A DNA stretch of 64,000 nt, taken from the NCBI GenBank assembly GCA_017304655.1, contig JAFKLY010000009.1, forward strand, positions 117,136 to 181,135. Reading direction: 5' to 3'. Below the pieces are notes generated by a model. It had not been told where the DNA came from. It saw only the letters and a list, made by a program, of their open reading frames with translations, and did no database searches. Positions within the stretch are counted from its first letter, which is position 1. Each line of letters begins with the position of its first letter. A program made the translations under genes and the position numbers. Source of the DNA: Sphingomonas sp. GTDB taxonomy: Bacteria; Pseudomonadota; Alphaproteobacteria; Sphingomonadales; Sphingomonadaceae. Shown one piece after another: positions 1 through 64,000 of this stretch.

Positions 1-476
1 GCGATCGGATTGCCCTCCCGCTCCGCCGCAGCGACCGGCGCCAGCAGCGCCAGCCGGCCGACCAGATAGAAGCCAGGCAGGAAGAATAGCATCATGCCGG
101 CCATGATGCCGAAACCCTGCAGGATATTGGCCACGATGTAACCGGGCAGGATGAACAGGGCAGCGCGAAGCGATTCGCCGACCGTCAGCCGCTCCGCCCG
201 CAGCAGCAGCGATTGCAGCGCAAGGACGCCGAAGGATGTGACGATGCTGTGGGACAGCAGCACGGGCCAGTTGGCCGTGGCATAGTCGGCAAGGCGCGTC
301 AGCATCTGCTCATTGCTCGCGCCCTTGGCCAGCGCCTGGGGCATGACGATGAACTGTTCGGCCACGATGCCGGGCAGCAGCAGGAACATGCCGGCGATCG
401 CGGTCAGCAGATCGCGATTGGCACTGCCCATCGCCTTGGCGTCATCCCACACGATATTCAGATCAATCTTGCTCAC
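1..476 (-). CDS. hypothetical polytopic membrane protein (N-terminal part only; gene runs off the left edge)
   Basis: Own translation of the minus strand from GTG at 476 gives [42 protein letters not shown]... It stays open to base 1, has hydrophobic helices and GC-rich third positions. It is absent from the ORF track because no stop lies in the window. Confidence 0.4.
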
Positions 477-589
477 GCTGTGTTGTCCGCACCCTTTCGG
501 CGTGTTCGATAGGCAAAATCACGACAAAGGGCCAGTGCCACCGCCATGCTTGCCAAAATTCGCGCGGCGCCCCATCTCCCTTGCCACAT

Positions 590-1276
590 ATGATGGCCAT
601 TCCTGCCCTTCCCGACGATATCGAGTGGCGCATCGAGCCCGGCCTTCTCGATTATGCCACGGCCCTCGCTGACATGGAGGCGCGCGCCGAGGAAATCGCG
701 GCCAGCACTGCGCGGGAACGCATCTGGCTGGTCGAGCATCCGGCGCTCTACACGGCCGGCACGAGCGCGCAGGCGAGCGACCTCATCGAGGCCCGCTTCC
801 CGGTGCACACGACCGGGCGTGGCGGGCAATATACCTATCACGGCCCCGGCCAGCGCATCGTCTATCTCAACATCGACCTCGCCCGGCGCGGGCGCGACGT
901 GCGCCGGTTCGTCCAGGCGCTGGAAGGCTGGATGATCGGCGCGCTTGCAGATCTCGGCGTGCCCTGCTGGACGGCGCCCGGCCGCGTAGGCGTATGGACC
1001 CATGGTAGGGACGGCCGCGAAGCGAAGATCGGCGCCATTGGCGTGCGCGTGCGCAAATGGGTGACGTTGCATGGCCTCTCGATCAACGTCGCGCCCGATC
1101 TTTCCCATTATGGCGGCATTGTGCCCTGCGGCATTTCCGAGTTCGGCGTCACCAGCCTCGCCGATCTGGGCAAGGCCAGCGACATGCTGACGCTCGACAA
1201 CGCCCTCGCCGCGCACGCCGCGGACTTTCTGTCCGCCATCGGAACAACGCCCCACCCGGTCGCATCGACCTCTTGA
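590..1276 (+). CDS. lipB: octanoyltransferase LipB
   Basis: ORF 581..1276. Family-typical strings are [51 protein letters not shown] and PCGI. The track start 581 is TTG; the first ATG is at 590. Confidence 0.9.
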
Positions 1277-1365
1277 GGGTTGACCCTCACGTAACTAAGG
1301 TCGCCGCTTCGCGGACGGCCAACGGGTCGCAACAAGCAAGGCGGCCGACCGCGCCAACAGGGAGA

Positions 1366-1656
1366 ATGAGAGAGATGCCTCACCTGAACCTTCGCCGGAC
1401 ACCCCTCCTGCTGCTCGCTGCCTTGGCCTGCGGCGCACTCGCGGGGTGCGGCGAGAAGAAGAGCGGCAACGCCGTCGAAATGCGGGACATGGAAGTCGTC
1501 GACGGGACGGTCAACGACAGCATGACCGATCTCGATGCGGTGAAGGCAGACGGCGTCGGCACCGTCAACAATGCCGGCAGCGTCACGCGCGCGAACGCCC
1601 CCAAGCCGGAAGAGAACGCCGCCGGCGGCGATGTGGAAACCGTCGCGTCCGATTGA
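1366..1656 (+). CDS. small lipoprotein, function unknown
   Basis: Inner part of ORF 1057..1656. It has a signal peptide with lipobox LLLAALACGALAGC followed by GEKKSG. GGAG lies upstream of the alternative ATG at 1375. Confidence 0.6.
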   Translation: MREMPHLNLRRTPLLLLAALACGALAGCGEKKSGNAVEMRDMEVVDGTVNDSMTDLDAVKADGVGTVNNAGSVTRANAPKPEENAAGGDVETVASD

Positions 1657-1689
1657 AGTCCGGGCCGGGGCTTCGGTCAGACCGTTCGC

Positions 1690-2331
1690 TTATTGCAGCC
1701 CGAGTAGCTTGTGCGTCTGGAGCGTGAGCCGCCAGCGGCTGTCGCTCAACGCCAGCGCAATGGCGGCCGCCCGGCTCTTCGCATTGCCGGCCTCGGTTCC
1801 GCGATCCATCGGCTGAACGAGAAAATGCGCGAAGTCCCAGCCCTGGAGCGCATCTGGATCGATGCCCTCTTGCGGCCAGACCAGCTTGAGTTCATCGCCC
1901 TGGCGCTGCACAACCTCACTCCCTGCCTTCGGGCTGATGCACAGCCAGTCGATCCCTTCCGGCGCTGGCAGCGTGCCGTTGCTCTCGACGGCAATCTCGA
2001 AATTCTGCCCATGCAAGGCTGCGATCAGTGGCGTGTCGAGCTGCAGCATCGGTTCGCCGCCGGTGATCACGACGAAGCGCCGTCCCGGCTCGCTGCCCCA
2101 AAGGTCGGCGACGGCGGCGGCCAAAGGCTCGGCCTCGGCGAAGCGTCCGCCGTTCTCGCCATCGGTGCCGACAAAATCCGTGTCGCAGAACTGACAAACC
2201 GCCTTGGCTCGGTCGACCTCGCGCCCGGTCCAGAGATTGCAGCCGGCAAAGCGCAGGAACACCGCGCGACGCCCGGCCTGCATCCCTTCACCCTGCAAGG
2301 TGAGGAACATTTCCTTGACGGCGTAGCTCAT
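1690..2331 (-). CDS. queE: 7-carboxy-7-deazaguanine synthase QueE (radical SAM)
   Basis: EMFLTLQGEG, the Cys cluster region FLRFAGCNLW...CQFCDTDF, and ITGGEP. Confidence 0.9.
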   Translation of the reverse strand: MSYAVKEMFLTLQGEGMQAGRRAVFLRFAGCNLWTGREVDRAKAVCQFCDTDFVGTDGENGGRFAEAEPLAAAVADLWGSEPGRRFVVITGGEPMLQLDTPLIAALHGQNFEIAVESNGTLPAPEGIDWLCISPKAGSEVVQRQGDELKLVWPQEGIDPDALQGWDFAHFLVQPMDRGTEAGNAKSRAAAIALALSDSRWRLTLQTHKLLGLQ

Positions 2332-2344
2332 CGCCGGGGCCTGC

Positions 2345-3034
2345 TCAGGGCTGCACTGCGTAGCGCGTAGGGTCGGGCAAGCCCGCCTCGATGAACCCTT
2401 TCGCGCGCAGGCGGCAGCTGTCGCACAGGCCGCAATGCAGGCCCTCGGGCGTCGGATCGTAGCAGGACCAACTCATGCCAGCGTCCAGCCCCAGCCGGGC
2501 GGCTTCCGCCGCGATCTGCGCCTTGGTCAGGTTTTGCAACGGCGCCTCGATCTTCACCGGCCGCCCCTCGACGCCTCCCCGCGTCGCCAGCGCAGCCATC
2601 GCCTCGAAGGCCGCGATGAATTCGGGACGGCAATCCGGGTAGCCCGAATAATCGAGCGCATTGACGCCGATGTAGATGTGCCGCGCACCGACCACTTCGG
2701 CGAGCCCGAGAGTGAGCGACAGGAAAATCGTGTTGCGCGCCGGGACATAGGTGACCGGAATCCCCTCGCCCACGCCATCCTTGGGCACGGCGATATCGGC
2801 CGTCAGCGCAGATCCGCCAAATTGCGACAGGTCGAGCGGCAGCACGATGTGCCGCTCAACGCCGAGCGCCTGCGCGACGCGGCGAGCGGCGTCCAGCTCG
2901 ATGCGGTGACGCTGGTTATAATCGATGGTGAGCGCTGCCAGACGGAAGCCGGCTTCACGCGCGCGCGCCGCCGCGACCATGGAGTCCAATCCGCCCGAAA
3001 TGAGCGCAACGGCAATGGGAGTTTCAGAGGACAT
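2345..3034 (-). CDS. queC: 7-cyano-7-deazaguanine synthase QueC
   Basis: PP-loop [10 protein letters not shown] and C-terminal Zn-Cys cluster [16 protein letters not shown]. It lies adjacent to queE. Confidence 0.93.
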
Positions 3035-3082
3035 GGGCCGCCGCTAGCGCAAAACACGCCTCGACGCCACGGGAACGCGCCT

Positions 3083-3502
3083 TCAGCGCTCGGCAATGGC
3101 CTTGCAGGCCCCGACACGGCGACCTTCGAGGGTCATCGCAAACGGCGCGCCACCGGACACACCCTGCGAATCGATCTGCACGAGGCGGGCCGTCTCGACA
3201 CGCACAGCGGTGCGTCCCTGCCCGGCATGCGCGCAGTCATAGGTCACCGCGACCTGCTGGGCGCTGTTCTCGAGAACGAAGCGCTTGCAAGCACGGCCGA
3301 TATGATGCGGCTGGAGCAGCTGGACCGGATCGCCAATGCACAGGCGCCGGGGCTGTGCCGCGCTGTTACGCTCTTTCAGCTCCCACTCGCCGCGCTCGAG
3401 CGAGCTGAGCGCATCGAAATCAACCGACTGCGCCACGACGGCAGCGGCGGGACACGCGATCGCGAGACCGATCAGTACCGAAAAGAGGTTCTTGCTCGTC
3501 AT
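3083..3502 (-). CDS. secreted hypothetical protein
   Basis: Inner start MTSKNLFSVLIGLAIACPAAAVVAQS (signal peptide) within ORF 3083..3559. No recognisable family. Confidence 0.5.
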   Translation of the reverse strand: MTSKNLFSVLIGLAIACPAAAVVAQSVDFDALSSLERGEWELKERNSAAQPRRLCIGDPVQLLQPHHIGRACKRFVLENSAQQVAVTYDCAHAGQGRTAVRVETARLVQIDSQGVSGGAPFAMTLEGRRVGACKAIAER

Positions 3503-3662
3503 CTGCCTGCTTGCCCACCTGTTTCCATCGCCCGGTATCCCAACCCAGGACGAGGTCACGCCCCCACTCCCTGTAACATAGGCGGAAATTTCGGCGAGAA
3601 AAGGGCACGGCTCGTCGCACCGTGCCGAATTCGGTCAGCTAACAGCAATTGTCACGATTTCG

Positions 3663-4586
3663 TCAGACCCGCGAAGGGAATTCGTCCAGCCCGACGTCGA
3701 AGATCTTGGAACAAAAGGCGCAATCGACCGCGATCAGGCCGCGTTCATCGGCCATGTCGCGCCGTTCTTCCTCACCGAAACGCCCGAGAACCGTGCGAAT
3801 ATGATCGGGATCACAGCGACAGCCCTTGCTGATCGCGACGGGATCATAAGCCCGCACTTCGGGCTCCTCATGGAACAGGCGCCAGGCAATGTCGCTCAGC
3901 GGCAGAGTCGTATCGGTCAGTTCCGCGTCGGACAGGGTCCGCCCGAGGATCATGACATGCTCCCAGTCGGGATGATCATGGCGCACGTGCAGCCGCTCGC
4001 GGCCCACCTCGCCTTCGGGCAGATGCTGGAGCAACATGCCGGCGCCCACGCATCCCTCGCCCGGATCGTGCCGCACGGCGATGTGGACGATACTGGGAAT
4101 CTGCTCGGATTGCGCGAAGTAATGCTCCGCCGCCGCGCCAAGGCCGATGCCTTCCAGCGGCACGATGCCCTGATAACGCTCGCCGGAAACCGCCTGATCG
4201 AAAGTGATGGCGAGGAAGCCCTTGCCGAACAGGCCGAACAGCGTCGGCTCCTCGCCCAGCTCGGCCAGGCGATCGGCATCGAACTTCGCGTAGCCGCGCA
4301 CCGCGCCGTCCTTATAGTCCGCCACCAGCAGCGAAACGACGCCATGCTCGGTCTGTGCCTGCAAGGTCAGCTGGCCGCCCTCGTCCTTGAGCATGGCGCC
4401 GAGCAGGCTGGCGAGCACCAGCGCTTCAGCTACCAGCTTTTCGATGACCGGCGGATAGCGGTGTGCCGAGAGCACATCGTCCAGCGCAGCGCCCACCCGG
4501 ACGAGGCGTCCGCGCACATGGCGCGCGGGAATGGTGAAGCCGAGCGCTTCGTCGGCAAAGGAGCGGGTGGAAGAGATGTCGGTCAC
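3663..4586 (-). CDS. hslO: redox-regulated chaperone Hsp33
   Basis: C-terminal zinc redox-switch motif CRCDPD...CAFCSKIF, with length and layout typical of Hsp33. Confidence 0.9.
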   Translation of the reverse strand: MTDISSTRSFADEALGFTIPARHVRGRLVRVGAALDDVLSAHRYPPVIEKLVAEALVLASLLGAMLKDEGGQLTLQAQTEHGVVSLLVADYKDGAVRGYAKFDADRLAELGEEPTLFGLFGKGFLAITFDQAVSGERYQGIVPLEGIGLGAAAEHYFAQSEQIPSIVHIAVRHDPGEGCVGAGMLLQHLPEGEVGRERLHVRHDHPDWEHVMILGRTLSDAELTDTTLPLSDIAWRLFHEEPEVRAYDPVAISKGCRCDPDHIRTVLGRFGEEERRDMADERGLIAVDCAFCSKIFDVGLDEFPSRV

Positions 4587-4663
4587 GGGCGCCTAGATAG
4601 GGATGCGGTAGCGAATGTCCAAGCGACCTGCGCCTCTCCCGTGCAGGAGAGACGCGCGACCGC

Positions 4664-5602
4664 TCAGCCAAGCAGTCCGAAGGCCCAGAGCAGCACCGAT
4701 TTCTGAGCATGAAGGCGATTTTCCGCCTCGTCCCAGATGACCGACTGCGGCCCGTCGATGACCTCTGCGGTAACTTCTTCCTCGCGATGCGCCGGAAGGC
4801 AATGGAGGAACTTCGCCGTCGGCTTCGCCTGTGCCATCAGCGACGCCGTCACCTGATAGGGCATCATCGCCTTGAGCTTTTCCTCTCCGCCGGCCTGCCC
4901 CATGGAAATCCAGGTGTCGGTTACCACGACATCCGCGCCGGCCGCTGCCTGCGCCGCGTCGCGCATGAGCGTGATCGTCGCGCCGCGCGCACTGGCCTGC
5001 GCTCCGAAGCGTGGATCCGGCTCGTACCCTTCGGGCACGCCGACGCGCACGTCGAACTTGAAGAGCCCGGCGGCCTCGATGATCGAGTGCAGCACATTGT
5101 TGCCGTCGCCCAGCCAGGCCCACTGACTGCCCGGCAGGGCCACGCCATGCTCGATGACGGTCAGCAGATCGGCGACGATCTGGCAGGGATGCGAATCGTC
5201 GGTCAGGCCATTGATGACCGGCACGGTCGCGTGGCGCGCCATTTCCTCGATCTTGGCGTGATCGTCCGTGCGGATCATGATCGCGTCGACCATGCGCGAG
5301 AGCACCCGCGCGGTGTCGGCAATCGTCTCGCCACGACCCAGCTGGCTCGTGCTGCCGTCAAGAATGAGCGACGTACCTCCGAGCTGGCGGATCGCCATGT
5401 CGAACGAGACGCGCGTGCGGGTCGAGTTCTTCTCGAAGATCATGGCAAGCGTTCGCCCGGCCAGCGGCGCGTCCTTGTCCGCCGCGCCCCTGGGCAGGCC
5501 AGCCGCCAGGCGCGCCGCCTTGCGGTCGATCGCATCGGAAATCATCGCGGCGATCGCATCGCCACCAGCATCGGACAGATTGAGGAAATGCCTCGTCATC
5601 AT
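4664..5602 (-). CDS. argF: ornithine carbamoyltransferase
   Basis: STRTRVSFD carbamoyl-phosphate motif, SHPCQ and [10 protein letters not shown]. Confidence 0.93.
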
Positions 5603-5690
5603 CTGTTTCCCTGCGAAGGCAGGAACCCGGAACGGCGTGGCGCCGTCCCCGAGCCCTGGGCGCCCGTTATCGGGGGCGCGCTAGTTGGTC

Positions 5691-6890
5691 TTATGTGGCC
5701 GCCTCCGGCACCTTGTAGCTTGCTGCGCCGGCAGAGAGCTTTTCGATGGCTTCGGCGATGTGGCTGTCCTCGATCACCAGCGGCGGCAGGATGCGCACAA
5801 CATTCTCGCCCGCCGAGACGGTGAGCAAGCCGTGCTTGTCGCGCAGATGCGCCACGAAATTGCGCGCTTCCACTTCCGGCTTCAGCTTGAGGCCGAGCAT
5901 CAGACCGAGCCCGCGCACTTCCTCGAACACGCCGTCATGATTGGGGATCAACTGCTGCAGCGCGCCCCGCAAACGCTCGCCCTTGCGCGCCACTTCATCG
6001 AAGAAGCCCGGCTCCAGCATGACGTCGAGGATTGCCATGCCCGCCGCCATGGCCAGCGGATTGCCGCCATAGGTCGAGCCGTGCGTGCCGAATACCATGC
6101 CCTTGGCCGCTTCCTCTGTCGCAAGGCAGGCGCCGAGCGGAAAGCCGCCACCAATGCCCTTGGCCACCGCCATGATGTCCGGACGGACCCCATAATGCTC
6201 ATGCGCGAAGAACTTGCCCGTGCGCCCATAGCCGCACTGCACTTCATCGAGCACCAGCAGCAGGCCGTGCTCGTCGCAGGCCTTTCGCAGGCCCTTGATG
6301 AATTCGGGCGTGCCGGCGGTGAGGCCACCTTCACCCTGCACCGTCTCGACGAGGAAACCGGCGGTTTCGCCATCGATCTTGGCAAGAGCCGTCTCGAGAT
6401 CGTTGAACTTCACATAGTCGAAGCCAGGCAGCAGCGGCTCGAACCCATCCCGCATCTTGGGCTGGTCCGTCGCGCTGATCGCGCCCAGCGTCCGCCCATG
6501 GAAGGCGTTCTTGAAGGTGATCAGCTTGTGCCGCTGCGGATTGCCATTGGCATAATGATAGCGACGCGCCGTCTTGATCGCGCACTCCACCGCTTCCGCA
6601 CCGCTGTTCGTAAAGAACACGGTGTCGGCAAAGCAGTTGTCGACAATGCGCTGCGCAAACGCCTCACCCTGCGGAGACCCGTAGAGATTGGAGACGTGCA
6701 TCAGCGTAGCCGCCTGCTCGGCGATCGCCTTGACGAGATGCGGATGGCCATGGCCAAGCGCATTCACTGCGATGCCCGCCGCGAAATCGAGATAGCGCTC
6801 GCCTCGCTCGCCGATCAGATAGCAGCCCTCGCCGCGCACCGGACGCACCTCACACCGGGGATAAACGGGCATGAGTGGGGTGATCGACAT
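5691..6890 (-). CDS. argD: acetylornithine aminotransferase (class III PLP aminotransferase)
   Basis: LMPVYPR..RGEG N-terminus, LVLDEVQCGYGRTGK, and MAVAKGIGGGFPLG (PLP lysine). AAGGAG sits 7 nt upstream of the ATG at 6890. Operon with argF. Confidence 0.9.
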   Translation of the reverse strand: MSITPLMPVYPRCEVRPVRGEGCYLIGERGERYLDFAAGIAVNALGHGHPHLVKAIAEQAATLMHVSNLYGSPQGEAFAQRIVDNCFADTVFFTNSGAEAVECAIKTARRYHYANGNPQRHKLITFKNAFHGRTLGAISATDQPKMRDGFEPLLPGFDYVKFNDLETALAKIDGETAGFLVETVQGEGGLTAGTPEFIKGLRKACDEHGLLLVLDEVQCGYGRTGKFFAHEHYGVRPDIMAVAKGIGGGFPLGACLATEEAAKGMVFGTHGSTYGGNPLAMAAGMAILDVMLEPGFFDEVARKGERLRGALQQLIPNHDGVFEEVRGLGLMLGLKLKPEVEARNFVAHLRDKHGLLTVSAGENVVRILPPLVIEDSHIAEAIEKLSAGAASYKVPEAAT

Positions 6891-7029
6891 TGGACTGCTC
6901 CTTTCTCGCACGGGTTTCAGAAACGGAAAAAGGCGGCCCGTGCGAGGCCGCCATCGTCAGGGCGCCGCTATAGACGCGGTTGGTAAACGAATCAAATATT
7001 CCCTGCCTAGCCCGGGGAGGGCCGGACGA

Positions 7030-7551
7030 TCAGGGCTGGCGCCGCTTCACAACGGCCGGCACGCCGACCGCGAGCGCACCCGCCGGCACGTCCTGCATCA
7101 CCACCGCGTTGGCGCCGATCGCCGCATCGTCGCCGACCGTCACCCTGCCGAGGATTACGGCTCCGGCGCCGATGTTGACTCGCTTGCCGATGATCGGCGC
7201 CTCATCCAGCCGGTCGAGCGACCGGATGCCGAGCGTGCAGTTCTGGCGAATGATCGACCCGTCACCGATGACGCTCGCGCCATGGACCACAATGCCGCCC
7301 TGATGCTCGACGATGACGCCACGACCGATGACCGCAGTATAGGGAATCTCGATGCCATAGACGTTGCGGCAATGGCGGTAGCCCCAGCGATAGAGGAGGC
7401 TCAGCGGCGCGCGCAGAAGCTTGGGGCGCACGCTCATCCGCCAGTTGCCGAAGCGGTGCCAGAAGAGGGTGCGGAAGCCCGGACGCGTCCAGTCCCGCCC
7501 ATGGGCCTCGAAGTCCTCCGCGAGGAGCGCGCGCATTTGCCGGAAGCTCAT
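7030..7551 (-). CDS. hexapeptide-repeat O-acetyltransferase (serine acetyltransferase-like)
   Basis: Left-handed beta-helix repeats IGRGVIVEH, VHGASVIGDGSII, IGKRVNIGAGAVILGRVTVGDDAAIGANAVV. The stop/start overlaps the upstream GT2 gene. Confidence 0.75.
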   Translation of the reverse strand: MSFRQMRALLAEDFEAHGRDWTRPGFRTLFWHRFGNWRMSVRPKLLRAPLSLLYRWGYRHCRNVYGIEIPYTAVIGRGVIVEHQGGIVVHGASVIGDGSIIRQNCTLGIRSLDRLDEAPIIGKRVNIGAGAVILGRVTVGDDAAIGANAVVMQDVPAGALAVGVPAVVKRRQP

Positions 7552-8582
7552 GATCTGCCGCCCTCGCCCTTATATTCGATCAGCCGGTGCGGACCGCCGC
7601 GCCAACGCTTCCCCCAATAGCGCAGCACGCCGCCGAATTGGGCGAATTTTCCGAGCATCATCCACAGGCCATAACCTAGCGCGAAGCCGGCCGGGGCGCC
7701 GCTGCGCCATTTGCGCAGGGCGATGCGGGCGACCTGCGCGGGATAAAGCGCCGCCAGCGCCAGTGCGAGCACACCCGCGAAGGCAGAGGGAACCAGCAAC
7801 GCAACAAGGGCCAGCAGCAGGATAATCGCCGGGATAATCCCGCCCCACAGCACGATGCTGCGCACCTGGCGCCGCCAGTCGGCAAAGGCATGGTCGCCAT
7901 GGCGCGCGACATGCTCGGCAAAGGCATGGCCAGCGCGGCGCGCGCGCAACCATTGCTGGCGAGCGTGATGCATGTCGGCATCGTGCAGCGTCATCTCCGC
8001 GTCGATACGCCGGACCTGCCACCCCTTGAGGCCAAGCCGCAGGCAGAGGTCGGGCTCCTCCCCCGCGATCAGATCGTCGCTATAGCCATCGACCGCGCGC
8101 AAGGCCTCGACCCGGAACAGCACGTCGCCACCGCAGGCCTGCACAAGGCCGACCGGCACGTTCCACTCGTCATCGCACAGCGCATTGTAGAAGCTCGCCT
8201 GCGGGAAGCGCTCGCGGCGGCGGCCGAACACGGCGCAAAGCGCCGACTCGGCGTCCAGCGTCGCCTCAGCCTGCGCCAGCCAGTGCGGATCGAGCTCGCA
8301 ATCGCCATCCACGAACTGGATGTAGCTGAGCCCCGGATGCTCCGTGAGCAGGCGCCGCCAGCCGGCGTTGCGAGCGCGCGCTGCGGTAAAGCCATGCTCG
8401 GTCGACAGGCGCTCGACGCTCATGCCGAGACCAAGCGCAAAGTCGACGCTGCCGTCGGTCGATCCTGAATCCACATAGACCACCGGACAGCCGGGCGGCA
8501 CGCTGCGCAGGCAGCGCTGCAACCGCTCGCCTTCGTTCCGCCCGATCGCGACCAGGCCGATGCGCGAGGGCGCCTGAGTCAT
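7548..8582 (-). CDS. family 2 glycosyltransferase with C-terminal membrane helices
   Basis: GT-A signatures VAIGRNEGERL, YVDSGSTDGS and FVDGDCEL (DxD), plus a hydrophobic C-terminus IVLWGGIIPAIILLLALVALLV. Confidence 0.8.
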   Translation of the reverse strand: MTQAPSRIGLVAIGRNEGERLQRCLRSVPPGCPVVYVDSGSTDGSVDFALGLGMSVERLSTEHGFTAARARNAGWRRLLTEHPGLSYIQFVDGDCELDPHWLAQAEATLDAESALCAVFGRRRERFPQASFYNALCDDEWNVPVGLVQACGGDVLFRVEALRAVDGYSDDLIAGEEPDLCLRLGLKGWQVRRIDAEMTLHDADMHHARQQWLRARRAGHAFAEHVARHGDHAFADWRRQVRSIVLWGGIIPAIILLLALVALLVPSAFAGVLALALAALYPAQVARIALRKWRSGAPAGFALGYGLWMMLGKFAQFGGVLRYWGKRWRGGPHRLIEYKGEGGRS

Positions 8583-9619
8583 TCGCCGATCCAGGCAGGC
8601 GCGCGGCCCGGTGGTTCGTCCCAGGGCGCAATCGACCGACTGCTGTCCCGCTTCGATGGCCAGAAGCTATGACGCAGCGTCATCGCGAATTCGCGCGGAA
8701 TGGCATCGCGCCGCTTGCCGCGCACCGGTCGCAATGCCAAGGCGATCATGCGCCCGGCGAGCCAGCCGAGATTGGCCGCCATCAGCCCCGCCCAGCCCCC
8801 GGTCAGCATGAAGTAGCGGCGCCGCGCTTCATAGCGATAGACCGGCTGGGGGCGCACGGCGACCTGCCCGCCGCTGGCCACACCCGTCGCCGCACCGGCG
8901 ATGTGGACGATCCGGCTCGCAGGCACGAACCACAACGCCCAGCCGGCCCGGCCCATCCGGTGCATCAGTTCCACTTCCTCGAAGTAGAGGAAGAAGCCAT
9001 CGTCGAAGAGGCCAGTCTGGCGCAGGGCCTCGGCACGAAACATCACGCTCGCGCCGGTCAGCCAGTCGGCCGGCCCGGGATCAGAGCGTTCAACGAGCGT
9101 GGGCGTCACGCCCAGCAGTGCTCCCAGCTTGGCCATGCCGCAACCACGCACGAACTCGCGGCCGGGGCTCGGGAAGCGAAAGGCCGATCCGGCCAGTTCC
9201 CCGTCCGGCTCCAGCAGACGGCTGCAGACGCCGCCAAGATCGGGATGAGCCGCGATCACATCGAGCAGCGCCTTGATCGCGCCCGGTTCCACCACGGTGT
9301 CAGGATTGAGAAGATGGATGAATTCGGGCGGTTGCGGGCGCTGGAGGAGGCGCAGCATCGCCTGATTGTTCGCCCAGCCAAAGCCGCCATTGATCTCCAG
9401 CGGCAGCAGGCTGACCCAATCGCGCCAGGGCTGCGCAGAAAAATGATCGGCAAGGCGCTGCGCGGAGCCATCGCCGCTGCCTCCATCGACCACGATGACC
9501 TCGAACGGACCGGCCGTGTCGCGCTCGCTCGCCAGCGAGTCCACGCAGCGGATGACATAGTCCGCCGTCCGATAGTTCACGATCACGATCGCGAGAGGGG
9601 GGGCTGACATCTGCGGCAT
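8579..9619 (-). CDS. family 2 glycosyltransferase
   Basis: LAIVIVNYRTADYV, VVDGGSGDGS and LLNPDTVV. The inner ATG at 9619 is preferred over track start 9691. Confidence 0.8.
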   Translation of the reverse strand: MPQMSAPPLAIVIVNYRTADYVIRCVDSLASERDTAGPFEVIVVDGGSGDGSAQRLADHFSAQPWRDWVSLLPLEINGGFGWANNQAMLRLLQRPQPPEFIHLLNPDTVVEPGAIKALLDVIAAHPDLGGVCSRLLEPDGELAGSAFRFPSPGREFVRGCGMAKLGALLGVTPTLVERSDPGPADWLTGASVMFRAEALRQTGLFDDGFFLYFEEVELMHRMGRAGWALWFVPASRIVHIAGAATGVASGGQVAVRPQPVYRYEARRRYFMLTGGWAGLMAANLGWLAGRMIALALRPVRGKRRDAIPREFAMTLRHSFWPSKRDSSRSIAPWDEPPGRAPAWIGE

Positions 9620-9753
9620 GGCGGTTCCGGATAAGGGATCGATCGAACTGGGGTCAACGCTGCTGACCCAGCCCAGCCCTTTAGCCGCCAAATCCTAAAA
9701 AAAGCCGGTTCTCAAAACCGGTCGCGCAGCATCATCCGCCAGAGCCGATGAAA

Positions 9754-10893
9754 TCAGCGTCGATGCAGCGCAGCGACGGAGCGTGCCACCGACTGCATGA
9801 GGGCCCAGCGCTCGGGGATCGACACGGTCGTCTCACCGATCATGATGGCGATCGCATAGCTCGTCCCGTCCGGCGCCGTCATGATGCCGACGTCGTTATA
9901 CCCGGTCGAGCGCGGCGCGAGTTCCTGGCCGGTTCCGGTCTTGTGCACGTATGTCCAGCCTTCCGGCACTCCCGCCTTCACACGCTGCGGTCCGGTCTTG
10001 GCACCTTCCATGATGCTGAGCAGCGTCTGCGTCGATGTCGGAGAGAGCATGGCGCCCTTCTTCAACTTGGCGAGCGCATGGACGATCGCCAGCGGCGAAG
10101 CACCGTCAATCGGATTGGCCAGATAGGCATCGAGCGCCTTCTCGCGCGCCGAGCGAGGCAGATTGGCCCGGGCCGCGTAGAAGCGGCGCCCCATGGCAAG
10201 ATCCTGCGACCAGGTGAGGCCGGCCGTCTGGCTCTGCAACATCCGCTCACCGGGGCCGAAGCGGATCGCATCCTGCGAGAAGAAGCGCCGCGCCAGATAA
10301 CCACGCACCGCTTCCGGCCCGCCGACGGTGCGCAGGATCGAATCATTGGCGGTATTGTCGCTCTGCTGCATCGCGCGGGCGAGCAGATCGCGCAGTGTCG
10401 TCGTGTAGCCCGAGTCGCCCTTCACCATCGCCGCGATGGGCTGGTGAAACAGGGTGAGATCGCTCTGCTTGATCGTCACTTGCCGGTCGAGCGCGAGCTT
10501 ACCGCGATCGATCGCATCGAACATCGTCATCGCGACCCACAGCTTGGACACGCTCTGCTGCGGGAAAAGCTTGTTGCCGTTGTGCGCCACGGTCCAGCCA
10601 GCGTCGACCCGTTCCACGGCGATGCCGACAGTCCCGTTGAACTGCTGGCCGAGCGTCTGGATCGTACTGACCAGCGCCGGGGATGGGCGGGAGGTTGGGA
10701 CGGCGACCACATTGGGCGTCGCCGGCGGCGGCAAGGGCGCAGTCACACGGGGCGCCGGGGCCGCTTGCACCATGGGCTGAACGGCAGGGATCGCCGTGCA
10801 GGCGCCCGCCAGAGCCAGCACGCCAAGACCCGCCATGCGCGGTCCCAGCCACTTTCTGCCTCGCGAGGTGCGCCGTCTCAGAATCATGCTCAT
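9754..10893 (-). CDS. class A beta-lactamase-family serine hydrolase with Pro/Ala-rich N-terminal linker
   Basis: SxxK (QQSVSKLW), SDN (QQSDNTAND) and KTG (HKTGTG) motifs in the correct order. It has a signal-like N-terminus. The start is uncertain (10893 or 10887). Confidence 0.75.
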   Translation of the reverse strand: MSMILRRRTSRGRKWLGPRMAGLGVLALAGACTAIPAVQPMVQAAPAPRVTAPLPPPATPNVVAVPTSRPSPALVSTIQTLGQQFNGTVGIAVERVDAGWTVAHNGNKLFPQQSVSKLWVAMTMFDAIDRGKLALDRQVTIKQSDLTLFHQPIAAMVKGDSGYTTTLRDLLARAMQQSDNTANDSILRTVGGPEAVRGYLARRFFSQDAIRFGPGERMLQSQTAGLTWSQDLAMGRRFYAARANLPRSAREKALDAYLANPIDGASPLAIVHALAKLKKGAMLSPTSTQTLLSIMEGAKTGPQRVKAGVPEGWTYVHKTGTGQELAPRSTGYNDVGIMTAPDGTSYAIAIMIGETTVSIPERWALMQSVARSVAALHRR

Positions 10894-11172
10894 AGTCTTG
10901 CACAGCAGACTTAACATGGCGCGAACGGGTTCAACCCGGCTGCGACGTGACGACTCCATTCTGCGGCAGATTGCATCGATCTCGGGAACTTATGACGGCG
11001 CGCGGCGTTGCCCGGCCGATTTGATGCGTTTCAAAGGTCGGGCTGTTCGGAATCGGTTTGATCGGAATCAATGTGCGGCGGCATTGGCCTGGCTAGAGAC
11101 AGGACGACGCCACGATCCGCAGTCGTCGCGTTGGAAGCAGCCTCGCTGTTTTCCCTCCTAGTCAGACCTTAA

Positions 11173-11209
11173 AGGGCGCGACGGCTTGACCTTCGCGCCC
11201 TCTTTTTTT
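11173..11209. terminator. bidirectional intrinsic terminator (stronger U-tract on the plus strand)
   Basis: Stem AGGGCGCGA (11173-11181) pairs with TCGCGCCCT (11193-11201) around an 11-nt loop. It is followed by CTTTTTTT on the plus strand and preceded by AAA, so the minus strand reads stem then UUUAAGG. It lies 9 nt below the nadB stop. Confidence 0.55.
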
Positions 11210-11217
11210 GCCCGGTC

Positions 11218-12822
11218 TTACGGGACCAGGACCGTGTCGACCGCCTGCGGCAGCATCTCGGGGTAATCGAGCGTATAATGCAGGCCGCGGCTCTCCTTGC
11301 GCTTCAGGGCGCAGCGAATGATGAGTCGCGCCACTTCCAGCAGGTTGCGCAGCTCGATGAGATCGGCGGTCACGCGGAAATTGCCGTAATATTCGTCCAC
11401 TTCCTGCGCGAGCAGATCGGCGCGGTGCTGCGCGCGCTCCAGCCGTTTGGTTGTCCGCACGATGCCGACATAGTCCCACATGAAGCGGCGGATTTCCTTC
11501 CAGTTATGCTGGACAATCACTTCCTCGTCACTGTCCGTCACGCGGCTTTCATCCCACGGCCGGACCGGCGGCGGGGCCGGCAGGTCTGCCCAGTTGGCGC
11601 GGATGTGATTCGCCGCCGCCTCGCCAAAAACGAAGCATTCCAGCAACGAGTTGGACGCAAGGCGATTGGCGCCGTGCAGGCCGCTCTCGGTAACTTCACC
11701 GGCCGCATAGAGACCGGGCAGGTCCGTCTTTCCGTCCAGATCGATGACGACGCCGCCGCAGGTATAATGCTGCGCGGGCACGACCGGGATCGGCTCCTTG
11801 GTGATGTCGATGTCCAGATCCAGCAAACGAGCGTAGATCGTCGGGAAGTGCTCCTTGATGAACTCGGGCGGCTTGTGGCTGATGTCGAGATGCACATAGT
11901 CGAGCCCGAGGCGTTTGATCTCATGGTCGATCGCCCGGGCAACCACATCGCGCGGGGCCAATTCGCCGCGCTTGTCGAACCGGTCCATGAAGCGCTTGCC
12001 GCCGCCGGGCACGCCGGGCGGCAGCTTGAGCTTGCCGCCCTCGCCCCGCATCGCCTCCGTGATCAGGAAGTTCTTGACCTCCAGATTGTAGAGGCAGGTG
12101 GGGTGAAACTGCATCATCTCCATGTTGGAGACGCGGCAACCCGCGCGCCAGGCCATGGCGATTCCGTCGCCGGTCGCGCCCCTGGGCGCGGTGGAGAAGA
12201 GATAGGTCCGCCCCGCGCCGCCCGTCGCCAGCACGGTCGCGCGCGCAACGAAGGCGTCGACCCGGTTGGTCTTGCGGTCGAGCGCATAGACACCCCAGAC
12301 ATGCCCGTCGCCCGAATAACGCTCGCCATGGCGGGAGGTGATGAGGTCGATGGCGACCATATCCTCCATCAGCGTGATGTTGGGATTGGCCTTCGCTGCG
12401 GCGACGAGCGCCTTCTGCACGGCTGCGCCGGTCGCGTCATCGACATGCACGATGCGCCGGTGCGAATGCCCGCCCTCGCGCGTCAGGTGCCAGCGCTCGC
12501 CAAATTCCTCGCCATCGTTGAACGGCACGCCCAGCGCCGCCAGCCGCTCGATCGCAGCCGGCGCTTCCGAGACGACGAACTCCACCGTCTCGCGGTTGTT
12601 GAGCCCCGCGCCAGCGACCATCGTGTCCTCGACATGCGCCGCGAAGCTGTCACCCGCGTCCAGGACGGCCGCGATGCCGCCCTGCGCCCAATTCGTCGAG
12701 CCGGAGTCCAGCGCGCCCTTTGCGAGCACCAGCACCTTGCGGTCCTGCGCGAGATTGATCGCAGCGGTCAGCCCGGCGGCGCCGGAACCGATGATGACGA
12801 CGTCGTGGAAGGAGATGGTCAT
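11218..12822 (-). CDS. nadB: L-aspartate oxidase
   Basis: FAD motif VVIIGSGAAGLTAA and WAQGGIAAV, with the succinate dehydrogenase/fumarate reductase flavoprotein-like layout. The ATG at 12822 (MTISFHD) is preferred over 12870. Confidence 0.93.
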   Translation of the reverse strand: MTISFHDVVIIGSGAAGLTAAINLAQDRKVLVLAKGALDSGSTNWAQGGIAAVLDAGDSFAAHVEDTMVAGAGLNNRETVEFVVSEAPAAIERLAALGVPFNDGEEFGERWHLTREGGHSHRRIVHVDDATGAAVQKALVAAAKANPNITLMEDMVAIDLITSRHGERYSGDGHVWGVYALDRKTNRVDAFVARATVLATGGAGRTYLFSTAPRGATGDGIAMAWRAGCRVSNMEMMQFHPTCLYNLEVKNFLITEAMRGEGGKLKLPPGVPGGGKRFMDRFDKRGELAPRDVVARAIDHEIKRLGLDYVHLDISHKPPEFIKEHFPTIYARLLDLDIDITKEPIPVVPAQHYTCGGVVIDLDGKTDLPGLYAAGEVTESGLHGANRLASNSLLECFVFGEAAANHIRANWADLPAPPPVRPWDESRVTDSDEEVIVQHNWKEIRRFMWDYVGIVRTTKRLERAQHRADLLAQEVDEYYGNFRVTADLIELRNLLEVARLIIRCALKRKESRGLHYTLDYPEMLPQAVDTVLVP

Positions 12823-12955
12823 TGAAATCCTCTCACCCGGCCCCTTGAACCGATCGGCCGGAGCCCGCACAGGTGCCTTTGACGTTTCTTAGGAAGAAGA
12901 AACGGGCTTCGACAAGCGCGGCTGGCCCGCTTTGTGAAACGCCTGTGACAATCCC

Positions 12956-13879
12956 TCAAGCCGTTTCGCGTGTCAGCTTCAGGAAAACGTCCTCCAGATC
13001 GGGGTCGCGCGTGCTCACATCGACGATGGCGAAACCCTGCCCCTGAATGAGGCTCAGGACTTCGCCCGCCGTGGCGCAGTCCTTGGAGTAGGTCACGGTC
13101 AGGCTGCGCTCGCCGCTCTGCTCCACTTTCTCGAAGCGATCATGATATGGTAGCACCCCGTCGAGATCGCGGTCGACTGTCACCTGCACCACCTTCTCCG
13201 TCGCCATGTTCACCAGCTCGCGCGTCGGCTTGTCGGTGATCACCTTGCCGTGGTTGATGATCGCGATGCGATCGCACAGTTCCTCGGCTTCCTCCAGATA
13301 ATGGGTGGTGAGTACGATGGTGACGCCGCGCTCGTTAAGCGAGCGGACATAGGACCAGAGCTGCTGACGCAACTGGATGTCGACACCGGCGGTCGGCTCG
13401 TCCAGCACAAGGATGGGCGGCGAATGGACCATGGCTTTGGCGACCATCAACCGGCGCTTCATGCCGCCCGATAGCGTACGCGAATAAGCGTGGGCCTTGT
13501 CCTCCAGATGCACGGCGCGCAGCAGCTCCATGGACTGTCGCTCGGCCTTGGGCACGCCATAATAGCCGGCCTGGATTTCCAGCGTCTCGACGGGCGTGAA
13601 GAAAGGATCGAACAGGATCTCCTGATTGACGATGCCGATCGAGTTCTTCGCGTTGCGCGGTTGCTCGTCGATATCGAACCCCCAGATGCGGGCAGTGCCG
13701 GAGGTCTTGTTGACCAGCCCGGCGAGGATATTGATGATCGTCGACTTGCCCGCGCCATTGGGACCGAGCAGCCCGAAGATGGACCCGCGCGGGACCGTAA
13801 GGTTGACATGGTCGAGCGCGCGCTTGCCGCCCGCATAGGTCTTGGAAAGGTCGATGATCTCGATGGCCGCGTCCGTCAT
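12956..13879 (-). CDS. ABC transporter ATP-binding protein (ABC-2 type)
   Basis: Walker A GPNGAGKST, signature LSGGMKRR and Walker B ILVLDEPTAGVD. No permease gene is adjacent. Confidence 0.9.
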   Translation of the reverse strand: MTDAAIEIIDLSKTYAGGKRALDHVNLTVPRGSIFGLLGPNGAGKSTIINILAGLVNKTSGTARIWGFDIDEQPRNAKNSIGIVNQEILFDPFFTPVETLEIQAGYYGVPKAERQSMELLRAVHLEDKAHAYSRTLSGGMKRRLMVAKAMVHSPPILVLDEPTAGVDIQLRQQLWSYVRSLNERGVTIVLTTHYLEEAEELCDRIAIINHGKVITDKPTRELVNMATEKVVQVTVDRDLDGVLPYHDRFEKVEQSGERSLTVTYSKDCATAGEVLSLIQGQGFAIVDVSTRDPDLEDVFLKLTRETA

Positions 13880-13931
13880 GCGGCAGGTCTTAGAACAACC
13901 GGTTCTGAATGAAAACGGGTTGTGGAGACGA

Positions 13932-14630
13932 TTAGCCCGCAGCCGCTAGTGCGCAATAGCGCGCGGCGTTCAAGAAATCGGTGCGGCGGGCCGCAAGGCG
14001 TTCTGCCGCTTCCCAGTCCTCGCCCCATTGCTCGATCTGCCACAGCTCATCGAGGCTCACGACGTCGAACAATGCCTCTGCGGGCAAGACCCCCGCAAGA
14101 TGCGCGAGCATGCCGACCAGACTGCCGCCGATCTGCGTGATCGTCGCCGCGCCGGCGAGCAGCCAGGGGTCAATGGCCTCGACCGCGCCACGCAAGGCGG
14201 CCAGTGTCCGCGCCGGCTGGTCCACCGGCACGATGCCCGCCGTCACCGCAAAGCGGACGCCGTAATGCGCTGCCGCCCAGTCAAGCAGCGGCTCCCATTG
14301 CGCCTGCTGCCGCGCCACCAGTTCCTCCGGCTCGTCAGCCCGGTAGCAAAGCAGGTCACTGGCGGCATAGGCCGCGACCTGCCCGCGAAAGTCGCCCGGA
14401 GCCGGCAGCACACGATCGATCGTGGCATTGGCGAAGCCGGTCATCGGCATGAGGCGCGGATCAACCTCGGCCCCCTGCGCGTCCCACTCCGCCGCGATCG
14501 TGCGGGCGAGCGTCGCCCCCGGCACGACCAGCGCCACGCGCGAGGGCGTGCGTACCGGCCGGCCATCCAGCCGGATCGCCCAGCCGCCATCTTCGGCGAC
14601 GGCCTCGGCGGTTTTCCAGAAGCGCTTCAT
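13932..14630 (-). CDS. ATP12-family F1-ATPase assembly chaperone
   Basis: N-terminus KRFWKTAEAV..GWAIRLDGRPVRTP and the overall pattern typical of alphaproteobacterial ATP12. Confidence 0.8.
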   Translation of the reverse strand: MKRFWKTAEAVAEDGGWAIRLDGRPVRTPSRVALVVPGATLARTIAAEWDAQGAEVDPRLMPMTGFANATIDRVLPAPGDFRGQVAAYAASDLLCYRADEPEELVARQQAQWEPLLDWAAAHYGVRFAVTAGIVPVDQPARTLAALRGAVEAIDPWLLAGAATITQIGGSLVGMLAHLAGVLPAEALFDVVSLDELWQIEQWGEDWEAAERLAARRTDFLNAARYCALAAAG

Positions 14631-14643
14631 GAGCCGCGCGGCC

Positions 14644-14907
14644 TCACTTGCGGTCGCGCGGCGTCGCGAAGGCGCGTGCCAGCAACCGGGGAACGAGAAT
14701 GAACTGGATGAACCCCACCGTCGAAACGATCACGCCCATCCACTTGGCCTTGTCGCCTTGCACCCAGGAGAAACGCTGCATCGAGATAGCCATGCCGAAC
14801 AGCAGGATGATCGCGCCCGAGAGGCGGAAGAGGCTGATAGCGAAGAAGCGCTGCCTTGCAGCGGCCGCGCGCCGGGCCGCCTCGTCTGCGGGGAGAGGAT
14901 CGTTCAT
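14644..14907 (-). CDS. small two-helix membrane protein, unknown function
   Basis: 87-aa ORF with two hydrophobic segments (FAISLFRLSGAIILLFGMAI, MGVIVSTVGFIQFILV). Its start overlaps the stop of the upstream HAD gene. Confidence 0.5.
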   Translation of the reverse strand: MNDPLPADEAARRAAAARQRFFAISLFRLSGAIILLFGMAISMQRFSWVQGDKAKWMGVIVSTVGFIQFILVPRLLARAFATPRDRK

Positions 14908-15587
14908 GAGAGGCGGATATGGCGAGCGAGCTCGACCGTGTCCATCGCGACGCTCTGTGCGCCGGCCTCCAGCAATTCCTCGGGCGTGTGATAGCCCCAG
15001 CCGACGCCGAGCGCGCGCACACCGGCGGCCTGCGCCATCATCATGTCGAAGCTCGTATCGCCGATCATCACTGCCTGATCGGGCGCGACGCCGGTTTCGG
15101 TCAGCGCCGCCTCGATCATCGAAGGATGCGGCTTGGACGGATGGTGGTCGGCCGTTTGCAGGGTGACGAACCGCTCGGTCAGGCCATGGACCTGCAGCAC
15201 ATGGCGCAGGCCGCGCATCGCCTTGCCGGTGGCAATGCCGAGCAGCCAGCCCTCTGCGGACAGCGCCGGGATCAATTCCGCAATGCCGTCATAGAGCGGA
15301 TCGAACGCCTGGCCGCTTTCCCGCAAGCGGGTGTTGAACGCCCGATAGTGCTGGCAGAGTGCCGCCACCTGGTCCGACGACGCTTCCGGCGCCAGACGCG
15401 CCATCGCCCCTTCGAGCGAAAGGCCGACGATGGACAGGATGGTCGGACGGGGCGGTGACGGCAGGTCCGTGGCCGTGAAGGCCGCCGTCATGGCCGTGAC
15501 GATGGCGTGCTGGCTGTCGACCAGCGTTCCATCACAATCAAAGATAGCAAGACGAAGCGTCATGGGCAGCGGCAACTTGTCGGTCAA
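14904..15587 (-). CDS. HAD-family hydrolase (phosphoglycolate phosphatase-like)
   Basis: Motif I AIFDCDGTLVDS, with GIATGK and GDTSFDMMMA. Confidence 0.85.
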   Translation of the reverse strand: MTDKLPLPMTLRLAIFDCDGTLVDSQHAIVTAMTAAFTATDLPSPPRPTILSIVGLSLEGAMARLAPEASSDQVAALCQHYRAFNTRLRESGQAFDPLYDGIAELIPALSAEGWLLGIATGKAMRGLRHVLQVHGLTERFVTLQTADHHPSKPHPSMIEAALTETGVAPDQAVMIGDTSFDMMMAQAAGVRALGVGWGYHTPEELLEAGAQSVAMDTVELARHIRLS

Positions 15588-16075
15588 ACGGGAGAGGACG
15601 AGCCCGGCTCATAGGGATTGGGCACCGGAATGCCACCCCCGTGATAGACGCTATCGCAACTTTGCCGCTTGGGCCTGGTGCGGCGGCGCGACGAGGCGAC
15701 TTTCATCAGGCGCCGAAACGTCGGGCATTCCATATGGCTGGGCGCGGGACAATCGGCCGCGTGCCGCAATCCGTCCCGCAATGCGCTCAAGCGTCGAATC
15801 GTGCGATCCAGATCATCGGCCTTGGCGGCCAGATAATCCCTGTCGATCCGCGCGCCGCCTTCAGGACCGATCATGCGCGCAATCTCGTCAAGCGAGAAGC
15901 CGGCTGCCTGGCCCAGCGAAATAAACGCCAGACGCCGCACGACCCCCGCATCGAAAACCCGCCGCAAGCCCCGCCGGCCAATGGCGGCGATCAGCCCGCG
16001 CTCTTCATAATAGCGCAATGCCGAGGCCGGGATGCCGGACTGCTTCGCCACGTCGGAAATATCGAGACTGCGCAC
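15584..16075 (-). CDS. MerR-family transcriptional regulator
   Basis: HTH LDISDVAKQSGIPASALRYYEERGLI. A GTG at 16075 is in frame inside track ORF 15584..16132. The longer form would run through its own operator. Confidence 0.8.
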   Translation of the reverse strand: MRSLDISDVAKQSGIPASALRYYEERGLIAAIGRRGLRRVFDAGVVRRLAFISLGQAAGFSLDEIARMIGPEGGARIDRDYLAAKADDLDRTIRRLSALRDGLRHAADCPAPSHMECPTFRRLMKVASSRRRTRPKRQSCDSVYHGGGIPVPNPYEPGSSSPV

Positions 16076-16108
16076 ACTTGACCTCAAGTTGACTTGAAGT
16101 GGCAGACT
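16076..16108 (+). promoter_or_regulatory. MerR-type operator/promoter for the divergent methyltransferase gene
   Basis: ACTTGA-CC-TCAAGT-TG-ACTTGA overlapping dyads span 16076-16097. TTGACC (16079-16084) is followed by an 18-nt spacer and CAGACT (16103-16108), close to the long 19-bp spacer characteristic of MerR-activated promoters. Confidence 0.5.
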
Positions 16109-16153
16109 GCCTGCGACGACTCGGAAACGCAAATCAAATGGAAGGACCGGAGC

Positions 16154-16993
16154 ATGGCATCAGGCACGATCAACGCGGGGCAACGCGCCCTCTGGAACGG
16201 TGCGTCCGGACGCAATTGGGTGGAAACCCAAAGGGTGCTCGACGAGATGTTCGCGCCTTTCGAGCGGTTGCTGATCGAATCGCTCTCTGGTCGTGAAGGC
16301 GGCGCTTTACTTGACGTTGGCTGCGGCACTGGCGCCACCACGCTCGCCGCTGCCCGCGCCGGCGTCTCTGGCTGGCACTGCACCGGCCTCGACATTTCCG
16401 CGCCGATGCTCGCGCTGGCGCGGGAGCGGGCAACTCAAGCCGGGCTGGATGTGACCTTTCTGGAAGCCGACGCACAGGATTGCACCTTTGCCCCGCAAAG
16501 CACCGACCTCATCATCTCCCGCTTCGGCGTGATGTTCTTCGCCGATCCGGTCGCAGCGTTCGCCAATCTCCACCGCGCCGCGCGACGGGACGGGCAGCTG
16601 CGGGTTATCGCCTGGCGCAGCGCGGCGGACAATCCCTTCATGACCGCTGCGGAGCGCGCCGTCGCGCCACTCCTGCCGCAGGCGCCGGTGCGCGATCCGA
16701 GCGGACCGGGCCAGTTCGCGTTCGCCGACGCCAGCAACGTGCGGAGCATTCTGGAGCGTGGCGGCTGGTCGGATGTCGATATCCGCCCGATCGATGTCGA
16801 ATGCTCAATCGCCCTGGCAGACCTCGACCTCTATGCGACGCGCCTCGGCCCCATCGGGCTGATCCTGCCAACGCTCGACCCCACCCTGCGCGTCGAGGTG
16901 GCGGAGGCAGCCCGCGCCGCCTTCGCTCCCTTCATACAGGGCGAACAGGTGCGCCTCACTGCCGCATGCTGGCAAATCGACGCGCGTGCCTGA
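16154..16993 (+). CDS. class I SAM-dependent methyltransferase
   Basis: SAM motif I LLDVGCGTGATT, with DLIISRFGVMFF. The ATG at 16154 lies inside track ORF 16094..16993. Confidence 0.85.
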   Translation: MASGTINAGQRALWNGASGRNWVETQRVLDEMFAPFERLLIESLSGREGGALLDVGCGTGATTLAAARAGVSGWHCTGLDISAPMLALARERATQAGLDVTFLEADAQDCTFAPQSTDLIISRFGVMFFADPVAAFANLHRAARRDGQLRVIAWRSAADNPFMTAAERAVAPLLPQAPVRDPSGPGQFAFADASNVRSILERGGWSDVDIRPIDVECSIALADLDLYATRLGPIGLILPTLDPTLRVEVAEAARAAFAPFIQGEQVRLTAACWQIDARA

Positions 16994-17011
16994 CGGCTTA
17001 GGAGTTTGACC

Positions 17012-18281
<1,270 letters not shown>

Positions 18282-18437
18282 GGCCTGACCTTTCGACCGG
18301 ACAGAAAGCAATAATAATGGAGGCGGCAGGCCGTTTCCAGTGGGCGGCTGCCCATTGTCATTGTGCACCTGCGAAATCAAGAGCCAGTTTTGCGGTTCCC
18401 GGCCAGCCGAGCGCGCTGCAAGTGCGAACGGCCGCGA

Positions 18438-19040
18438 TCAATCCGGTATCGACCGCATGAGACCGGCCAGCGCCGCGTTGCCCGTGGCCTCGGCCTTGTC
18501 CGCCGCACGCAGGCGCACCTCAGCCGTCTTGTTCTGCCCGAGCTTGCGCGTGCCGCGCCAGTGCTCGATCTCCAGCGTGTAGCCGATGATCGCCAGCGCC
18601 ATCTTTTCAGCCAGCCCAGGCGTCATCTTCTCCCGCGTCCAGACCGGCTTGGGGGCAAGGCGCCTCTCATGCGCATCCGACAGCGCATCGACGATCGCGA
18701 GCAGACCGGCTTCGTCGGTTTGCCGGACGACCCCTTCCAGCTCGACGGTCACATAGCTCCAGGTCGGCACCTGATCGTCGATGCCATACCAGTCCGGGCT
18801 CATATAACCATGCGGCCCCTGCGCGACGAACAGGGCGCGCGCACCTTCCAGGTGTGCGGCGAGCGCATTGGCGCGCGAGAGATGGAAGCCGACATGCGCG
18901 TCATCCAGGAACACGACCGGCGCATGAGCGACGCGCGGCCCGTCCGGCGTGGCAAGAAACACCGTGCCAAAGGCCTGCTCCGCAACGAAGGCGCGCATCG
19001 CCGCTTCCTCCTGCCAGTGGAACAGCCGGTTGGGATGCAT
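18438..19040 (-). CDS. FMN-binding negative transcriptional regulator (PaiB family)
   Basis: The N-terminal pattern HPNRLFHW..MRAFV..FGTV and GYMSPDWY are typical of PaiB-like proteins. Confidence 0.8.
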   Translation of the reverse strand: MHPNRLFHWQEEAAMRAFVAEQAFGTVFLATPDGPRVAHAPVVFLDDAHVGFHLSRANALAAHLEGARALFVAQGPHGYMSPDWYGIDDQVPTWSYVTVELEGVVRQTDEAGLLAIVDALSDAHERRLAPKPVWTREKMTPGLAEKMALAIIGYTLEIEHWRGTRKLGQNKTAEVRLRAADKAEATGNAALAGLMRSIPD

Positions 19041-20305
19041 CAGTCGCGCCGAGGCTTGCCGGCGCCGGGCTTGGGCCCGCCGGAGCGCGCAGGCGCGGAT
19101 TTCCCGCCGGCTGTCCGCTGAGAGCCGGCGGCAGGCTTGCCGGACTTGCGCGCCGGAGCCTTACCCCGTGGCGGTGGCGGCGGCGCGGTTCTCGACCGTC
19201 GCTCGCCCCGCCGCGCCTTGCGCAAATCCTTGGCATGAGCACTGGATGCACGCTTCTCGGCCGCCTTCTTCTCGGCAACGCTGGGCTTGACGTCATTCTC
19301 CAGCGGCAGATCGCCCTCGGCCTCGTCAAAACCCAGACTGGCGAGCGTGTCGGAGAAATGCGTCGGCAAATCCGCGCGCACGTCCAGCGGCGATCCGTCC
19401 GGATGGTCGATGCGGATGCGCCGGGCGTGAAGATGCATCTTGCGGCTTATCGAGCCGGACAGGAACGCGTCCTTCCCGCCATATTTGCCGTCGCCCACGA
19501 TCGGGTGGCCAATGGCCGCCATGTGGACGCGCAGCTGATGTGTGCGCCCTGTGTGCGGCTGCAGTTCCACCCAGGCGGCGCGATTGCCGGCGCGCTCGAT
19601 CACGCGATACCGCGTGCGGGCTGGCAGGCCGTCCGCCTCGTCGACGTGCATTTTCTCGCCACCGGTGCCCGGCTGCTTGGCCAGCGGCAGGTCGATGAAG
19701 CCATCCGATACGGACGGCACGCCGATCACGATCGCCCAATAGACCTTGCGCGCCGTGCGGGAGGAAAAGCTCTTGGCGAAGTGCGCGGCACTGCGGGAGG
19801 TACGCGCAAGCAGCAATGCGCCGCTCGTGTCCTTGTCCAGCCGGTGGACGAGGCGCGGGCGATCATCCCGCTCGAACATCAGCGCGTCGAGCAGCCCGTC
19901 GACATGCTCGTGCGTCTTGGTGCCGCCCTGGGTCGCAAGGCCCGGCGGCTTGTTGATTACCAGCGCCTGCGCGTCGCGATGGATGACCAGCGCTTCCGCA
20001 AATGTGATCTGGTCTTCGGTCAACACCGGGCGCGGCCGCGCGGTCTTGGCAGACGTCGCAACCGGTTCGAGCGGCGGCACGCGCAGCACCTGCCCCTCGG
20101 TGATGCGATCACCCGGCGTTGCGCGGGCGCCATCCACCCGCAATTGCCCGGTCCGCGCCCAGCGCGACACGATGGCAAACGAGGCATCCGGCATGTGCCG
20201 CTTGAACCAGCGATCGAGGCGGATACCGTCATCATCGCTAGCGACGGTGAACTGGCGCACCCCGGCGGGATCGCCCGCTCGCGACATGTCCTTGCCCTTG
20301 TTCAT
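19040..20305 (-). CDS. RluA/RluC-family pseudouridine synthase with long basic C-terminal tail
   Basis: S4-like N-terminus GIRLDRWFKRHMP and catalytic HRLDKDTSGALLLA. The ATG at 20305 forms an ATGA overlap with the crcB stop. The upstream 75 codons of the track ORF run through crcB. Confidence 0.85.
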   Translation of the reverse strand: MNKGKDMSRAGDPAGVRQFTVASDDDGIRLDRWFKRHMPDASFAIVSRWARTGQLRVDGARATPGDRITEGQVLRVPPLEPVATSAKTARPRPVLTEDQITFAEALVIHRDAQALVINKPPGLATQGGTKTHEHVDGLLDALMFERDDRPRLVHRLDKDTSGALLLARTSRSAAHFAKSFSSRTARKVYWAIVIGVPSVSDGFIDLPLAKQPGTGGEKMHVDEADGLPARTRYRVIERAGNRAAWVELQPHTGRTHQLRVHMAAIGHPIVGDGKYGGKDAFLSGSISRKMHLHARRIRIDHPDGSPLDVRADLPTHFSDTLASLGFDEAEGDLPLENDVKPSVAEKKAAEKRASSAHAKDLRKARRGERRSRTAPPPPPRGKAPARKSGKPAAGSQRTAGGKSAPARSGGPKPGAGKPRRD

Positions 20306-20688
20306 GCCGTCGCTCCGCGTATCAGCGCCAGGCCCAGCGCCAGCGCGCCGACCGAACCGAGAACCGAGAGGAGCACATAGCCGAACGCGCCAAGCACTTC
20401 GCCCCGCTCGATCATCACCATGGTCTCCAGACTGAAGGCCGAGAAGGTGGTGAAGCCACCCAGCACGCCAACCGCGACGAACAGGCGGATCTGCTCGCCC
20501 TGCCCTCCCTGATAGCGCATCGCGAGCCACCCGGCGGCCAGCCCCATGACGAAACCGCCGATCACATTGGCCGCCAGCGTCCCCCAGGGATAGCCGGGAC
20601 CGATCAGGCGCAGGCTCGCACGCCCGAGCTGATAGCGCAGCGCCGCGCCGATCGCGCCGCCAGCCATGACAAGAAATGTATTGAACAT
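20302..20688 (-). CDS. crcB: fluoride ion channel CrcB/Fluc
   Basis: MFNTFLVMAGGAIGAALRY, GTLAANVIGGF and GGFTTFSAFSLE. Confidence 0.9.
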   Translation of the reverse strand: MFNTFLVMAGGAIGAALRYQLGRASLRLIGPGYPWGTLAANVIGGFVMGLAAGWLAMRYQGGQGEQIRLFVAVGVLGGFTTFSAFSLETMVMIERGEVLGAFGYVLLSVLGSVGALALGLALIRGATA

Positions 20689-20742
20689 GGCTGACGCCCC
20701 TAGAGCATCACGGCCCAAAAGAGAACTGCCGGGACAAGGCCC

Positions 20743-21138
20743 TCAGGCGGACAGTCGTCCGGTTGCGTCCTGCCGGAGCCAGGCCAGCGCTGGCGCCATC
20801 TCATGAAACGTCGCCAGCAGGCGGACGTCGGCCGCCCGCTTGATCTGCATGGCGAGCAAGGCAGAGGCACAGAGCACGGCCGCACGATCAGAAACGCGAT
20901 AGACGCGGCCTGTCCACTCGCGCAGGACTTGCGTCGTTTGCGTGGTCTGCACCGCCGCCGCGCGTAGGTCGACAAATACCCGCGCAAATCCCTGCTCGCG
21001 GCGTATCCGCACGAGTGCCCGGTCGAGATCGCGAAAATGCTCCACGACATACTCGGGCGACCACATGCCGACGCCAACCACGTGGACGATGCCGTCCGGC
21101 TCGTCGATAGTGAAGGAAAGCTGGCCGGACATCTGCAT
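20743..21138 (-). CDS. hypothetical protein
   Basis: 131-aa ORF with coding-like composition. No family recognised. Confidence 0.4.
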   Translation of the reverse strand: MQMSGQLSFTIDEPDGIVHVVGVGMWSPEYVVEHFRDLDRALVRIRREQGFARVFVDLRAAAVQTTQTTQVLREWTGRVYRVSDRAAVLCASALLAMQIKRAADVRLLATFHEMAPALAWLRQDATGRLSA

Positions 21139-21488
21139 TGCTGGGGGAGGAGGGATACCAAGGCGCGATTTACGAATCGTAAAAGGCTGACCTGGGCGCG
21201 GACTCGCGACGCGTTGGTGACGAGATCCGTTCGCATCTCATCACCAGCTTTGCGCTTGGAAAGAGGCCGCATGGGACGGCCAGCAGGGGCGAGGTGGCGC
21301 TTCCGCAGGCCGTCCCTGCCCGCCCAATCCGGCATGACGAGGCGGACGTGTGAGGGGGCGATCACCCGCTCCCTGAGGCGATGCTAAGGGAAAGCCGGAG
21401 AGATGGTCCAATGACAAAGGCCGTCATGTCCATGACGACGAGCGGCGTGCGCGCCGAGCGAGCGCCCGAATGCGCCGGACAGTGAGGG

Positions 21489-22397
21489 TCAGCCGGCGAC
21501 CGGCATCAGCCGCCGGTCGCCTGCGATCCGCATCATCGCGCGCTGCAGCTTCTCGAACGCGCGCACCTCGATCTGGCGGACCCGCTCGCGCGACACGCCA
21601 TAGACCTGGCTCAGCTCCTCAAGCGTCTTGGGCTCCTCGGCGAGGCGGCGCTCCTGCAGGATGTGCCGCTCGCGCTCGTTGAGGTCATCCATGGCCGCGA
21701 GCAGCATGTCGTGGCGCAGGCCGCTTTCCTGCGCATCCGCGATGCGCTCGTCCTGCAGCGGATTCTCGTCCGCCAGCCAGTCCTGCCACTGCCCTTCGCC
21801 ATCCTCGTTGACCGAGACGTTGAGCGACGTGTCGCCACCCATCGCCATGCGGCGGTTCATCGAGATGACGTCCTCTTCCGACACGCCGAGATCGGTCGCG
21901 ATCTTGGTGACGTCCTCGGGGCGCAGATCGCCGTCCTCGAAAGCCTCGATCTGGTTCTTCATGCGCCGCAGGTTGAAGAACAGCTTCTTCTGCGCGGCGG
22001 TGGTGCCGATCTTCACGAGGCTCCACGAGCGCAGGATAAACTCCTGGATCGAGGCGCGAATCCACCACATGGCATAGGTCGCGAGGCGGAAGCCGCGATC
22101 CGGCTCGAACTTTTTCACGCCCTGCATCAGGCCGATATTGCCTTCGCTGATCAGCTCCGCGACCGGGAGGCCATAGCCGCGATAGCCCATGGCGATCTTC
22201 GCCACGAGACGCAGGTGGCTGGTGACCAGCCGGGCCGCCGCCTCGGGATCGCCATGTTCCTGATAGCGCTTGGCGAGCATATATTCTTCCTCGGGCTTCA
22301 GCACCGGGAACTTGCGGATTTCCGACAGATAGCGGTTCAGACTGGCATCGCCGCCAAGCGCCGGAATCGTCGCGGGGACATTGCTACCATTGCTCAC
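21489..22397 (-). CDS. rpoH: RNA polymerase sigma-32 (heat shock sigma factor)
   Basis: RpoH box QKKLFFNLRRMKN, region 2 GNIGLMQGVKKFEP..FRLATYAMWWIRA and region 4 YGVSRERVRQIE. GTG at 22397 (VSNGSNVPA) is in frame. The track ORF extends artefactually to 22820 through the rluD 3-prime end. Confidence 0.9.
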   Translation of the reverse strand: MSNGSNVPATIPALGGDASLNRYLSEIRKFPVLKPEEEYMLAKRYQEHGDPEAAARLVTSHLRLVAKIAMGYRGYGLPVAELISEGNIGLMQGVKKFEPDRGFRLATYAMWWIRASIQEFILRSWSLVKIGTTAAQKKLFFNLRRMKNQIEAFEDGDLRPEDVTKIATDLGVSEEDVISMNRRMAMGGDTSLNVSVNEDGEGQWQDWLADENPLQDERIADAQESGLRHDMLLAAMDDLNERERHILQERRLAEEPKTLEELSQVYGVSRERVRQIEVRAFEKLQRAMMRIAGDRRLMPVAG

Positions 22398-22464
22398 GAA
22401 ATTTGGCCTTTCCCAGAACACGATCGCGGGAGGGGACCGCGTCGCGTCGACTCTGTTTGATTTG

Positions 22465-23418
22465 TTATACGCAAAGATGACTGAACAGTTGCTGCATGTC
22501 ATCCGCAATCGGGCTTTCAAAGCTGAGAGCCTGGCTTGTGACGGGATGGATGAAACCCAGCTTTGCCGCGTGGAGCGCTTGCCGACGGAACCCCAGCTCC
22601 GCCAGCAAGGATTTGTGAGGACCGCCGCGCCCGTAGACGGGATCGCCGAGCAGCGGATGGCCGATATGCGCCATGTGGACGCGCACCTGATGCGTCCGCC
22701 CGGTTTCGAGGCGACACTCGACGAGCGCGGCGCGATCAAGCGGCTGGAGCGTGCGATAGTGGGTGACGGCATGTTTGCCGCGCCCCTCGCGCTGGACAGC
22801 CATTTTCTTGCGGTCTGCATCGGACCGGCCGATCCACTGGTTCACAGTGCCGGACGGGGGCGCGGGACGCCCACTCACGATGGCAAGATAGCGCCGGTCT
22901 ATGCTGTGATCCTTGAACTGCCGGGCGAGGCCCTCATGCGCCTGATCGGTCTTGGCGACCACCAGCAGACCCGAGGTGTCCTTGTCGATCCGGTGGACGA
23001 TGCCGGGTCGGGCGACCCCGCCAATGCCGGAAAGCTGCCCGGCACAATGATGCAGCAGCGCATTGACCAGCGTCCCGTCCGGATTGCCGGCGGCCGGATG
23101 CACCACCATGCCCGGCGCCTTGTCGATGACGATGAGATGATCGTCCTCATAGGGAATGACGAGATCGATGTGCTGCGCCACCGCTTCCGCCGGCGCCGCT
23201 TGCGGGATGGAGAGCGCGAAGGCGGACTGGGCCGAGACCTTGAGCGCGGGATCGTTCGCCGGCTTGCCGCCCGGCCCCAGCACATGGCCGGCCAGAATGA
23301 GCGCCTTCACCCGCTCGCGCGACAGCTCCGGCACCAGCGCCGCAAGGGCACGATCCAGCCGCACGCCGTGAAGCTCCGGCGTGATCTCCGCTGAAATACT
23401 GGCAGCCCCCGCAGTCAT
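22465..23418 (-). CDS. rluD: 23S rRNA pseudouridine synthase RluD
   Basis: S4 domain RLDRALAALVPELSRERVK and catalytic HRIDKDTSGLLVVA. Confidence 0.9.
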   Translation of the reverse strand: MTAGAASISAEITPELHGVRLDRALAALVPELSRERVKALILAGHVLGPGGKPANDPALKVSAQSAFALSIPQAAPAEAVAQHIDLVIPYEDDHLIVIDKAPGMVVHPAAGNPDGTLVNALLHHCAGQLSGIGGVARPGIVHRIDKDTSGLLVVAKTDQAHEGLARQFKDHSIDRRYLAIVSGRPAPPSGTVNQWIGRSDADRKKMAVQREGRGKHAVTHYRTLQPLDRAALVECRLETGRTHQVRVHMAHIGHPLLGDPVYGRGGPHKSLLAELGFRRQALHAAKLGFIHPVTSQALSFESPIADDMQQLFSHLCV

Positions 23419-23434
23419 TGCCTACAATTTGGGA

Positions 23435-23887
23435 ATGGTCCTGCACATTTCAACCGCGCTCACAGACGCAATCCGGGCGCAAGCGCGCGCGGCCGGGGCA
23501 CAGGAATGCTGTGGCTTGCTGCTCGGCGACGCGGCGACCGACACGGCCCTGCATCTGCTGCCCTGCGCCAATGTCGCGGCCGATCCGCTGCATCGCTTCG
23601 AGATTGACCCCGCCATGCTGCTCGCCGCGCACAAGGCGGCACGCGCAGGCGGCCCTGCCATCATCGGCCATTACCACTCCCATCCCACGGGCGAACCCGC
23701 CCCCTCCTCCGTTGACGCCGCCATGGCGCAGGGCACAGGCGAACTCTGGCTGATCGTGGGCCGCGACGGGACGCTGGCAGCGTGGCGCGCCAGCCCGACC
23801 GGTCGGCTGCACGGTCGCTTCGATCCCGTTGAAATGACCGCTTCGCCGCATCCCGATCTTGCGCCCATTGCCACGCAGGGGCATTAG
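23435..23887 (+). CDS. JAMM/MPN+ (Mov34) metallopeptidase-family protein
   Basis: ECCGLLLG and HYHSHPTGEPAPSSVD (the HxHx7Sx2D JAMM motif). ATG at 23435. Confidence 0.8.
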   Translation: MVLHISTALTDAIRAQARAAGAQECCGLLLGDAATDTALHLLPCANVAADPLHRFEIDPAMLLAAHKAARAGGPAIIGHYHSHPTGEPAPSSVDAAMAQGTGELWLIVGRDGTLAAWRASPTGRLHGRFDPVEMTASPHPDLAPIATQGH

Positions 23888-23923
23888 GGCGCCCATCCCG
23901 ACCGAAGAGAGGATGCCCCCATT

Positions 23924-24571
23924 TTGGCACAGCCCCACACGCCCGATCCCATTGATTTCGCAAGCCTGCTTTGTTCGCGCCTGTGCCATGACCTGCTCAG
24001 CCCGGTCGGCGCACTCAACAACGGCATCGAGCTTCTGGCCGACGAGACCGACCCGCAGATGCGCGAGCAATGCATGGGCCTGCTGGGCGACAGCGCCCGC
24101 ACCACGGCGGGCAAGCTCAAGTTCTTCCGCCTCGCCTTCGGCGCGGCCGGGGGTTACGGCGAAGCGATCCCGCTTCATGAAATCCGCTCCGCTACCGAGG
24201 GGATGTTCCCGCCCGGCGGCAAGCTGGCGCTGAGCTGGATGATCGACGGGGACAGCCTCGCCAAGCCTGCCGCCAAGCTGCTGCTCAATCTGGTGCTGAT
24301 TGCCGGCGAGGCGCTGCCGCGCGGCGGCACGCTCGCCATCGGCGCGGAGCAGCGCGGCAGCGTGACGGAGATTGTCGTGCGCGGCGAAGGCGCGCGGATC
24401 ACGTTCGATCCTGCGATCCGTGCGGCGATCTCCGGTGAGGGCGAGGTCACGACCCGTACCGCGGCCGCTTACATGATCCACACACTCGCCGCTCAATCCG
24501 GCGGTCAGATCATGATCTCCCCGCCCGAGGATCCATTCCTCATGTTCGGCGCGAGCCTGCCGAACCGCTGA
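23924..24571 (+). CDS. chpT: histidine phosphotransferase ChpT
   Basis: H-box LCSRLCHDLLSPVGALNNGIELL, SARTTAGKLKFFRLAFG and a degenerate ATPase-like C-terminal half, as in Caulobacter ChpT. Confidence 0.85.
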   Translation: MAQPHTPDPIDFASLLCSRLCHDLLSPVGALNNGIELLADETDPQMREQCMGLLGDSARTTAGKLKFFRLAFGAAGGYGEAIPLHEIRSATEGMFPPGGKLALSWMIDGDSLAKPAAKLLLNLVLIAGEALPRGGTLAIGAEQRGSVTEIVVRGEGARITFDPAIRAAISGEGEVTTRTAAAYMIHTLAAQSGGQIMISPPEDPFLMFGASLPNR

Positions 24572-24683
24572 GCCATCCGGCCCAGGACGGGAGCGATCCC
24601 GTCTTGGGCGCTATTCCCGTCACTTAACCCCGATTTAAGCACTCTCGGCCCAATTGGAGGCTCCTGTCATCGGGGCTGGCCGC

Positions 24684-27119
24684 ATGGACGAAATTTTCGG
24701 GGAGTTCATCGCAGAGACGCTGGAAACGCTGGAGACGCTCTCCGGCGAGGTGGTCGCGTGGGAAGCGGACCCCACGGACAGCTCGCGTCTCGATGCCTTC
24801 TTCCGCTTCTTCCACACGGTGAAGGGCAGCTGCGGTTTCCTGAATCTACCGAGATTTGAAAGGCTTGCTCATAGCGCCGAGGATGTGCTTGCCGCCGTTC
24901 GACGCGGTGAGCGTGCTGCCGATCCGGCAACGGTCAGCGCGGTGCTCGCGGTCATGGACCGCATTGGCGCGCTCGCGCGCGGGGTCGGCGAAGAAGAACA
25001 AATTCCCGAATCGGAAGACGACGCTCTGCTCGACGCACTCGCGAGCGGCGCTGGCCAGATCGAGTCTGCTGCGGCAACGCCTGCCGTCGCCGTGCCCGCG
25101 CCTGCAGCGAAGAAAGAGCCCGCTCGCAGCAACGACGAGGACGAGATCAGGCTGGAGGCAGCCTCCAGCGACGCGGTCGTGCGCAAGGCCGCCCCACGCA
25201 CGATCCGTCTGCCGCTCGCCCTGATCGATCAGCTCATGAACGGCATTTCCGACATGGTGCTCGCTCGCAACGACCTGGCGCGCAAGATGCGCGACCATGG
25301 GGTCGAGCCGGACCTGGAAAGCAGCTTCGAGCGCCTGTCGGCCAATGTGGCCGATCTGCGCGACATGATCAGCAAGACCCGGATGCAGCGGGTCGACCGG
25401 CTCTATGCCGCGATCCCCCGCATGGTGCGCGATCTCACGCGCGACCTCGGCAAGAAAGTGACGCTGGAACTCGACGGCGGCGATGTCGAGATGGATCGCG
25501 AGATGATCGAGATGGTCGTCGATCCACTCACCCATATCGTGCGCAATGCTCTCGACCACGGGCTTGAGACGCCGGCTGACCGGATCGCGGCGGGTAAGGC
25601 GGAGGCGGGCACACTGCGCGTCGTCGCGCGCCAGTCGGGCAATCAGATCGTCATCGAGATCAGCGACGATGGGCGCGGCATCAATCGCATGGCCCTGGTC
25701 GACAAGGCCATCGCCGCGGGGTTGCTCAGTCCGATGGACGCAGCCGCGCTGACCGATGCCGAAAAGCTCAACCTCATTTTCCACGCCGGCCTTTCGACCG
25801 CGGCGCGTGTCACATCCATTTCCGGTCGCGGCGTCGGCATGGACGTTGTGCGGGCCAATATCGAGCAGATCGGCGGCGTCATCGGCGTCTCCAGCGGACA
25901 GGGTCAGGGCACGACGATCACCATGCGCGTGCCGCTGACGCTCACGATCATTCCGGGCCTGATCGTGCGGTGCGACGAGCTGTTCTTCGCCATGCCGCGC
26001 GGCAATGTCATCGAGCTGCTGCACCAGAACAGCGCGATGGTCTCGATCGAAGACATTGGCGGCGCGCGCATCGCCACCATTCGCGGCGAGCGCTACTCGA
26101 TGATCGAGCTGGAGGATGTCCTTCAGGTACCGCGCGCTACCAGACATCAGGGCCCGCGCACGCTCATGGTTATCCGATCCTCGACCGGCCAGCCTTATGT
26201 GCTTGCGGTGGAAGCGGTGGAAAGCAACGAGGAACTGGTGATCAGACCCGCCTCGCCGGCGATCACAGCTGCCGGAGCCTTTGCAGGCATGACCTTGCCG
26301 GACAATGGTCAGCCAATGCTGCTTCTCGACGCAGCGGGTCTCGCCCAGATTGCCGAGTTGCCCCTGCGCGAAGGCGAGCGAGCGCGGCCTGCCGCCGCAA
26401 ATGGCGAGAGCAGCGCGCGCGCCAGCACCATCCAGGCCCTCATCTATCGCGAGCGCGACGGGACGCAGCGCCTGCTGCCGCTCGCCGTGGTCGACCGGGT
26501 CGAGGACTTGGACGCGGCACAGATCACCGCCAGCAATGGCCTGCCGTTCGTCCGTATCGACGACCGACTGCTGCCTGCGCTCAACACGGACGGGCGCGAG
26601 ACCGGCGACGTCAAGTCGCTGCGGCTGCACGACGGGCACGAGCAGATCTGCTATCTGATCGACGATGTGATCGACATCATCGAAGTGCCGGCCAAGGTCG
26701 ACGTCCGCATTGCCAAGGGGCGCCTCGCCGGCCTTGTCATGGTGGGCGAGACCCAGTTCGAAATGCTCGACCCCTTCGCGCTGTTTGCCGAAGCCGCGCA
26801 CCGCCAGTTGGATCCGGCCAGCCCGGACCGACCGGTCCAGTGCCTCATCGCCGATGCCGACGACCCATGGATGCGCAACATCCTCGCTCCTTTGCTGATC
26901 CAGGCCGGTCATGACGTGAGCTTCGGTCTTGGCGACGACGGAGAAGCGGACGTGATCCTCTGCAACGAGGCTCAGCCGATCTGCGCCACCGCCGACGTGC
27001 CGGTGCTGGCCCTGCGCGAGACTGCCGAGGCTGGCGCAGGCGATGCCGGATCGATCTACCGTTATGATCGCGACGGGCTGATGGCCGCGATCGCCCAGGC
27101 TGCGCGGAGAGCCGCATGA
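24684..27119 (+). CDS. cheA: chemotaxis histidine kinase CheA with two CheW-like domains and a degenerate C-terminal receiver
   Basis: Hpt FFRFFHTVKGSCGFL; HATPase blocks IVRNALDHGLE, DDGRGI and GRGVGMDVV. Two CheW-like segments are followed by the REC-like LIADADDPW...ADVILCNE. Confidence 0.9.
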   Translation: MDEIFGEFIAETLETLETLSGEVVAWEADPTDSSRLDAFFRFFHTVKGSCGFLNLPRFERLAHSAEDVLAAVRRGERAADPATVSAVLAVMDRIGALARGVGEEEQIPESEDDALLDALASGAGQIESAAATPAVAVPAPAAKKEPARSNDEDEIRLEAASSDAVVRKAAPRTIRLPLALIDQLMNGISDMVLARNDLARKMRDHGVEPDLESSFERLSANVADLRDMISKTRMQRVDRLYAAIPRMVRDLTRDLGKKVTLELDGGDVEMDREMIEMVVDPLTHIVRNALDHGLETPADRIAAGKAEAGTLRVVARQSGNQIVIEISDDGRGINRMALVDKAIAAGLLSPMDAAALTDAEKLNLIFHAGLSTAARVTSISGRGVGMDVVRANIEQIGGVIGVSSGQGQGTTITMRVPLTLTIIPGLIVRCDELFFAMPRGNVIELLHQNSAMVSIEDIGGARIATIRGERYSMIELEDVLQVPRATRHQGPRTLMVIRSSTGQPYVLAVEAVESNEELVIRPASPAITAAGAFAGMTLPDNGQPMLLLDAAGLAQIAELPLREGERARPAAANGESSARASTIQALIYRERDGTQRLLPLAVVDRVEDLDAAQITASNGLPFVRIDDRLLPALNTDGRETGDVKSLRLHDGHEQICYLIDDVIDIIEVPAKVDVRIAKGRLAGLVMVGETQFEMLDPFALFAEAAHRQLDPASPDRPVQCLIADADDPWMRNILAPLLIQAGHDVSFGLGDDGEADVILCNEAQPICATADVPVLALRETAEAGAGDAGSIYRYDRDGLMAAIAQAARRAA

Positions 27120-27559
27120 CCGACAATCTCTTCCTGTTCGCGTCGATCGCCGGATCGCCGATCGCCATAAGGGCCTCCGAGATCGAAGCCGTGGTGCGCC
27201 TGGGCGACGTCGTGCCGATTCCCCTCGCCCCGCCACATGTGCGCGGCCTTGCTGCATTGCGCAGCCGGGTTCTCACCATCATCGATATGCAGGCCCGCGT
27301 GTTCGGCCCGGAGAGCGGCGGCCGGCCGGCAGGTCTGGCCGTGATCGCGGATATTGCCGCGCACAGCTATGGCTTCCTTGTGGACAGCGTGAGCGACATC
27401 TGCGACGCGCCCGAGGGCATCCGCCCGATCCGCGGCCGCATCGCGCCGGATTGGGTCAATTTCGTCTCGGGCCTGGTCGAACAGGACGGTCGCAGCCACC
27501 TGCTCCTCACCCTCAGCGACTTCGTCTCGGCACCGGGCGGCAACGCCCTGGCCGCCTGA
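27116..27559 (+). CDS. cheW: chemotaxis coupling protein CheW
   Basis: CheW-like domain with ATGA overlap with cheA. Confidence 0.88.
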   Translation: MTDNLFLFASIAGSPIAIRASEIEAVVRLGDVVPIPLAPPHVRGLAALRSRVLTIIDMQARVFGPESGGRPAGLAVIADIAAHSYGFLVDSVSDICDAPEGIRPIRGRIAPDWVNFVSGLVEQDGRSHLLLTLSDFVSAPGGNALAA

Positions 27560-27629
27560 GCATTTACGGAAACATTACAGAGTGGCTGTAGGTTCGCCTG
27601 AAATAGAAGTGCCGCGAGGGTTGCCCGCC

Positions 27630-27995
27630 ATGCCGAACTGTCTCGTCGTCGATGATTCGAAGGTGATCCGAAAGGTCGCCCGCCATATTCTCGAATCGCT
27701 CAATCTTCATGTCGATGAGGCGGAAGATGGACGCGCGGCGCTCGAAATGTGCGAAACCCAGCTGCCCGACGTGGTCCTGCTCGACTGGAACATGCCGATC
27801 ATGAGCGGGCTGGATTTCCTCAAGGAACTCTCGCGCCGCAATCTGCCCCGCCTGCCCAAGGTCATCTTCTGCACCACCGAGAATGGCGTCGATCATATTC
27901 GCGCCGCCGTGGATGCCGGCGCGGACGAATATGTGATGAAGCCATTCGACCGGGACACGCTGGAAAGCAAATTGCAGATCGTCGGCGTGCTCTGA
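27630..27995 (+). CDS. cheY: single-domain response regulator CheY
   Basis: CLVVDDS, VLLDWNMP (phospho-Asp), FCTTE and MKPF. Confidence 0.9.
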   Translation: MPNCLVVDDSKVIRKVARHILESLNLHVDEAEDGRAALEMCETQLPDVVLLDWNMPIMSGLDFLKELSRRNLPRLPKVIFCTTENGVDHIRAAVDAGADEYVMKPFDRDTLESKLQIVGVL

Positions 27996-28013
27996 TCGGG
28001 GCAGTCAACGCTC

Positions 28014-29102
28014 ATGGCCAGCGCTCCCGTCGACCCCCCGGAAGGCTTCGCTCCTCCCAGACGCCCCATCGACGTGCTGATCGTCGACGACTCTGTCGTC
28101 GTGCGACGCATCATGGCCAAAGTGCTGGCGGCAGATAAGCGGTTTACCGTCACCGGCGCGGTCTCCAGCGGGGATCAAGCCATCGAATTCGTCCGCACCC
28201 AGCCTGTCGATCTGGTCCTGCTCGACATGCAGATGCCCGGCCTCGACGGGTTGCAGGTGCTGCCTCATCTGCTCGCATCGGAGCGCAGACCCCAGGTCGT
28301 CCTCCTCTCCGGCGCCTGTCGCGAAGGCAGCGAGATCGCGCTGCAGGCACTCGCCATCGGCGCCAGCGACGTCGTCGCCAAACCCAGCGCCGGCCATTTC
28401 AGTGACCAGTTCGTCGAGCATCTGCTCGATCGTCTGATTCATCTCGTCCCCGCCGCAGAGCGCAGCCGCACGCCCGAGCGCGTTGACCAGGCCAGCGCGC
28501 GACTGCGACCGGCCGGAACGCTGGTTCGCGCGGTCGGCATTGGCGGGTCGACCGGCGGCATCAGTGCCATGATCACGCTGATCACCGGCCTTGAACAGGT
28601 GACCGGCCTCCCGATTTTCATCACCCAGCATCTCCCCGCCAATTTCCAGGCGCTGTTCGCCGAGCAGCTCCGGCGTGCGACGCACCTGCCGGTCGCGATC
28701 GCCGAGGATGGCATGCCCGTGCGACCGGGCACTATCCACGTGGCGCCGGGCAGGGCCCATCTCTCGCTCGGCAAGACGGCGCGCGGGCAAGTCGTGATCC
28801 GCCTTTCCAACGAGCGCTGCCTGCATGGCAGCTTCCCGGCAGTCGACCCGATGTTCATGGCGCTCGCGCGTGTCTATGGGGCCGGCGCCTGTGGCGTCAT
28901 CCTCTCTGGCATGGGGCGCGACGGCCTGGCCGGGGCCCATGCCATCGTGGAAGCAGGGGGCTGGGTCATCGCGCAGGATCACGAGAGCAGCGCCGTCTGG
29001 GGCATGCCGGGGTCGGTCGCCAAGGCCGGCCTCGCCAGTGCCATCCTGCCGCCGGCGTCGATCGCCGGGCTGATCCTCGAGCAGAGGCGGGCTGTGGCAT
29101 GA
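28014..29102 (+). CDS. cheB: protein-glutamate methylesterase CheB
   Basis: REC VLIVDDS..VLLDMQMP plus methylesterase VGIGGSTGG and MGRDG. Confidence 0.9.
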   Translation: MASAPVDPPEGFAPPRRPIDVLIVDDSVVVRRIMAKVLAADKRFTVTGAVSSGDQAIEFVRTQPVDLVLLDMQMPGLDGLQVLPHLLASERRPQVVLLSGACREGSEIALQALAIGASDVVAKPSAGHFSDQFVEHLLDRLIHLVPAAERSRTPERVDQASARLRPAGTLVRAVGIGGSTGGISAMITLITGLEQVTGLPIFITQHLPANFQALFAEQLRRATHLPVAIAEDGMPVRPGTIHVAPGRAHLSLGKTARGQVVIRLSNERCLHGSFPAVDPMFMALARVYGAGACGVILSGMGRDGLAGAHAIVEAGGWVIAQDHESSAVWGMPGSVAKAGLASAILPPASIAGLILEQRRAVA

Positions 29103-29959
29103 TGATGGCGCCGCCTTCCCGCGCGATCCAGCGCCTGGGCGATCTGCTGGCGCACCACACCGGTCAGACCCTGTCCGAAAGTCGCCGCTGGCGTATCGAA
29201 ACATCGCTACGCCCCCTGATGCGCGAGCGGGGCCTCGTGTCGCTCGATGGCCTCGTCGCCGCAATCGAGCGCGATCCCGGCGGCACGCTGATGACCGAGA
29301 CGATCGACGCGATGCTGAATCACGAGAGCTCGTTCTACCGCGATTTTGCCGTGTTCAAGGCCATCGAGCAGACGGCACTTCCACGCCTGCAGGCGCAAGC
29401 CCGAGACAAGACGCTGCGCATCTGGTGCGCGGGCTGTTCGACGGGGCAGGAAGCCTATTCGCTGGCGATGATGCTCAAGCGCATGAAGCCGGCATGGGAT
29501 GGCTGGCGCGTCACCATCGTCGCGACGGACGTTTCCGAGCTCGCCATCGAAAAGGCCCGGCGCGGCCGTTATCCGCAGATGGACATGCAGCGCGGCCTCC
29601 AGATCAACGATCTGCTGCGCTGGTTCCGACCGGCCGGGGACGACTGGCAAATCGCCGACGAAATCCGGGACATGATCAGCTTCCAGACCGACAATATCCT
29701 TGAGCCGCGCAAGGTTTCGGGCGTGTTCGATCTGATCCTGTGCCGCAACATGCTCTTCTACTTTCCCGAGGACATGCGCCGGAAAGCCTGCGACACGCTG
29801 GCTCGTCACGCCCGGCCGGGTACCTATCTGGTGCTGGGCGCCGGCGAGATGCTGGCCGGCGGCAACAGCCCCTTCGCCAATTGCCGGGAATTGAGCTGCA
29901 TCTATGTGGCTGACAAACCGGCCACACTGCCGACCGTCATCGGCCGTCCGGCCCACTGA
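29099..29959 (+). CDS. cheR: chemotaxis protein methyltransferase CheR
   Basis: LRIWCAGCSTGQEAYSLAM, and FDLILCRNMLFYF. Confidence 0.9.
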   Translation: MMMAPPSRAIQRLGDLLAHHTGQTLSESRRWRIETSLRPLMRERGLVSLDGLVAAIERDPGGTLMTETIDAMLNHESSFYRDFAVFKAIEQTALPRLQAQARDKTLRIWCAGCSTGQEAYSLAMMLKRMKPAWDGWRVTIVATDVSELAIEKARRGRYPQMDMQRGLQINDLLRWFRPAGDDWQIADEIRDMISFQTDNILEPRKVSGVFDLILCRNMLFYFPEDMRRKACDTLARHARPGTYLVLGAGEMLAGGNSPFANCRELSCIYVADKPATLPTVIGRPAH

Positions 29960-30039
29960 CGACTCCGCTTCCGCCGCGCTCGCCGATCGGCTAGGGACGA
30001 TGGCGTCACCCGGCACCAGGAAGAGGCCACAGGCACAGC

Positions 30040-30723
30040 ATGATCGAGACGCCGTCACCCAATTTTGATGAGCGCTCGCTGCCGATCTCCGTTCTTGTGC
30101 TGCATTATACCGGCATGCCCGACGCGCCGAGCGCCATCAATTGGCTCGCCAATCCGGAAAGCAAGGTCTCCGCCCATTATGTCGTGACCGAGGATGGCAA
30201 TGTCGTCCGCATGGTCGAGGAAGAGAAGCGCGCATGGCACGCCGGGCGCTCCCGGTGGCGCGGTATCACCGATATCAATTCCGCGAGCATCGGCATCGAG
30301 ATCGTCAATCCCGGCCATGAATGGGGCTATCGCCCGTTCCCGGATGCGCAGATCGACGCGCTGATCCCGCTCGTCCACGACATCATCCAGCGCCGGCGCA
30401 TCACCCGCGGCAATGTGGTGGGACACAGCGACATTGCGCCTGCCCGCAAGCAGGATCCGGGCGAGCTGTTCCCGTGGCACAAGCTCGCCCGCCTGCGCCT
30501 GGCCCTGCCGCGCCCGACCAAGAACCTCATGGACCCGCACTGGACGGACAGCGGCTTCATGCTCGCGCTGGAGCGGTTCGGCTATGACATCAGCGACGCC
30601 CAGGCCGCCGTCGTCGCGTTCCAGCGGCGCTTCCGGCCCGAACTGATCGACGGCGTGATCGACGGTGAGTGCCGCGCCATCCTGCTCGCGCTGCTGCTGC
30701 CCCGCCCGCGCGGAGACGACTGA
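30040..30723 (+). CDS. N-acetylmuramoyl-L-alanine amidase (AmpD-like) with C-terminal peptidoglycan-binding-like domain
   Basis: LVLHYTGM, SAHYVV, AWHAG, SIGIEIVN and VGHSDIAPARKQDPG. Confidence 0.85.
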   Translation: MIETPSPNFDERSLPISVLVLHYTGMPDAPSAINWLANPESKVSAHYVVTEDGNVVRMVEEEKRAWHAGRSRWRGITDINSASIGIEIVNPGHEWGYRPFPDAQIDALIPLVHDIIQRRRITRGNVVGHSDIAPARKQDPGELFPWHKLARLRLALPRPTKNLMDPHWTDSGFMLALERFGYDISDAQAAVVAFQRRFRPELIDGVIDGECRAILLALLLPRPRGDD

Positions 30724-30815
30724 GCCGCGCCGAGCGATACGACATTTTCCCCCTGGCGGTTCGAGCGGTTTCCGCTTCTATCCGCTTGTCGGGATCAACA
30801 GGCGGGAGGCACGTG

Positions 30816-32231
30816 ATGCGGATCAGGAAGCACGCAGCGGTCGCGGCGGCAATCATCACCTTCGCGGGACAGGTTCAGGCGGCCGATGCGCCGCTCCGAC
30901 CGGATCAGGCGGCATTCCGCAGCCTCTACAAGGAGTTGGTGGAGACCGACACCAGCATCACCACCGGCAGTTGCACCGCACTGGCCGACAAGGTGGACGC
31001 CCATCTGCGCGAAGCCGGTTACACCGATGCGGACATCACCCGCTTCGCCGTGCCCGAGCACCCCAAGGAGGGCGGGCTCGTCGTCATCCTGCCCGGTACG
31101 TCGAAAACGCTGAAGCCCATCCTGCTGCTCGGCCATATCGACGTCGTGGTCGCCCGGCGCGAGGACTGGACCCGAGACCCCTATCAGCTCATCGAGGAAA
31201 ACGGCTATTTCTATGGCCGCGGCACGTCCGACATGAAGGCGATGGACGCCATCTGGATCGACATGATGATGCGCTTCAAGCGGGAGGGATACCGCCCGAA
31301 GCGCACGCTGAAGCTGGCACTCACCTGTGGCGAGGAAACCAGCACGGCGTTCAACGGTGCCCAATGGCTGGCGCAGAACAAGCGTGACCTGATCGACGCC
31401 GAATTCGCGCTGAACGAGGGCGGCGGCGGCCGGTCGGACGGGCGCGGCAATGCGGTCGAGATGCGCATCCATGTCGGCGAGAAGGCGGCCGTCAATTATC
31501 GCATCGAAGCGACCAATCCCGGCGGCCACAGCTCGGCGCCGGTGCGCGACAACGCGATCTACGAACTGGCCGACGCGCTGGCGAAAGTCCGTGACTATGA
31601 ATTCCCGCTGATGCTCAACGATACGACCCGCGCCTTCTTCGCCAAGGCTGGCGCGGGCCGGACGGACGCGATGGGCAAGGCGATGGTCGCGATCGTCGCG
31701 AACCCGGCCGACAAGGCCGCCGAAGCGACCCTCAATACCGACAAGAGCTATCACTCCATGTTGCGCACGACTTGCGTGGCGACGCTGCTGGATGGCGGTC
31801 ATGCCAACAACGCGCTGCCGCAGCGCGCCGGCGCGAACATCAATTGCCGCATTTTCCCTGGCATCTCGGCCGAGGCGGTGCGCCGCGCGCTGGAGCAGGC
31901 GATCGCCGACCCGCGCATGACGGTGAAGCTGAGCGACGACCGCGGCCCCCTCGCCAAGGCGCCGCCGCTCACGCCCGCCATCCTGAAACCCGCCGAGCAG
32001 ATGGTCGCGAAATATTATCCTGGCGTCCCGCTGATCCCCGTGATGTCGACCGGCGCGACGGACGGCATCTTCCTGCAAGCCGTCGGCATTCCCTCCTACG
32101 GCCCGCCGGGCCTCTATGGCGATGCGGACGGCAATGGCACGCACGGCCTCAACGAGCGCGCCATCGTCAAGTCCGTCTACACGGGCCGCGATCTGCTGAC
32201 CGACCTGGTGAAGCTCTACGCCTCACGCTAG
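30816..32231 (+). CDS. secreted M20-family metallopeptidase
   Basis: Signal peptide MRIRKHAAVAAAIITFAGQVQA, with LGHIDVV, GRGTSDMKA and CGEE. GGGAGG precedes the ATG at 30816. Confidence 0.85.
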   Translation: MRIRKHAAVAAAIITFAGQVQAADAPLRPDQAAFRSLYKELVETDTSITTGSCTALADKVDAHLREAGYTDADITRFAVPEHPKEGGLVVILPGTSKTLKPILLLGHIDVVVARREDWTRDPYQLIEENGYFYGRGTSDMKAMDAIWIDMMMRFKREGYRPKRTLKLALTCGEETSTAFNGAQWLAQNKRDLIDAEFALNEGGGGRSDGRGNAVEMRIHVGEKAAVNYRIEATNPGGHSSAPVRDNAIYELADALAKVRDYEFPLMLNDTTRAFFAKAGAGRTDAMGKAMVAIVANPADKAAEATLNTDKSYHSMLRTTCVATLLDGGHANNALPQRAGANINCRIFPGISAEAVRRALEQAIADPRMTVKLSDDRGPLAKAPPLTPAILKPAEQMVAKYYPGVPLIPVMSTGATDGIFLQAVGIPSYGPPGLYGDADGNGTHGLNERAIVKSVYTGRDLLTDLVKLYASR

Positions 32232-32402
32232 GCGGCGAGGACAAATTCGACTGGTGACGTTCGGTTTCAGGTCACATCCCGGCAGATCGGGACCGCTGGC
32301 TTGGGTTGGGCTCGGGCATGGGTAAAACCCGCCAGTGCAACGTCCCGCCCTCATCTCGGACATTCCCAAGCAATCTTGCGATGCCCGAAAGCCGAAATCT
32401 AT

Positions 32403-32858
32403 TCATGCAGCATTTGGACGAAACAGGAGCCGGTCGAGCGACCAGTCTCCGCCACCCCTAAAAACAAGCGGCAACAGTAACCCGGCCCAGCTCAGATGCG
32501 TGGCCCAAGCGTCTGGATAGACGAAGATCTCGATGACCGCGGTCATGCCGAGCAGGGCGAGGGCGGCCGGTCTTGTGAACAGGCCGAGCACCAGCAGGAT
32601 CGGGAAGAGATGTTCTGAATAGGTCGCGGCGTGGGCGGCGATCTCCGGCGGCACCAGCGGCAGCGCATATTCGGTGCGGAACAGCTCATAGGTGCCGTCG
32701 GTGATGTGGAGCAGGCCGTCCACCTTGGTGCGGCCGGACTGGAAGAAGACGGCCGCGATGCCGAGCCGCGCAACCAGCAGAAGCAGGGCGTCGGGCACGA
32801 GCGCGGTCAGGCGCTTAACGGCAAGAGCGCCGCGAGAAAGAAGCATGGTCATGGACAT
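32403..32858 (-). CDS. DoxX-family membrane protein (bufferin-locus accessory protein)
   Basis: Four hydrophobic helices and [18 protein letters not shown], typical of DoxX. It lies downstream of the DUF2282-type precursor. ATG at 32858 or 32852, after GAGGA. Confidence 0.8.
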
Positions 32859-32877
32859 ATCCTCGGACTGCCGGTCT

Positions 32878-32900
32878 GCCGGGAGGGCGTGCCTCCCGGC
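32878..32900 (-). promoter_or_regulatory. intercistronic GC-rich stem-loop between precursor gene and DoxX
   Basis: GCCGGGAGG (32878-32886) is perfectly complementary to CCTCCCGGC (32892-32900) around a 5-nt loop. There is no U-tract. Confidence 0.5.
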
Positions 32901-32908
32901 ATCGCGCA

Positions 32909-33184
32909 TCAGGCTTTCGGGGTCAGCGAGCCATTGCCCTTGGAGGTCTTGATGCTCGTGCAGGTGCCGGCCTTGACCAGCTTCCAGGCGTTGCCCTGAT
33001 AATTGACCTTGGACGTTCCCGCGCAGCTGGTGCCCGCGCCGGCCTTGCAGTCATTCTTGCCGGCGAGCGATACGCCATAGCATTTCTCCATCGGCGGCTT
33101 CTCCGCGGCCGGTGCGGAGGTTGCCGTGGCGGCGATAGCGAGCGCGAGCGTGGCGGCGAGGGTGGCATGGGTCTTGGTCATCAT
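32909..33184 (-). CDS. bufA: DUF2282-type 4-Cys secreted RiPP precursor (bufferin BufA1-like)
   Basis: Sec signal [26 protein letters not shown], then core [24 protein letters not shown]...GTCTS (C-x10-C-x7-C-x20-C). AAGGAG lies upstream. Confidence 0.85.
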
Positions 33185-33234
33185 CTGTCTCCTTGAATGG
33201 CTTGCCCGGGCCGATCGCCGGACATGCCGCGGAG

Positions 33235-33260
33235 TTCGCGAGGAAGAAGGCGACGGTTAC
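33235..33260 (-). promoter_or_regulatory. ECF (SigF-type) promoter for the DUF2282 precursor-DoxX operon
   Basis: The minus strand reads GTAACC (33260-33255), a 16-nt spacer and CGAA (33238-33235), about 50 nt upstream of the start codon. Confidence 0.65.
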
Positions 33261-33304
33261 GCCGGGCACCACGCAAATATTTTCGCACTGGCATCGCGCG
33301 GCGT

Positions 33305-33329
33305 GTAACCTTTCCAGCGCGGCGACGAA
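33305..33329 (+). promoter_or_regulatory. ECF (SigF-type) autoregulatory promoter for the sigma/anti-sigma operon
   Basis: GTAACC (33305-33310), a 15-nt spacer and CGAA (33326-33329), 22 nt upstream of the ATG at 33352. Confidence 0.6.
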
Positions 33330-33351
33330 TGCCCCTGTCACAGGAGCATGA

Positions 33352-33888
33352 ATGCGGGCGAACGAGGAGCAGTTGAGAGGCTGGATGGTAGGGGGACTGG
33401 ACGGCATCGCTGCCGACCATGCCTGCCTGCTGCGCGCGCTCGTGCCTATCCTGTCGGCTTTCTATGGCCGCCGCGTGTTCGCGTCGGACGATATCGAGGA
33501 TCTGGTGCAGGAGACGCTCATCGCCGTTCATACCCGCCGTGCGACCTATGACCGCGATCGGGCCTTCACGGCCTGGCTGTTCGCCATCGCGCGCTACAAG
33601 ATGATCGATCATTTCCGCCGCAGCCGCAGCACCGTGCCCATCGAGGAACTGGAAGCGATATTGATGGTCGAAGGCTTCGAGGCCAGCAGCGGCGCGCGGC
33701 TCGATGTCGAGGATCTGCTCGGCACCTTGCCCGACAAGCAGGCGCGGATGATCCGCGCGATGCATCTGGAGGGCGCCAGCGTCGCCGAGGCGGCCGCGGC
33801 GAGCGGCTATGGCGAATCCGATGTGAAAGTGTCGGTACATCGCGGCCTCAAGGCGCTGGCGGCCCGCATCCGGGGGAGCGGGTCATGA
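33352..33888 (+). CDS. sigF: ECF RNA polymerase sigma factor (SigF-like)
   Basis: Region 2 DLVQETLIAVHTRRATYDRDRAFTAWLFAIARYKMIDHFRR and region 4 QARMIRAMHLEGASVAEAAAASGYGESDVKVSVHRGLKAL. The stop overlaps the next gene. Confidence 0.85.
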   Translation: MRANEEQLRGWMVGGLDGIAADHACLLRALVPILSAFYGRRVFASDDIEDLVQETLIAVHTRRATYDRDRAFTAWLFAIARYKMIDHFRRSRSTVPIEELEAILMVEGFEASSGARLDVEDLLGTLPDKQARMIRAMHLEGASVAEAAAASGYGESDVKVSVHRGLKALAARIRGSGS

Positions 33889-34526
33889 ATACCGATCGCC
33901 TCATCGACAGACTCGCTAGCGATGTAAGGCCGGTGCGCCGGAGTGCTGTCAGTCGGCGCCTCGCGCTGGGAATAGTCATCGGCGCTCTCGTCTCTGCTGG
34001 CCTCGTGATCGCCACGCTCGGCGCGCGCCCCGATCTCATGCTCGCCATGCGCGGTTTCGGCTTCTGGATGAAGTGGTCCTACACGCTCTCGCTGTCTGCC
34101 ATCGCGATCTATGCCACGGCGCGGCTCGCGCGGCCCGATCCGGGGCGCCTTCGCGCGCTCTGGCTGATCGCCATTCCGGTGACATTGCTCGCCGGTGTCG
34201 GCGTCCTCGAGCTGATGCACACTCCACCGAGCGAATGGCTCGCCATGTGGCTGGGCCGCAGCTGGAGCAAGTGCCCTTGGCTGGTGTTCGGCCTTGCCAT
34301 GCCGATCTTCATCGGGCTGCTCTGGTCGTTCAGGCGCTTGGCGCCGACCCGTCTGCGCGCGGCCGGTGCAGCTGCAGGTCTGGCCGCGGGCGCCTTCGCA
34401 GCGACCGTCTATTGTCTGCATTGTCCGGAAGTCTCGGCGATCTTCGTGCTGACCTGGTACACCGCAGGCATTCTGCTCGCTGCCAGTCTCGGCGCTCTTG
34501 TCGGGCCGAGACTTTTGCGCTGGTGA
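33885..34526 (+). CDS. nrsF: NrsF-family (DUF1109) six-helix membrane anti-sigma factor
   Basis: N-terminus MNTDRLIDRLASDVRPVRR followed by six hydrophobic helices. ATGA-coupled to the sigma gene. Confidence 0.8.
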   Translation: MNTDRLIDRLASDVRPVRRSAVSRRLALGIVIGALVSAGLVIATLGARPDLMLAMRGFGFWMKWSYTLSLSAIAIYATARLARPDPGRLRALWLIAIPVTLLAGVGVLELMHTPPSEWLAMWLGRSWSKCPWLVFGLAMPIFIGLLWSFRRLAPTRLRAAGAAAGLAAGAFAATVYCLHCPEVSAIFVLTWYTAGILLAASLGALVGPRLLRW

Positions 34527-34527
34527 T

Positions 34528-34553
34528 GTAACCGGCTCGCGGGTCGCTCCGAA
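34528..34553 (+). promoter_or_regulatory. ECF (SigF-type) promoter for the 6-Cys precursor-MNIO-DUF2063 operon
   Basis: GTAACC (34528-34533), a 16-nt spacer and CGAA (34550-34553), 43 nt upstream of the ATG at 34596. It starts 2 nt after the nrsF stop codon. Confidence 0.65.
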
Positions 34554-34595
34554 CTAATGACGCCAACCCGGCACAACCATTTCGGAGTATCCCTC

Positions 34596-34859
34596 ATGAG
34601 CACTTTCCGCACGGGCGTCAGCTTCGCCGCATCCGCCGCCCTCGTCGCGATCAGCGCCGCCGCCGTTCCGACAGCCGCCGTCGCCAAGGGTGCCGCTAAG
34701 ATCCATTGCTACGGCATCAACACCTGCAAGGGCACGTCTGACTGCAAGACCGCCAAGAATGACTGCAAGGGCATGAACGACTGCAAGGGGCAGGGCTTCA
34801 AGGAGGTTTCGGCCAAGCAATGCTCGGCCGCTGGCGGCAGCCTGACCGAAACGAAGTAA
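34596..34859 (+). CDS. bufA: 6-Cys secreted RiPP precursor (bufferin BufA2 / BUF_6/12Cys-like)
   Basis: Signal MSTFRTGVSFAASAALVAISAAAVPTAAVA, then core KIHCYGINTCKGTSDCKTAKNDCKGMNDCKGQG..QC (C-x5-C-x5-C-x6-C-x5-C-x12-C). GGAG lies 8 nt upstream. Track start 34557 lies inside or just after the promoter. Confidence 0.8.
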   Translation: MSTFRTGVSFAASAALVAISAAAVPTAAVAKGAAKIHCYGINTCKGTSDCKTAKNDCKGMNDCKGQGFKEVSAKQCSAAGGSLTETK

Positions 34860-34866
34860 GCGCTCC

Positions 34867-34902
34867 GGCCCGGCGGTTCCCCCTGATCCCATCCGCCGGG
34901 CC
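34867..34902 (+). promoter_or_regulatory. intercistronic GC-rich stem-loop between precursor gene and MNIO gene
   Basis: GGCCCGGCGG (34867-34876) is perfectly complementary to CCGCCGGGCC (34893-34902) around a 16-nt loop. There is no U-tract. Confidence 0.5.
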
Positions 34903-34925
34903 ACCCTCTCGTCGCGAGACCTATC

Positions 34926-35756
34926 ATGATCCCATCCTTTGCCGGCTTCGGCCTTGGCCTGCGCAAGCAGCATTATCCAGACTTCCTGGAGCATCGCATC
35001 GGCGTGGATTTCGTCGAGGTCATCTCCGAGAATTTCATGATCGATGGCGGCCGGCCGAAACGCATCCTGCGCGAGGTGCGCGAGCGCTATCCGGTCGCGC
35101 TGCACGGCGTCTCGATGTCGGTCGGCTCGGCCGATGGCGTGGATCGCGCTTATCTCGCGCGGCTGCGGGCGCTGGTCGACGAGGTCGAACCGCTGTTCGT
35201 GTCCGATCACCTTTGCTGGACGCGGTTCGGCGGATTCAGCTCCCACGACCTGCTGCCGCTGCCCTATACGCAGGAGGCGCTGGACATCGTCTGCGCCAAT
35301 GTTGCGATCGCGCAGGATGCCCTGGGCCGGGCGATGCTGATCGAGAACCCGTCGAGCTACGTCGCTTTCGAGGATGACATGATGACCGAATGGGCCTTTC
35401 TGGACGCCGTCTGTGCCCGGACCAGCTGCGGACTGCTGCTCGACGTCAACAATGTCTTCGTCAGCGCCACCAATCATGGCTTCGATCCGATCGCCTATCT
35501 CGACGGCGTGCCGCATGATCGCGTCCGCCAGATCCATCTCGCCGGCCATTCGCAGCGCGACACGATGCTGATCGACACGCATGACAGCCCGGTCCCGGCC
35601 TCGGTCTGGGATCTTTATGCCCATGCCCTGCCGCGCCTCGGCCCGGTCGCGACGATGATCGAGCGCGACGATGCCATCCCGCCTCTGCACGAACTTCTCG
35701 CCGAACTGGATCAGGCGCGCGCGATCAATGCGCAGACGACGAGGCTGGCAGCATGA
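34926..35756 (+). CDS. bufB: DUF692 / MNIO (multinuclear non-heme iron oxidative) RiPP-modifying enzyme, BufB-like
   Basis: GFGLGLRKQHY, FVEVISENF, LHGVSMSVGS, VSDHLCW, LLPLPYT, LIENPSSYV, LLLDVNNVFVSATNHGFD, and IHLAGH. Confidence 0.9.
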   Translation: MIPSFAGFGLGLRKQHYPDFLEHRIGVDFVEVISENFMIDGGRPKRILREVRERYPVALHGVSMSVGSADGVDRAYLARLRALVDEVEPLFVSDHLCWTRFGGFSSHDLLPLPYTQEALDIVCANVAIAQDALGRAMLIENPSSYVAFEDDMMTEWAFLDAVCARTSCGLLLDVNNVFVSATNHGFDPIAYLDGVPHDRVRQIHLAGHSQRDTMLIDTHDSPVPASVWDLYAHALPRLGPVATMIERDDAIPPLHELLAELDQARAINAQTTRLAA

Positions 35757-36493
35757 GGCTCGCCGAGTTGCAGCGCGATTTTTGCGCTTGTCTGACGGCG
35801 GAAGGGCTGGCCTCGTTCGGCCCGTGGGCACGCACGGGCCTCGCCGTCTATCAGAACAACTACCGCGCGCAGCTTGCCGCTTGCCTGGAGGAAAGTTTCG
35901 AAAAGACCCGGCAATGGATCGGCAGCGAAGCTTTTCACGAAGCAGTGGTCACCCATGTGGAACGAATACCACCAAGCAACTGGACGCTCGACGCCTACCC
36001 ACGAGATTTCCCAGAGACGCTGGCGATGCTCTATCCGATCGATCCGGAGGTCGCCGAACTCGCAAGCCTTGAACTAGCGCTCGCCGAGGCGTTCGTCGGA
36101 CCGGATTCGGCGAAGCTGACCGCCGAGTTGATTGCGAACACGAACTGGGATCATGCGAGACTGATCTTCGCGCCAACCCTCGAAATCCTGACGCTGACGA
36201 CTAATACATTGGCCATCTGGACCGCTCTCGCGGAGGATAGCTTGCCGCCAATGAGCGCCTTGTTGCCGGCAGAAGGCGCGATGATCGTCTGGCGCGACGG
36301 CGAAGTTCCGCGTTTCCGTGCAATCGATGCCGCCGAACTTCGCGGGATCCTGACCATCAAATCCGGCACAACATTTGCCGATCTTTGCGCTGCGATGGTT
36401 GAGCATGCTGGGGAGGCGGAAGGCGTTACACAGGCTGGCGTCTGGCTTGGCGAATGGCTCAAGGACGGCATGCTCGTCGACATCATCGAATAA
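35753..36493 (+). CDS. bufC: DUF2063-type MNIO partner protein, BufC-like
   Basis: ATGA overlap with the MNIO gene. LAVYQNNYRAQLAACLEESFEKTRQWIGSEAFHEAVVTHVERIPP is typical of the DUF2063 N-terminal domain. Confidence 0.8.
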   Translation: MRLAELQRDFCACLTAEGLASFGPWARTGLAVYQNNYRAQLAACLEESFEKTRQWIGSEAFHEAVVTHVERIPPSNWTLDAYPRDFPETLAMLYPIDPEVAELASLELALAEAFVGPDSAKLTAELIANTNWDHARLIFAPTLEILTLTTNTLAIWTALAEDSLPPMSALLPAEGAMIVWRDGEVPRFRAIDAAELRGILTIKSGTTFADLCAAMVEHAGEAEGVTQAGVWLGEWLKDGMLVDIIE

Positions 36494-36502
36494 GGCTTGG
36501 CT

Positions 36503-36568
36503 GATTACGCCAACATAACCGACATTCGACCGCTCGAAACGCCTACCTAAAACCTGCCGTTCATTCAT
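36503..36568 (+). repeat. att-like bipartite direct repeat, copy A
   Basis: Block 1 is GCCAACATAACCGACATTCG (36509-36528). A 23-nt unrelated spacer follows, then block 2 ACCTGCCGTTCATTCAT (36552-36568). It matches copy B 18/20 and 16/17 with identical spacing. Confidence 0.7.
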
Positions 36569-36768
36569 CATGCTGTTGCGGCCTTGCGATCGACCAGCCT
36601 TGGACAAAGCGGGCATGAGCGACGGCTTGGGCGAATGGTCGCTTCATCCGGAAGCCGTCTTTTCATCCAAAGTTTAGCTTTGCCGTCTTGCGACGGGGGC
36701 TGCCAGGATGCGCCGGGGCCAACTGGAACACTGTGGCCATCGCCTTGGCCGGCCGCCCCGGCTGACCT

Positions 36769-37671
36769 TTAACGCCGTAGGCGACGAGCGATGTGCGTAG
36801 ACATGAAATCAACGAAGACGCGTACCTTCGGCAGTGGGTATTGGCTCGCGGGCCATAGAAGGTGAAGTGCCCCGGTTTCCTGCGCCGACCCCTCTAAGAG
36901 TTCGACGAGTCGCCCGTCATCGATGCTCGATCGCGCAGCAAAATCGGGCAAGTGCGCGATGCCCCGCCCCCGAATTGCCAGTTCAAGGAGCGGCTCCATT
37001 ATCGTCGCCGTTATGGTCGCGTTGGGTGACACTGCTTCGCCGTCAGAAATGACAGGCCAAGGTATGAGCCGCCCGGTTTCCGCAAGGCGCTGGCGCAGGC
37101 AGGCATGACTAGCCAAGTCCGACAGGGACTCTGGTCGTCCTGACCGCGCGATGTAATCAGGAGAAGCGACGAAGCTCCACCCGAACTCCCCCAGTTTTCG
37201 ATGTCGCAAGCGGCTGTCAGTCGGTTCGCCCGATCGAATTACCGCGTCGAAGCCCTCGTCTATGACGTCGACGAACCGGTCGTTGATATCGAGATCTAGC
37301 TGGATATCCGGGTAAGCTTCGTTGAACGCGGTGATCGCCGGCAGCAACAGTGTAGGCTCGACAGGAAGGCCGATCTTCAACTGGCCGTGCGGCGCAGCGC
37401 GGGCGTCGGAAACCTCCGCCTGGGCGGCTTCGATCTCGCTGAGGATACGACGGCACCGATCGAGGAACAGCGTCCCTTCCTCCGTGATCGCGATCGATCG
37501 GGTCGAGCGATGGAATAGCTGGACCGATAGCTGCTCTTCGAGCTTCTGGATCGCCTTGCCGATCGCGGAAGGCGTCAGCCCCATCGCTTGGCCCGCGAGC
37601 TTGAAGCTCCGTCTCTCAGCCGCCAGCACAAAGGCCTGGATGGCGGCAATACTCTCCACCTGAATACGCAT
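36769..37671 (-). CDS. LysR-family transcriptional regulator
   Basis: HTH FVLAAERRSFKLAGQAMGLTPSAIGKAIQKLEEQL plus a substrate-binding domain. Confidence 0.9.
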   Translation of the reverse strand: MRIQVESIAAIQAFVLAAERRSFKLAGQAMGLTPSAIGKAIQKLEEQLSVQLFHRSTRSIAITEEGTLFLDRCRRILSEIEAAQAEVSDARAAPHGQLKIGLPVEPTLLLPAITAFNEAYPDIQLDLDINDRFVDVIDEGFDAVIRSGEPTDSRLRHRKLGEFGWSFVASPDYIARSGRPESLSDLASHACLRQRLAETGRLIPWPVISDGEAVSPNATITATIMEPLLELAIRGRGIAHLPDFAARSSIDDGRLVELLEGSAQETGALHLLWPASQYPLPKVRVFVDFMSTHIARRLRR

Positions 37672-37682
37672 GGTAGAGATAT

Positions 37683-37701
37683 ATTCTTTATTGTCCGGAA
37701 T
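37683..37701. promoter_or_regulatory. candidate LysR-type (T-N11-A) binding site in the divergent promoter region
   Basis: ATTC-N11-GAAT inverted repeat (ATTCTTTATTGTCCGGAAT) lies 12 nt upstream of the LysR start and 66 nt upstream of the OYE start. Confidence 0.4.
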
Positions 37702-37766
37702 TATAGCCGTTTTTCATATCATGCGGTCGACCATAAATAGCCAGCGACACGAAACGCGAGGCTCGC

Positions 37767-38915
37767 ATGATGGACGCCCTTTTCAAACCATTCGACCTAT
37801 CTGGCTTGGAGCTGCCTAATCGCATCTTCATGGCCCCGTTGACCCGCTCGCGCGGCCCCGACGACGACGCCACGGATCTCGTTGCCCTCTAATATACGCA
37901 ACGCGCGACCGCTGGCCTGATCGTGTCGGAAGGCTCGCCGATCTCGCATGAAGGCCAAGGATATTTTTACAATCCCGGCATCTTCACCCCTGCACAAATT
38001 GCTGGATGGCGGCGGGTTACAGACTCGGTTCATGCGGTCGGCGGTCGCATGTTTATCCAACTCTGGCATGTCGGACGCATAGCCCACGCCTCGAACCAGC
38101 CTGAGGGCCGCGCCCCAGTCAGCTCGACCGATCGCGCAGCGGAAGGCGCGATGGCGTTTGGCCGCGCCGATGATGGTACAATCGGCTTTGTCCCAGCATC
38201 CCGCCCGCGCGCTCTCGATACCGAAGAAGTAGCGCGCGTCGTAGAAGACTTTGCGACTGCTGCACGCAACGCGATGTCTGCGGGCTTCGATGGTGTCGAA
38301 CTTCACGCGGCGAACGGCTACCTGTTCGACCAATTTCTGAATCCGCATATTAATGATCGGACTGACCGCTACTCGGCCGCGACGATCCAGAGGCGGATGC
38401 GCTTCACCCTTGAGGTCGTCGATGCCGTTAGTGCGGCGATCGGCCCGCATCGGGTGGGCATCCGCCTGACGCCTTACGGGGTCATCGGCTCGGTTCCGAT
38501 GTTCGATGACGCAGAGGAAACCTATGTCGCTCTAGGCAAGGCCCTAGGTGAACGTGGGATCGCCTACTTTCACGTCATGGATCAGACGGGGTTCTTCAAC
38601 ACCCCTGCCGGTCAGAAGCCAACAAGCGAACTTATCAAGGAACTGCTGATCAAGTGGCGCTCGGTCGCGCCGCATACGGCAATCCTGCTGGACGGTGGCA
38701 TGACGAAGGCGCGGGCGAACGAGCTTATCACCAATGGTGTCATCGACCTCGCCGGCTTCGGTCAGCCGTTCATCGCCAATCCCGATCTGGTCGCCCGTCT
38801 GCGCCACGACTGGCCGCTCAATCAGCCCGATCGCGCGACATACTATGAGGGCGGCGCTCATGGCTATGTCGATTACCCCCCGTACCGCCCCGCCGACGAG
38901 CCTGTTGCAGGCTGA
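37767..38915 (+). pseudogene. Old Yellow Enzyme-family NADH:flavin oxidoreductase interrupted by a single in-frame TAA
   Basis: ATG 37767 gives MMDALFKPFDLSGLELPNRIFMAPLTRSRGPDDDATDLVAL, then TAA (37890-37892). The same frame continues YTQRATAGLIVSEGSPIS... to 38915 (track ORF 37923..38915). The family consensus has Tyr at the stop position (ALYYxQRA). Confidence 0.75.
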
Positions 38916-38957
38916 CGCTAGCAACGCACCGCACCCCAAGCGAAGAAGGATAGATCC

Positions 38958-39731
38958 ATGCCCCAATATTCAGAACTGGGGGGCAAAGTTGCTCTCGTAA
39001 CCGGCGCCGGCTCCGGCATCGGCAGGTCGACCGCCATGGCGTTCGCAGGACAAGGCGCGCACGTCGTCGTCTCGGATATCAACCCCGATGCTGGCGAGGA
39101 AACTGTCAAGCTCATTCAGGAGGCTGGCGGCCAAGCGATCTTCGTCAAAACCGATGTAACCAAGGAAGGCGAGGTGCAGGCTGTGGTCGACCAGGCTGTC
39201 TCGACATTCGGGCGGCTCGATATCGCCTTCAACAACGCCGGCCTTACGCAAAACTCGGCCCCGCTCGCCGAGCAATCGTCCGACACTTACGACGAAATTT
39301 TCGACGTCTCCGTGCGCGGCGTGTGGCTTTCAATGCGCGCCGAAATCGCCCAGATGCTCAGGCAAGGGGGCGGCACGATCGTCAACATGGGGTCAATGTC
39401 GGCCGTCGTCGGCATTCCCGGTCTCACGACCTATTCAGGCTCCAAACATGCCGTCTTGGGCCTCACGCGGGGCGCTGCTCTGGACTATGCGAGGCAGGGC
39501 ATTCGCATCAACGCCGTCGGCCCGGGGACGATCGACACGCCTATGATCGACCGTTTCGTGGAGCTTGCGGGATCGGACAGCGTCATGGAGCCAATCCGCG
39601 CTGCGCATCCGATCGGCCGCACCGGCAAGCCCGAAGAAGTCGCCGAAGCGGTGCTGTGGCTGGCCTCCGACGCATCGAGCTTCGTCGTTGGCCAAATCCT
39701 CATGGTGGATGGCGGCTACTCGGTCCAGTAA
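38958..39731 (+). CDS. short-chain dehydrogenase/reductase (SDR)
   Basis: TGAGSGIGRS, NNAG and YSGSKHAV catalytic motif. Confidence 0.9.
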   Translation: MPQYSELGGKVALVTGAGSGIGRSTAMAFAGQGAHVVVSDINPDAGEETVKLIQEAGGQAIFVKTDVTKEGEVQAVVDQAVSTFGRLDIAFNNAGLTQNSAPLAEQSSDTYDEIFDVSVRGVWLSMRAEIAQMLRQGGGTIVNMGSMSAVVGIPGLTTYSGSKHAVLGLTRGAALDYARQGIRINAVGPGTIDTPMIDRFVELAGSDSVMEPIRAAHPIGRTGKPEEVAEAVLWLASDASSFVVGQILMVDGGYSVQ

Positions 39732-39791
39732 CACCACCTCGCCGGCTCGCCTTCGATAGCGTCGCCGGGGAGCCTTCAAGGGAACTCAGTA

Positions 39792-40625
39792 ATGCAGACA
39801 TGGTTCGTCACCGGCGCAAGCCGCGGCTTTGGCCTCGAAATCGCTCGCGCTGCGCTGGCCGCCGGTAACAAGGTCATCGCAACAGCTCGGGAACGCCAGC
39901 ACATAATCGACGCCCTGCAAGGCGATCATGATCGGCTATGCGCGCTGACGCTCGATGTGACGCAGCCCACCTCGGTCGACGCCGCGTTGCGCGAGGCGAT
40001 CGAGCGCTTCGGCAGGATCGACGTGCTGGTGAACAACGCCGGCTACGGTCAGCTCGGGGCTTTTGAGGAAGTGTCCCGCGACCAGCTCGCCCGCCAGTTC
40101 GACACAAATGTGTATGGCGTCTTTGACGTCACGCGCGTCGTTCTGCCGACGATGCGACGCCAGCGATCGGGCCACATCATCACCATTTCCTCCATCGCCG
40201 GGATGAGCGGGGGTGCGGGATCGTCCATCTACTGCGCGAGCAAGCACGCGGTCAGCGGATGGTCCGAAGCTCTGGCGGAGGAGTTGGCGCCGTTTGGGAT
40301 CAAGGTCACTTGCGTCTATCCTGGGCGCTTCCGCACGGACTTCCTCGATCGCAGCTCGGTCCGCTATGGCGACATTCCCATTGCGGACTACGCCGATTTT
40401 TCGGCGGCCCGCATGGAGTCGCTAGACGCCAACAATCACCAGCAGGCCGGCGATCCGCAAAAGTTCGCCCTGGCTATGGTCGATCTGGCCTCGAACGATG
40501 AACCGCCGGTTTGGCTAGCCGGTGGGTCCGAAGGCTACCGCGTATTCATGGCGAAAGCCGACGCGCTGCGCGACAACGCCGAAAGCTGGAAGGACGTATC
40601 TATCTCGCTTGATGTGGAAGACTAA
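39792..40625 (+). CDS. short-chain dehydrogenase/reductase (SDR)
   Basis: TGASRGFGLE, NNAG and YCASKHAV. Confidence 0.9.
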   Translation: MQTWFVTGASRGFGLEIARAALAAGNKVIATARERQHIIDALQGDHDRLCALTLDVTQPTSVDAALREAIERFGRIDVLVNNAGYGQLGAFEEVSRDQLARQFDTNVYGVFDVTRVVLPTMRRQRSGHIITISSIAGMSGGAGSSIYCASKHAVSGWSEALAEELAPFGIKVTCVYPGRFRTDFLDRSSVRYGDIPIADYADFSAARMESLDANNHQQAGDPQKFALAMVDLASNDEPPVWLAGGSEGYRVFMAKADALRDNAESWKDVSISLDVED

Positions 40626-40765
40626 GGTTCGCCGGCGGCGGCCGAGCACGCCGGGAGGCTGCAGCGCCAGCGGCCGCTTTCGTTTGATTCAGACGATCCA
40701 GTCAGAAGATCGAACGCCACAACCTGGGCGGGAGCCGTCGGTCGCTTGCCTCACAACTGGTGGTA

Positions 40766-40831
40766 GACTCCGCCGACATAGCCGACATTCGCGGGTTAAG
40801 AGTCACTAGTTGATACCTGCCGGTCATTCAT
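40766..40831 (+). repeat. att-like bipartite direct repeat, copy B
   Basis: Block 1 is GCCGACATAGCCGACATTCG (40772-40791, an internal tandem 9-mer GCCGACAT). A 23-nt spacer follows, then block 2 ACCTGCCGGTCATTCAT (40815-40831). It lies 43 nt from the recombinase gene stop. Confidence 0.7.
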
Positions 40832-40838
40832 ATGGTAA

Positions 40839-40869
40839 ACCGGCTTCCCGGATATCTCGGGAAGCCGGT
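40839..40869. terminator. strong stem-loop immediately downstream of the recombinase gene
   Basis: ACCGGCTTCCCG (40839-40850) pairs perfectly with CGGGAAGCCGGT (40858-40869) around a 7-nt loop. T-rich flanks occur on both strands (GGTTTCAAATTT / TTTACCATATG). Confidence 0.6.
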
Positions 40870-40873
40870 GGTT

Positions 40874-41506
40874 TCAAATTTCGGTCCGTTCGGATAGCGT
40901 CAAAGCATCATCGACATCTACGCCAAGGTATCTGACGGTATTTTCGATGTTGGTGTGCCCGAGCGGGATTTGCACAGCGCGAAGATTGCCTGTGGCTTTG
41001 TAAATCAGCGCTGCCTTGGTCCGCCGCATTGAGTGCGTACCATATTCCCGTTTGTCGAGGCCGATCGTCGTCACCCATTCGTCGACGAGGCGGGCATATT
41101 GTCGCGTGCTCAAATGACCGAGGTAATCGATCCTGCTTGGAAATACGAAATCGCAGATCGTCCCAGAGCGCCGATCTAGCCAGACTTTCAGGCTCTTGCG
41201 TGCCTCAGACATGATCTCGAATTGTACCGGGCGACCAGTCTTTTGCTGAATGACGGTCGCACGATCACGAAAGGAGCCTGCGCTGATCAGATCGCCTATC
41301 CTCATCTTCACCAGATCGCAGCCACGCAATTTGCTGTCGATCGCAAGATCGAACAAAGCTCGATCGCGCAGGCGCCTGTGTTCGTCGAGATAAAAACGGA
41401 TTGCCCAGATATCACGCGGCTTGAGCGCGCGCTTCGGTCCAACATTCTGTCCTGCATTCCAAGGACGCCGATCATGTATGGCGGGGTCAAGGTCTGAATG
41501 GCCCAT
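40874..41506 (-). CDS. tyrosine-type site-specific recombinase/integrase (short form)
   Basis: Catalytic-domain pattern DSKLRGCDLVKMRIGDL, THSMRRTKAALIY, LGHTNIENTVRYLG (R..HxxR..H..Y). ATG at 41506. Confidence 0.85.
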   Translation of the reverse strand: MGHSDLDPAIHDRRPWNAGQNVGPKRALKPRDIWAIRFYLDEHRRLRDRALFDLAIDSKLRGCDLVKMRIGDLISAGSFRDRATVIQQKTGRPVQFEIMSEARKSLKVWLDRRSGTICDFVFPSRIDYLGHLSTRQYARLVDEWVTTIGLDKREYGTHSMRRTKAALIYKATGNLRAVQIPLGHTNIENTVRYLGVDVDDALTLSERTEI

Positions 41507-41588
41507 GATAGTTCTCCGATGGCCGGAATTGGCCAGCGAGAGTATAGTCCCAATGCCCCGCAACCTTCAGACAAGTGTCGCGCGACAC

Positions 41589-41617
41589 TTGACGATTCTG
41601 CATTGCTTTGGTATATC
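41589..41617 (+). promoter_or_regulatory. candidate sigma-70 promoter of higBA
   Basis: TTGACG (41589-41594), a 17-nt spacer and TATATC (41612-41617). The ATG at 41624 follows only 6 nt later, which would give a near-leaderless mRNA. Confidence 0.4.
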
Positions 41618-41623
41618 CCAAGA

Positions 41624-41914
41624 ATGGAAATCGAGAGCATCAGGCACAAAGGCCTGCGCCGCTTCTTTGAAACGGGCAACGCTAAAGGTTTGATTGGAGA
41701 TGCTGGGCGACTGCGCAAGATGCTTGCATTCGTCGACGCTGCGGAAAACCTTGAAGAACTGTCCGTGCCACCGAACTTCGGACTGCATGAGCTGACAGGT
41801 GATCGGAAGGGAAGCTGGTCGATGACGGTTACGAGAAATTGGCGGATGACCTTCGGGGTGAATGACGAAGGTGCGCTAATCGATATGGATTTGGAGGATT
41901 ATCATGGCGCTTAA
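41624..41914 (+). CDS. higB: HigB-type (RelE/ParE superfamily) toxin
   Basis: MEIESIRHKGLRRFFETG...LHELTGDRKGSWSMTVTRNWRMTF...DLEDYH matches the plasmid-maintenance killer protein pattern. Confidence 0.85.
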   Translation: MEIESIRHKGLRRFFETGNAKGLIGDAGRLRKMLAFVDAAENLEELSVPPNFGLHELTGDRKGSWSMTVTRNWRMTFGVNDEGALIDMDLEDYHGA

Positions 41915-42236
41915 GATGCACCCTTCGCTCGCCGTCCACGTTGGCGACTGGTTGAAGACGGAAATCGTAGAGCCCGCGCAGGTCAGCGTGACGGCTTTGG
42001 CCGAGCATTTTGGCGTATCGAGGCAGGCATTGAGTACGTTGCTGAACGGCAATGCAAACCTGTCTGCCGATATGGCTATTCGGTTTGAGAAGGCTTTCGG
42101 GATCAAAGCCGACACTCTGTTGCGGATGCAGACGGCCTATGAGCTGGCCCAGGCTCGCGCGCATGAGCAGGACATTAAGGTTCAAAAGTTCGCCAGAGCG
42201 GCCCGAAACCTGCCATTTACTAATATTTTCGACTAA
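41904..42236 (+). CDS. higA: HigA-type antitoxin (XRE helix-turn-helix)
   Basis: HPSLAVHVGDWLKTEIVEP..VSVTALAEHFGVSRQALSTLLNGNANLSADMAIRFEKAFG. It overlaps higB by 11 nt. Confidence 0.85.
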   Translation: MALKMHPSLAVHVGDWLKTEIVEPAQVSVTALAEHFGVSRQALSTLLNGNANLSADMAIRFEKAFGIKADTLLRMQTAYELAQARAHEQDIKVQKFARAARNLPFTNIFD

Positions 42237-42257
42237 GCTCTGAATCGCTCTAACATT

Positions 42258-44060
42258 TCATGCGGGCTTGCTCCTGTAGTTTTCGAGCAATCTCTGCTGC
42301 CGCTCCTCGCGCACCACGAGACCTTCATTGAGCAGCAGTTCAAAGCGATGCTCATCCAACGGCGGCGCGAACAGAAAACCTTGCCCCACTGAGCAGCCCA
42401 GTTCGCGCATGATAGCGCGTTCGGCCTCCGTCTCGATCCCTTCCGCGACAACGCGAGTGTCCAGTGCAGCGCCAAGCTTCACGATGCTCTCAACGATCAC
42501 GCGCTTGACGCTGCTTTCCGCCACATCCCGAACGAAACTGCGGTCAATCTTCAGCTCGCTCAATGGAAACCGCTCCAGATAACGCAGGTTGGAATAGCCA
42601 GTCCCGAAATCATCGATCGAAATGCTCACGCCCAGGCGCCGTAAATGTTCGAACGCTCGGCGGATATCGTCCGGCTCCGGGGCCATGAGGTTCTCGGTGA
42701 GCTCCAGCGTCAACCATTCAGCCCGACAGCCCGTCTCCTCCAGCACCCGTTCAACAGAGGCGACCATATCCTGTCGTGTGAATTCCATCACCGACACGTT
42801 GAGCGCAAAGCGGAACGGCGCTCGGCGGCTCTGATTGATCCGTGCAGCATAGGCCGCCAGCGTCCGCAGGCCCCAGGCGCCGATATCCATGATCGCGCCG
42901 GTTTCCTCAGCGACGCCGATGAACCGCATGGGTTGCTGGAGGCCGAATGCACCGTGGTTCCAACGCAGCAGTGCTTCGGCGCCGATCAGGTCCCCCGAGC
43001 CGAGATCGACCTGGGGTTGATAGTGGAACAGCAGTTCCTCATTCGAAACCGCCGATTGCAATTCATTCGCCAGCCTTACGCGGTTGCGCGCGTCCCGATC
43101 GTCCGCCTCCGCAAATGGACGCGGTGTATGATCGGGCAAAGCCTTGGAGTGTTGCAATGCGGCGCCAGCCCGGCGCAGGAACTGCAGCGGGTCGCTGCCA
43201 GCGACGCCAATGGTGTAGCCAGCAGCGAACTGCACCGCGAGTGACGCACCGGGCAGGATGAAGCGCGGCCTCAACAGGTCGAGGACGTCGCTAACGATTT
43301 GCCCGGCCATGCCTACATCGACGAGCTCGAAAGCGAGCACGAAATTATTGCCGTCGATGCGGGATATCGCCACTGCTGGCAGCGTGCCGAGACGCGCGCT
43401 TGCCGAGCAAAGCAGGGCATCGCCAACATCATAACCGAAGCCATTGTTAACATCGTGAAACCGCAAAATGTCGAGCTTGATGACCAGCAGGACGGAGCCC
43501 GCCTGCATCTCGATCTGCGCCAGCCGGTCAAGCAATCCGTTGCGGTCAAGCAGACCTGTCAGGCGATCGACACCAGCCGCGTGCGTTACATCCCGGATGA
43601 TGCCAACGAAATGCGTGAGGTGACCCTGATTGTCGTGAAGCGGCTCGAGACGCAGAGCGTTGCGGAACATTGTTCCGTCCCGCCGGAAATTGCGCAGCGT
43701 GACCGAACAGGCATGCCCCTCCGCAAGGGCAGCGCGTATCTCCGCGAGCTCAGGCTGCAACCGGTCGCTTCCTTGCAGGTAACGGCAATTCTTGCCAATC
43801 GCCTCGCAAGCGGGATAGCCGGTGATCCTCTCGAACGCTGGGTTCACCTGGATGATGGGGTGCCCTCGCAAACGCATGTCGGCGACGAGGACGCCATCGC
43901 TGATATGATCGAGGGCGAGTCGGGAAATAGCGTCCTCAACCGCTGGCTTTTCCGGGCGGTCGATCAGGCTAGGCCATTGCATCACATTGAAATCGGCGCC
44001 TGCTGGCACAATGGCGCCTTCGCCTCCACCATGTATCATCGCGCAAACCTTCGCGGCCAC
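42258..44060 (-). CDS. LOV (blue-light PAS) - degenerate GGDEF - EAL signalling protein
   Basis: LOV signature NPAFERITGY..GKNCRYLQG (Cys codon at 43787-43785), LRNFRRDGTMF and FVGIIRDVT. The GGDEF site is replaced by RIDGNNF. The EAL domain is intact (GAEALLRWNH, DDFGTGYSNL, KIDRSF). Confidence 0.85.
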   Translation of the reverse strand: MAAKVCAMIHGGGEGAIVPAGADFNVMQWPSLIDRPEKPAVEDAISRLALDHISDGVLVADMRLRGHPIIQVNPAFERITGYPACEAIGKNCRYLQGSDRLQPELAEIRAALAEGHACSVTLRNFRRDGTMFRNALRLEPLHDNQGHLTHFVGIIRDVTHAAGVDRLTGLLDRNGLLDRLAQIEMQAGSVLLVIKLDILRFHDVNNGFGYDVGDALLCSASARLGTLPAVAISRIDGNNFVLAFELVDVGMAGQIVSDVLDLLRPRFILPGASLAVQFAAGYTIGVAGSDPLQFLRRAGAALQHSKALPDHTPRPFAEADDRDARNRVRLANELQSAVSNEELLFHYQPQVDLGSGDLIGAEALLRWNHGAFGLQQPMRFIGVAEETGAIMDIGAWGLRTLAAYAARINQSRRAPFRFALNVSVMEFTRQDMVASVERVLEETGCRAEWLTLELTENLMAPEPDDIRRAFEHLRRLGVSISIDDFGTGYSNLRYLERFPLSELKIDRSFVRDVAESSVKRVIVESIVKLGAALDTRVVAEGIETEAERAIMRELGCSVGQGFLFAPPLDEHRFELLLNEGLVVREERQQRLLENYRSKPA

Positions 44061-44386
44061 GATGGTGCGATGGATTTTCTGGGCTTCACCGTTATGCTCG
44101 TGTCGGAATCAGATCGCATGTCATGCCTCCAGGCATGACGATGATGCTTCGGGGTCTGGGGTTCAACGTCGGCGAGGTGACGTTTCGAGACATATAGACG
44201 CCATGTTCGTCCTGGGCATTCCCAAACTGATTAGAGCGCCCAGGCAGCCCGGTTTACGCCGATCGTCTCATCAAATCGTTCGACAGCGCAGCATCGCCAG
44301 AAGCGAGCCGATCCCGTTCGAACCTCTTGGACCGCAAGCAACCAGCCTGATGCTTTGCTGTGGAGCGGCCTACAATGATGATCCGG

Positions 44387-44707
44387 TTAGTAGTCCACAG
44401 GGGCCTCGTCACCCTCCTGAGACTCCAAGGCAATATTGCCAAGGCTGCTTTCGATCAGCCGGAGGTGCGCCAACACGGTATTTTGGAGTTCGCCGCATGC
44501 CGAGACAATCGCGGTGGCATAATCTCTCTGGGGTGCGGCAAGGTTCGTGTCGAGCTTGAGCAGTTCCGCAAATCCGCAGATGTGGGTCAGTGGCGTCCGC
44601 AGATCATGCGACAAGGTATGAAAATAGGTGTCGAACTGGCAATCCTTGCGCAGCGGGATGTTTTGCCATTGCTTGGCGACGTTATGAATCATGTGCTGAA
44701 ATCCCAC
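44387..44707 (-). CDS. HisKA (DHp) domain-only histidine-kinase fragment
   Basis: H-box FHTLSHDLRTPLTHICGFAELL. The ORF stops after about 106 aa with no HATPase_c domain, and none was recognised in the following 325 nt in any frame. Confidence 0.45.
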   Translation of the reverse strand: MGFQHMIHNVAKQWQNIPLRKDCQFDTYFHTLSHDLRTPLTHICGFAELLKLDTNLAAPQRDYATAIVSACGELQNTVLAHLRLIESSLGNIALESQEGDEAPVDY

Positions 44708-44844
44708 GTTCGCGTGGCAAAGCGACCGCCATTCTGCGTTTTTTTAGCTGATCGGTGCGCAGCGGCATTATGTTGCATGTCACGGGTTCTGCATCGAACG
44801 ATGTCTTTCAGCAGCCAGCGTGGCAACATGGATGGCGCGACGTT

Positions 44845-45843
44845 TCAGGACAAAATGGCAGCACCTTCTTCGTCGCTTGCGACTCCCGACCCGCTACTAT
44901 GAAAGCGCAGGCGATACTGGGCGGGCGTCACGCTCATCCTGCGCAGAAATGCGCGCCTGAGCGTCGTTGTAGAGCCAAACCCGGCAGCATAGGCAATCGC
45001 CTTGATCGGGGCGGAACTCTCTTCCAGCAATCGCCGCGCAATATCGATGCGGGTTAGCTCGACATAGGCAACCGGGTTCATCCCCAGCTCGGCCCGAAAC
45101 AGGCGGGAGAGATGGCGCGGGCTTACGCCAGCAATATGCGCAAGGGCTTCGAGGCTCAGCGTCTCGCGCGGATTTTCCAGAATATGCAGTCTGATGCGGT
45201 CAATCGGGCTGTTGGCTGCGGTTTGCGCCGTCAATACTGCGGAGAATTGCGATTGGCCGCCGGGCCGCTTGAGGAAAACAACCAGCCGGCGTGCCACCCA
45301 AAGTGCCAGAGCACGCCCATGATCTTCTTCGATAAGCGAGAAGGCGAGGTCTATGGCCGCAGTGACCCCGGCGGAACTGAACACGGGTCCATCACGCACA
45401 AAGATGCGGTCAGGCTCAACAAGAATGCCTGGAAAATCGGAGGAAAGACGCGCGGCATATTGCCAGTGCGTGGTTGCGCGGCGGCCCTCTAACAGTCCGG
45501 CATGGGCCAAGAGGAATGCTCCGGTGCAGGTCGACCCGTGCCGTCTCGACTGTAGTGCCTGCTCGCGCAACCACTGCTTGACGGAGGCGCTCGGAGGCGC
45601 CGGGAAGCCATATGGCCCCGCCACGATCAATGTGTCGCAGGGCTCGGTCACATCGTCGATGCCAGCATCTGGCACATAAATGATACCCGACGCGCTCCGC
45701 TCAGACGCGCCCCGTTCCGTAACCAGTTTGATGCGGTAGTGAGGACCTGATGCCATCTTGCAATTGGCTTCGAAGAGCGCGTCCTGTAAGCCGGCTATTT
45801 CAAGCAGGTGCACGTTGCTGGGAGCAAAGATTGTAATGAGCAT
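44845..45843 (-). CDS. GlxA-family (DJ-1/PfpI + AraC HTH) transcriptional regulator
   Basis: N-terminal DJ-1-like domain (STCTGAFLLAHAGLL) and C-terminal AraC HTH (LEALAHIAGVSPRHLSRLF, IKAIAYAAGFGS). Confidence 0.88.
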   Translation of the reverse strand: MLITIFAPSNVHLLEIAGLQDALFEANCKMASGPHYRIKLVTERGASERSASGIIYVPDAGIDDVTEPCDTLIVAGPYGFPAPPSASVKQWLREQALQSRRHGSTCTGAFLLAHAGLLEGRRATTHWQYAARLSSDFPGILVEPDRIFVRDGPVFSSAGVTAAIDLAFSLIEEDHGRALALWVARRLVVFLKRPGGQSQFSAVLTAQTAANSPIDRIRLHILENPRETLSLEALAHIAGVSPRHLSRLFRAELGMNPVAYVELTRIDIARRLLEESSAPIKAIAYAAGFGSTTTLRRAFLRRMSVTPAQYRLRFHSSGSGVASDEEGAAILS

Positions 45844-46124
45844 CGCCTGAACTCCCCTCTGCGGCGTAGCGGCGCCACTGATCGGAAAGACAGTAGGCCA
45901 GTAACACTCGATTACCTATTTATTGCGCAGCAGCCTGTCAGGACAGCTCCATGAACGGACGGAGGCTCAAACAGCGATCGTTCGATGAACGGATGGTCGT
46001 CTCAAGTGATTAGCACCCGAAAGCGCATTTACTCGATTGTCCCCGGACGTTGCCACTGCGACGCTTATCTGAACGGAGGGCAGCTTCACCTCACTCGCAC
46101 ATGGCAAGCGGACTTTCAGGACTG

Positions 46125-46144
46125 TCCGACAGAGCCGACGTTCA
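46125..46144 (+). repeat. partial third copy (block 1 only) of the att-like repeat
   Basis: TCCGACAGAGCCGACGTTCA matches block 1 of copy B at 16/20, including the tandem CCGAC 9-mers. No block 2 was found at the expected +23 offset. Confidence 0.4.
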
Positions 46145-46511
46145 TCGGAGCAGCGAATTTGGCCCAGCCGCCTTTGGCAGATGGAGAGATTTGACCGTGA
46201 CCGCCGTCCGCCAGGTTGCGTCACAAGCGACCTGCTGGGGTGGGGAGCCAGTTCCCCGCTTCTGCCTCTCCATCCTTCTTCCCTCCCCCCCCCCACGATG
46301 CCCCGCATGACGCGCGCGCCACTCCCCATCCGCATCGCATTTTCGGCTGTCCTACACCTTGTCCACCGTGGCAGCACGGAGGGACGCCGCCATCAACAGG
46401 CGACAGGACGGACGACGTGAGGCTCTTTCTTATTTGCGGCCCTTCAACAACCCGGCAGCGCAACGTCGCACGCGGGGCAGGCACTGACGCCCGCCTTTTC
46501 CGGCCGGCGCG

Positions 46512-46570
46512 AAAGTTGAGAGAAGCGGAAGTTCACGCCCCCGTGTCGTGAACTTTGTGAACTTCCGGCG
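46512..46570 (+). repeat. 60-bp palindromic repeat element, copy 1
   Basis: AAAGTTGAGAGAAGCGGAAGTTCACGCCCCCGTGTCGTGAACTTTGTGAACTTCCGGCG. The 5-prime arm GGAAGTTCACG can pair with either CGTGAACTT or GTGAACTTCC. It is about 88 percent identical to the reverse complement of 51126-51185. Confidence 0.7.
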
Positions 46571-46692
46571 TCCCGCGCGCTGTTGGATGGGCGACGCGCC
46601 CTTCGCTCACGACCCCGCCGGCCCCTCGCGCCGGTACAGCGCGACTCGATCCGGCCGGATTTCGTCCCTGCAGCCTGGCCACCATTGCGGGG

Positions 46693-46721
46693 GTGACGCG
46701 CAGGCGATGAGCGCCTATATC
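46693..46721 (+). promoter_or_regulatory. candidate sigma-70 promoter of rnpB
   Basis: GTGACG (46693-46698), a 17-nt spacer and TATATC (46716-46721), 9 nt before the predicted P1 5-prime strand. Confidence 0.35.
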
Positions 46722-46730
46722 GCCCGCGTG

Positions 46731-47156
46731 CCAGGCGGCCGGGCGATCGCGGCGGTTCTTCGTGAACCGGCGAGGAAAGTCCGGGCTCCACGAAACGACG
46801 GTGCCGGATAACGTCCGGCGGCCCCGGCAACGGGGTCAGGGACAGTGCAACAGAGAGCAGGTCACGTTTGTCTTCGGACTTTGGGCTTTGGCCGCGTGAA
46901 CAGTGAAAGGGTGCGGTAAGAGCGCACCGCGCCCCCGGCAACGGTGGGCGGCGAGGTAAACCCCACCGGGAGCAAGACCGAATAGGGGCGGCGCGCGGGA
47001 CTTGTCCCGCTAGGCATGTTTCGGCCGAGACCGCCCGGGTTGGTTGCTTGAGGCCATGCGAGAGCATGGTCCTAGAGGAATGGTCGCCCATCCGCCCGCG
47101 CGTCCCCTTTGGGGATACGGCGGCGGTGGACAGAACCCGGCTTACAGGCCGCCTGG
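46731..47156 (+). ncRNA. rnpB: RNase P RNA, bacterial type A
   Basis: P1 CCAGGCGGCC (46731-46740) pairs with GGCCGCCTGG (47147-47156). Universal blocks are GAGGAAAGTCCGGGCTCC, GGGTGCGGTAAGAGCGCACC, GGTAAACCCCACC, AGCAAGACCGAATAGGGG and ACAGAACCCGGCTTACAGG. Confidence 0.92.
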
Positions 47157-47246
47157 CGCACGGCTCTTCCGCCCATTCTGTCTTGCCGCCTAAACAACCG
47201 GCTGCGGCGGTCGTTCTGGTCCTCAGGTACCAGACCGAGGAAACAC

Positions 47247-47795
47247 ATGCCGGACACCATGCTTGCGTCCGACCGGGCTTGCGGCTCATGCACCGAGTGC
47301 TGCCGCACCCTGTCCGTCGATGCGACCACGCTCAGCAAACCTGCCGGCATCACTTGTCCCCATGTCGCGCGATCCGGCTGCGGCATTTACCCGGACCGGC
47401 CGGCTGACTGCCGCGAGTGGTCCTGCGGGTGGCGCCTCTCCGGCACGCTGGGTGACGAATGGCGCCCCGACCGCAGCGGCATCCTGGCGGAGATCCTCTC
47501 CGATGAGCGCGTGGAAGGCTATCACGGTCCAACCCTGCGCTTCACGCTGCTGCGCTCGCCTTCGGACGCGCTGTGGGGCCCGTTCATGGATCTGGTGGCG
47601 AAGGCCCTCGCGAAGCGACAACCGGTCTATTTGTGTCTCGCCGGCCCGCCGGGCTGTCCGTCCGCCAGCAGTTTCCTCAACGTGCCGGCTTTCGTCGCTG
47701 CCGTCGACTCGGGCGACCGGGAAGCGATCCGGCGCTGCTTGCGGCGCGCAGGCGAGTGTCTGGAGCAGCGCCATTGGGAGCGCCGCTCGGCCTGA
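47247..47795 (+). CDS. YkgJ-family Cys-cluster (CxxCxxCC) protein
   Basis: ACGSCTECCRTL...CPHV..GCGIYPDRPADCREWSC. GAGGA precedes the ATG at 47247. The 5-prime part of the track ORF overlaps rnpB. Confidence 0.7.
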   Translation: MPDTMLASDRACGSCTECCRTLSVDATTLSKPAGITCPHVARSGCGIYPDRPADCREWSCGWRLSGTLGDEWRPDRSGILAEILSDERVEGYHGPTLRFTLLRSPSDALWGPFMDLVAKALAKRQPVYLCLAGPPGCPSASSFLNVPAFVAAVDSGDREAIRRCLRRAGECLEQRHWERRSA

Positions 47796-47868
47796 CCGTG
47801 TCGTCCATGCCGGAGAAGGTGCAAGAGTGCCTTCCAGATGCCACCAAGTGCCGCTATCGTAGAGCGTT

Positions 47869-48405
47869 ATGGCACGAGCAGGCAGCAAGAACGACTGGGG
47901 TTTCCCTCGCTGGCGGGGCTATGGCTCTGCGCGCGAGGCTCAGAAGGTGCGCCTGTGCGACCGGCACGGCTGCGATCGGCCCGGCGACTGCCCCGCACCG
48001 AAGTCGCCCAACAGCCCGGATCGCTGGTATTTCTGTCAGGAGCACGCCGCCGAATATAACAAGGGCTGGGACTATTTCGCCGGACTTGACGAGGAAGAGC
48101 GCAACGCCCGCATGAAGGCCGAGCAGCGCGATGCCTCCGGCTATCGACAGAGCGCGCACAATCAGTGGGCCGGCCCGGGCGACGGCAGCCGCACGCGCGA
48201 CGAGATGCGCGCGCTCGACGTGCTGGGGCTGGAGAGCGACGCGGATTTCGAGACCGTGAAGAAGAGCTGGCGTGCGCTCGCCAAGGAATGTCACCCGGAC
48301 GTGCGACCGGGCGACGCGGAAGCCGCCGCCCGCTTCCAGGCCATTCAGGCAGCCTATGACGTGCTGCGCGCTGCCGAGGAACGCAAGAGCTGGAAGCCGG
48401 CATGA
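47869..48405 (+). CDS. J-domain (DnaJ-like) protein with N-terminal Cys-rich region
   Basis: C-terminal J domain LGLESDADFETVKKSWRALAKECHPDVRPGD..RFQAIQAAYDVL. Confidence 0.8.
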   Translation: MARAGSKNDWGFPRWRGYGSAREAQKVRLCDRHGCDRPGDCPAPKSPNSPDRWYFCQEHAAEYNKGWDYFAGLDEEERNARMKAEQRDASGYRQSAHNQWAGPGDGSRTRDEMRALDVLGLESDADFETVKKSWRALAKECHPDVRPGDAEAAARFQAIQAAYDVLRAAEERKSWKPA

Positions 48406-48707
48406 ACACGCGCCGCGCCAAGTCCCGCTGGACGAACACGATCCTCGTCTGCCGCAAATGCTCGAAAAAGCTGAAGGGCGGCTTCGGTCCGGACGGCAAG
48501 AAACCGCTCGCCAAGGCGCTGCGCAAGCATCTGCAGACCGGCAAGGGACGCATGGCGGACGCCGGCATTCTGGAGGTCGGGTGTCTCGACCTGTGCCCCA
48601 AGCGCGCGGTGACGGTAGTCGATGCCCGCCATCCCGACCAATGGCTGGTCGTGCGTCCCGGCGCCAATCTCGACGGGCTCGCCCACGAACTTGACCTGAA
48701 GGGCTGA
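48402..48707 (+). CDS. small thioredoxin-like ferredoxin-type protein, function unknown
   Basis: The Cys pattern CRKCSKK...GCLDLCPK and an ATGA-type overlap with the J-domain gene. Confidence 0.55.
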   Translation: MNTRRAKSRWTNTILVCRKCSKKLKGGFGPDGKKPLAKALRKHLQTGKGRMADAGILEVGCLDLCPKRAVTVVDARHPDQWLVVRPGANLDGLAHELDLKG

Positions 48708-48710
48708 GCG

Positions 48711-48911
48711 ATGCGCAGTACGTGGGACGGCGTCACCGTGCGCCTCTACCATCTCTCCGAGGCTGAAGGCGGCGGCGCCGACACGCTGATGTACGGCACG
48801 CTCGGCGAAGCACTGGCCCTGGCGGCGCAGCAGAGCGAGGATGTGCAGGCGGGCCTGTTCATCGCCACGGACAATGACGTGATCGCGTATCTCGACCTGA
48901 TCGAGGAATGA
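48711..48911 (+). CDS. small hypothetical protein
   Basis: 66-aa ORF starting 3 nt after the preceding stop, with coding-like composition. Confidence 0.4.
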   Translation: MRSTWDGVTVRLYHLSEAEGGGADTLMYGTLGEALALAAQQSEDVQAGLFIATDNDVIAYLDLIEE

Positions 48912-48980
48912 CCTCCCCGGACAAACAAGCCGCTCGCTGATGCGGGCCGCGTCTCGCCCTGCGGGTCTCCCTTTGTCCGA

Positions 48981-49658
48981 TCAGCCGGCGTCTTCGGCCC
49001 GCCCCTTGAAGCCCTGTGCCACCACGAACCATTCGACCGAGCCCTTGCGGCTGGAAGGTGGCTTGGCGTGCTTGACGGTCTTGAAGGCCGCTTTGAGCTG
49101 GCGGAGCAGCGCATCGTCCGTGCCGCCGGCAAACACCTTTGAGACGAAGGCCCCGCCCGGCCTGAGCGTCTGCATCGCGAACTCCGCCGCCGCCTCGACC
49201 AGCCCCATGGTGCGCAAATGGTCGGTCTGCTGATGCCCCACCGTGTTGGCGGCCATATCGGACATCACCAGATCCGGCGCTCCGCCCAGCTCCGCAATCA
49301 GCCGGTCAGGCGCCTCGTCGGCCATGAAGTCCATCTGCAGAATGGTCACGCCCGCGATCGGATCGACGGGCAGCAGGTCGATGCCCACGATCGCTGCCTT
49401 GGGCACTTTCTTGCGCACGACCTGCGACCAGCCCCCGGGCGCCAGACCGAGATCGACCACATGGCGCACGCCGTTCAGAATATGGAACTTCTCGTCGAGT
49501 TCGATGAGTTTGTAGGCGGCGCGGCTGCGATAGCCCTCGGCCTTGGCGCGCTTCACATAAGGATCGTTCAACTGACGCGCCAGCCAGCGGGTCGATTGCG
49601 CGGTCCGGTTCCGCGCGGTGCGCACGCGCGCGTCGACAGGTTTGTCTCCGCGCGCCAT
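48981..49658 (-). CDS. rlmE: 23S rRNA (uridine-2-prime-O)-methyltransferase RlmE/FtsJ
   Basis: STRWLARQLNDPYVKRAKAEGYRSRAAYKLIELDEKF, and VVDLGLAPGGWSQV. The ATG at 49658 overlaps the ppx stop. Confidence 0.9.
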   Translation of the reverse strand: MARGDKPVDARVRTARNRTAQSTRWLARQLNDPYVKRAKAEGYRSRAAYKLIELDEKFHILNGVRHVVDLGLAPGGWSQVVRKKVPKAAIVGIDLLPVDPIAGVTILQMDFMADEAPDRLIAELGGAPDLVMSDMAANTVGHQQTDHLRTMGLVEAAAEFAMQTLRPGGAFVSKVFAGGTDDALLRQLKAAFKTVKHAKPPSSRKGSVEWFVVAQGFKGRAEDAG

Positions 49659-50725
49659 CAGCCGAGCTTCCGGCTGGAGGCGCTGTCGAGCAGTGCGCGC
49701 AGAATGCCTTCGCGAATCCCGCGATCCGCCACGCCCAGCCGATCGGCGGGCCAGATGTCGAGAATGCTCTCCAGGATTGCGCAACCGGCAACCACCAGGT
49801 CCGCACGCTCGTCGCCAATGCAGGGCAGTGTCATCCGCTCGGCAAGGCTCATGCCCGAGAGGCGCCGCGCGATGTCGCGCATCGCCTCCGCCGGGACGAC
49901 GAGCCCGTCCACCGCCTGCCGGTCATAGCGCGGCAGGCCGAGATGAACGCTCGCCAGCGTTGTCACGGTGCCGGATGTGCCGAGCAACCGCACCGGCCCG
50001 CCCTTGGGCAGCCGCGCGGCGAAGGCGGCGAAGGCCGTGCGCATGCGGTGGAGCATGTCGGCATAGGCCGCCGCGCGTGCCTCCGCCCCCTCGCCATGGC
50101 CGGCCACCGTCTCGGCGAGCGAAACCACCCCAAGCGGCGCGCTCAACCAGTCGACGATACGCAGCTTGTCTCTTTCGCCTTCCAGCACCACCAGCTCCGT
50201 CGAGCCGCCGCCAATGTCGAAGATCATCGCGCGCCCCTCGCCGTCCTCAAGCAGGGACTGGCAGCCGAGTACGGCAAGGCGCGCTTCCTCACGCGCCGAG
50301 ATGATGTCCAGCATGATGCCGGTTTCGGCCTGTACGCGGGCGACGAATTCGGCGCCATTGGCAGCCTGGCGGCAGGCCTCGGTCGCGACGGAGCGGGCCA
50401 GCACGACCCGGCGCCGGCGCAGCTTTTCTGCGCAAACGGACAGAGCGGAAATAGTGCGCTCGATCGCGGCATCGGACAGGCGACCAGTCGCGGCCAGCCC
50501 TTCGCCCAGACGGACGATACGCGAGAAAGCATCAACGATCACGAAACGCTCCCCCTCGGGACGCGCGATGAGCAGCCGGCAATTGTTGGTGCCGAGGTCC
50601 AGCGCGGCGAGATTACCACGCAGGGGCGCCCGCCGCGCCACCTCTTCCCTGCTCCCGCCACCGCGCATACCGGACATGCCCGGCCTCATCGTATCGCGCG
50701 ACGCGGGCACGGCTCTGTACGCCAT
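49658..50725 (-). CDS. ppx: Ppx/GppA-family exopolyphosphatase
   Basis: LAALDLGTNNCRLLIA, RIVRLGEGL and IFDIGGGSTELV. The start is uncertain (50725, 50689 or nearby). Confidence 0.85.
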   Translation of the reverse strand: MAYRAVPASRDTMRPGMSGMRGGGSREEVARRAPLRGNLAALDLGTNNCRLLIARPEGERFVIVDAFSRIVRLGEGLAATGRLSDAAIERTISALSVCAEKLRRRRVVLARSVATEACRQAANGAEFVARVQAETGIMLDIISAREEARLAVLGCQSLLEDGEGRAMIFDIGGGSTELVVLEGERDKLRIVDWLSAPLGVVSLAETVAGHGEGAEARAAAYADMLHRMRTAFAAFAARLPKGGPVRLLGTSGTVTTLASVHLGLPRYDRQAVDGLVVPAEAMRDIARRLSGMSLAERMTLPCIGDERADLVVAGCAILESILDIWPADRLGVADRGIREGILRALLDSASSRKLG

Positions 50726-50915
50726 GACCGACTTTACCTTCCCCACCGGCACGCCAAGCGCCGGGACTTGAGCGAACGCTAGACCGGCCGGCGACCGGGT
50801 GCAAGAGACTGACGTTGCAGCCGATGACACCAGCACGGAAAGCCGATGCCGTCACAACGCACGGCAAATGCCTTGACCCCCGCCCGGCGCGGCGCTATCT
50901 GCGCGCCCTCTTCGG

Positions 50916-50989
50916 TGCCCGATCGTCTAATGGTAAGACTACGGACTCTGACTCCGTCAATCGAGGTTCGAATCCTCGTCGGGCATCCA
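50916..50989 (+). tRNA. tRNA-Gln (anticodon CUG)
   Basis: Cloverleaf folded by hand. Acceptor TGCCCGA/TCGGGCA; D arm GTCT/AGAC; anticodon stem ACGGA/TCCGT with loop CTCTGAC. T arm CGAGG/CCTCG with loop TTCGAAT, and an encoded CCA. 74 nt. Confidence 0.92.
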
Positions 50990-51125
50990 AGCTCCCCCCA
51001 TTATCGAAGAACCAACCCTGGCCGGGCGGCTGCGGGGCCGTGCACTGGCATATCGGCAGGGCCGCACACCGCCCTATCGCAGGGGGATCACCAGCCAAGT
51101 ACCACTCTGCATCCAGGACGCCGCG

Positions 51126-51185
51126 CGCTGGAAGTTCACGAAGTTCACGACACGGGGGGCATGAACTTCCGCTCCCCTCAGCTTT
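51126..51185 (-). repeat. 60-bp palindromic repeat element, copy 2 (inverted relative to copy 1)
   Basis: The reverse complement reads AAAGCTGAGGGGAGCGGAAGTTCATGCCCCCCGTGTCGTGAACTTCGTGAACTTCCAGCG. It differs from copy 1 by 6 substitutions and 1 indel. Confidence 0.7.
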
Positions 51186-51552
51186 GGTGAGACGCCGACA
51201 GGGCAGGCACCGGAGCCCGTGCCGACAAGCCTGCGCAGCCTGACCGGACGAGAGCCATGTCGTTGACCGAGAATGAGGCGCCCATTGCCTGCCACCTTTC
51301 GTTTTTGAACGGAAAAAACGCGTGCGGCAGACATGCCACGGCTGACGAGGTGTAGGACAGGGGGAAGAGAGTGCGACCTCCCTAGCCGGTGCGCAAGCGG
51401 GCGACACGAGGGGATGCGAGACGGTTGGGCTCAGCGGCTGCCAGAACCGCGACAAAATCGGGCTAGCTCACGATCTGATATCGCAGGCTTCGGCCGCCAG
51501 ATCGGGCGAGCCGCCCCCGGGATTACGCGTCGCTTCTCCCAAGAAGTCGCGC

Positions 51553-53841
51553 TCAGCGCAATTGGCCGACCAGTGCCTCCGGCCAGAACTGTTCGGCGAA
51601 GAGATCTGCCGGGACGGGCTTGCCGAAATAATAGCCCTGCCCCTTCGCGCAGCCATGATCGCGCAGAAAAACGCCGTCCTCGCGCGTTTCGATTCCCTCG
51701 GCGACGACATCAAGCCCAAGCTGCCCGGCCAGATTCAGGATCGACAGCACGATTGCGCGATCCTGTGGTGAACTGCGAACCGACTGGGTGAAGCTCTTGT
51801 CGATCTTGATCAGTGTCACCGGATAGGTGCGCAGGAGATTGAGCGACGCAAAGCCAGTGCCGAAATCATCGAAAGAGAGCTCAACACCGAGCTGTCGCAG
51901 CTCACGCAACTGATCGAGCACGACATCCTGCTGGTCGAGGATGATGTTCTCGGTGATCTCCAGTTCCAGCGCTTGTGGCGGCAGACCACTGGTGGCTAGC
52001 GCCTCCCGCACGGTCGCGACCAGAGTGTCGGCACGGAACTGCGCGCCGAACAGATTAACGCTGATCCGGAAATCCGACTGTTGGCGGCGCCAGACCGCAG
52101 CCTGGGCACAGGCGGTATTGAGCACCCATGTGCCGACCCGTGCAGCCAGCGTGCCTTGCTCAAGCGCGGGGAGAAACGCAACGGGGGAGAGCAACCCCCG
52201 CGTGGGATGTTGCCAGCGGATAAGCGCTTCTGCGCCGGTCAGCGCGCCGTCACGCAGCCGAACCTGCGGCTGATAGAACAGGCGGAACTCGGCCCGCTCC
52301 TCGGCGCGATGTAGCTCCGCTTCATACATGCGCCGGGCCACCGCCTCGGCCCGCAGCGCGGGGATGAACAGGCAGGCCCGCCCGCGCCCGCTGCTTTTGG
52401 CCTGAAACAGGGCGAGGTCGGCGCTGGTAATCAATTCTTCGACCGTATCGCCATGATCGGGTGCGATCGCCATGCCGCAGCTCGCTGTGACACGGACCTC
52501 ATGCTCATCGGCGATGATCGGTTCTGCAACTGTGGCGATGACATCCCGCGCTACGGCTGCCACGCGCAGCGGATCGCTGACGTCGGCAAGCAACGCAGCA
52601 AACTCGTCGCCTCCAACGCGGGCGAGGATGGTGGCCGGAGGCACTGCGCCCAGCAGCCGCTGGGTCATGGTCTGGAGGACAATATCACCGGCCACATGGC
52701 CAAGCGTATCGTTCACATCCTTGAACCCGTCGAGGCCGATGACCATCAGCGCCAGCGCCTGCCCCGCCGCCATCGCCTTCGCCGTATGCTCATGCAGCAG
52801 GTGGCGATTGGGCAAGCCGGTCAGGCTGTCAAAATTGGCAAGGTGGTAGAGCGCGTCACGCTCCCGCCGCTGCACGGTCATGTCGCGGATCGTCGCACCG
52901 AAGTGCATCTGATCACCTTCGTACCAGCGCGACCAGTACAGCTCCACCGGAAAGCGCGAGCCATCGCGGCGCAGCGCGGCCAGTTCGGTCGCAATATTGC
53001 CCGGCGACGCGCCGGCCAGCACCTTCTCAATGCCGGTATGAACGCGCGGACGATCCTCCTCGGCGACCAACCGATCCAGATGCGCGCCAACGATATCCGA
53101 CGCGTCATGACCGAACATGGCCGACGCGGCATCGTTCCAGGCCGAGATACAAGACTGCGGATCAAAACAGATAACGGCATTGGGCGATGTCGCGGCGCTG
53201 GCTTCGAAGCGCGATGGCTCCGCTGCCGCAGCGATTTCCAGCCGGCGCAATTCAAGCTGGTCCGAGGCAAGGCGGGCCAGTTCCTTGAGTCGCGTTCGGT
53301 CCTGCGCGCCAAACTGGGCATGTGCCGAAGAATCCAGAATGCACAGCGCGCCCAGCGCATGGCCCTCAGGCGTCCGGAGCGGTACGCCCGCGTAGAAGCG
53401 GATGAAACCATCCTGCACCAGCGGATTATCATGAAAGCGCGGATCGAGTTGTGCGTCCTCCACGACCATGACGTCGTCCTGCGTGATCGCATGAGCGCAA
53501 AAGGAAACCTCTCGCCGCGCATCATATTCCCCGATGCCCTTGCTTGAGGCGAGAAACACATGGTCACTGCCGATGATGTTCACCGCCGCTGCCGGCACAT
53601 CGAACATCCGTATGGCGATCTCGACGATCGGATCGAGCGCGGACAGACCCTGGCCTGCGCTCAACGCATAATCATCAAGCGCGGCAAGCCGGCCTTTCTC
53701 ATCCGCGATCTGGCTGGGACAGCGCACGAAAACCCTCCTTTGCGAACGGATGATGCTACAGCCTTGGTTAACAAAGCAAAAACACCTCGTCCCGGCACAG
53801 CAGGCCGCCCCAAATTGTGAGCGCGCAGCGTCAGATCCCAA
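51553..53841 (-). CDS. GAF-PAS-GGDEF-EAL signalling protein
   Basis: GAF-like N-terminus (RLAALDDYAL...FDVPAAAVNII), intact GGDEF (RVGGDEFAALL) and intact EAL (GAEALIRWQH, DDFGTGFASL, KIDKSF). The start codon is uncertain. Confidence 0.85.
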   Translation of the reverse strand: MGSDAARSQFGAACCAGTRCFCFVNQGCSIIRSQRRVFVRCPSQIADEKGRLAALDDYALSAGQGLSALDPIVEIAIRMFDVPAAAVNIIGSDHVFLASSKGIGEYDARREVSFCAHAITQDDVMVVEDAQLDPRFHDNPLVQDGFIRFYAGVPLRTPEGHALGALCILDSSAHAQFGAQDRTRLKELARLASDQLELRRLEIAAAAEPSRFEASAATSPNAVICFDPQSCISAWNDAASAMFGHDASDIVGAHLDRLVAEEDRPRVHTGIEKVLAGASPGNIATELAALRRDGSRFPVELYWSRWYEGDQMHFGATIRDMTVQRRERDALYHLANFDSLTGLPNRHLLHEHTAKAMAAGQALALMVIGLDGFKDVNDTLGHVAGDIVLQTMTQRLLGAVPPATILARVGGDEFAALLADVSDPLRVAAVARDVIATVAEPIIADEHEVRVTASCGMAIAPDHGDTVEELITSADLALFQAKSSGRGRACLFIPALRAEAVARRMYEAELHRAEERAEFRLFYQPQVRLRDGALTGAEALIRWQHPTRGLLSPVAFLPALEQGTLAARVGTWVLNTACAQAAVWRRQQSDFRISVNLFGAQFRADTLVATVREALATSGLPPQALELEITENIILDQQDVVLDQLRELRQLGVELSFDDFGTGFASLNLLRTYPVTLIKIDKSFTQSVRSSPQDRAIVLSILNLAGQLGLDVVAEGIETREDGVFLRDHGCAKGQGYYFGKPVPADLFAEQFWPEALVGQLR

Positions 53842-53926
53842 AGAGTTCCTTGATCCTGATCAATGAAGATGCGGCCGTCTCGGCCAAGACAGCACGCCAA
53901 TGACTTTGGTTTTGGAGCAGGATTTG

Positions 53927-54031
53927 ATGGAACATCTCGCACAATGGCCGGTGATCACTTTCCTCGGCATGATGGGGGCCTTCGGCCTCGTTCTGCTGGG
54001 CATCTCGATCCAGGATAATCTGAAGGCCTGA
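53927..54031 (+). CDS. 34-aa hydrophobic micro-ORF (speculative)
   Basis: Own reading gives GGAG, 9 nt, then ATG 53927, encoding MEHLAQWPVITFLGMMGAFGLVLLGISIQDNLKA with stop at 54029-54031. It is below the ORF-track length cut-off. Confidence 0.3.
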   Translation: MEHLAQWPVITFLGMMGAFGLVLLGISIQDNLKA

Positions 54032-54077
54032 CCCTGTGGGCGCTTGTCCTGCGTCATGACCGCCCTATCTGGGCGTC

Positions 54078-54569
54078 ATGGTCAACGCGCCCAGCTCCGC
54101 ATCCGATGAACCGGACGATCGCCCGCTGACCGATCCCGAGCGGGTGCTCGTTCGCGCAATGTTCGGGTCCGCAATCGACCTCGGCCCGGTGCGGATAAAA
54201 CAGCGCAAATGGTGGCCATTCCAGCCGCGCAGGACTGTCATGGCGCCGCGCGGGCACATCCATTTTCATCCTCGGGGCGAGAGTTACTGCGACTGTTTCG
54301 GTGCCGACACGCTCGCCGGGCAGGGCCTGTTCCTGCATGAGATGACGCACGTCTGGCAGCACCAGAGCGGGCTCAACCTGCTGCTGCGCCGTCACCCGTT
54401 CTGCCGCTACGATTATGAATTCGAACCCGGCAAGCCATTCGCCCGCTACGGCATAGAGCAGCAGGCCGAGATCGTCCGGCATGTGTTCCTGCTGCGCCGG
54501 GGCGTCTCGCTTCCGAACAAGCCGCCGCTCGCGGCGCTGGAAGCGATCCTGCCATTCGGCAAGGGCTGA
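54078..54569 (+). CDS. hypothetical protein with HExxH metallopeptidase-like motif
   Basis: LFLHEMTHVWQHQ. No other family features recognised. Confidence 0.55.
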   Translation: MVNAPSSASDEPDDRPLTDPERVLVRAMFGSAIDLGPVRIKQRKWWPFQPRRTVMAPRGHIHFHPRGESYCDCFGADTLAGQGLFLHEMTHVWQHQSGLNLLLRRHPFCRYDYEFEPGKPFARYGIEQQAEIVRHVFLLRRGVSLPNKPPLAALEAILPFGKG

Positions 54570-54617
54570 TAGACGGCCTCGTTCACCTGCGTCTCCCCAC
54601 GCGGCATCAAGGCTGCG

Positions 54618-55151
54618 TCAGGTCAGGGTCCCGTCGATGCCGGCCAGCATGTGATAACCGCCCCGATAGAAGATCAGCGGCGAATCGCCCGTCATCCGCT
54701 GCATCGCCCGCACTGCGCCCACGACCAGCAGATGATCGCCCAACTCGACCGTGCGCGCGATGTCGCATTCGATCCAGGCCAGCACATCATCAAGAAGCGG
54801 GAGTCCGCCGGGGCTGGTGCCATGGGAGATGCCCTCAAACTTGTCCTCATGACGCGAGGCGAAGCGCTGGCAAGTGGCAAGCTGATCGGCGCCGAGCACA
54901 TTGACGCAGAAGCGCCCGGTCTCGGCCATGCGCTCCCAGCTTCTCGAGCGCTTGTCCGGCAGGAAGCCGACGAGTGTCGGGTCGAGCGAGATCGATGTGA
55001 ACGACCCGACGGCCAGACCCCAGCGCTCGCCCTGCTCGCCCTGAGCTGTCACGACACACACACCCGTCGGATAACTGCCCATCACGTCGCGAAAATGCTT
55101 CGGATCGATCAACGCCCACTGCTCCCCTGTCATAATGGCGGCCATGGACAT
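54618..55151 (-). CDS. flavin reductase-family protein (FMN-binding split barrel)
   Basis: FRDVMGSYPTGVCVVT, GLAVGSFTSISLDP, and FYRGGYH. ATG at 55151. Confidence 0.85.
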   Translation of the reverse strand: MSMAAIMTGEQWALIDPKHFRDVMGSYPTGVCVVTAQGEQGERWGLAVGSFTSISLDPTLVGFLPDKRSRSWERMAETGRFCVNVLGADQLATCQRFASRHEDKFEGISHGTSPGGLPLLDDVLAWIECDIARTVELGDHLLVVGAVRAMQRMTGDSPLIFYRGGYHMLAGIDGTLT

Positions 55152-55279
55152 TGTGCACAATCCGCCTGCCCGATTCGACTGCCTTATAGGCATAAAATCG
55201 TTGCAGCCCTAAGTAGTTCGACGCGCCAGCACGCGCCTTCCGCCATTCAGAATGGCGAATCCGGATCGGTAGCCGGCGA

Positions 55280-56560
55280 ATGACCTTGACAGCATCGCCG
55301 TTCGGTATGATTTCGAGACCGATCTTCTTTCCGACCCCCAAAAAAGCGGAATTCAGCGCCTTGCCAGCCAGACCTGCCCGGTTCGCGATTGCCCTGACGG
55401 GCGGGGTCACGCTCCTGCTGGCGGGCTGCGGCTCGGGCGGCCAACAGGCGGGCGGGCCAGGTGGCCCAGGGGCAACCGGCCCCAAGACCGTCGGTTTCGT
55501 GGTCGTGCAGGCGCAGGACGTGCCGCTGGTGACGGAACTGCCGGGCCGGACCAGCGCCTATCAGGCATCCGACGTGCGCCCCCAGATTTCCGGTGTGATC
55601 CGCCGCCGGCTGTTCGCCGAAGGTTCGATCGTGCGCGCGGGCCAGCCGCTCTACGAGATCGAGCCATCGCCTTATCGCGCCGCCGCTGCCGAGGCAGAGG
55701 CCAATCTCGCCAGCGCGCAGGCCAATGCCGAGGCAGCCCGTGCCCTGGCAGAGCGCTACAAGCCGCTCGCCCGGATCGAGGCGATCAGCCAGCAGGATTA
55801 CACCAACGCCGTTGCCGCCGCCCGACAGGCCGAGGCCGCCGTGGCCCAGCGCCGCGCTGCGCGCGAGACGGCCCGGATCAACCTGGGCTGGACATCTGTG
55901 CCGGCGCCGATCACCGGGCGCATCGGCCGCTCGCTGGTGACAGTCGGCGGTCTGGTGACCGCCAATCAGGCGACGCCGCTCGCGCAGATCAACCAGCTCG
56001 ATCCCATCTTCGTCGATATCCAGCAAAGCGCGGCCGATCTTCTGTCGCTTCGCCGGCTGCTCGCGCGCGGCGGCGCTTCGCCGGCATCGGCGCAGGTCCG
56101 CCTCAAGCTGGAGGACGGCAGCGACTATGATGTGGTCGGCCAGGTCCGCTTCGCCGAGGCACTGGTGGACGCTTCGACCGGCACGGTGACGCTGCGCGCG
56201 CAGTTCGCCAATCCGCAGGGCTGGCTGCTGCCCGGCATGTTCGTGCGCGCGCGCTTTAGTCAGGCCGTCGACAAGGGCGCCTATCTCGTGCCGCAGGCGG
56301 CCGTGAAGCGGGATGGGACAGGCGAGGCGGAAGTGTTCGTCGCCGGCAAGGACGACAAGGCGGTCGTCCGCAAGATCGTCGCGCCGCGCACGCAGGGCGC
56401 ATTCTGGGTCGTTACCAAGGGCCTGCAACCGGGAGACCGCATCATCGTGCAGGGCACGGGCGATCTGCGACCCGGCCAGGCGCTCAAGCCAGTGCGGGCC
56501 GATACGCCGCAGACCGTCGCGCCAAAGGGACAGGCCCCCCGGCCCGGCACGGCGGGATAG
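55280..56560 (+). CDS. RND efflux periplasmic adaptor (membrane fusion) lipoprotein
   Basis: Lipobox TLLLAGCGS and PLYEIEPSPYRAA, with the coiled-coil hairpin and beta-barrel layout of AcrA/MexA. Confidence 0.88.
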   Translation: MTLTASPFGMISRPIFFPTPKKAEFSALPARPARFAIALTGGVTLLLAGCGSGGQQAGGPGGPGATGPKTVGFVVVQAQDVPLVTELPGRTSAYQASDVRPQISGVIRRRLFAEGSIVRAGQPLYEIEPSPYRAAAAEAEANLASAQANAEAARALAERYKPLARIEAISQQDYTNAVAAARQAEAAVAQRRAARETARINLGWTSVPAPITGRIGRSLVTVGGLVTANQATPLAQINQLDPIFVDIQQSAADLLSLRRLLARGGASPASAQVRLKLEDGSDYDVVGQVRFAEALVDASTGTVTLRAQFANPQGWLLPGMFVRARFSQAVDKGAYLVPQAAVKRDGTGEAEVFVAGKDDKAVVRKIVAPRTQGAFWVVTKGLQPGDRIIVQGTGDLRPGQALKPVRADTPQTVAPKGQAPRPGTAG

Positions 56561-56563
56561 GCC

Positions 56564-59500
56564 ATGCTGTCCCGCATCTTCATTGATCGCCCGATCCTCG
56601 CCTGGGTGATCGCGACGATCGTGATGCTCTCCGGCATCGGCGCCATTCAGGGCCTGCCTATCGCGCAATATCCGGACATCGCGCCGCCGCAGGTGAACAT
56701 CAGCGCCAATTACCCCGGCGCCTCGGCCGAGGCCGTGCAGAACAGTGTCACGCAGATCATCGAGCAATCGCTCAACGGCATCGACGGCCTGCTCTATTTC
56801 ACTTCTTCCTCCGACGCGCGCGGCCGCGCGAACATCACGGCGACCTTCTCCAAAGGGACCGACCCGGACATCGCGCAGGTGCAGGTGCAAAACCAGCTCC
56901 AGTCGGTCATCGCCCGCCTGCCACAGCAGGTGCAGCAGAACGGCGTGCAGGTCCGCAAGTCGAACAACGACATTCTGCTCATCACTGGCATTTACGACGC
57001 CTCGAACCGGATGAGCCCGCAGCAGGTTTCGGATTACCTCTCCTCCAATCTGCAGGATGCGCTCAGTCGCGTGCCCGGCGTCGGTCAGGTCAACGTCTTC
57101 GGCTCGCCCAATGCGATGCGCGTCTGGCTCAATCCGGATAGGCTGGCGAGCTATCAGCTGATGCCAGGCGACGTCATCAGCGCGCTCCAGGCGCAGAATA
57201 CGGAAATCGCAGCCGGCCAACTCGGCGCCGAACCCTCGGCGCCGGACCAATATCTCAACGTGCCGGTGACGGCGCAGTCACGCCTGCAGACGCCCGAGCA
57301 ATTCCGCGCCATCGTGGTCAAAACCCTCTCCAGTGGGGCCACGGTGCGGCTGGGAGATGTCGCGCGGGTCGAGATCGGCGCGGACAACTATACCGTCACC
57401 ATCCATGTCAACGGGCATCCCGGTGCCGGCGTGGCTTTCCAGCTGGCACCGGGCGCGGACGCACTGACCACCGCCGAACTCATCAAGACCAGGGTGCGCG
57501 AACTCGCCAAGACCTTCCCCGAGGGTTTCCAATATGGCTTCGCGCAGGACACGACGGCGTTCATCAAGCTCTCGATCTGGGAAGTCACCAAGACGCTGAT
57601 CGAGGCGATTATCCTCGTCGTGATCGTGATGTTCGTGTTCCTGCAGAACTGGCGGGCAACGCTGGTGCCGACCATCGCCGTGCCGGTGGTGCTGCTCGGC
57701 ACCTTCACCATCCTCTACATCGCCGGCTACACGATCAACACGCTGACGCTCTTCGGCCTCGTCCTGTCGATCGGCCTGCTGGTCGACGACGCCATCGTCG
57801 TGGTCGAGAATGTCGAACGGCTCATGGAAGAAAATCCGGGCATGACCGCGCGCGAGGCGACGATGGAGTCGATGCGCGAGATCACCATGGCCCTCATCGC
57901 CATCGCGCTCGTCCTCTCCGCCGTGTTCATGCCCATGGCCTTCTTCGGCGGCTCGACCGGCGTCATCTATCGCCAGTTCGCCATTACCATCGTCTCGGCC
58001 ATGGCGCTCTCCGTGCTGGTCGCCATCGTTCTCTCGCCCGCCCTGACCACCATCCTGCTCAAGCCGCGCCGCGAGGACGCCGCCGGTGGGGGAGCCGAGA
58101 AGAGCTGGATCGAACGGCGCCTGCCTCGGCTGGACGCAGGCCTCAAGCGCGCGCGCGATGGGTTTAACAGCCGCTTCGAGCGCGGCATCGACCGTTATCT
58201 GGTCGCCATTCGCAAGATCGTGGACCGGCGCAGCGCAGCCCTGATCGCTTATGGTCTGGTCGTCGTGCTGCTCGTCGTGCTGTTCCAGCGCCTGCCCACC
58301 GGCTTCCTGCCCAATGAAGATCAGGGCACGGGTATCGTCAGCTTCCAGCTCCCCACCGGCGCGACGATCAACCGCACCAAGGAAGTCCAGACCGCCGTCG
58401 AGCAATATTTCAAGACCTATGAGAGCGAAACGGTCGAAACCTTCTTCACCGTCGCCGGCACATCCGGGCCGGGCGGCGCGATCGGACAGAATGTCGGTCG
58501 CGGTTTCATCATGTTCAAACCGTGGGATGAGCGGCCGGGCAAACAGAACAGCGCCGAGGCCGTGACGCGCCGTGCGAGTCAGGCGCTGTCAGCCATGCGC
58601 GATGCACAGATCTTCGCGCTCACGCCACCCGCCGTGCCGGGCCTGGGGCAGTCGACCGGCTTCGAGGTGCAAATTCTCAACACCAGCGGAATGCCGCCGG
58701 AGCAATTCGCCGCAGCGCGCGACAAGGTGCTGGCCGCTGCCCGCGCCGACACGGAGCTGGCGGCGGTGCGCCTGCAGGAGATGCCGGACATCGCCTCGCT
58801 GCATATCGAGCTGGATCATCAGAAACTCGCAGCGCTGGGTTTGACGCAGGCGGATGTGAACACCACGCTCTCAGCCGCGTGGGGCGGGCGCTACATTAAT
58901 GATTTCGTCGATAATGGGCGCGTCAAGCGCGTCTATGTGCAGGGCGACATGCAGTTCCGCGCCAAGCCGGAGGACCTCGCGGCCTGGCAGGTGCGCGGCC
59001 GCGACGGCCAGATGGCGCCCTTCTCCGCCTTCTCGACCATCAGCTGGTCAATGGCACCGCCGGGGCTCTCGCGCTTCAACGGCATCCCCTCCTTCCAGAT
59101 CCTCGGCCAGTCCGCGCCCGGATACAGCTCCGGCGAGGCAATGGCCCGGATGGAAAAGCATGTAGCCGACGTGCCCGGTATCGGTCTCGCCTTCTCGGGC
59201 CTTTCCTATCAGGAGCGGCTGTCTGCGGGGCAGGGGCCGATCCTCTATGCGCTCTCGCTCCTCGTCGTGTTCCTTTTCCTCGCTGCGCTTTACGAGAGCT
59301 GGAGTATCCCTATCGCCGTGCTGCTCATCGTGCCGCTCGGCCTGATCGGTGCGGTGCTCGCCGTCTCGCTGCGCGGCCTCGTCAACGATATCTTCCTGCA
59401 GATCGGCCTGCTCACGACCATGGGCCTGGCCGCCAAGAACGCGATCCTGATGATCGAGTTCGCCGAGCAGGCGGAGAAGAGCGGCATGCGCATCATCGAT

Positions 59501-59779
59501 GCGGCGCTGCAGGCCGCGCGACTGCGCCTGCGACCGATCCTGATGACCAGCCTCGCCTTCATCTTCGGCGTGTTGCCGCTCGCCCTCTCCACCGGCGCCG
59601 GCGCCAATGGCCGCATCGCCATCGGCACCGCCGTGATCGGCGGGATGCTGACCGCGACAGTGCTCGCGCTGTTCTACATCCCGCTCTTCTTCATCATCGT
59701 GCGGCGCACGACCCGCGACACGCTGCAGAAGATCAGCGCTCGCATCGTCGCGCGCCGGGCGAGGTCATCGGATCAATGA
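56564..59779 (+). CDS. RND multidrug efflux permease (AcrB/MexB-type, HAE1)
   Basis: [17 protein letters not shown], with 1071 aa, 12-TM architecture and the typical [14 protein letters not shown]. Confidence 0.95.
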
Positions 59780-61179
59780 CGGTGCGCCGCCGCCTTTCCG
59801 CTGCCGCCTGCCTGCTGCTGGCCGGCTGCACGCTCGCGCCCCGATATGAGCGCCCCGCCGCGCCTGTAGCGACAAGCTGGCCGACCGGCGCGGCTTATGC
59901 CGCCGATTATGCCGGCCTGCCCAGCGCCAGCTATCGCGATCTCTTTGGCGACGACCGCCTGCAAAAGCTGATCGCGCTGGCGCTGGAGAATAATCGCGAC
60001 CTGCGCCAGGCCGCAGCCAATATCGAGCGTGCCCGCGCGCAATATCGCGTCCAGCGCGCTGCGCTACCTCCGCAGGTCAATGCCGGCGCCGATGTCTCGA
60101 CAGGCTCAGCATCCGGCGCACCCGTCGCCAACAATGCGTCGGCGGATATCTCCGTGACGGCTTATGAGCTCGATCTGTTTGGGCGGTTGCGCTCACTCAG
60201 CGACGCTGCTCGCAATAGCTATCTTGCCAGCGAGGCCGATGCCCAGACCGTCCGCCTGTCGCTGATCGGCACGCTTGCCCAGGCCTGGCTTGGCTATGCG
60301 GCAGACAAGAGCCTGCTCGATCTCAGCGTGGCGACCGCACAAACGGCGGGGCGGAGCGTGGAGCTGACGCAGGCGCGACTCTCAGGTGGTGTCGCTCCGC
60401 GCACGGATCTGCGTCAGGCGCAGACGATCCTCGCCACGGCCCAATCTGATACCGCCCGTTACACGACAGCGATCGCGCAAGATCGCAATCTGATTGAGCT
60501 ACTGGTCGGCGCGCCGGTCGATGCCGCCCTGCTACCGGAAGCTATTGAGACCGCCGGGGAGCGGATCGCGGTACCTGCAAACAGTACCGGTACGGACGTG
60601 CTGCTGCGCCGGCCGGACGTGATGGCCGCAGAATACAATCTGCGCGCTGCCAATGCGCAGATCGGCGCAGCGCGCGCCGCCCTGTTTCCGCGCATCACGT
60701 TAGGCGCGTTGATCGGCCTTGTCGGTCCATCACTTGAGCGGCTGTTCGGCGATGCCGGCCGCGAAGTCAGCCAAGGCTCCGCTGGCGCAAGCTATTCCGT
60801 CTTCCAGGGTGGCGCGGCGCGGGCGAACCTCGCGGCCAGCAAGGCCCAGCGCGATGCGCTGCTCGCCGCATATGAAAAGGCGATCCAGACCGCCTATCGC
60901 GAAACCGCCGATGCGCTGGCCCGGCTGGGGACGATAGATAAGCAGACCGCTGCTGACCGGCTGCGCACCGAGGCCGCCAAAGATGCGTGGGAGCTGGCCG
61001 AGGCGCGCTATCGCGGCGGTATCGACAGTTTCCTGCAAGCGCTCGACGCCCAGCGGAGCTATTATGCCGCACAGCGCACGCTCGTCGCGACCCAGCTCGA
61101 GGCTGCGAGCAACCGCGTCACGCTCTATCGTGCACTGGGCGGCGAGGCAGCGGCGGGAACGCCGGCTCCGGCGAACTAG
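59776..61179 (+). CDS. RND efflux outer-membrane factor lipoprotein (NodT/OprM family)
   Basis: Lipobox CLLLAGCTL and LENNRDLRQAAANIERA, with duplicated OEP repeats. The start overlaps the permease stop. Confidence 0.9.
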   Translation: MTVRRRLSAAACLLLAGCTLAPRYERPAAPVATSWPTGAAYAADYAGLPSASYRDLFGDDRLQKLIALALENNRDLRQAAANIERARAQYRVQRAALPPQVNAGADVSTGSASGAPVANNASADISVTAYELDLFGRLRSLSDAARNSYLASEADAQTVRLSLIGTLAQAWLGYAADKSLLDLSVATAQTAGRSVELTQARLSGGVAPRTDLRQAQTILATAQSDTARYTTAIAQDRNLIELLVGAPVDAALLPEAIETAGERIAVPANSTGTDVLLRRPDVMAAEYNLRAANAQIGAARAALFPRITLGALIGLVGPSLERLFGDAGREVSQGSAGASYSVFQGGAARANLAASKAQRDALLAAYEKAIQTAYRETADALARLGTIDKQTAADRLRTEAAKDAWELAEARYRGGIDSFLQALDAQRSYYAAQRTLVATQLEAASNRVTLYRALGGEAAAGTPAPAN

Positions 61180-61182
61180 GGC

Positions 61183-61593
61183 TTATTCGGACGCCAGTCT
61201 GGCCGCCGTCTCGCGAATCAGCGCGATCATGTTGGGCAGTCCCTGCGTCCGGTTCGAGGACAATTGCCGCTTGAGATCGAAAGGTCCCAGCGCGCCCTCG
61301 ATATCAAAGACGGCGACATCCGCCGGCTTGCGGTCCTGCACCGTCAGCAGGACCAGCGCGATGATACCTTTGGTGATCGCGGCATTGCTGTCCGCCAGAA
61401 AGTGCAGCGCGCCATCTTCGCGGCGGGTGGGATAGACCCAAACAGAGGCCGAACATCCCCGCACAAGCGTGGCGTCCGTTTTCAACGCGTCTGGCATGGG
61501 TTCGAGGGATTTGCCCAGGTCGATGAGCAGCCGGTAGCGCTCGTCCCCTTCGAGCAGTTCGTAGTCGTCCTGGATTTGCTGGAGCGTCGTCAT
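61183..61593 (-). CDS. sufE: SufE-family sulfur acceptor protein
   Basis: YRLLIDLGKSL and VRGCSASVWV (active-site Cys). ATG at 61593. Confidence 0.85.
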   Translation of the reverse strand: MTTLQQIQDDYELLEGDERYRLLIDLGKSLEPMPDALKTDATLVRGCSASVWVYPTRREDGALHFLADSNAAITKGIIALVLLTVQDRKPADVAVFDIEGALGPFDLKRQLSSNRTQGLPNMIALIRETAARLASE

Positions 61594-61653
61594 GCGCCCC
61601 ATATAGGCCGCGCGGCCCGCCAGGCCAGCAAAACCCGGCGGACCCTTGGCCGT

Positions 61654-61911
61654 CTAGAGGTCGATCCCGGCGGCAATCGCCTCAAGCTTGCGGATACGCT
61701 CCTTGAGGTCGGCAACGTCGATGCGCGTCGCAGCGGAGGGCGTGCTCGCCGGCTCCACATAGCCGCGCTGCCCGGCGACAAGCTCCAGCTCGGCGCGCTT
61801 GAGCGCCAGCCAGCCATTCCATCCCCGGAGGACGGCCATGGTGAGGATGCCGAGCCAGAGGGTCAGGGTGAGCGCCGCTGCGCCATATTGCAGGATGGTC
61901 AGGTCGGTCAT
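61654..61911 (-). CDS. small single-pass membrane protein, Psp-cluster paralogue 5 (most divergent)
   Basis: TM LTLTLWLGILTMAVL, then C-terminal LKERIRKLEAIAAGIDL. GGAAGGA RBS. Confidence 0.5.
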   Translation of the reverse strand: MTDLTILQYGAAALTLTLWLGILTMAVLRGWNGWLALKRAELELVAGQRGYVEPASTPSAATRIDVADLKERIRKLEAIAAGIDL

Positions 61912-61951
61912 GATAGCGTCCTTCCCGTCAAAAACCGAGCCTCTTGCAGGC

Positions 61952-62218
61952 TTACGGTCTGTCGATTTGCTTGAGTTTCTCGAATTCCCGATCGAGCGCG
62001 CTGGTGCTGTCGGTCGCCAGACGCTCCAGCACTGCGACGCGCTCCTTGAGCTGCTTCACCTCGTCGCGCAGACGATCGGCCTCTGCGTCATTGGCGCCCG
62101 CCCCGCCGCCGACGAATCGCTCGCCGCGGTGACGGTGGCCGACGCCCAGCTTTGCGCGAACGATGCCGCCGATCGTGACGATCAGTACGATGCCTATGAC
62201 CATTTCATAAGAATTCAT
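61952..62218 (-). CDS. small single-pass membrane protein with PspC-tail-like motif, paralogue 4
   Basis: TM MVIGIVLIVTIGGIV, then KERVAVLERLATDSTSALDREFEKL. AGGAGG RBS. Confidence 0.6.
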   Translation of the reverse strand: MNSYEMVIGIVLIVTIGGIVRAKLGVGHRHRGERFVGGGAGANDAEADRLRDEVKQLKERVAVLERLATDSTSALDREFEKLKQIDRP

Positions 62219-62249
62219 AATGAGCCCTCCTGCTCAAACCTGCTTCGTT

Positions 62250-62540
62250 TCAGTGCTCAATCCGACGCGGCGTGTCGTCCTGGCCCAGCTGGTCGATCTC
62301 CCTTGCGAGGTCGGCACCCCGATCGGTCACGATCCGCTCCAGCACCCGCACCCGCTGCTCCAGACGCTCGGTCTGCGCTGCATATTGCGCCGCCTTCTCT
62401 GCCGTTTGCGATCCCATGATCTCCAGCTCGCGCTCGCGCAGCGCGATGTTGCGCTTGTGGATCTTGTTCAGCATGTCCGCAATCACCGGGATGCCGACCA
62501 CGATCAGGAAGAAGCCGAGAACCAATATTGCCTTTTCCAT
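62250..62540 (-). CDS. small single-pass membrane protein with PspC-tail-like motif, paralogue 3
   Basis: TM ILVLGFFLIVVGIPVI, then EQRVRVLERIVTDRGADLAREIDQL. GAGGGGG RBS. Confidence 0.6.
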   Translation of the reverse strand: MEKAILVLGFFLIVVGIPVIADMLNKIHKRNIALRERELEIMGSQTAEKAAQYAAQTERLEQRVRVLERIVTDRGADLAREIDQLGQDDTPRRIEH

Positions 62541-62550
62541 GGCGTCCCCC

Positions 62551-62889
62551 TCAATTGCGCGTGCCGCGCAGGCTCTCGATTTCGTGCGTAAGGCTGAGCG
62601 AACTGTCGGTCACGATCCGCTCGACATTGGCGAGCCGATCCTTGACCGCGCCCAGCTCGGCGCGAAGCTGCGCATTCTCCTGACTGAGCAGCTTGATGCG
62701 CTCGACGGTTTCCTCATTCTTCATCGGATAGACCGCCTTGCCCCAGCTGTTCTCCAGCGGATACCCGTTGCGCACGCGCAACCAGGTGGTGAAGATCCAG
62801 CCCACAATGCCGAGGAGGCCCAGCAGCATTCCGCCGCCGATGATCCAGGGCAGATTTGGGACGAGCATGTCCGCAGCGTCTTGTTTCAT
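62551..62889 (-). CDS. small single-pass membrane protein with PspC-tail-like motif, paralogue 2
   Basis: TM WIIGGGMLLGLLGIVGWIF, then KDRLANVERIVTDSSLSLTHEIESL. Confidence 0.6.
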   Translation of the reverse strand: MKQDAADMLVPNLPWIIGGGMLLGLLGIVGWIFTTWLRVRNGYPLENSWGKAVYPMKNEETVERIKLLSQENAQLRAELGAVKDRLANVERIVTDSSLSLTHEIESLRGTRN

Positions 62890-62974
62890 TGGTCGATAAT
62901 CCCTGTTGGCAGGGAGGCGTGGCCGATCCCGTTTGCCGATCTGACCCGCTCTCCCCCGTATCTATTCTGAGCGC

Positions 62975-63220
62975 TTACGCTTGGCGCAGCTGCTCGATTT
63001 CCTGCTCCAGCCGGCGCGGCTGCTCCGTGACGATCCGCTCCAGCACTTCCACGCGCCGGCGCATCTCGCCCACTTCCTGCCGGTTCGCGACCGGCTCGCT
63101 GTGCATCGCCGGTTGAGCGGCCAGCGCCTTGCGCACCTTGCGGCGGCCATAAGCCTGGATCGTCAGCAGGGTTGCCACGGCGCTCAGTGCTCCGAGAATG
63201 AATGCCGATATCGGGTCCAT
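62975..63220 (-). CDS. small single-pass membrane protein with PspC-tail-like motif, paralogue 1
   Basis: TM ISAFILGALSAVATLLTI, then RRRVEVLERIVTEQPRRLEQEIEQL. GGGGGAA RBS. Confidence 0.6.
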   Translation of the reverse strand: MDPISAFILGALSAVATLLTIQAYGRRKVRKALAAQPAMHSEPVANRQEVGEMRRRVEVLERIVTEQPRRLEQEIEQLRQA

Positions 63221-63249
63221 CGTCTTTCCCCCTTCTCGCCGCCAGCCGC

Positions 63250-63630
63250 TCAGCGCAGGCTGTCGATCTCGTCCGCCAGGCGCGTGTTGCGGCTGGTATA
63301 GAAGGCCTCGATGTCACCGAGGCGGCGGTCGATGTCGCGAAACTTGCTGCGCACGTCCCGGGTCGAGCGCGCCGGATTGGTCCGCACGCCTTGCCAGAAC
63401 CTCTCATCGTCACGGTCGGCGTAAAGGCCCGAAGGCTTCGGTTCGGCCATCCAGGCGGCGAGGAAATAGGCGATCAGCGTCCAGGGAAAGGCCCCCATGA
63501 GCGTCACCAGCACGGCGCCGATGCGAACCCAGAGCACGTCGATCCCGGTATAGTCGGCGATGCCGGCGCAGACGCCCATCCATTTGGCATTCTGCTTGTC
63601 GAGATAGAATTTGGTGCGACGAGCGGACAT
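63250..63630 (-). CDS. pspC: envelope stress response membrane protein PspC
   Basis: PspC domain FYLDKQNAKWMGVCAGIADYTGIDVLWVRIG and C-terminal DRRLGDIEAFYTSRNTRLADEIDSL. Confidence 0.85.
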   Translation of the reverse strand: MSARRTKFYLDKQNAKWMGVCAGIADYTGIDVLWVRIGAVLVTLMGAFPWTLIAYFLAAWMAEPKPSGLYADRDDERFWQGVRTNPARSTRDVRSKFRDIDRRLGDIEAFYTSRNTRLADEIDSLR

Positions 63631-63632
63631 GG

Positions 63633-63899
63633 TCAGTTCCTCCGGTCGAATGTGTAGTCCTCGGCCTCGATCGGGCGGGCCGGACGGAAATCGGGGTTGT
63701 CGGCGGCGATGATGCGCTCGACGGTCTGCAGCCTTTCCTCCAGGCGGCGGGCGAGAATGTGCATCTCGTCGAGCAGGCGCTCATCCTCGTCAGTGATCTT
63801 CGGCGCCTGCTTCCACTTGGTCACATAATGGAAGATCAGCCAGGGCATGCCGATGAAGAGCATGCCGCAGATGACGATGGGCAAAAGGACCTCTTCCAT
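63633..63899 (-). CDS. pspB: envelope stress response membrane protein PspB
   Basis: N-terminal TM LLPIVICGMLFIGMPWLIFHY, then ERLLDEMHILARRLEERLQTVERIIAADNPDF, as in PspB. Confidence 0.8.
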   Translation of the reverse strand: MEEVLLPIVICGMLFIGMPWLIFHYVTKWKQAPKITDEDERLLDEMHILARRLEERLQTVERIIAADNPDFRPARPIEAEDYTFDRRN

Positions 63900-63902
63900 G
63901 GC

Positions 63903-64000
63903 TCAGTCCTTCTTCTGCGCGGCCTTGAGCGCCGCAAGTTCGGCCTCGACCTTGTCGTTGGACTGCAGCTCGGCAATCTCCTGCTCCAGCGTCTTGGGCT
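63903..64000 (-). CDS. pspA: phage shock protein A (PspA/IM30), C-terminal end only
   Basis: Own translation gives ...PKTLEQEIAELQSNDKVEAELAALKAAQKKD, with stop at 63905-63903. It has coiled-coil character and the position expected for pspA. Confidence 0.6.
   Translation of the reverse strand, partial: PKTLEQEIAELQSNDKVEAELAALKAAQKKD

Follow-up and report, generated by a model that had tools for sequence, protein, structure and literature searches.

What could be the role of five additional small membrane-protein genes placed directly behind pspABC? The question is raised by one end of a 64,000-nucleotide stretch of DNA from Sphingomonas sp. (the window), in which all psp and mini-protein features lie on the minus strand, in the order pspA (3' end), pspB, pspC and then five co-oriented ORFs, here called m1 to m5 (Table 1). 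PspA forms an ESCRT-III-like polymer; PspB and PspC sense membrane damage and transfer the signal to PspA, and, to our knowledge, neither has a solved structure. The coordinates agree with the original prediction of five tightly spaced ORFs (81-112 aa, gaps of 10-85 nt) after pspC. The pspA fragment corresponds to the C-terminal end of the complete PspA (PF04012) of Sphingobium sp. SYK-6, a metagenome contig identical to the window (L001) has 193 aa of PspA upstream, and the gene order of the window matches that of SYK-6 and of 71 complete loci.

Table 1. Features of the psp locus in the window, in minus-strand order; E values refer to the family models named, and gaps are to the preceding gene.
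Feature	Coordinates	Strand	Length	Gap (nt)	Assignment and sequence
pspA, 3' end	63903..64000 (translated 63903-63998)	-	last 31 codons + stop		translation PKTLEQEIAELQSNDKVEAELAALKAAQKKD, then stop; gene runs off the window
pspB	63633..63899	-	88 aa		PF06667 E 2.4e-26, TIGR02976 E 2.1e-22, both above cutoff
pspC	63250..63630	-	126 aa	2	PF04024 E 3.8e-16; TIGR02978 E 3.8e-37, above cutoff
m1	62975..63220	-	81 aa	29	PspB-like mini-protein; tail RVEVLERIVTEQPRRLEQEIEQL (~62987-63055)
m2	62551..62889	-	112 aa	85	group A2; TM helix + invariant juxtamembrane segment WIFTTWLRVRNGYPLENSWGKAVYP + tail RLANVERIVTDSSLSLTHEIESL (~62569-62637)
m3	62250..62540	-	96 aa	10	group C; TM helix + AEKAAQYAAQTERLEQRVRVLERIVTDRGADLAREIDQL (motif ~62286-62354)
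m4	61952..62218	-	88 aa	31	group B; TM helix + tail RVAVLERLATDSTSALDREFEKL (~61973-62041)
m5	61654..61911	-	85 aa	40	group D; TM helix + truncated tail RIDVADLKERIRKLEAIAAGIDL (~61657-61725)
sufE	61183..61602	-	139 aa	51 (from array)	PF02657 E 5e-33

All five mini-ORFs start with ATG, and each is preceded by a purine-rich stretch (GAAGGGGGAAAG, CAGGGA, GAGGGGGA, AGGAGGG and GGGAAGGA for m1 to m5, respectively), as had been claimed for their ribosome-binding sites, the one of m2 being the weakest. Their GC3 values of 0.75-0.86 are like those of pspB and pspC. The dN/dS ratios against orthologues are 0.10-0.36 for the mini-genes (m3, 0.17-0.20; m4, 0.10-0.35; m5, 0.22-0.33) and 0.06-0.23 for PspB and PspC, and the orthologous groups into which the mini-genes fall are conserved across many genera. 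By these signals, the mini-ORFs are real conserved genes under purifying selection, and the conservation on which the original prediction depended was found.

To which family do the encoded proteins belong? In a profile-profile comparison with hhalign, a profile of 268 mini-protein sequences was compared with PspC, PspB and controls. It matched the PspC tail with an E value of 8.4e-8 over 41 columns (PspC residues 86-126, reaching the extreme C-terminus and equivalent to approximately residues 81-119 of E. coli PspC) and the PspB cytoplasmic helix with 3.2e-7 (probability 93%) over 25 columns. All controls gave values of 0.006 or more (0.15 for PspA, 0.006-0.008 for the reversed PspB/PspC, and 0.015 and 0.05 as the best values among 30 profiles with shuffled columns), and the similarity is thus beyond chance. 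The motif had been proposed to be common to the local PspC and, in part, to PspB, and both portions of that proposal hold, with the shorter span in PspB. The name given to it, a PspC C-terminal motif, is less fortunate: the C-terminus of PspC is itself regarded as a divergent, fused PspB domain (PMC11237479), and PspB-domain helix is therefore the better term.

Iterative searches lead to the same two proteins. A jackhmmer model seeded with m1 found m2-m4 at E values of 1e-18 to 1e-23 and also reached PspB, both that of the window (1.2e-4) and that of E. coli (2.6e-5). A model seeded with m4 reached PspC of the window (9e-5) and, at 3.4e-5, PspB of E. coli; over the mini-family HMMs, E. coli PspB was matched at 2.6e-5 to 8.5e-5. 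A SYK-6 homologue that is 82% identical to m3 is named 'Phage shock protein B' by one source. None of the five mini-ORFs reached the threshold of a curated PspB or PspC model: TIGR02976 (PspB; cutoff 51.7 bits) gave 13.7 bits for m1 (E 0.059) and 16.0 bits for m3 (E 0.011), and PF06667 matched only m3 among the five ORFs (12.6 bits; cutoff 25.6). TIGR02978 (PspC) matched m3 with an E value of 2.3e-5 over model positions 39-121, which span the PspC TM region and not the N-terminal part, and its C-terminus (positions ~74-121, tail only) matched m2 (E 0.0019) and m4 (E 0.0067). In alignment A4, which has 48 members, PF06667 additionally matched 7 proteins at E<=0.01, the best of them with 7.3e-5. 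The m5 protein aligns with the m1-m4 family (hhalign probability 94.6%, E 7.1e-8) and gave no significant direct match with PspB (E 0.08) or PspC (E 0.27), so that it is tied to these proteins only via the other mini-proteins; it is a truncated relative. The five ORFs are best described as divergent members of the PspB family with a PspC-type tail.

SHOCT and SHOCT-like bihelical domains are associated with Psp partners (PMC11237479); the SHOCT Pfam models matched neither the five proteins (E<=1) nor the 48 family members (E<=0.01). A sequence search of the PDB returned only chance coiled-coil matches (E>=0.27), the PADLOC (defence) and PHROGs (phage) libraries returned nothing meaningful for the mini-proteins, and no other effector family was matched. 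ZapB, bZIP and similar generic coiled-coil families gave weak matches, and long repeat proteins also fit the mini-protein profile.

Each mini-protein has one hydrophobic 19-aa window near the N-terminus (Kyte-Doolittle 1.9-2.6), as expected for the single TM helix previously assigned to it. Zero or one K/R residues precede this window, and two to five are present in the 15 residues that follow it, the same pattern as in the local PspB. A basic juxtamembrane stretch behind a single N-terminal TM helix predicts the PspB-like topology, and the mini-proteins would therefore be bitopic inner-membrane proteins with an N-out/C-in orientation. Four of the five (m1-m4) end in the tail R-[VLI]-x-V-[LV]-E-R-I-[AV]-T-D...L-x-x-E-I-E-x-L-R, in m5 only a truncated version is present, and the tails quoted in the original prediction proved exact. 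Across the family, some polar positions show complete or almost complete conservation (R and E, 100%; R, 96%; T, 95%; D, 93%), and the strongest conservation in all mini-proteins lies in this tail, which is common with the PspA-binding region of PspC. In the local PspB, the N-terminal TM helix is combined with a cytoplasmic helix that contains RLEERLQTVERIIAADNP, and the local PspC consists of the PspC domain and the C-terminal tail RLGDIEAFYTSRNTRLADEIDSLR. AlphaFold2 monomer models, which carry no partner information, predict, with modest confidence, long single helices for m3 and m2 (pLDDT 64 and 76); in m2, the helices comprise residues 3-40 and 59-110 with a loop at 41-58, and the tail (pLDDT 78-90) is modelled as one continuous helix, with no hairpin. 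Five apparent fusion proteins (P0014, P0017, P0095, P0121 and P0145) and four proteins with odd N-termini (P0124, P0173, P0183 and P0230) were set aside as apparent gene-call or frameshift artefacts of metagenomes. In a TM-tail-TM-tail fusion, the second tail would end up facing the wrong compartment.

The conservation of the arrangement was followed in a sample of loci collected with the m2 orthologue alignment A3 as query, which makes the sample conditional on the presence of m2. The ORFs were classed by HMM-envelope coordinates; the best phmmer hits were too noisy for this, as longest-ORF starts took in adjacent genes and pspB went missing. In line with the expected synteny, every Sphingomonadales locus with sufficient flank (74 of 74) carries the array directly behind pspF/pspABC. 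Wherever 1.5 kb or more of upstream sequence was available (74 of 74 loci), pspC was found no more than 600 nt upstream and in the same orientation. The array keeps with pspABC although the flanking genes vary between genomes. Between three and seven mini-genes are present per locus, five being the commonest number, with a median spacing of 29 nt. The most conserved member is m2, with orthologues at 60-89% identity in 80 genomes of Sphingomonadales; group B (m4 type) was found in 67 loci, and m5 is single-copy in 67 of the 71 complete loci and the terminal mini-gene in each of these. The TM and juxtamembrane sequences are conserved within each orthologous group and specific to it, and in m2 they include the invariant NGYPLENSWGKAVYP. 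The first gene of the array is a lineage-specific copy in the window, where m1 groups with the m4-type genes (group B), whereas most genomes have an m2-like gene of ~96 aa at this position. In the Erythrobacteraceae, 5-6 mini-genes are present in the loci of Qipengyuania (L062) and Croceibacterium (L056), and Erythrobacter also belongs to the Sphingomonadales. At least 7996 homologues exist in the databases, and 2050 clusters were obtained at 50% identity; all organism names among the 120 matches listed are Sphingobium or Sphingomonas, and the two named proteins among ten divergent representatives are from Sphingomonas and Novosphingobium.

The window ends inside pspA, and the evidence for the promoter was therefore taken from related genomes. 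Of 73 pspF-pspA intergenic regions, 69 contain TGGCAC-N5-yTGCw, an element defined by scoring against the sigma-54 consensus with fixed GG/GC, compared with 4 of 73 random controls; it marks a sigma-54-type promoter in these regions. The strict consensus TGGCAY-N5-TTGCW fits only 6 of the 73 intergenic regions, and no strict match, and hence no second promoter of this type, was found inside the gene cluster. On the downstream side, 54 of 71 loci have a co-oriented sufE, separated by a median of 63 nt, and this gene is possibly a member of the operon. Zymomonas mobilis, the industrial ethanol producer, belongs to the same order, and its SufE (ZMO1067) is on the list of ethanol-induced genes, along with pspABC. 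Because Z. mobilis pspABC is ethanol-induced, the accessory genes may have a bearing on tolerance to solvents.

The reading we prefer, with a probability of about 60%, is that the mini-proteins join the PspBC membrane complex as extra subunits of the PspB family, present additional PspA-binding tails of the PspC type and are under the control of PspF and sigma-54. The mini-genes would have arisen by old tandem duplications within the pspF/pspABC locus of Sphingomonadales and would be co-transcribed with pspABC under PspF. Their products would insert beside PspB and PspC in the inner membrane, where the conserved tail (R...E-R..T-D...L..EIE.LR) may pair with the PspB/PspC helices, bind PspA, or both, resulting in a larger hetero-oligomeric PspBC-type complex with several docking tails for PspA; the divergent TM and juxtamembrane segments of the orthologous groups might provide distinct membrane contacts or inputs. 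Binding of the tail to PspA is proposed because the same region of PspC is the PspA-binding determinant in E. coli, where leucine-zipper mutants of PspC lose PspA binding and psp induction (PMC3068692). The original prediction had assumed that this region mediates partner switching with both PspA and PspB; the assumption is broadly right, in that the zipper is needed for PspA binding and psp induction, although PspB binds independently of it (PMC3068692).

The sequences fit activating tails (PspC-like, binding PspA) as well as silencing tails (PspB-like, binding the PspC tail). Thus, the mini-proteins could instead be negative modulators or decoys that engage the PspC tail or sequester PspA and so raise or tune the induction threshold. 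The predicted PspB-like build, one TM helix near the N-terminus plus a cytoplasmic helix, as well as the alignment of the motif with the PspB helix (E 3.2e-7), would suit such a role, and a parallel exists in Yersinia, where the cytoplasmic domain of PspB is reported to bind the PspC tail and to hold the system off (Flores-Kim & Darwin, cited in PMC5596341). However, the match with PspC is longer (41 vs 25 columns) and includes the terminal LxxEIExLR that is absent from PspB, and in an induced operon, such proteins would amount to negative feedback, which is possible and not required; modulation of this kind is considered unlikely. That the similarity is a coiled-coil or compositional artefact of a GC-rich genome and the ORFs are non-functional is very improbable. 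The proteins are indeed short and helical and give weak matches to ZapB and bZIP, and long repeat proteins fit their profile, but dN/dS is well below 1, the orthologous groups are kept across many genera, some polar positions are invariant or nearly so, and neither coiled-coil PspA nor the reversed and shuffled profiles gave a significant match.

Direct-effector roles have been proposed for PspBC against secretins in Yersinia and for PspG and PspD in E. coli. By analogy, the mini-proteins might stabilise the inner membrane or counter a toxic envelope component independently of PspA, with the tail serving only self-assembly. In Yersinia, PspBC are reported to give protection from secretin-induced death, for which PspA is not essential (summary in PMC9239133), and the group-specific TM and juxtamembrane sequences, such as the invariant segment of m2, and the variable copy number are also compatible with effectors. 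Nevertheless, conservation is strongest in precisely the tail that is common with the PspA-binding region of PspC, and similarity to PspD or to another effector family is lacking, which makes effectors of this type quite unlikely. An extension of the preferred reading, the enlarged PspBC complex, is more speculative still and is offered as a long shot: the sensor might have been expanded to a fixed set of ~7 PspB-fold subunits (PspB, PspC and usually five mini-proteins from four or five groups), assembled through their tails into one hetero-oligomeric, membrane-anchored helical bundle in which each TM/juxtamembrane segment would read a different perturbation and which would serve as a multivalent platform for PspA nucleation. 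The Sphingomonadales have an unusual glycosphingolipid envelope, and it may be speculated that an apparent restriction of the array to this order is related to it.

The genomic arrangement itself is known, having been briefly catalogued in 2024 (PMC11237479), and the value of the present analysis therefore lies in the experiments that can follow rather than in discovery of the pattern. Hundreds of species carry five selectively maintained copies of the PspB/PspC interaction helix, which makes the family a natural experiment, and the array shows that a 'PspBC' module can far exceed the size of the enterobacterial model. The sharply defined invariant surface R...ER..TD...L..EIE.LR is a target for mutagenesis of the PspA-binding or the PspB-PspC pairing interface. 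The literature that was surveyed contains no transcription, translation or interaction data on the mini-proteins in any organism, and that on Psp in Sphingomonas and relatives and on ZMO1066 contains no data on the mini-genes.

Compared with known systems, the mini-proteins resemble PspD and PspG of Enterobacteria in being small accessory proteins encoded or regulated with pspABC, the function of which is poorly understood. PspD is confined to Gammaproteobacteria (PMC11237479), and unlike it in sequence, the mini-proteins gave no match with PspD by any mini-family model at E<=1e-3 in a search set of the E. coli psp locus ORFs. The C-terminal tail of PspC (TIGR02978 ~74-121; the LeuZ region in E. 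coli) is their best and longest match, but they have a single predicted TM helix, the PF04024 domain was found in none of the five at E<=1, and they are not PspC proteins. With PspB of E. coli and Yersinia they share the small size, a predicted architecture of a single N-terminal TM helix and a cytoplasmic C-terminal helix, the R-[ILV]-x-x-[LV]-E-x-I of that helix and the location in the psp locus; unlike PspB, they have the extra terminal L-x-x-E-I-E-x-L-R that is present in PspC, and they do not have the conserved juxtamembrane HY(V/I)TKWK found in the local PspB. The closest counterpart is the pspFABC operon of Erythrobacter litoralis, for which Ravi et al. (mSystems 2024; PMC11237479, Table S3, anchor AOL22920.1) list 'PspB duplicates', so that the array, contrary to the original prediction, had already been described as a Psp component. 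That operon has the order <-PspF (X) PspA PspB PspC+PspB, with pspF divergent, followed by five small PspB-domain proteins with a hydrophobic N-terminus, and, as far as gene order is concerned, the locus in the window, that of SYK-6 and the 71 complete loci match this architecture. The N-terminal segments are labelled 'SIG' in that entry, whereas the charge distribution found here argues for uncleaved N-out/C-in anchors. In contrast to the entry, which is one line on one example, the present analysis describes orthologous groups and conservation throughout the order.

On the level of sequence comparison, the five small open reading frames m1 to m5 (mini-genes, encoding mini-proteins), which directly follow pspA, pspB and pspC on the minus strand, are PspB-family paralogues with a PspC-type C-terminal tail that are conserved and locked to pspFABC. 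The tandem array described in the original prediction is a correct and statistically solid observation: it is borne out by the coordinates, with the qualifications that pspA barely reaches into the window and that the tail motif of m5 is truncated, and the tail sequences that had been cited agree exactly with the translations of the window. Each of the five genes starts with ATG and is preceded by a purine-rich Shine-Dalgarno-like sequence, which is weakest at m2, and their GC3 values of 0.75-0.86 are as in pspB and pspC.

Features of the window at the psp locus and its downstream side
Feature	Position	Strand	Length	Remarks
pspA, last 31 codons and stop	63903-63998	minus		translation PKTLEQEIAELQSNDKVEAELAALKAAQKKD, then stop; gene continues beyond the window
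pspB	63633-63899	minus	88 aa	PF06667, E 2.4e-26
pspC	63250-63630	minus	126 aa	TIGR02978, E 3.8e-37; 2 nt from pspB
m1	62975-63220	minus	81 aa	29 nt from pspC
m2	62551-62889	minus	112 aa	85 nt from m1
m3	62250-62540	minus	96 aa	10 nt from m2
m4	61952-62218	minus	88 aa	31 nt from m3
m5	61654-61911	minus	85 aa	40 nt from m4
weak terminator-like stem-loop	61938-61952	minus		m4-m5 gap; AGCCTGCAAGAGGCT then CGGTTTTTGA
sufE	61183-61602	minus	139 aa	51 nt from m5
RND-type efflux pump and outer-membrane factor genes	56564-61179	plus	1071 aa and 467 aa	beyond sufE

Terminator-like stem-loops such as that between m4 and m5 occur at four sites in 3 kb versus 2.0 expected, which is not significant. On the opposite strand, the end of the efflux pump gene overlaps the start of the outer-membrane factor gene, which is PF02321 (OEP) on an identical metagenome contig; this pair has no relation to the array.

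Among 268 non-redundant proteins of the m1-m4 type, the tail has the consensus R(100%)-[VLI]-x-V-[LV]-E(100%)-R(96%)-I(84%)-[AV]-T(95%)-D(93%), followed further on by L-x-x-E-I(94%)-[ED]-x-L(100%)-R(91%). Single-sequence scans of m1-m5 against Pfam gave no match at threshold. Sub-threshold matches in NCBIfam were found to PspC (TIGR02978) for m3 (E 2.3e-5, model positions 39-121) and, at the C-terminal positions ~74-121, for m2 (E 0.0019) and m4 (E 0.0067), and to PspB for m3 (E 0.011) and m1 (E 0.059). Iterated HMMs seeded with m1, m3 or m4 reach one and the same family and match E. coli PspB at E 2.6e-5 to 8.5e-5, the PspB of the window at 1.2e-4 and its PspC at 9e-5, and leave PspD unmatched. 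With hhalign, the mini-protein profile aligned with PspC over 41 columns (PspC 86-126, to the last residue; probability 94%, E 8.4e-8) and with PspB over 25 columns (93%, E 3.2e-7), versus E 0.15 for the coiled-coil protein PspA, 0.008 and 0.006 for reversed PspB and PspC, and 0.015 and 0.05 for the best of 30 column-shuffled profiles of PspB and PspC, respectively. The predicted relationship of the tails therefore reaches significance in profile comparison, all controls lying at 0.006 or above, and as judged from these alignments it is specific and not compositional. PspB and PspC aligned with each other over 65 columns (45%, E 2e-4). The profile of m5 aligned with that of the other mini-proteins (95%, E 7.1e-8, 55 columns), and hardly with PspB (0.7%, E 0.08, 11 columns) or PspC (0.2%, E 0.27, 25 columns).

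The mini-proteins have the predicted architecture of PspB, and their tail match to PspC is longer than that to PspB. Close to the N-terminus each contains one hydrophobic segment, which is preceded by 0-1 basic residues and has 2-5 of them among the 15 residues that follow, the same charge pattern as in the local PspB; under the positive-inside rule, the proteins are predicted to be N-out/C-in anchored, with the tail in the cytoplasm. A search of PDB sequences revealed no relative. AlphaFold2 models from family alignments consist of a single helix in m3 (residues 2-87, mean pLDDT 64) and, in m2, of a transmembrane helix (3-40) that is joined by a loop of low confidence (41-58) to a tail helix running unbroken for 52 residues (59-110), with a pLDDT of 78-90 over the motif. 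A long helix of this kind, isolated and with a polar face that does not vary, points to a subunit folding against partner proteins.

At least 7996 database proteins match the m1-m4 profile at E<=1e-3, almost all of them unnamed or "hypothetical protein"; among the 120 matches listed the organism names are Sphingobium or Sphingomonas without exception, and the listed matches carry no precomputed Pfam domain, save two apparent fusions. An exhaustive HMM search of a library of representatives at 50% identity yielded 2050 clusters at E<=1e-3, of which 169 reached E<=1e-10. In comparison with orthologues in three other Sphingobium genomes (Nei-Gojobori), dN/dS was 0.10-0.36 for m2-m5 and 0.06-0.23 for PspB and PspC. 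The open reading frames are thus conserved, and these values indicate that they are protein-coding genes under purifying selection that is somewhat more relaxed than for pspB and pspC. [quoted passage not shown] These matches resemble coiled-coil repeat proteins and probably represent summed weak matches rather than homology.

Identical m1-m5 proteins in the same order are found on short metagenome contigs. In Sphingobium sp. SYK-6 (AP012222.1), a divergent pspF is followed by a 56-aa ORF, pspA, pspB, pspC and genes of 96, 110, 97, 87 and 86 aa; the genes downstream of the array differ from those of the window, and thus the linkage of the array is to pspABC and not to its downstream neighbour. 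A scan with the m2 alignment of one genome per GTDB species confirmed at least 441 loci, the best 80 of which were annotated by HMM envelopes and belong to Sphingomonas, Sphingobium, Sphingopyxis, Novosphingobium, Qipengyuania, Croceibacterium, Stakelama, Chakrabartia, Allosphingosinicella, Sphingomicrobium and unclassified Sphingomonadales MAGs. In this sample, which was picked by m2 and is silent on the frequency of pspABC without an array, 74 Sphingomonadales loci have 1.5 kb or more of sequence ahead of the first mini-gene, and in all of them pspC is found on the same strand no more than 600 nt upstream. Neighbouring mini-genes are separated by a median of 29 nt, and the 71 complete loci contain three (4 loci), four (21), five (36), six (6) or seven (4) members. 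On one MAG contig (L030, 750-2032), a C-terminal fragment of pspF abuts m2-m4-m5 and pspA, pspB and pspC are absent, owing either to a deletion or to a misassembly.

Clustering of 339 mini-proteins resulted in four groups: A (m2-type, 72 of 72 loci), B (m4-type, 67 of 72), C (m3-type, 53 of 72) and D (m5-type, 67 of 72). Group A is usually present twice in a genome: position 1 is occupied by a gene of ~96 aa and position 2 by the m2 orthologue of ~109 aa. In 67 of the 71 complete loci there is a single m5-type gene, and it closes the listed series of mini-genes. The most frequent gene orders are AACBD, in 25 loci, and AABD, in 14, versus BACBD in the window, where m1 is an m4-like copy that takes the place of the ~96-aa m2-like A1 gene with which the array begins in most genomes, the congeneric SYK-6 among them (L005, 9354-9644); the gap between pspC and the first mini-gene is 29 nt in the window versus 196 nt in SYK-6. 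These orders indicate that the family is an old conserved core with continuing gain and loss. The transmembrane and juxtamembrane sequences are conserved separately within each group, with the m2 juxtamembrane stretch WIFTTWLRVRNGYPLENSWGKA(I/V)YP almost invariant, and the tail is common to all groups.

As the window ends inside pspA, the promoter was studied in related loci. A sigma-54 -24/-12 element (TGGCAC-N5-yTGCw) is present in the pspF-pspA intergenic region of 69 of 73 loci, versus 4 of 73 random regions of matched size. In most loci listed it lies ~270-345 nt upstream of pspA, and hence upstream of a small ORF, X. No strict sigma-54 consensus match was found in the stretch from pspA to the last mini-gene of the related loci. 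The element, the absence of a strict internal match and the short gaps together support, but do not prove, a single PspF-dependent operon. ORF X, a 56-aa frame with one hydrophobic segment in SYK-6 (L005, 7574-7744, plus strand; outside the window), is present in related loci, where the sigma-54-type element precedes it in 69 of 73, is the "X" of Table S3 of Ravi et al., and probably corresponds to Zymomonas mobilis ZMO1062. In 54 of 71 complete Sphingomonadales loci the array is followed on its own strand by sufE (median gap 63 nt), and no obvious Shine-Dalgarno motif precedes the called ATG of the window copy; the psp operon may end with sufE.

We propose, with a probability of roughly 0.6, that the mini-proteins are co-made subunits of an enlarged PspBC-type complex. 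They would be made along with PspA, PspB and PspC once PspF is released, and would be placed in the inner membrane with their tails in the cytoplasm. The shared helix would pair with the homologous helices of PspB and PspC or bind PspA directly, and the resulting complex would present several docking tails to PspA and contain several kinds of membrane-embedded segment. The functional interpretation in the original prediction, extra sensors, decoys or scaffolds for PspA, appears reasonable.

The main rival has the opposite sign, with the mini-proteins acting as PspB-like silencers or decoys. [quoted passage not shown] An effector role independent of PspA, for which the group-specific membrane segments might be invoked, is improbable for proteins sharing one PspC-type tail. 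That they are non-functional is effectively excluded.

In E. coli, leucine-zipper mutants of PspC lose PspA binding and psp induction and keep PspB binding (PMC3068692); the PspC region aligned with the mini-proteins corresponds to about residues 81-119 of E. coli PspC and overlaps the C-terminal part of this zipper (residues 77-98). In Z. mobilis, also a member of the Sphingomonadales, pspA, pspB and pspC (ZMO1063-1065) and sufE (ZMO1067) are listed as induced by ethanol (PMC3495753), and no literature data were found for the genes lying between pspC and sufE. Two other Psp surveys (PMC3041696 and PMC9239133) make no mention of the array. The claim that it is an undescribed Psp component does not hold, since Ravi et al. 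(PMC11237479) catalogued this architecture in 2024 in Erythrobacter litoralis, another member of the order, in a single line without analysis or function. Beyond that entry, the present analysis adds the order-wide conservation in at least 441 species-level genomes, the orthologous-group structure, a defined invariant motif, evidence for purifying selection and the promoter context.
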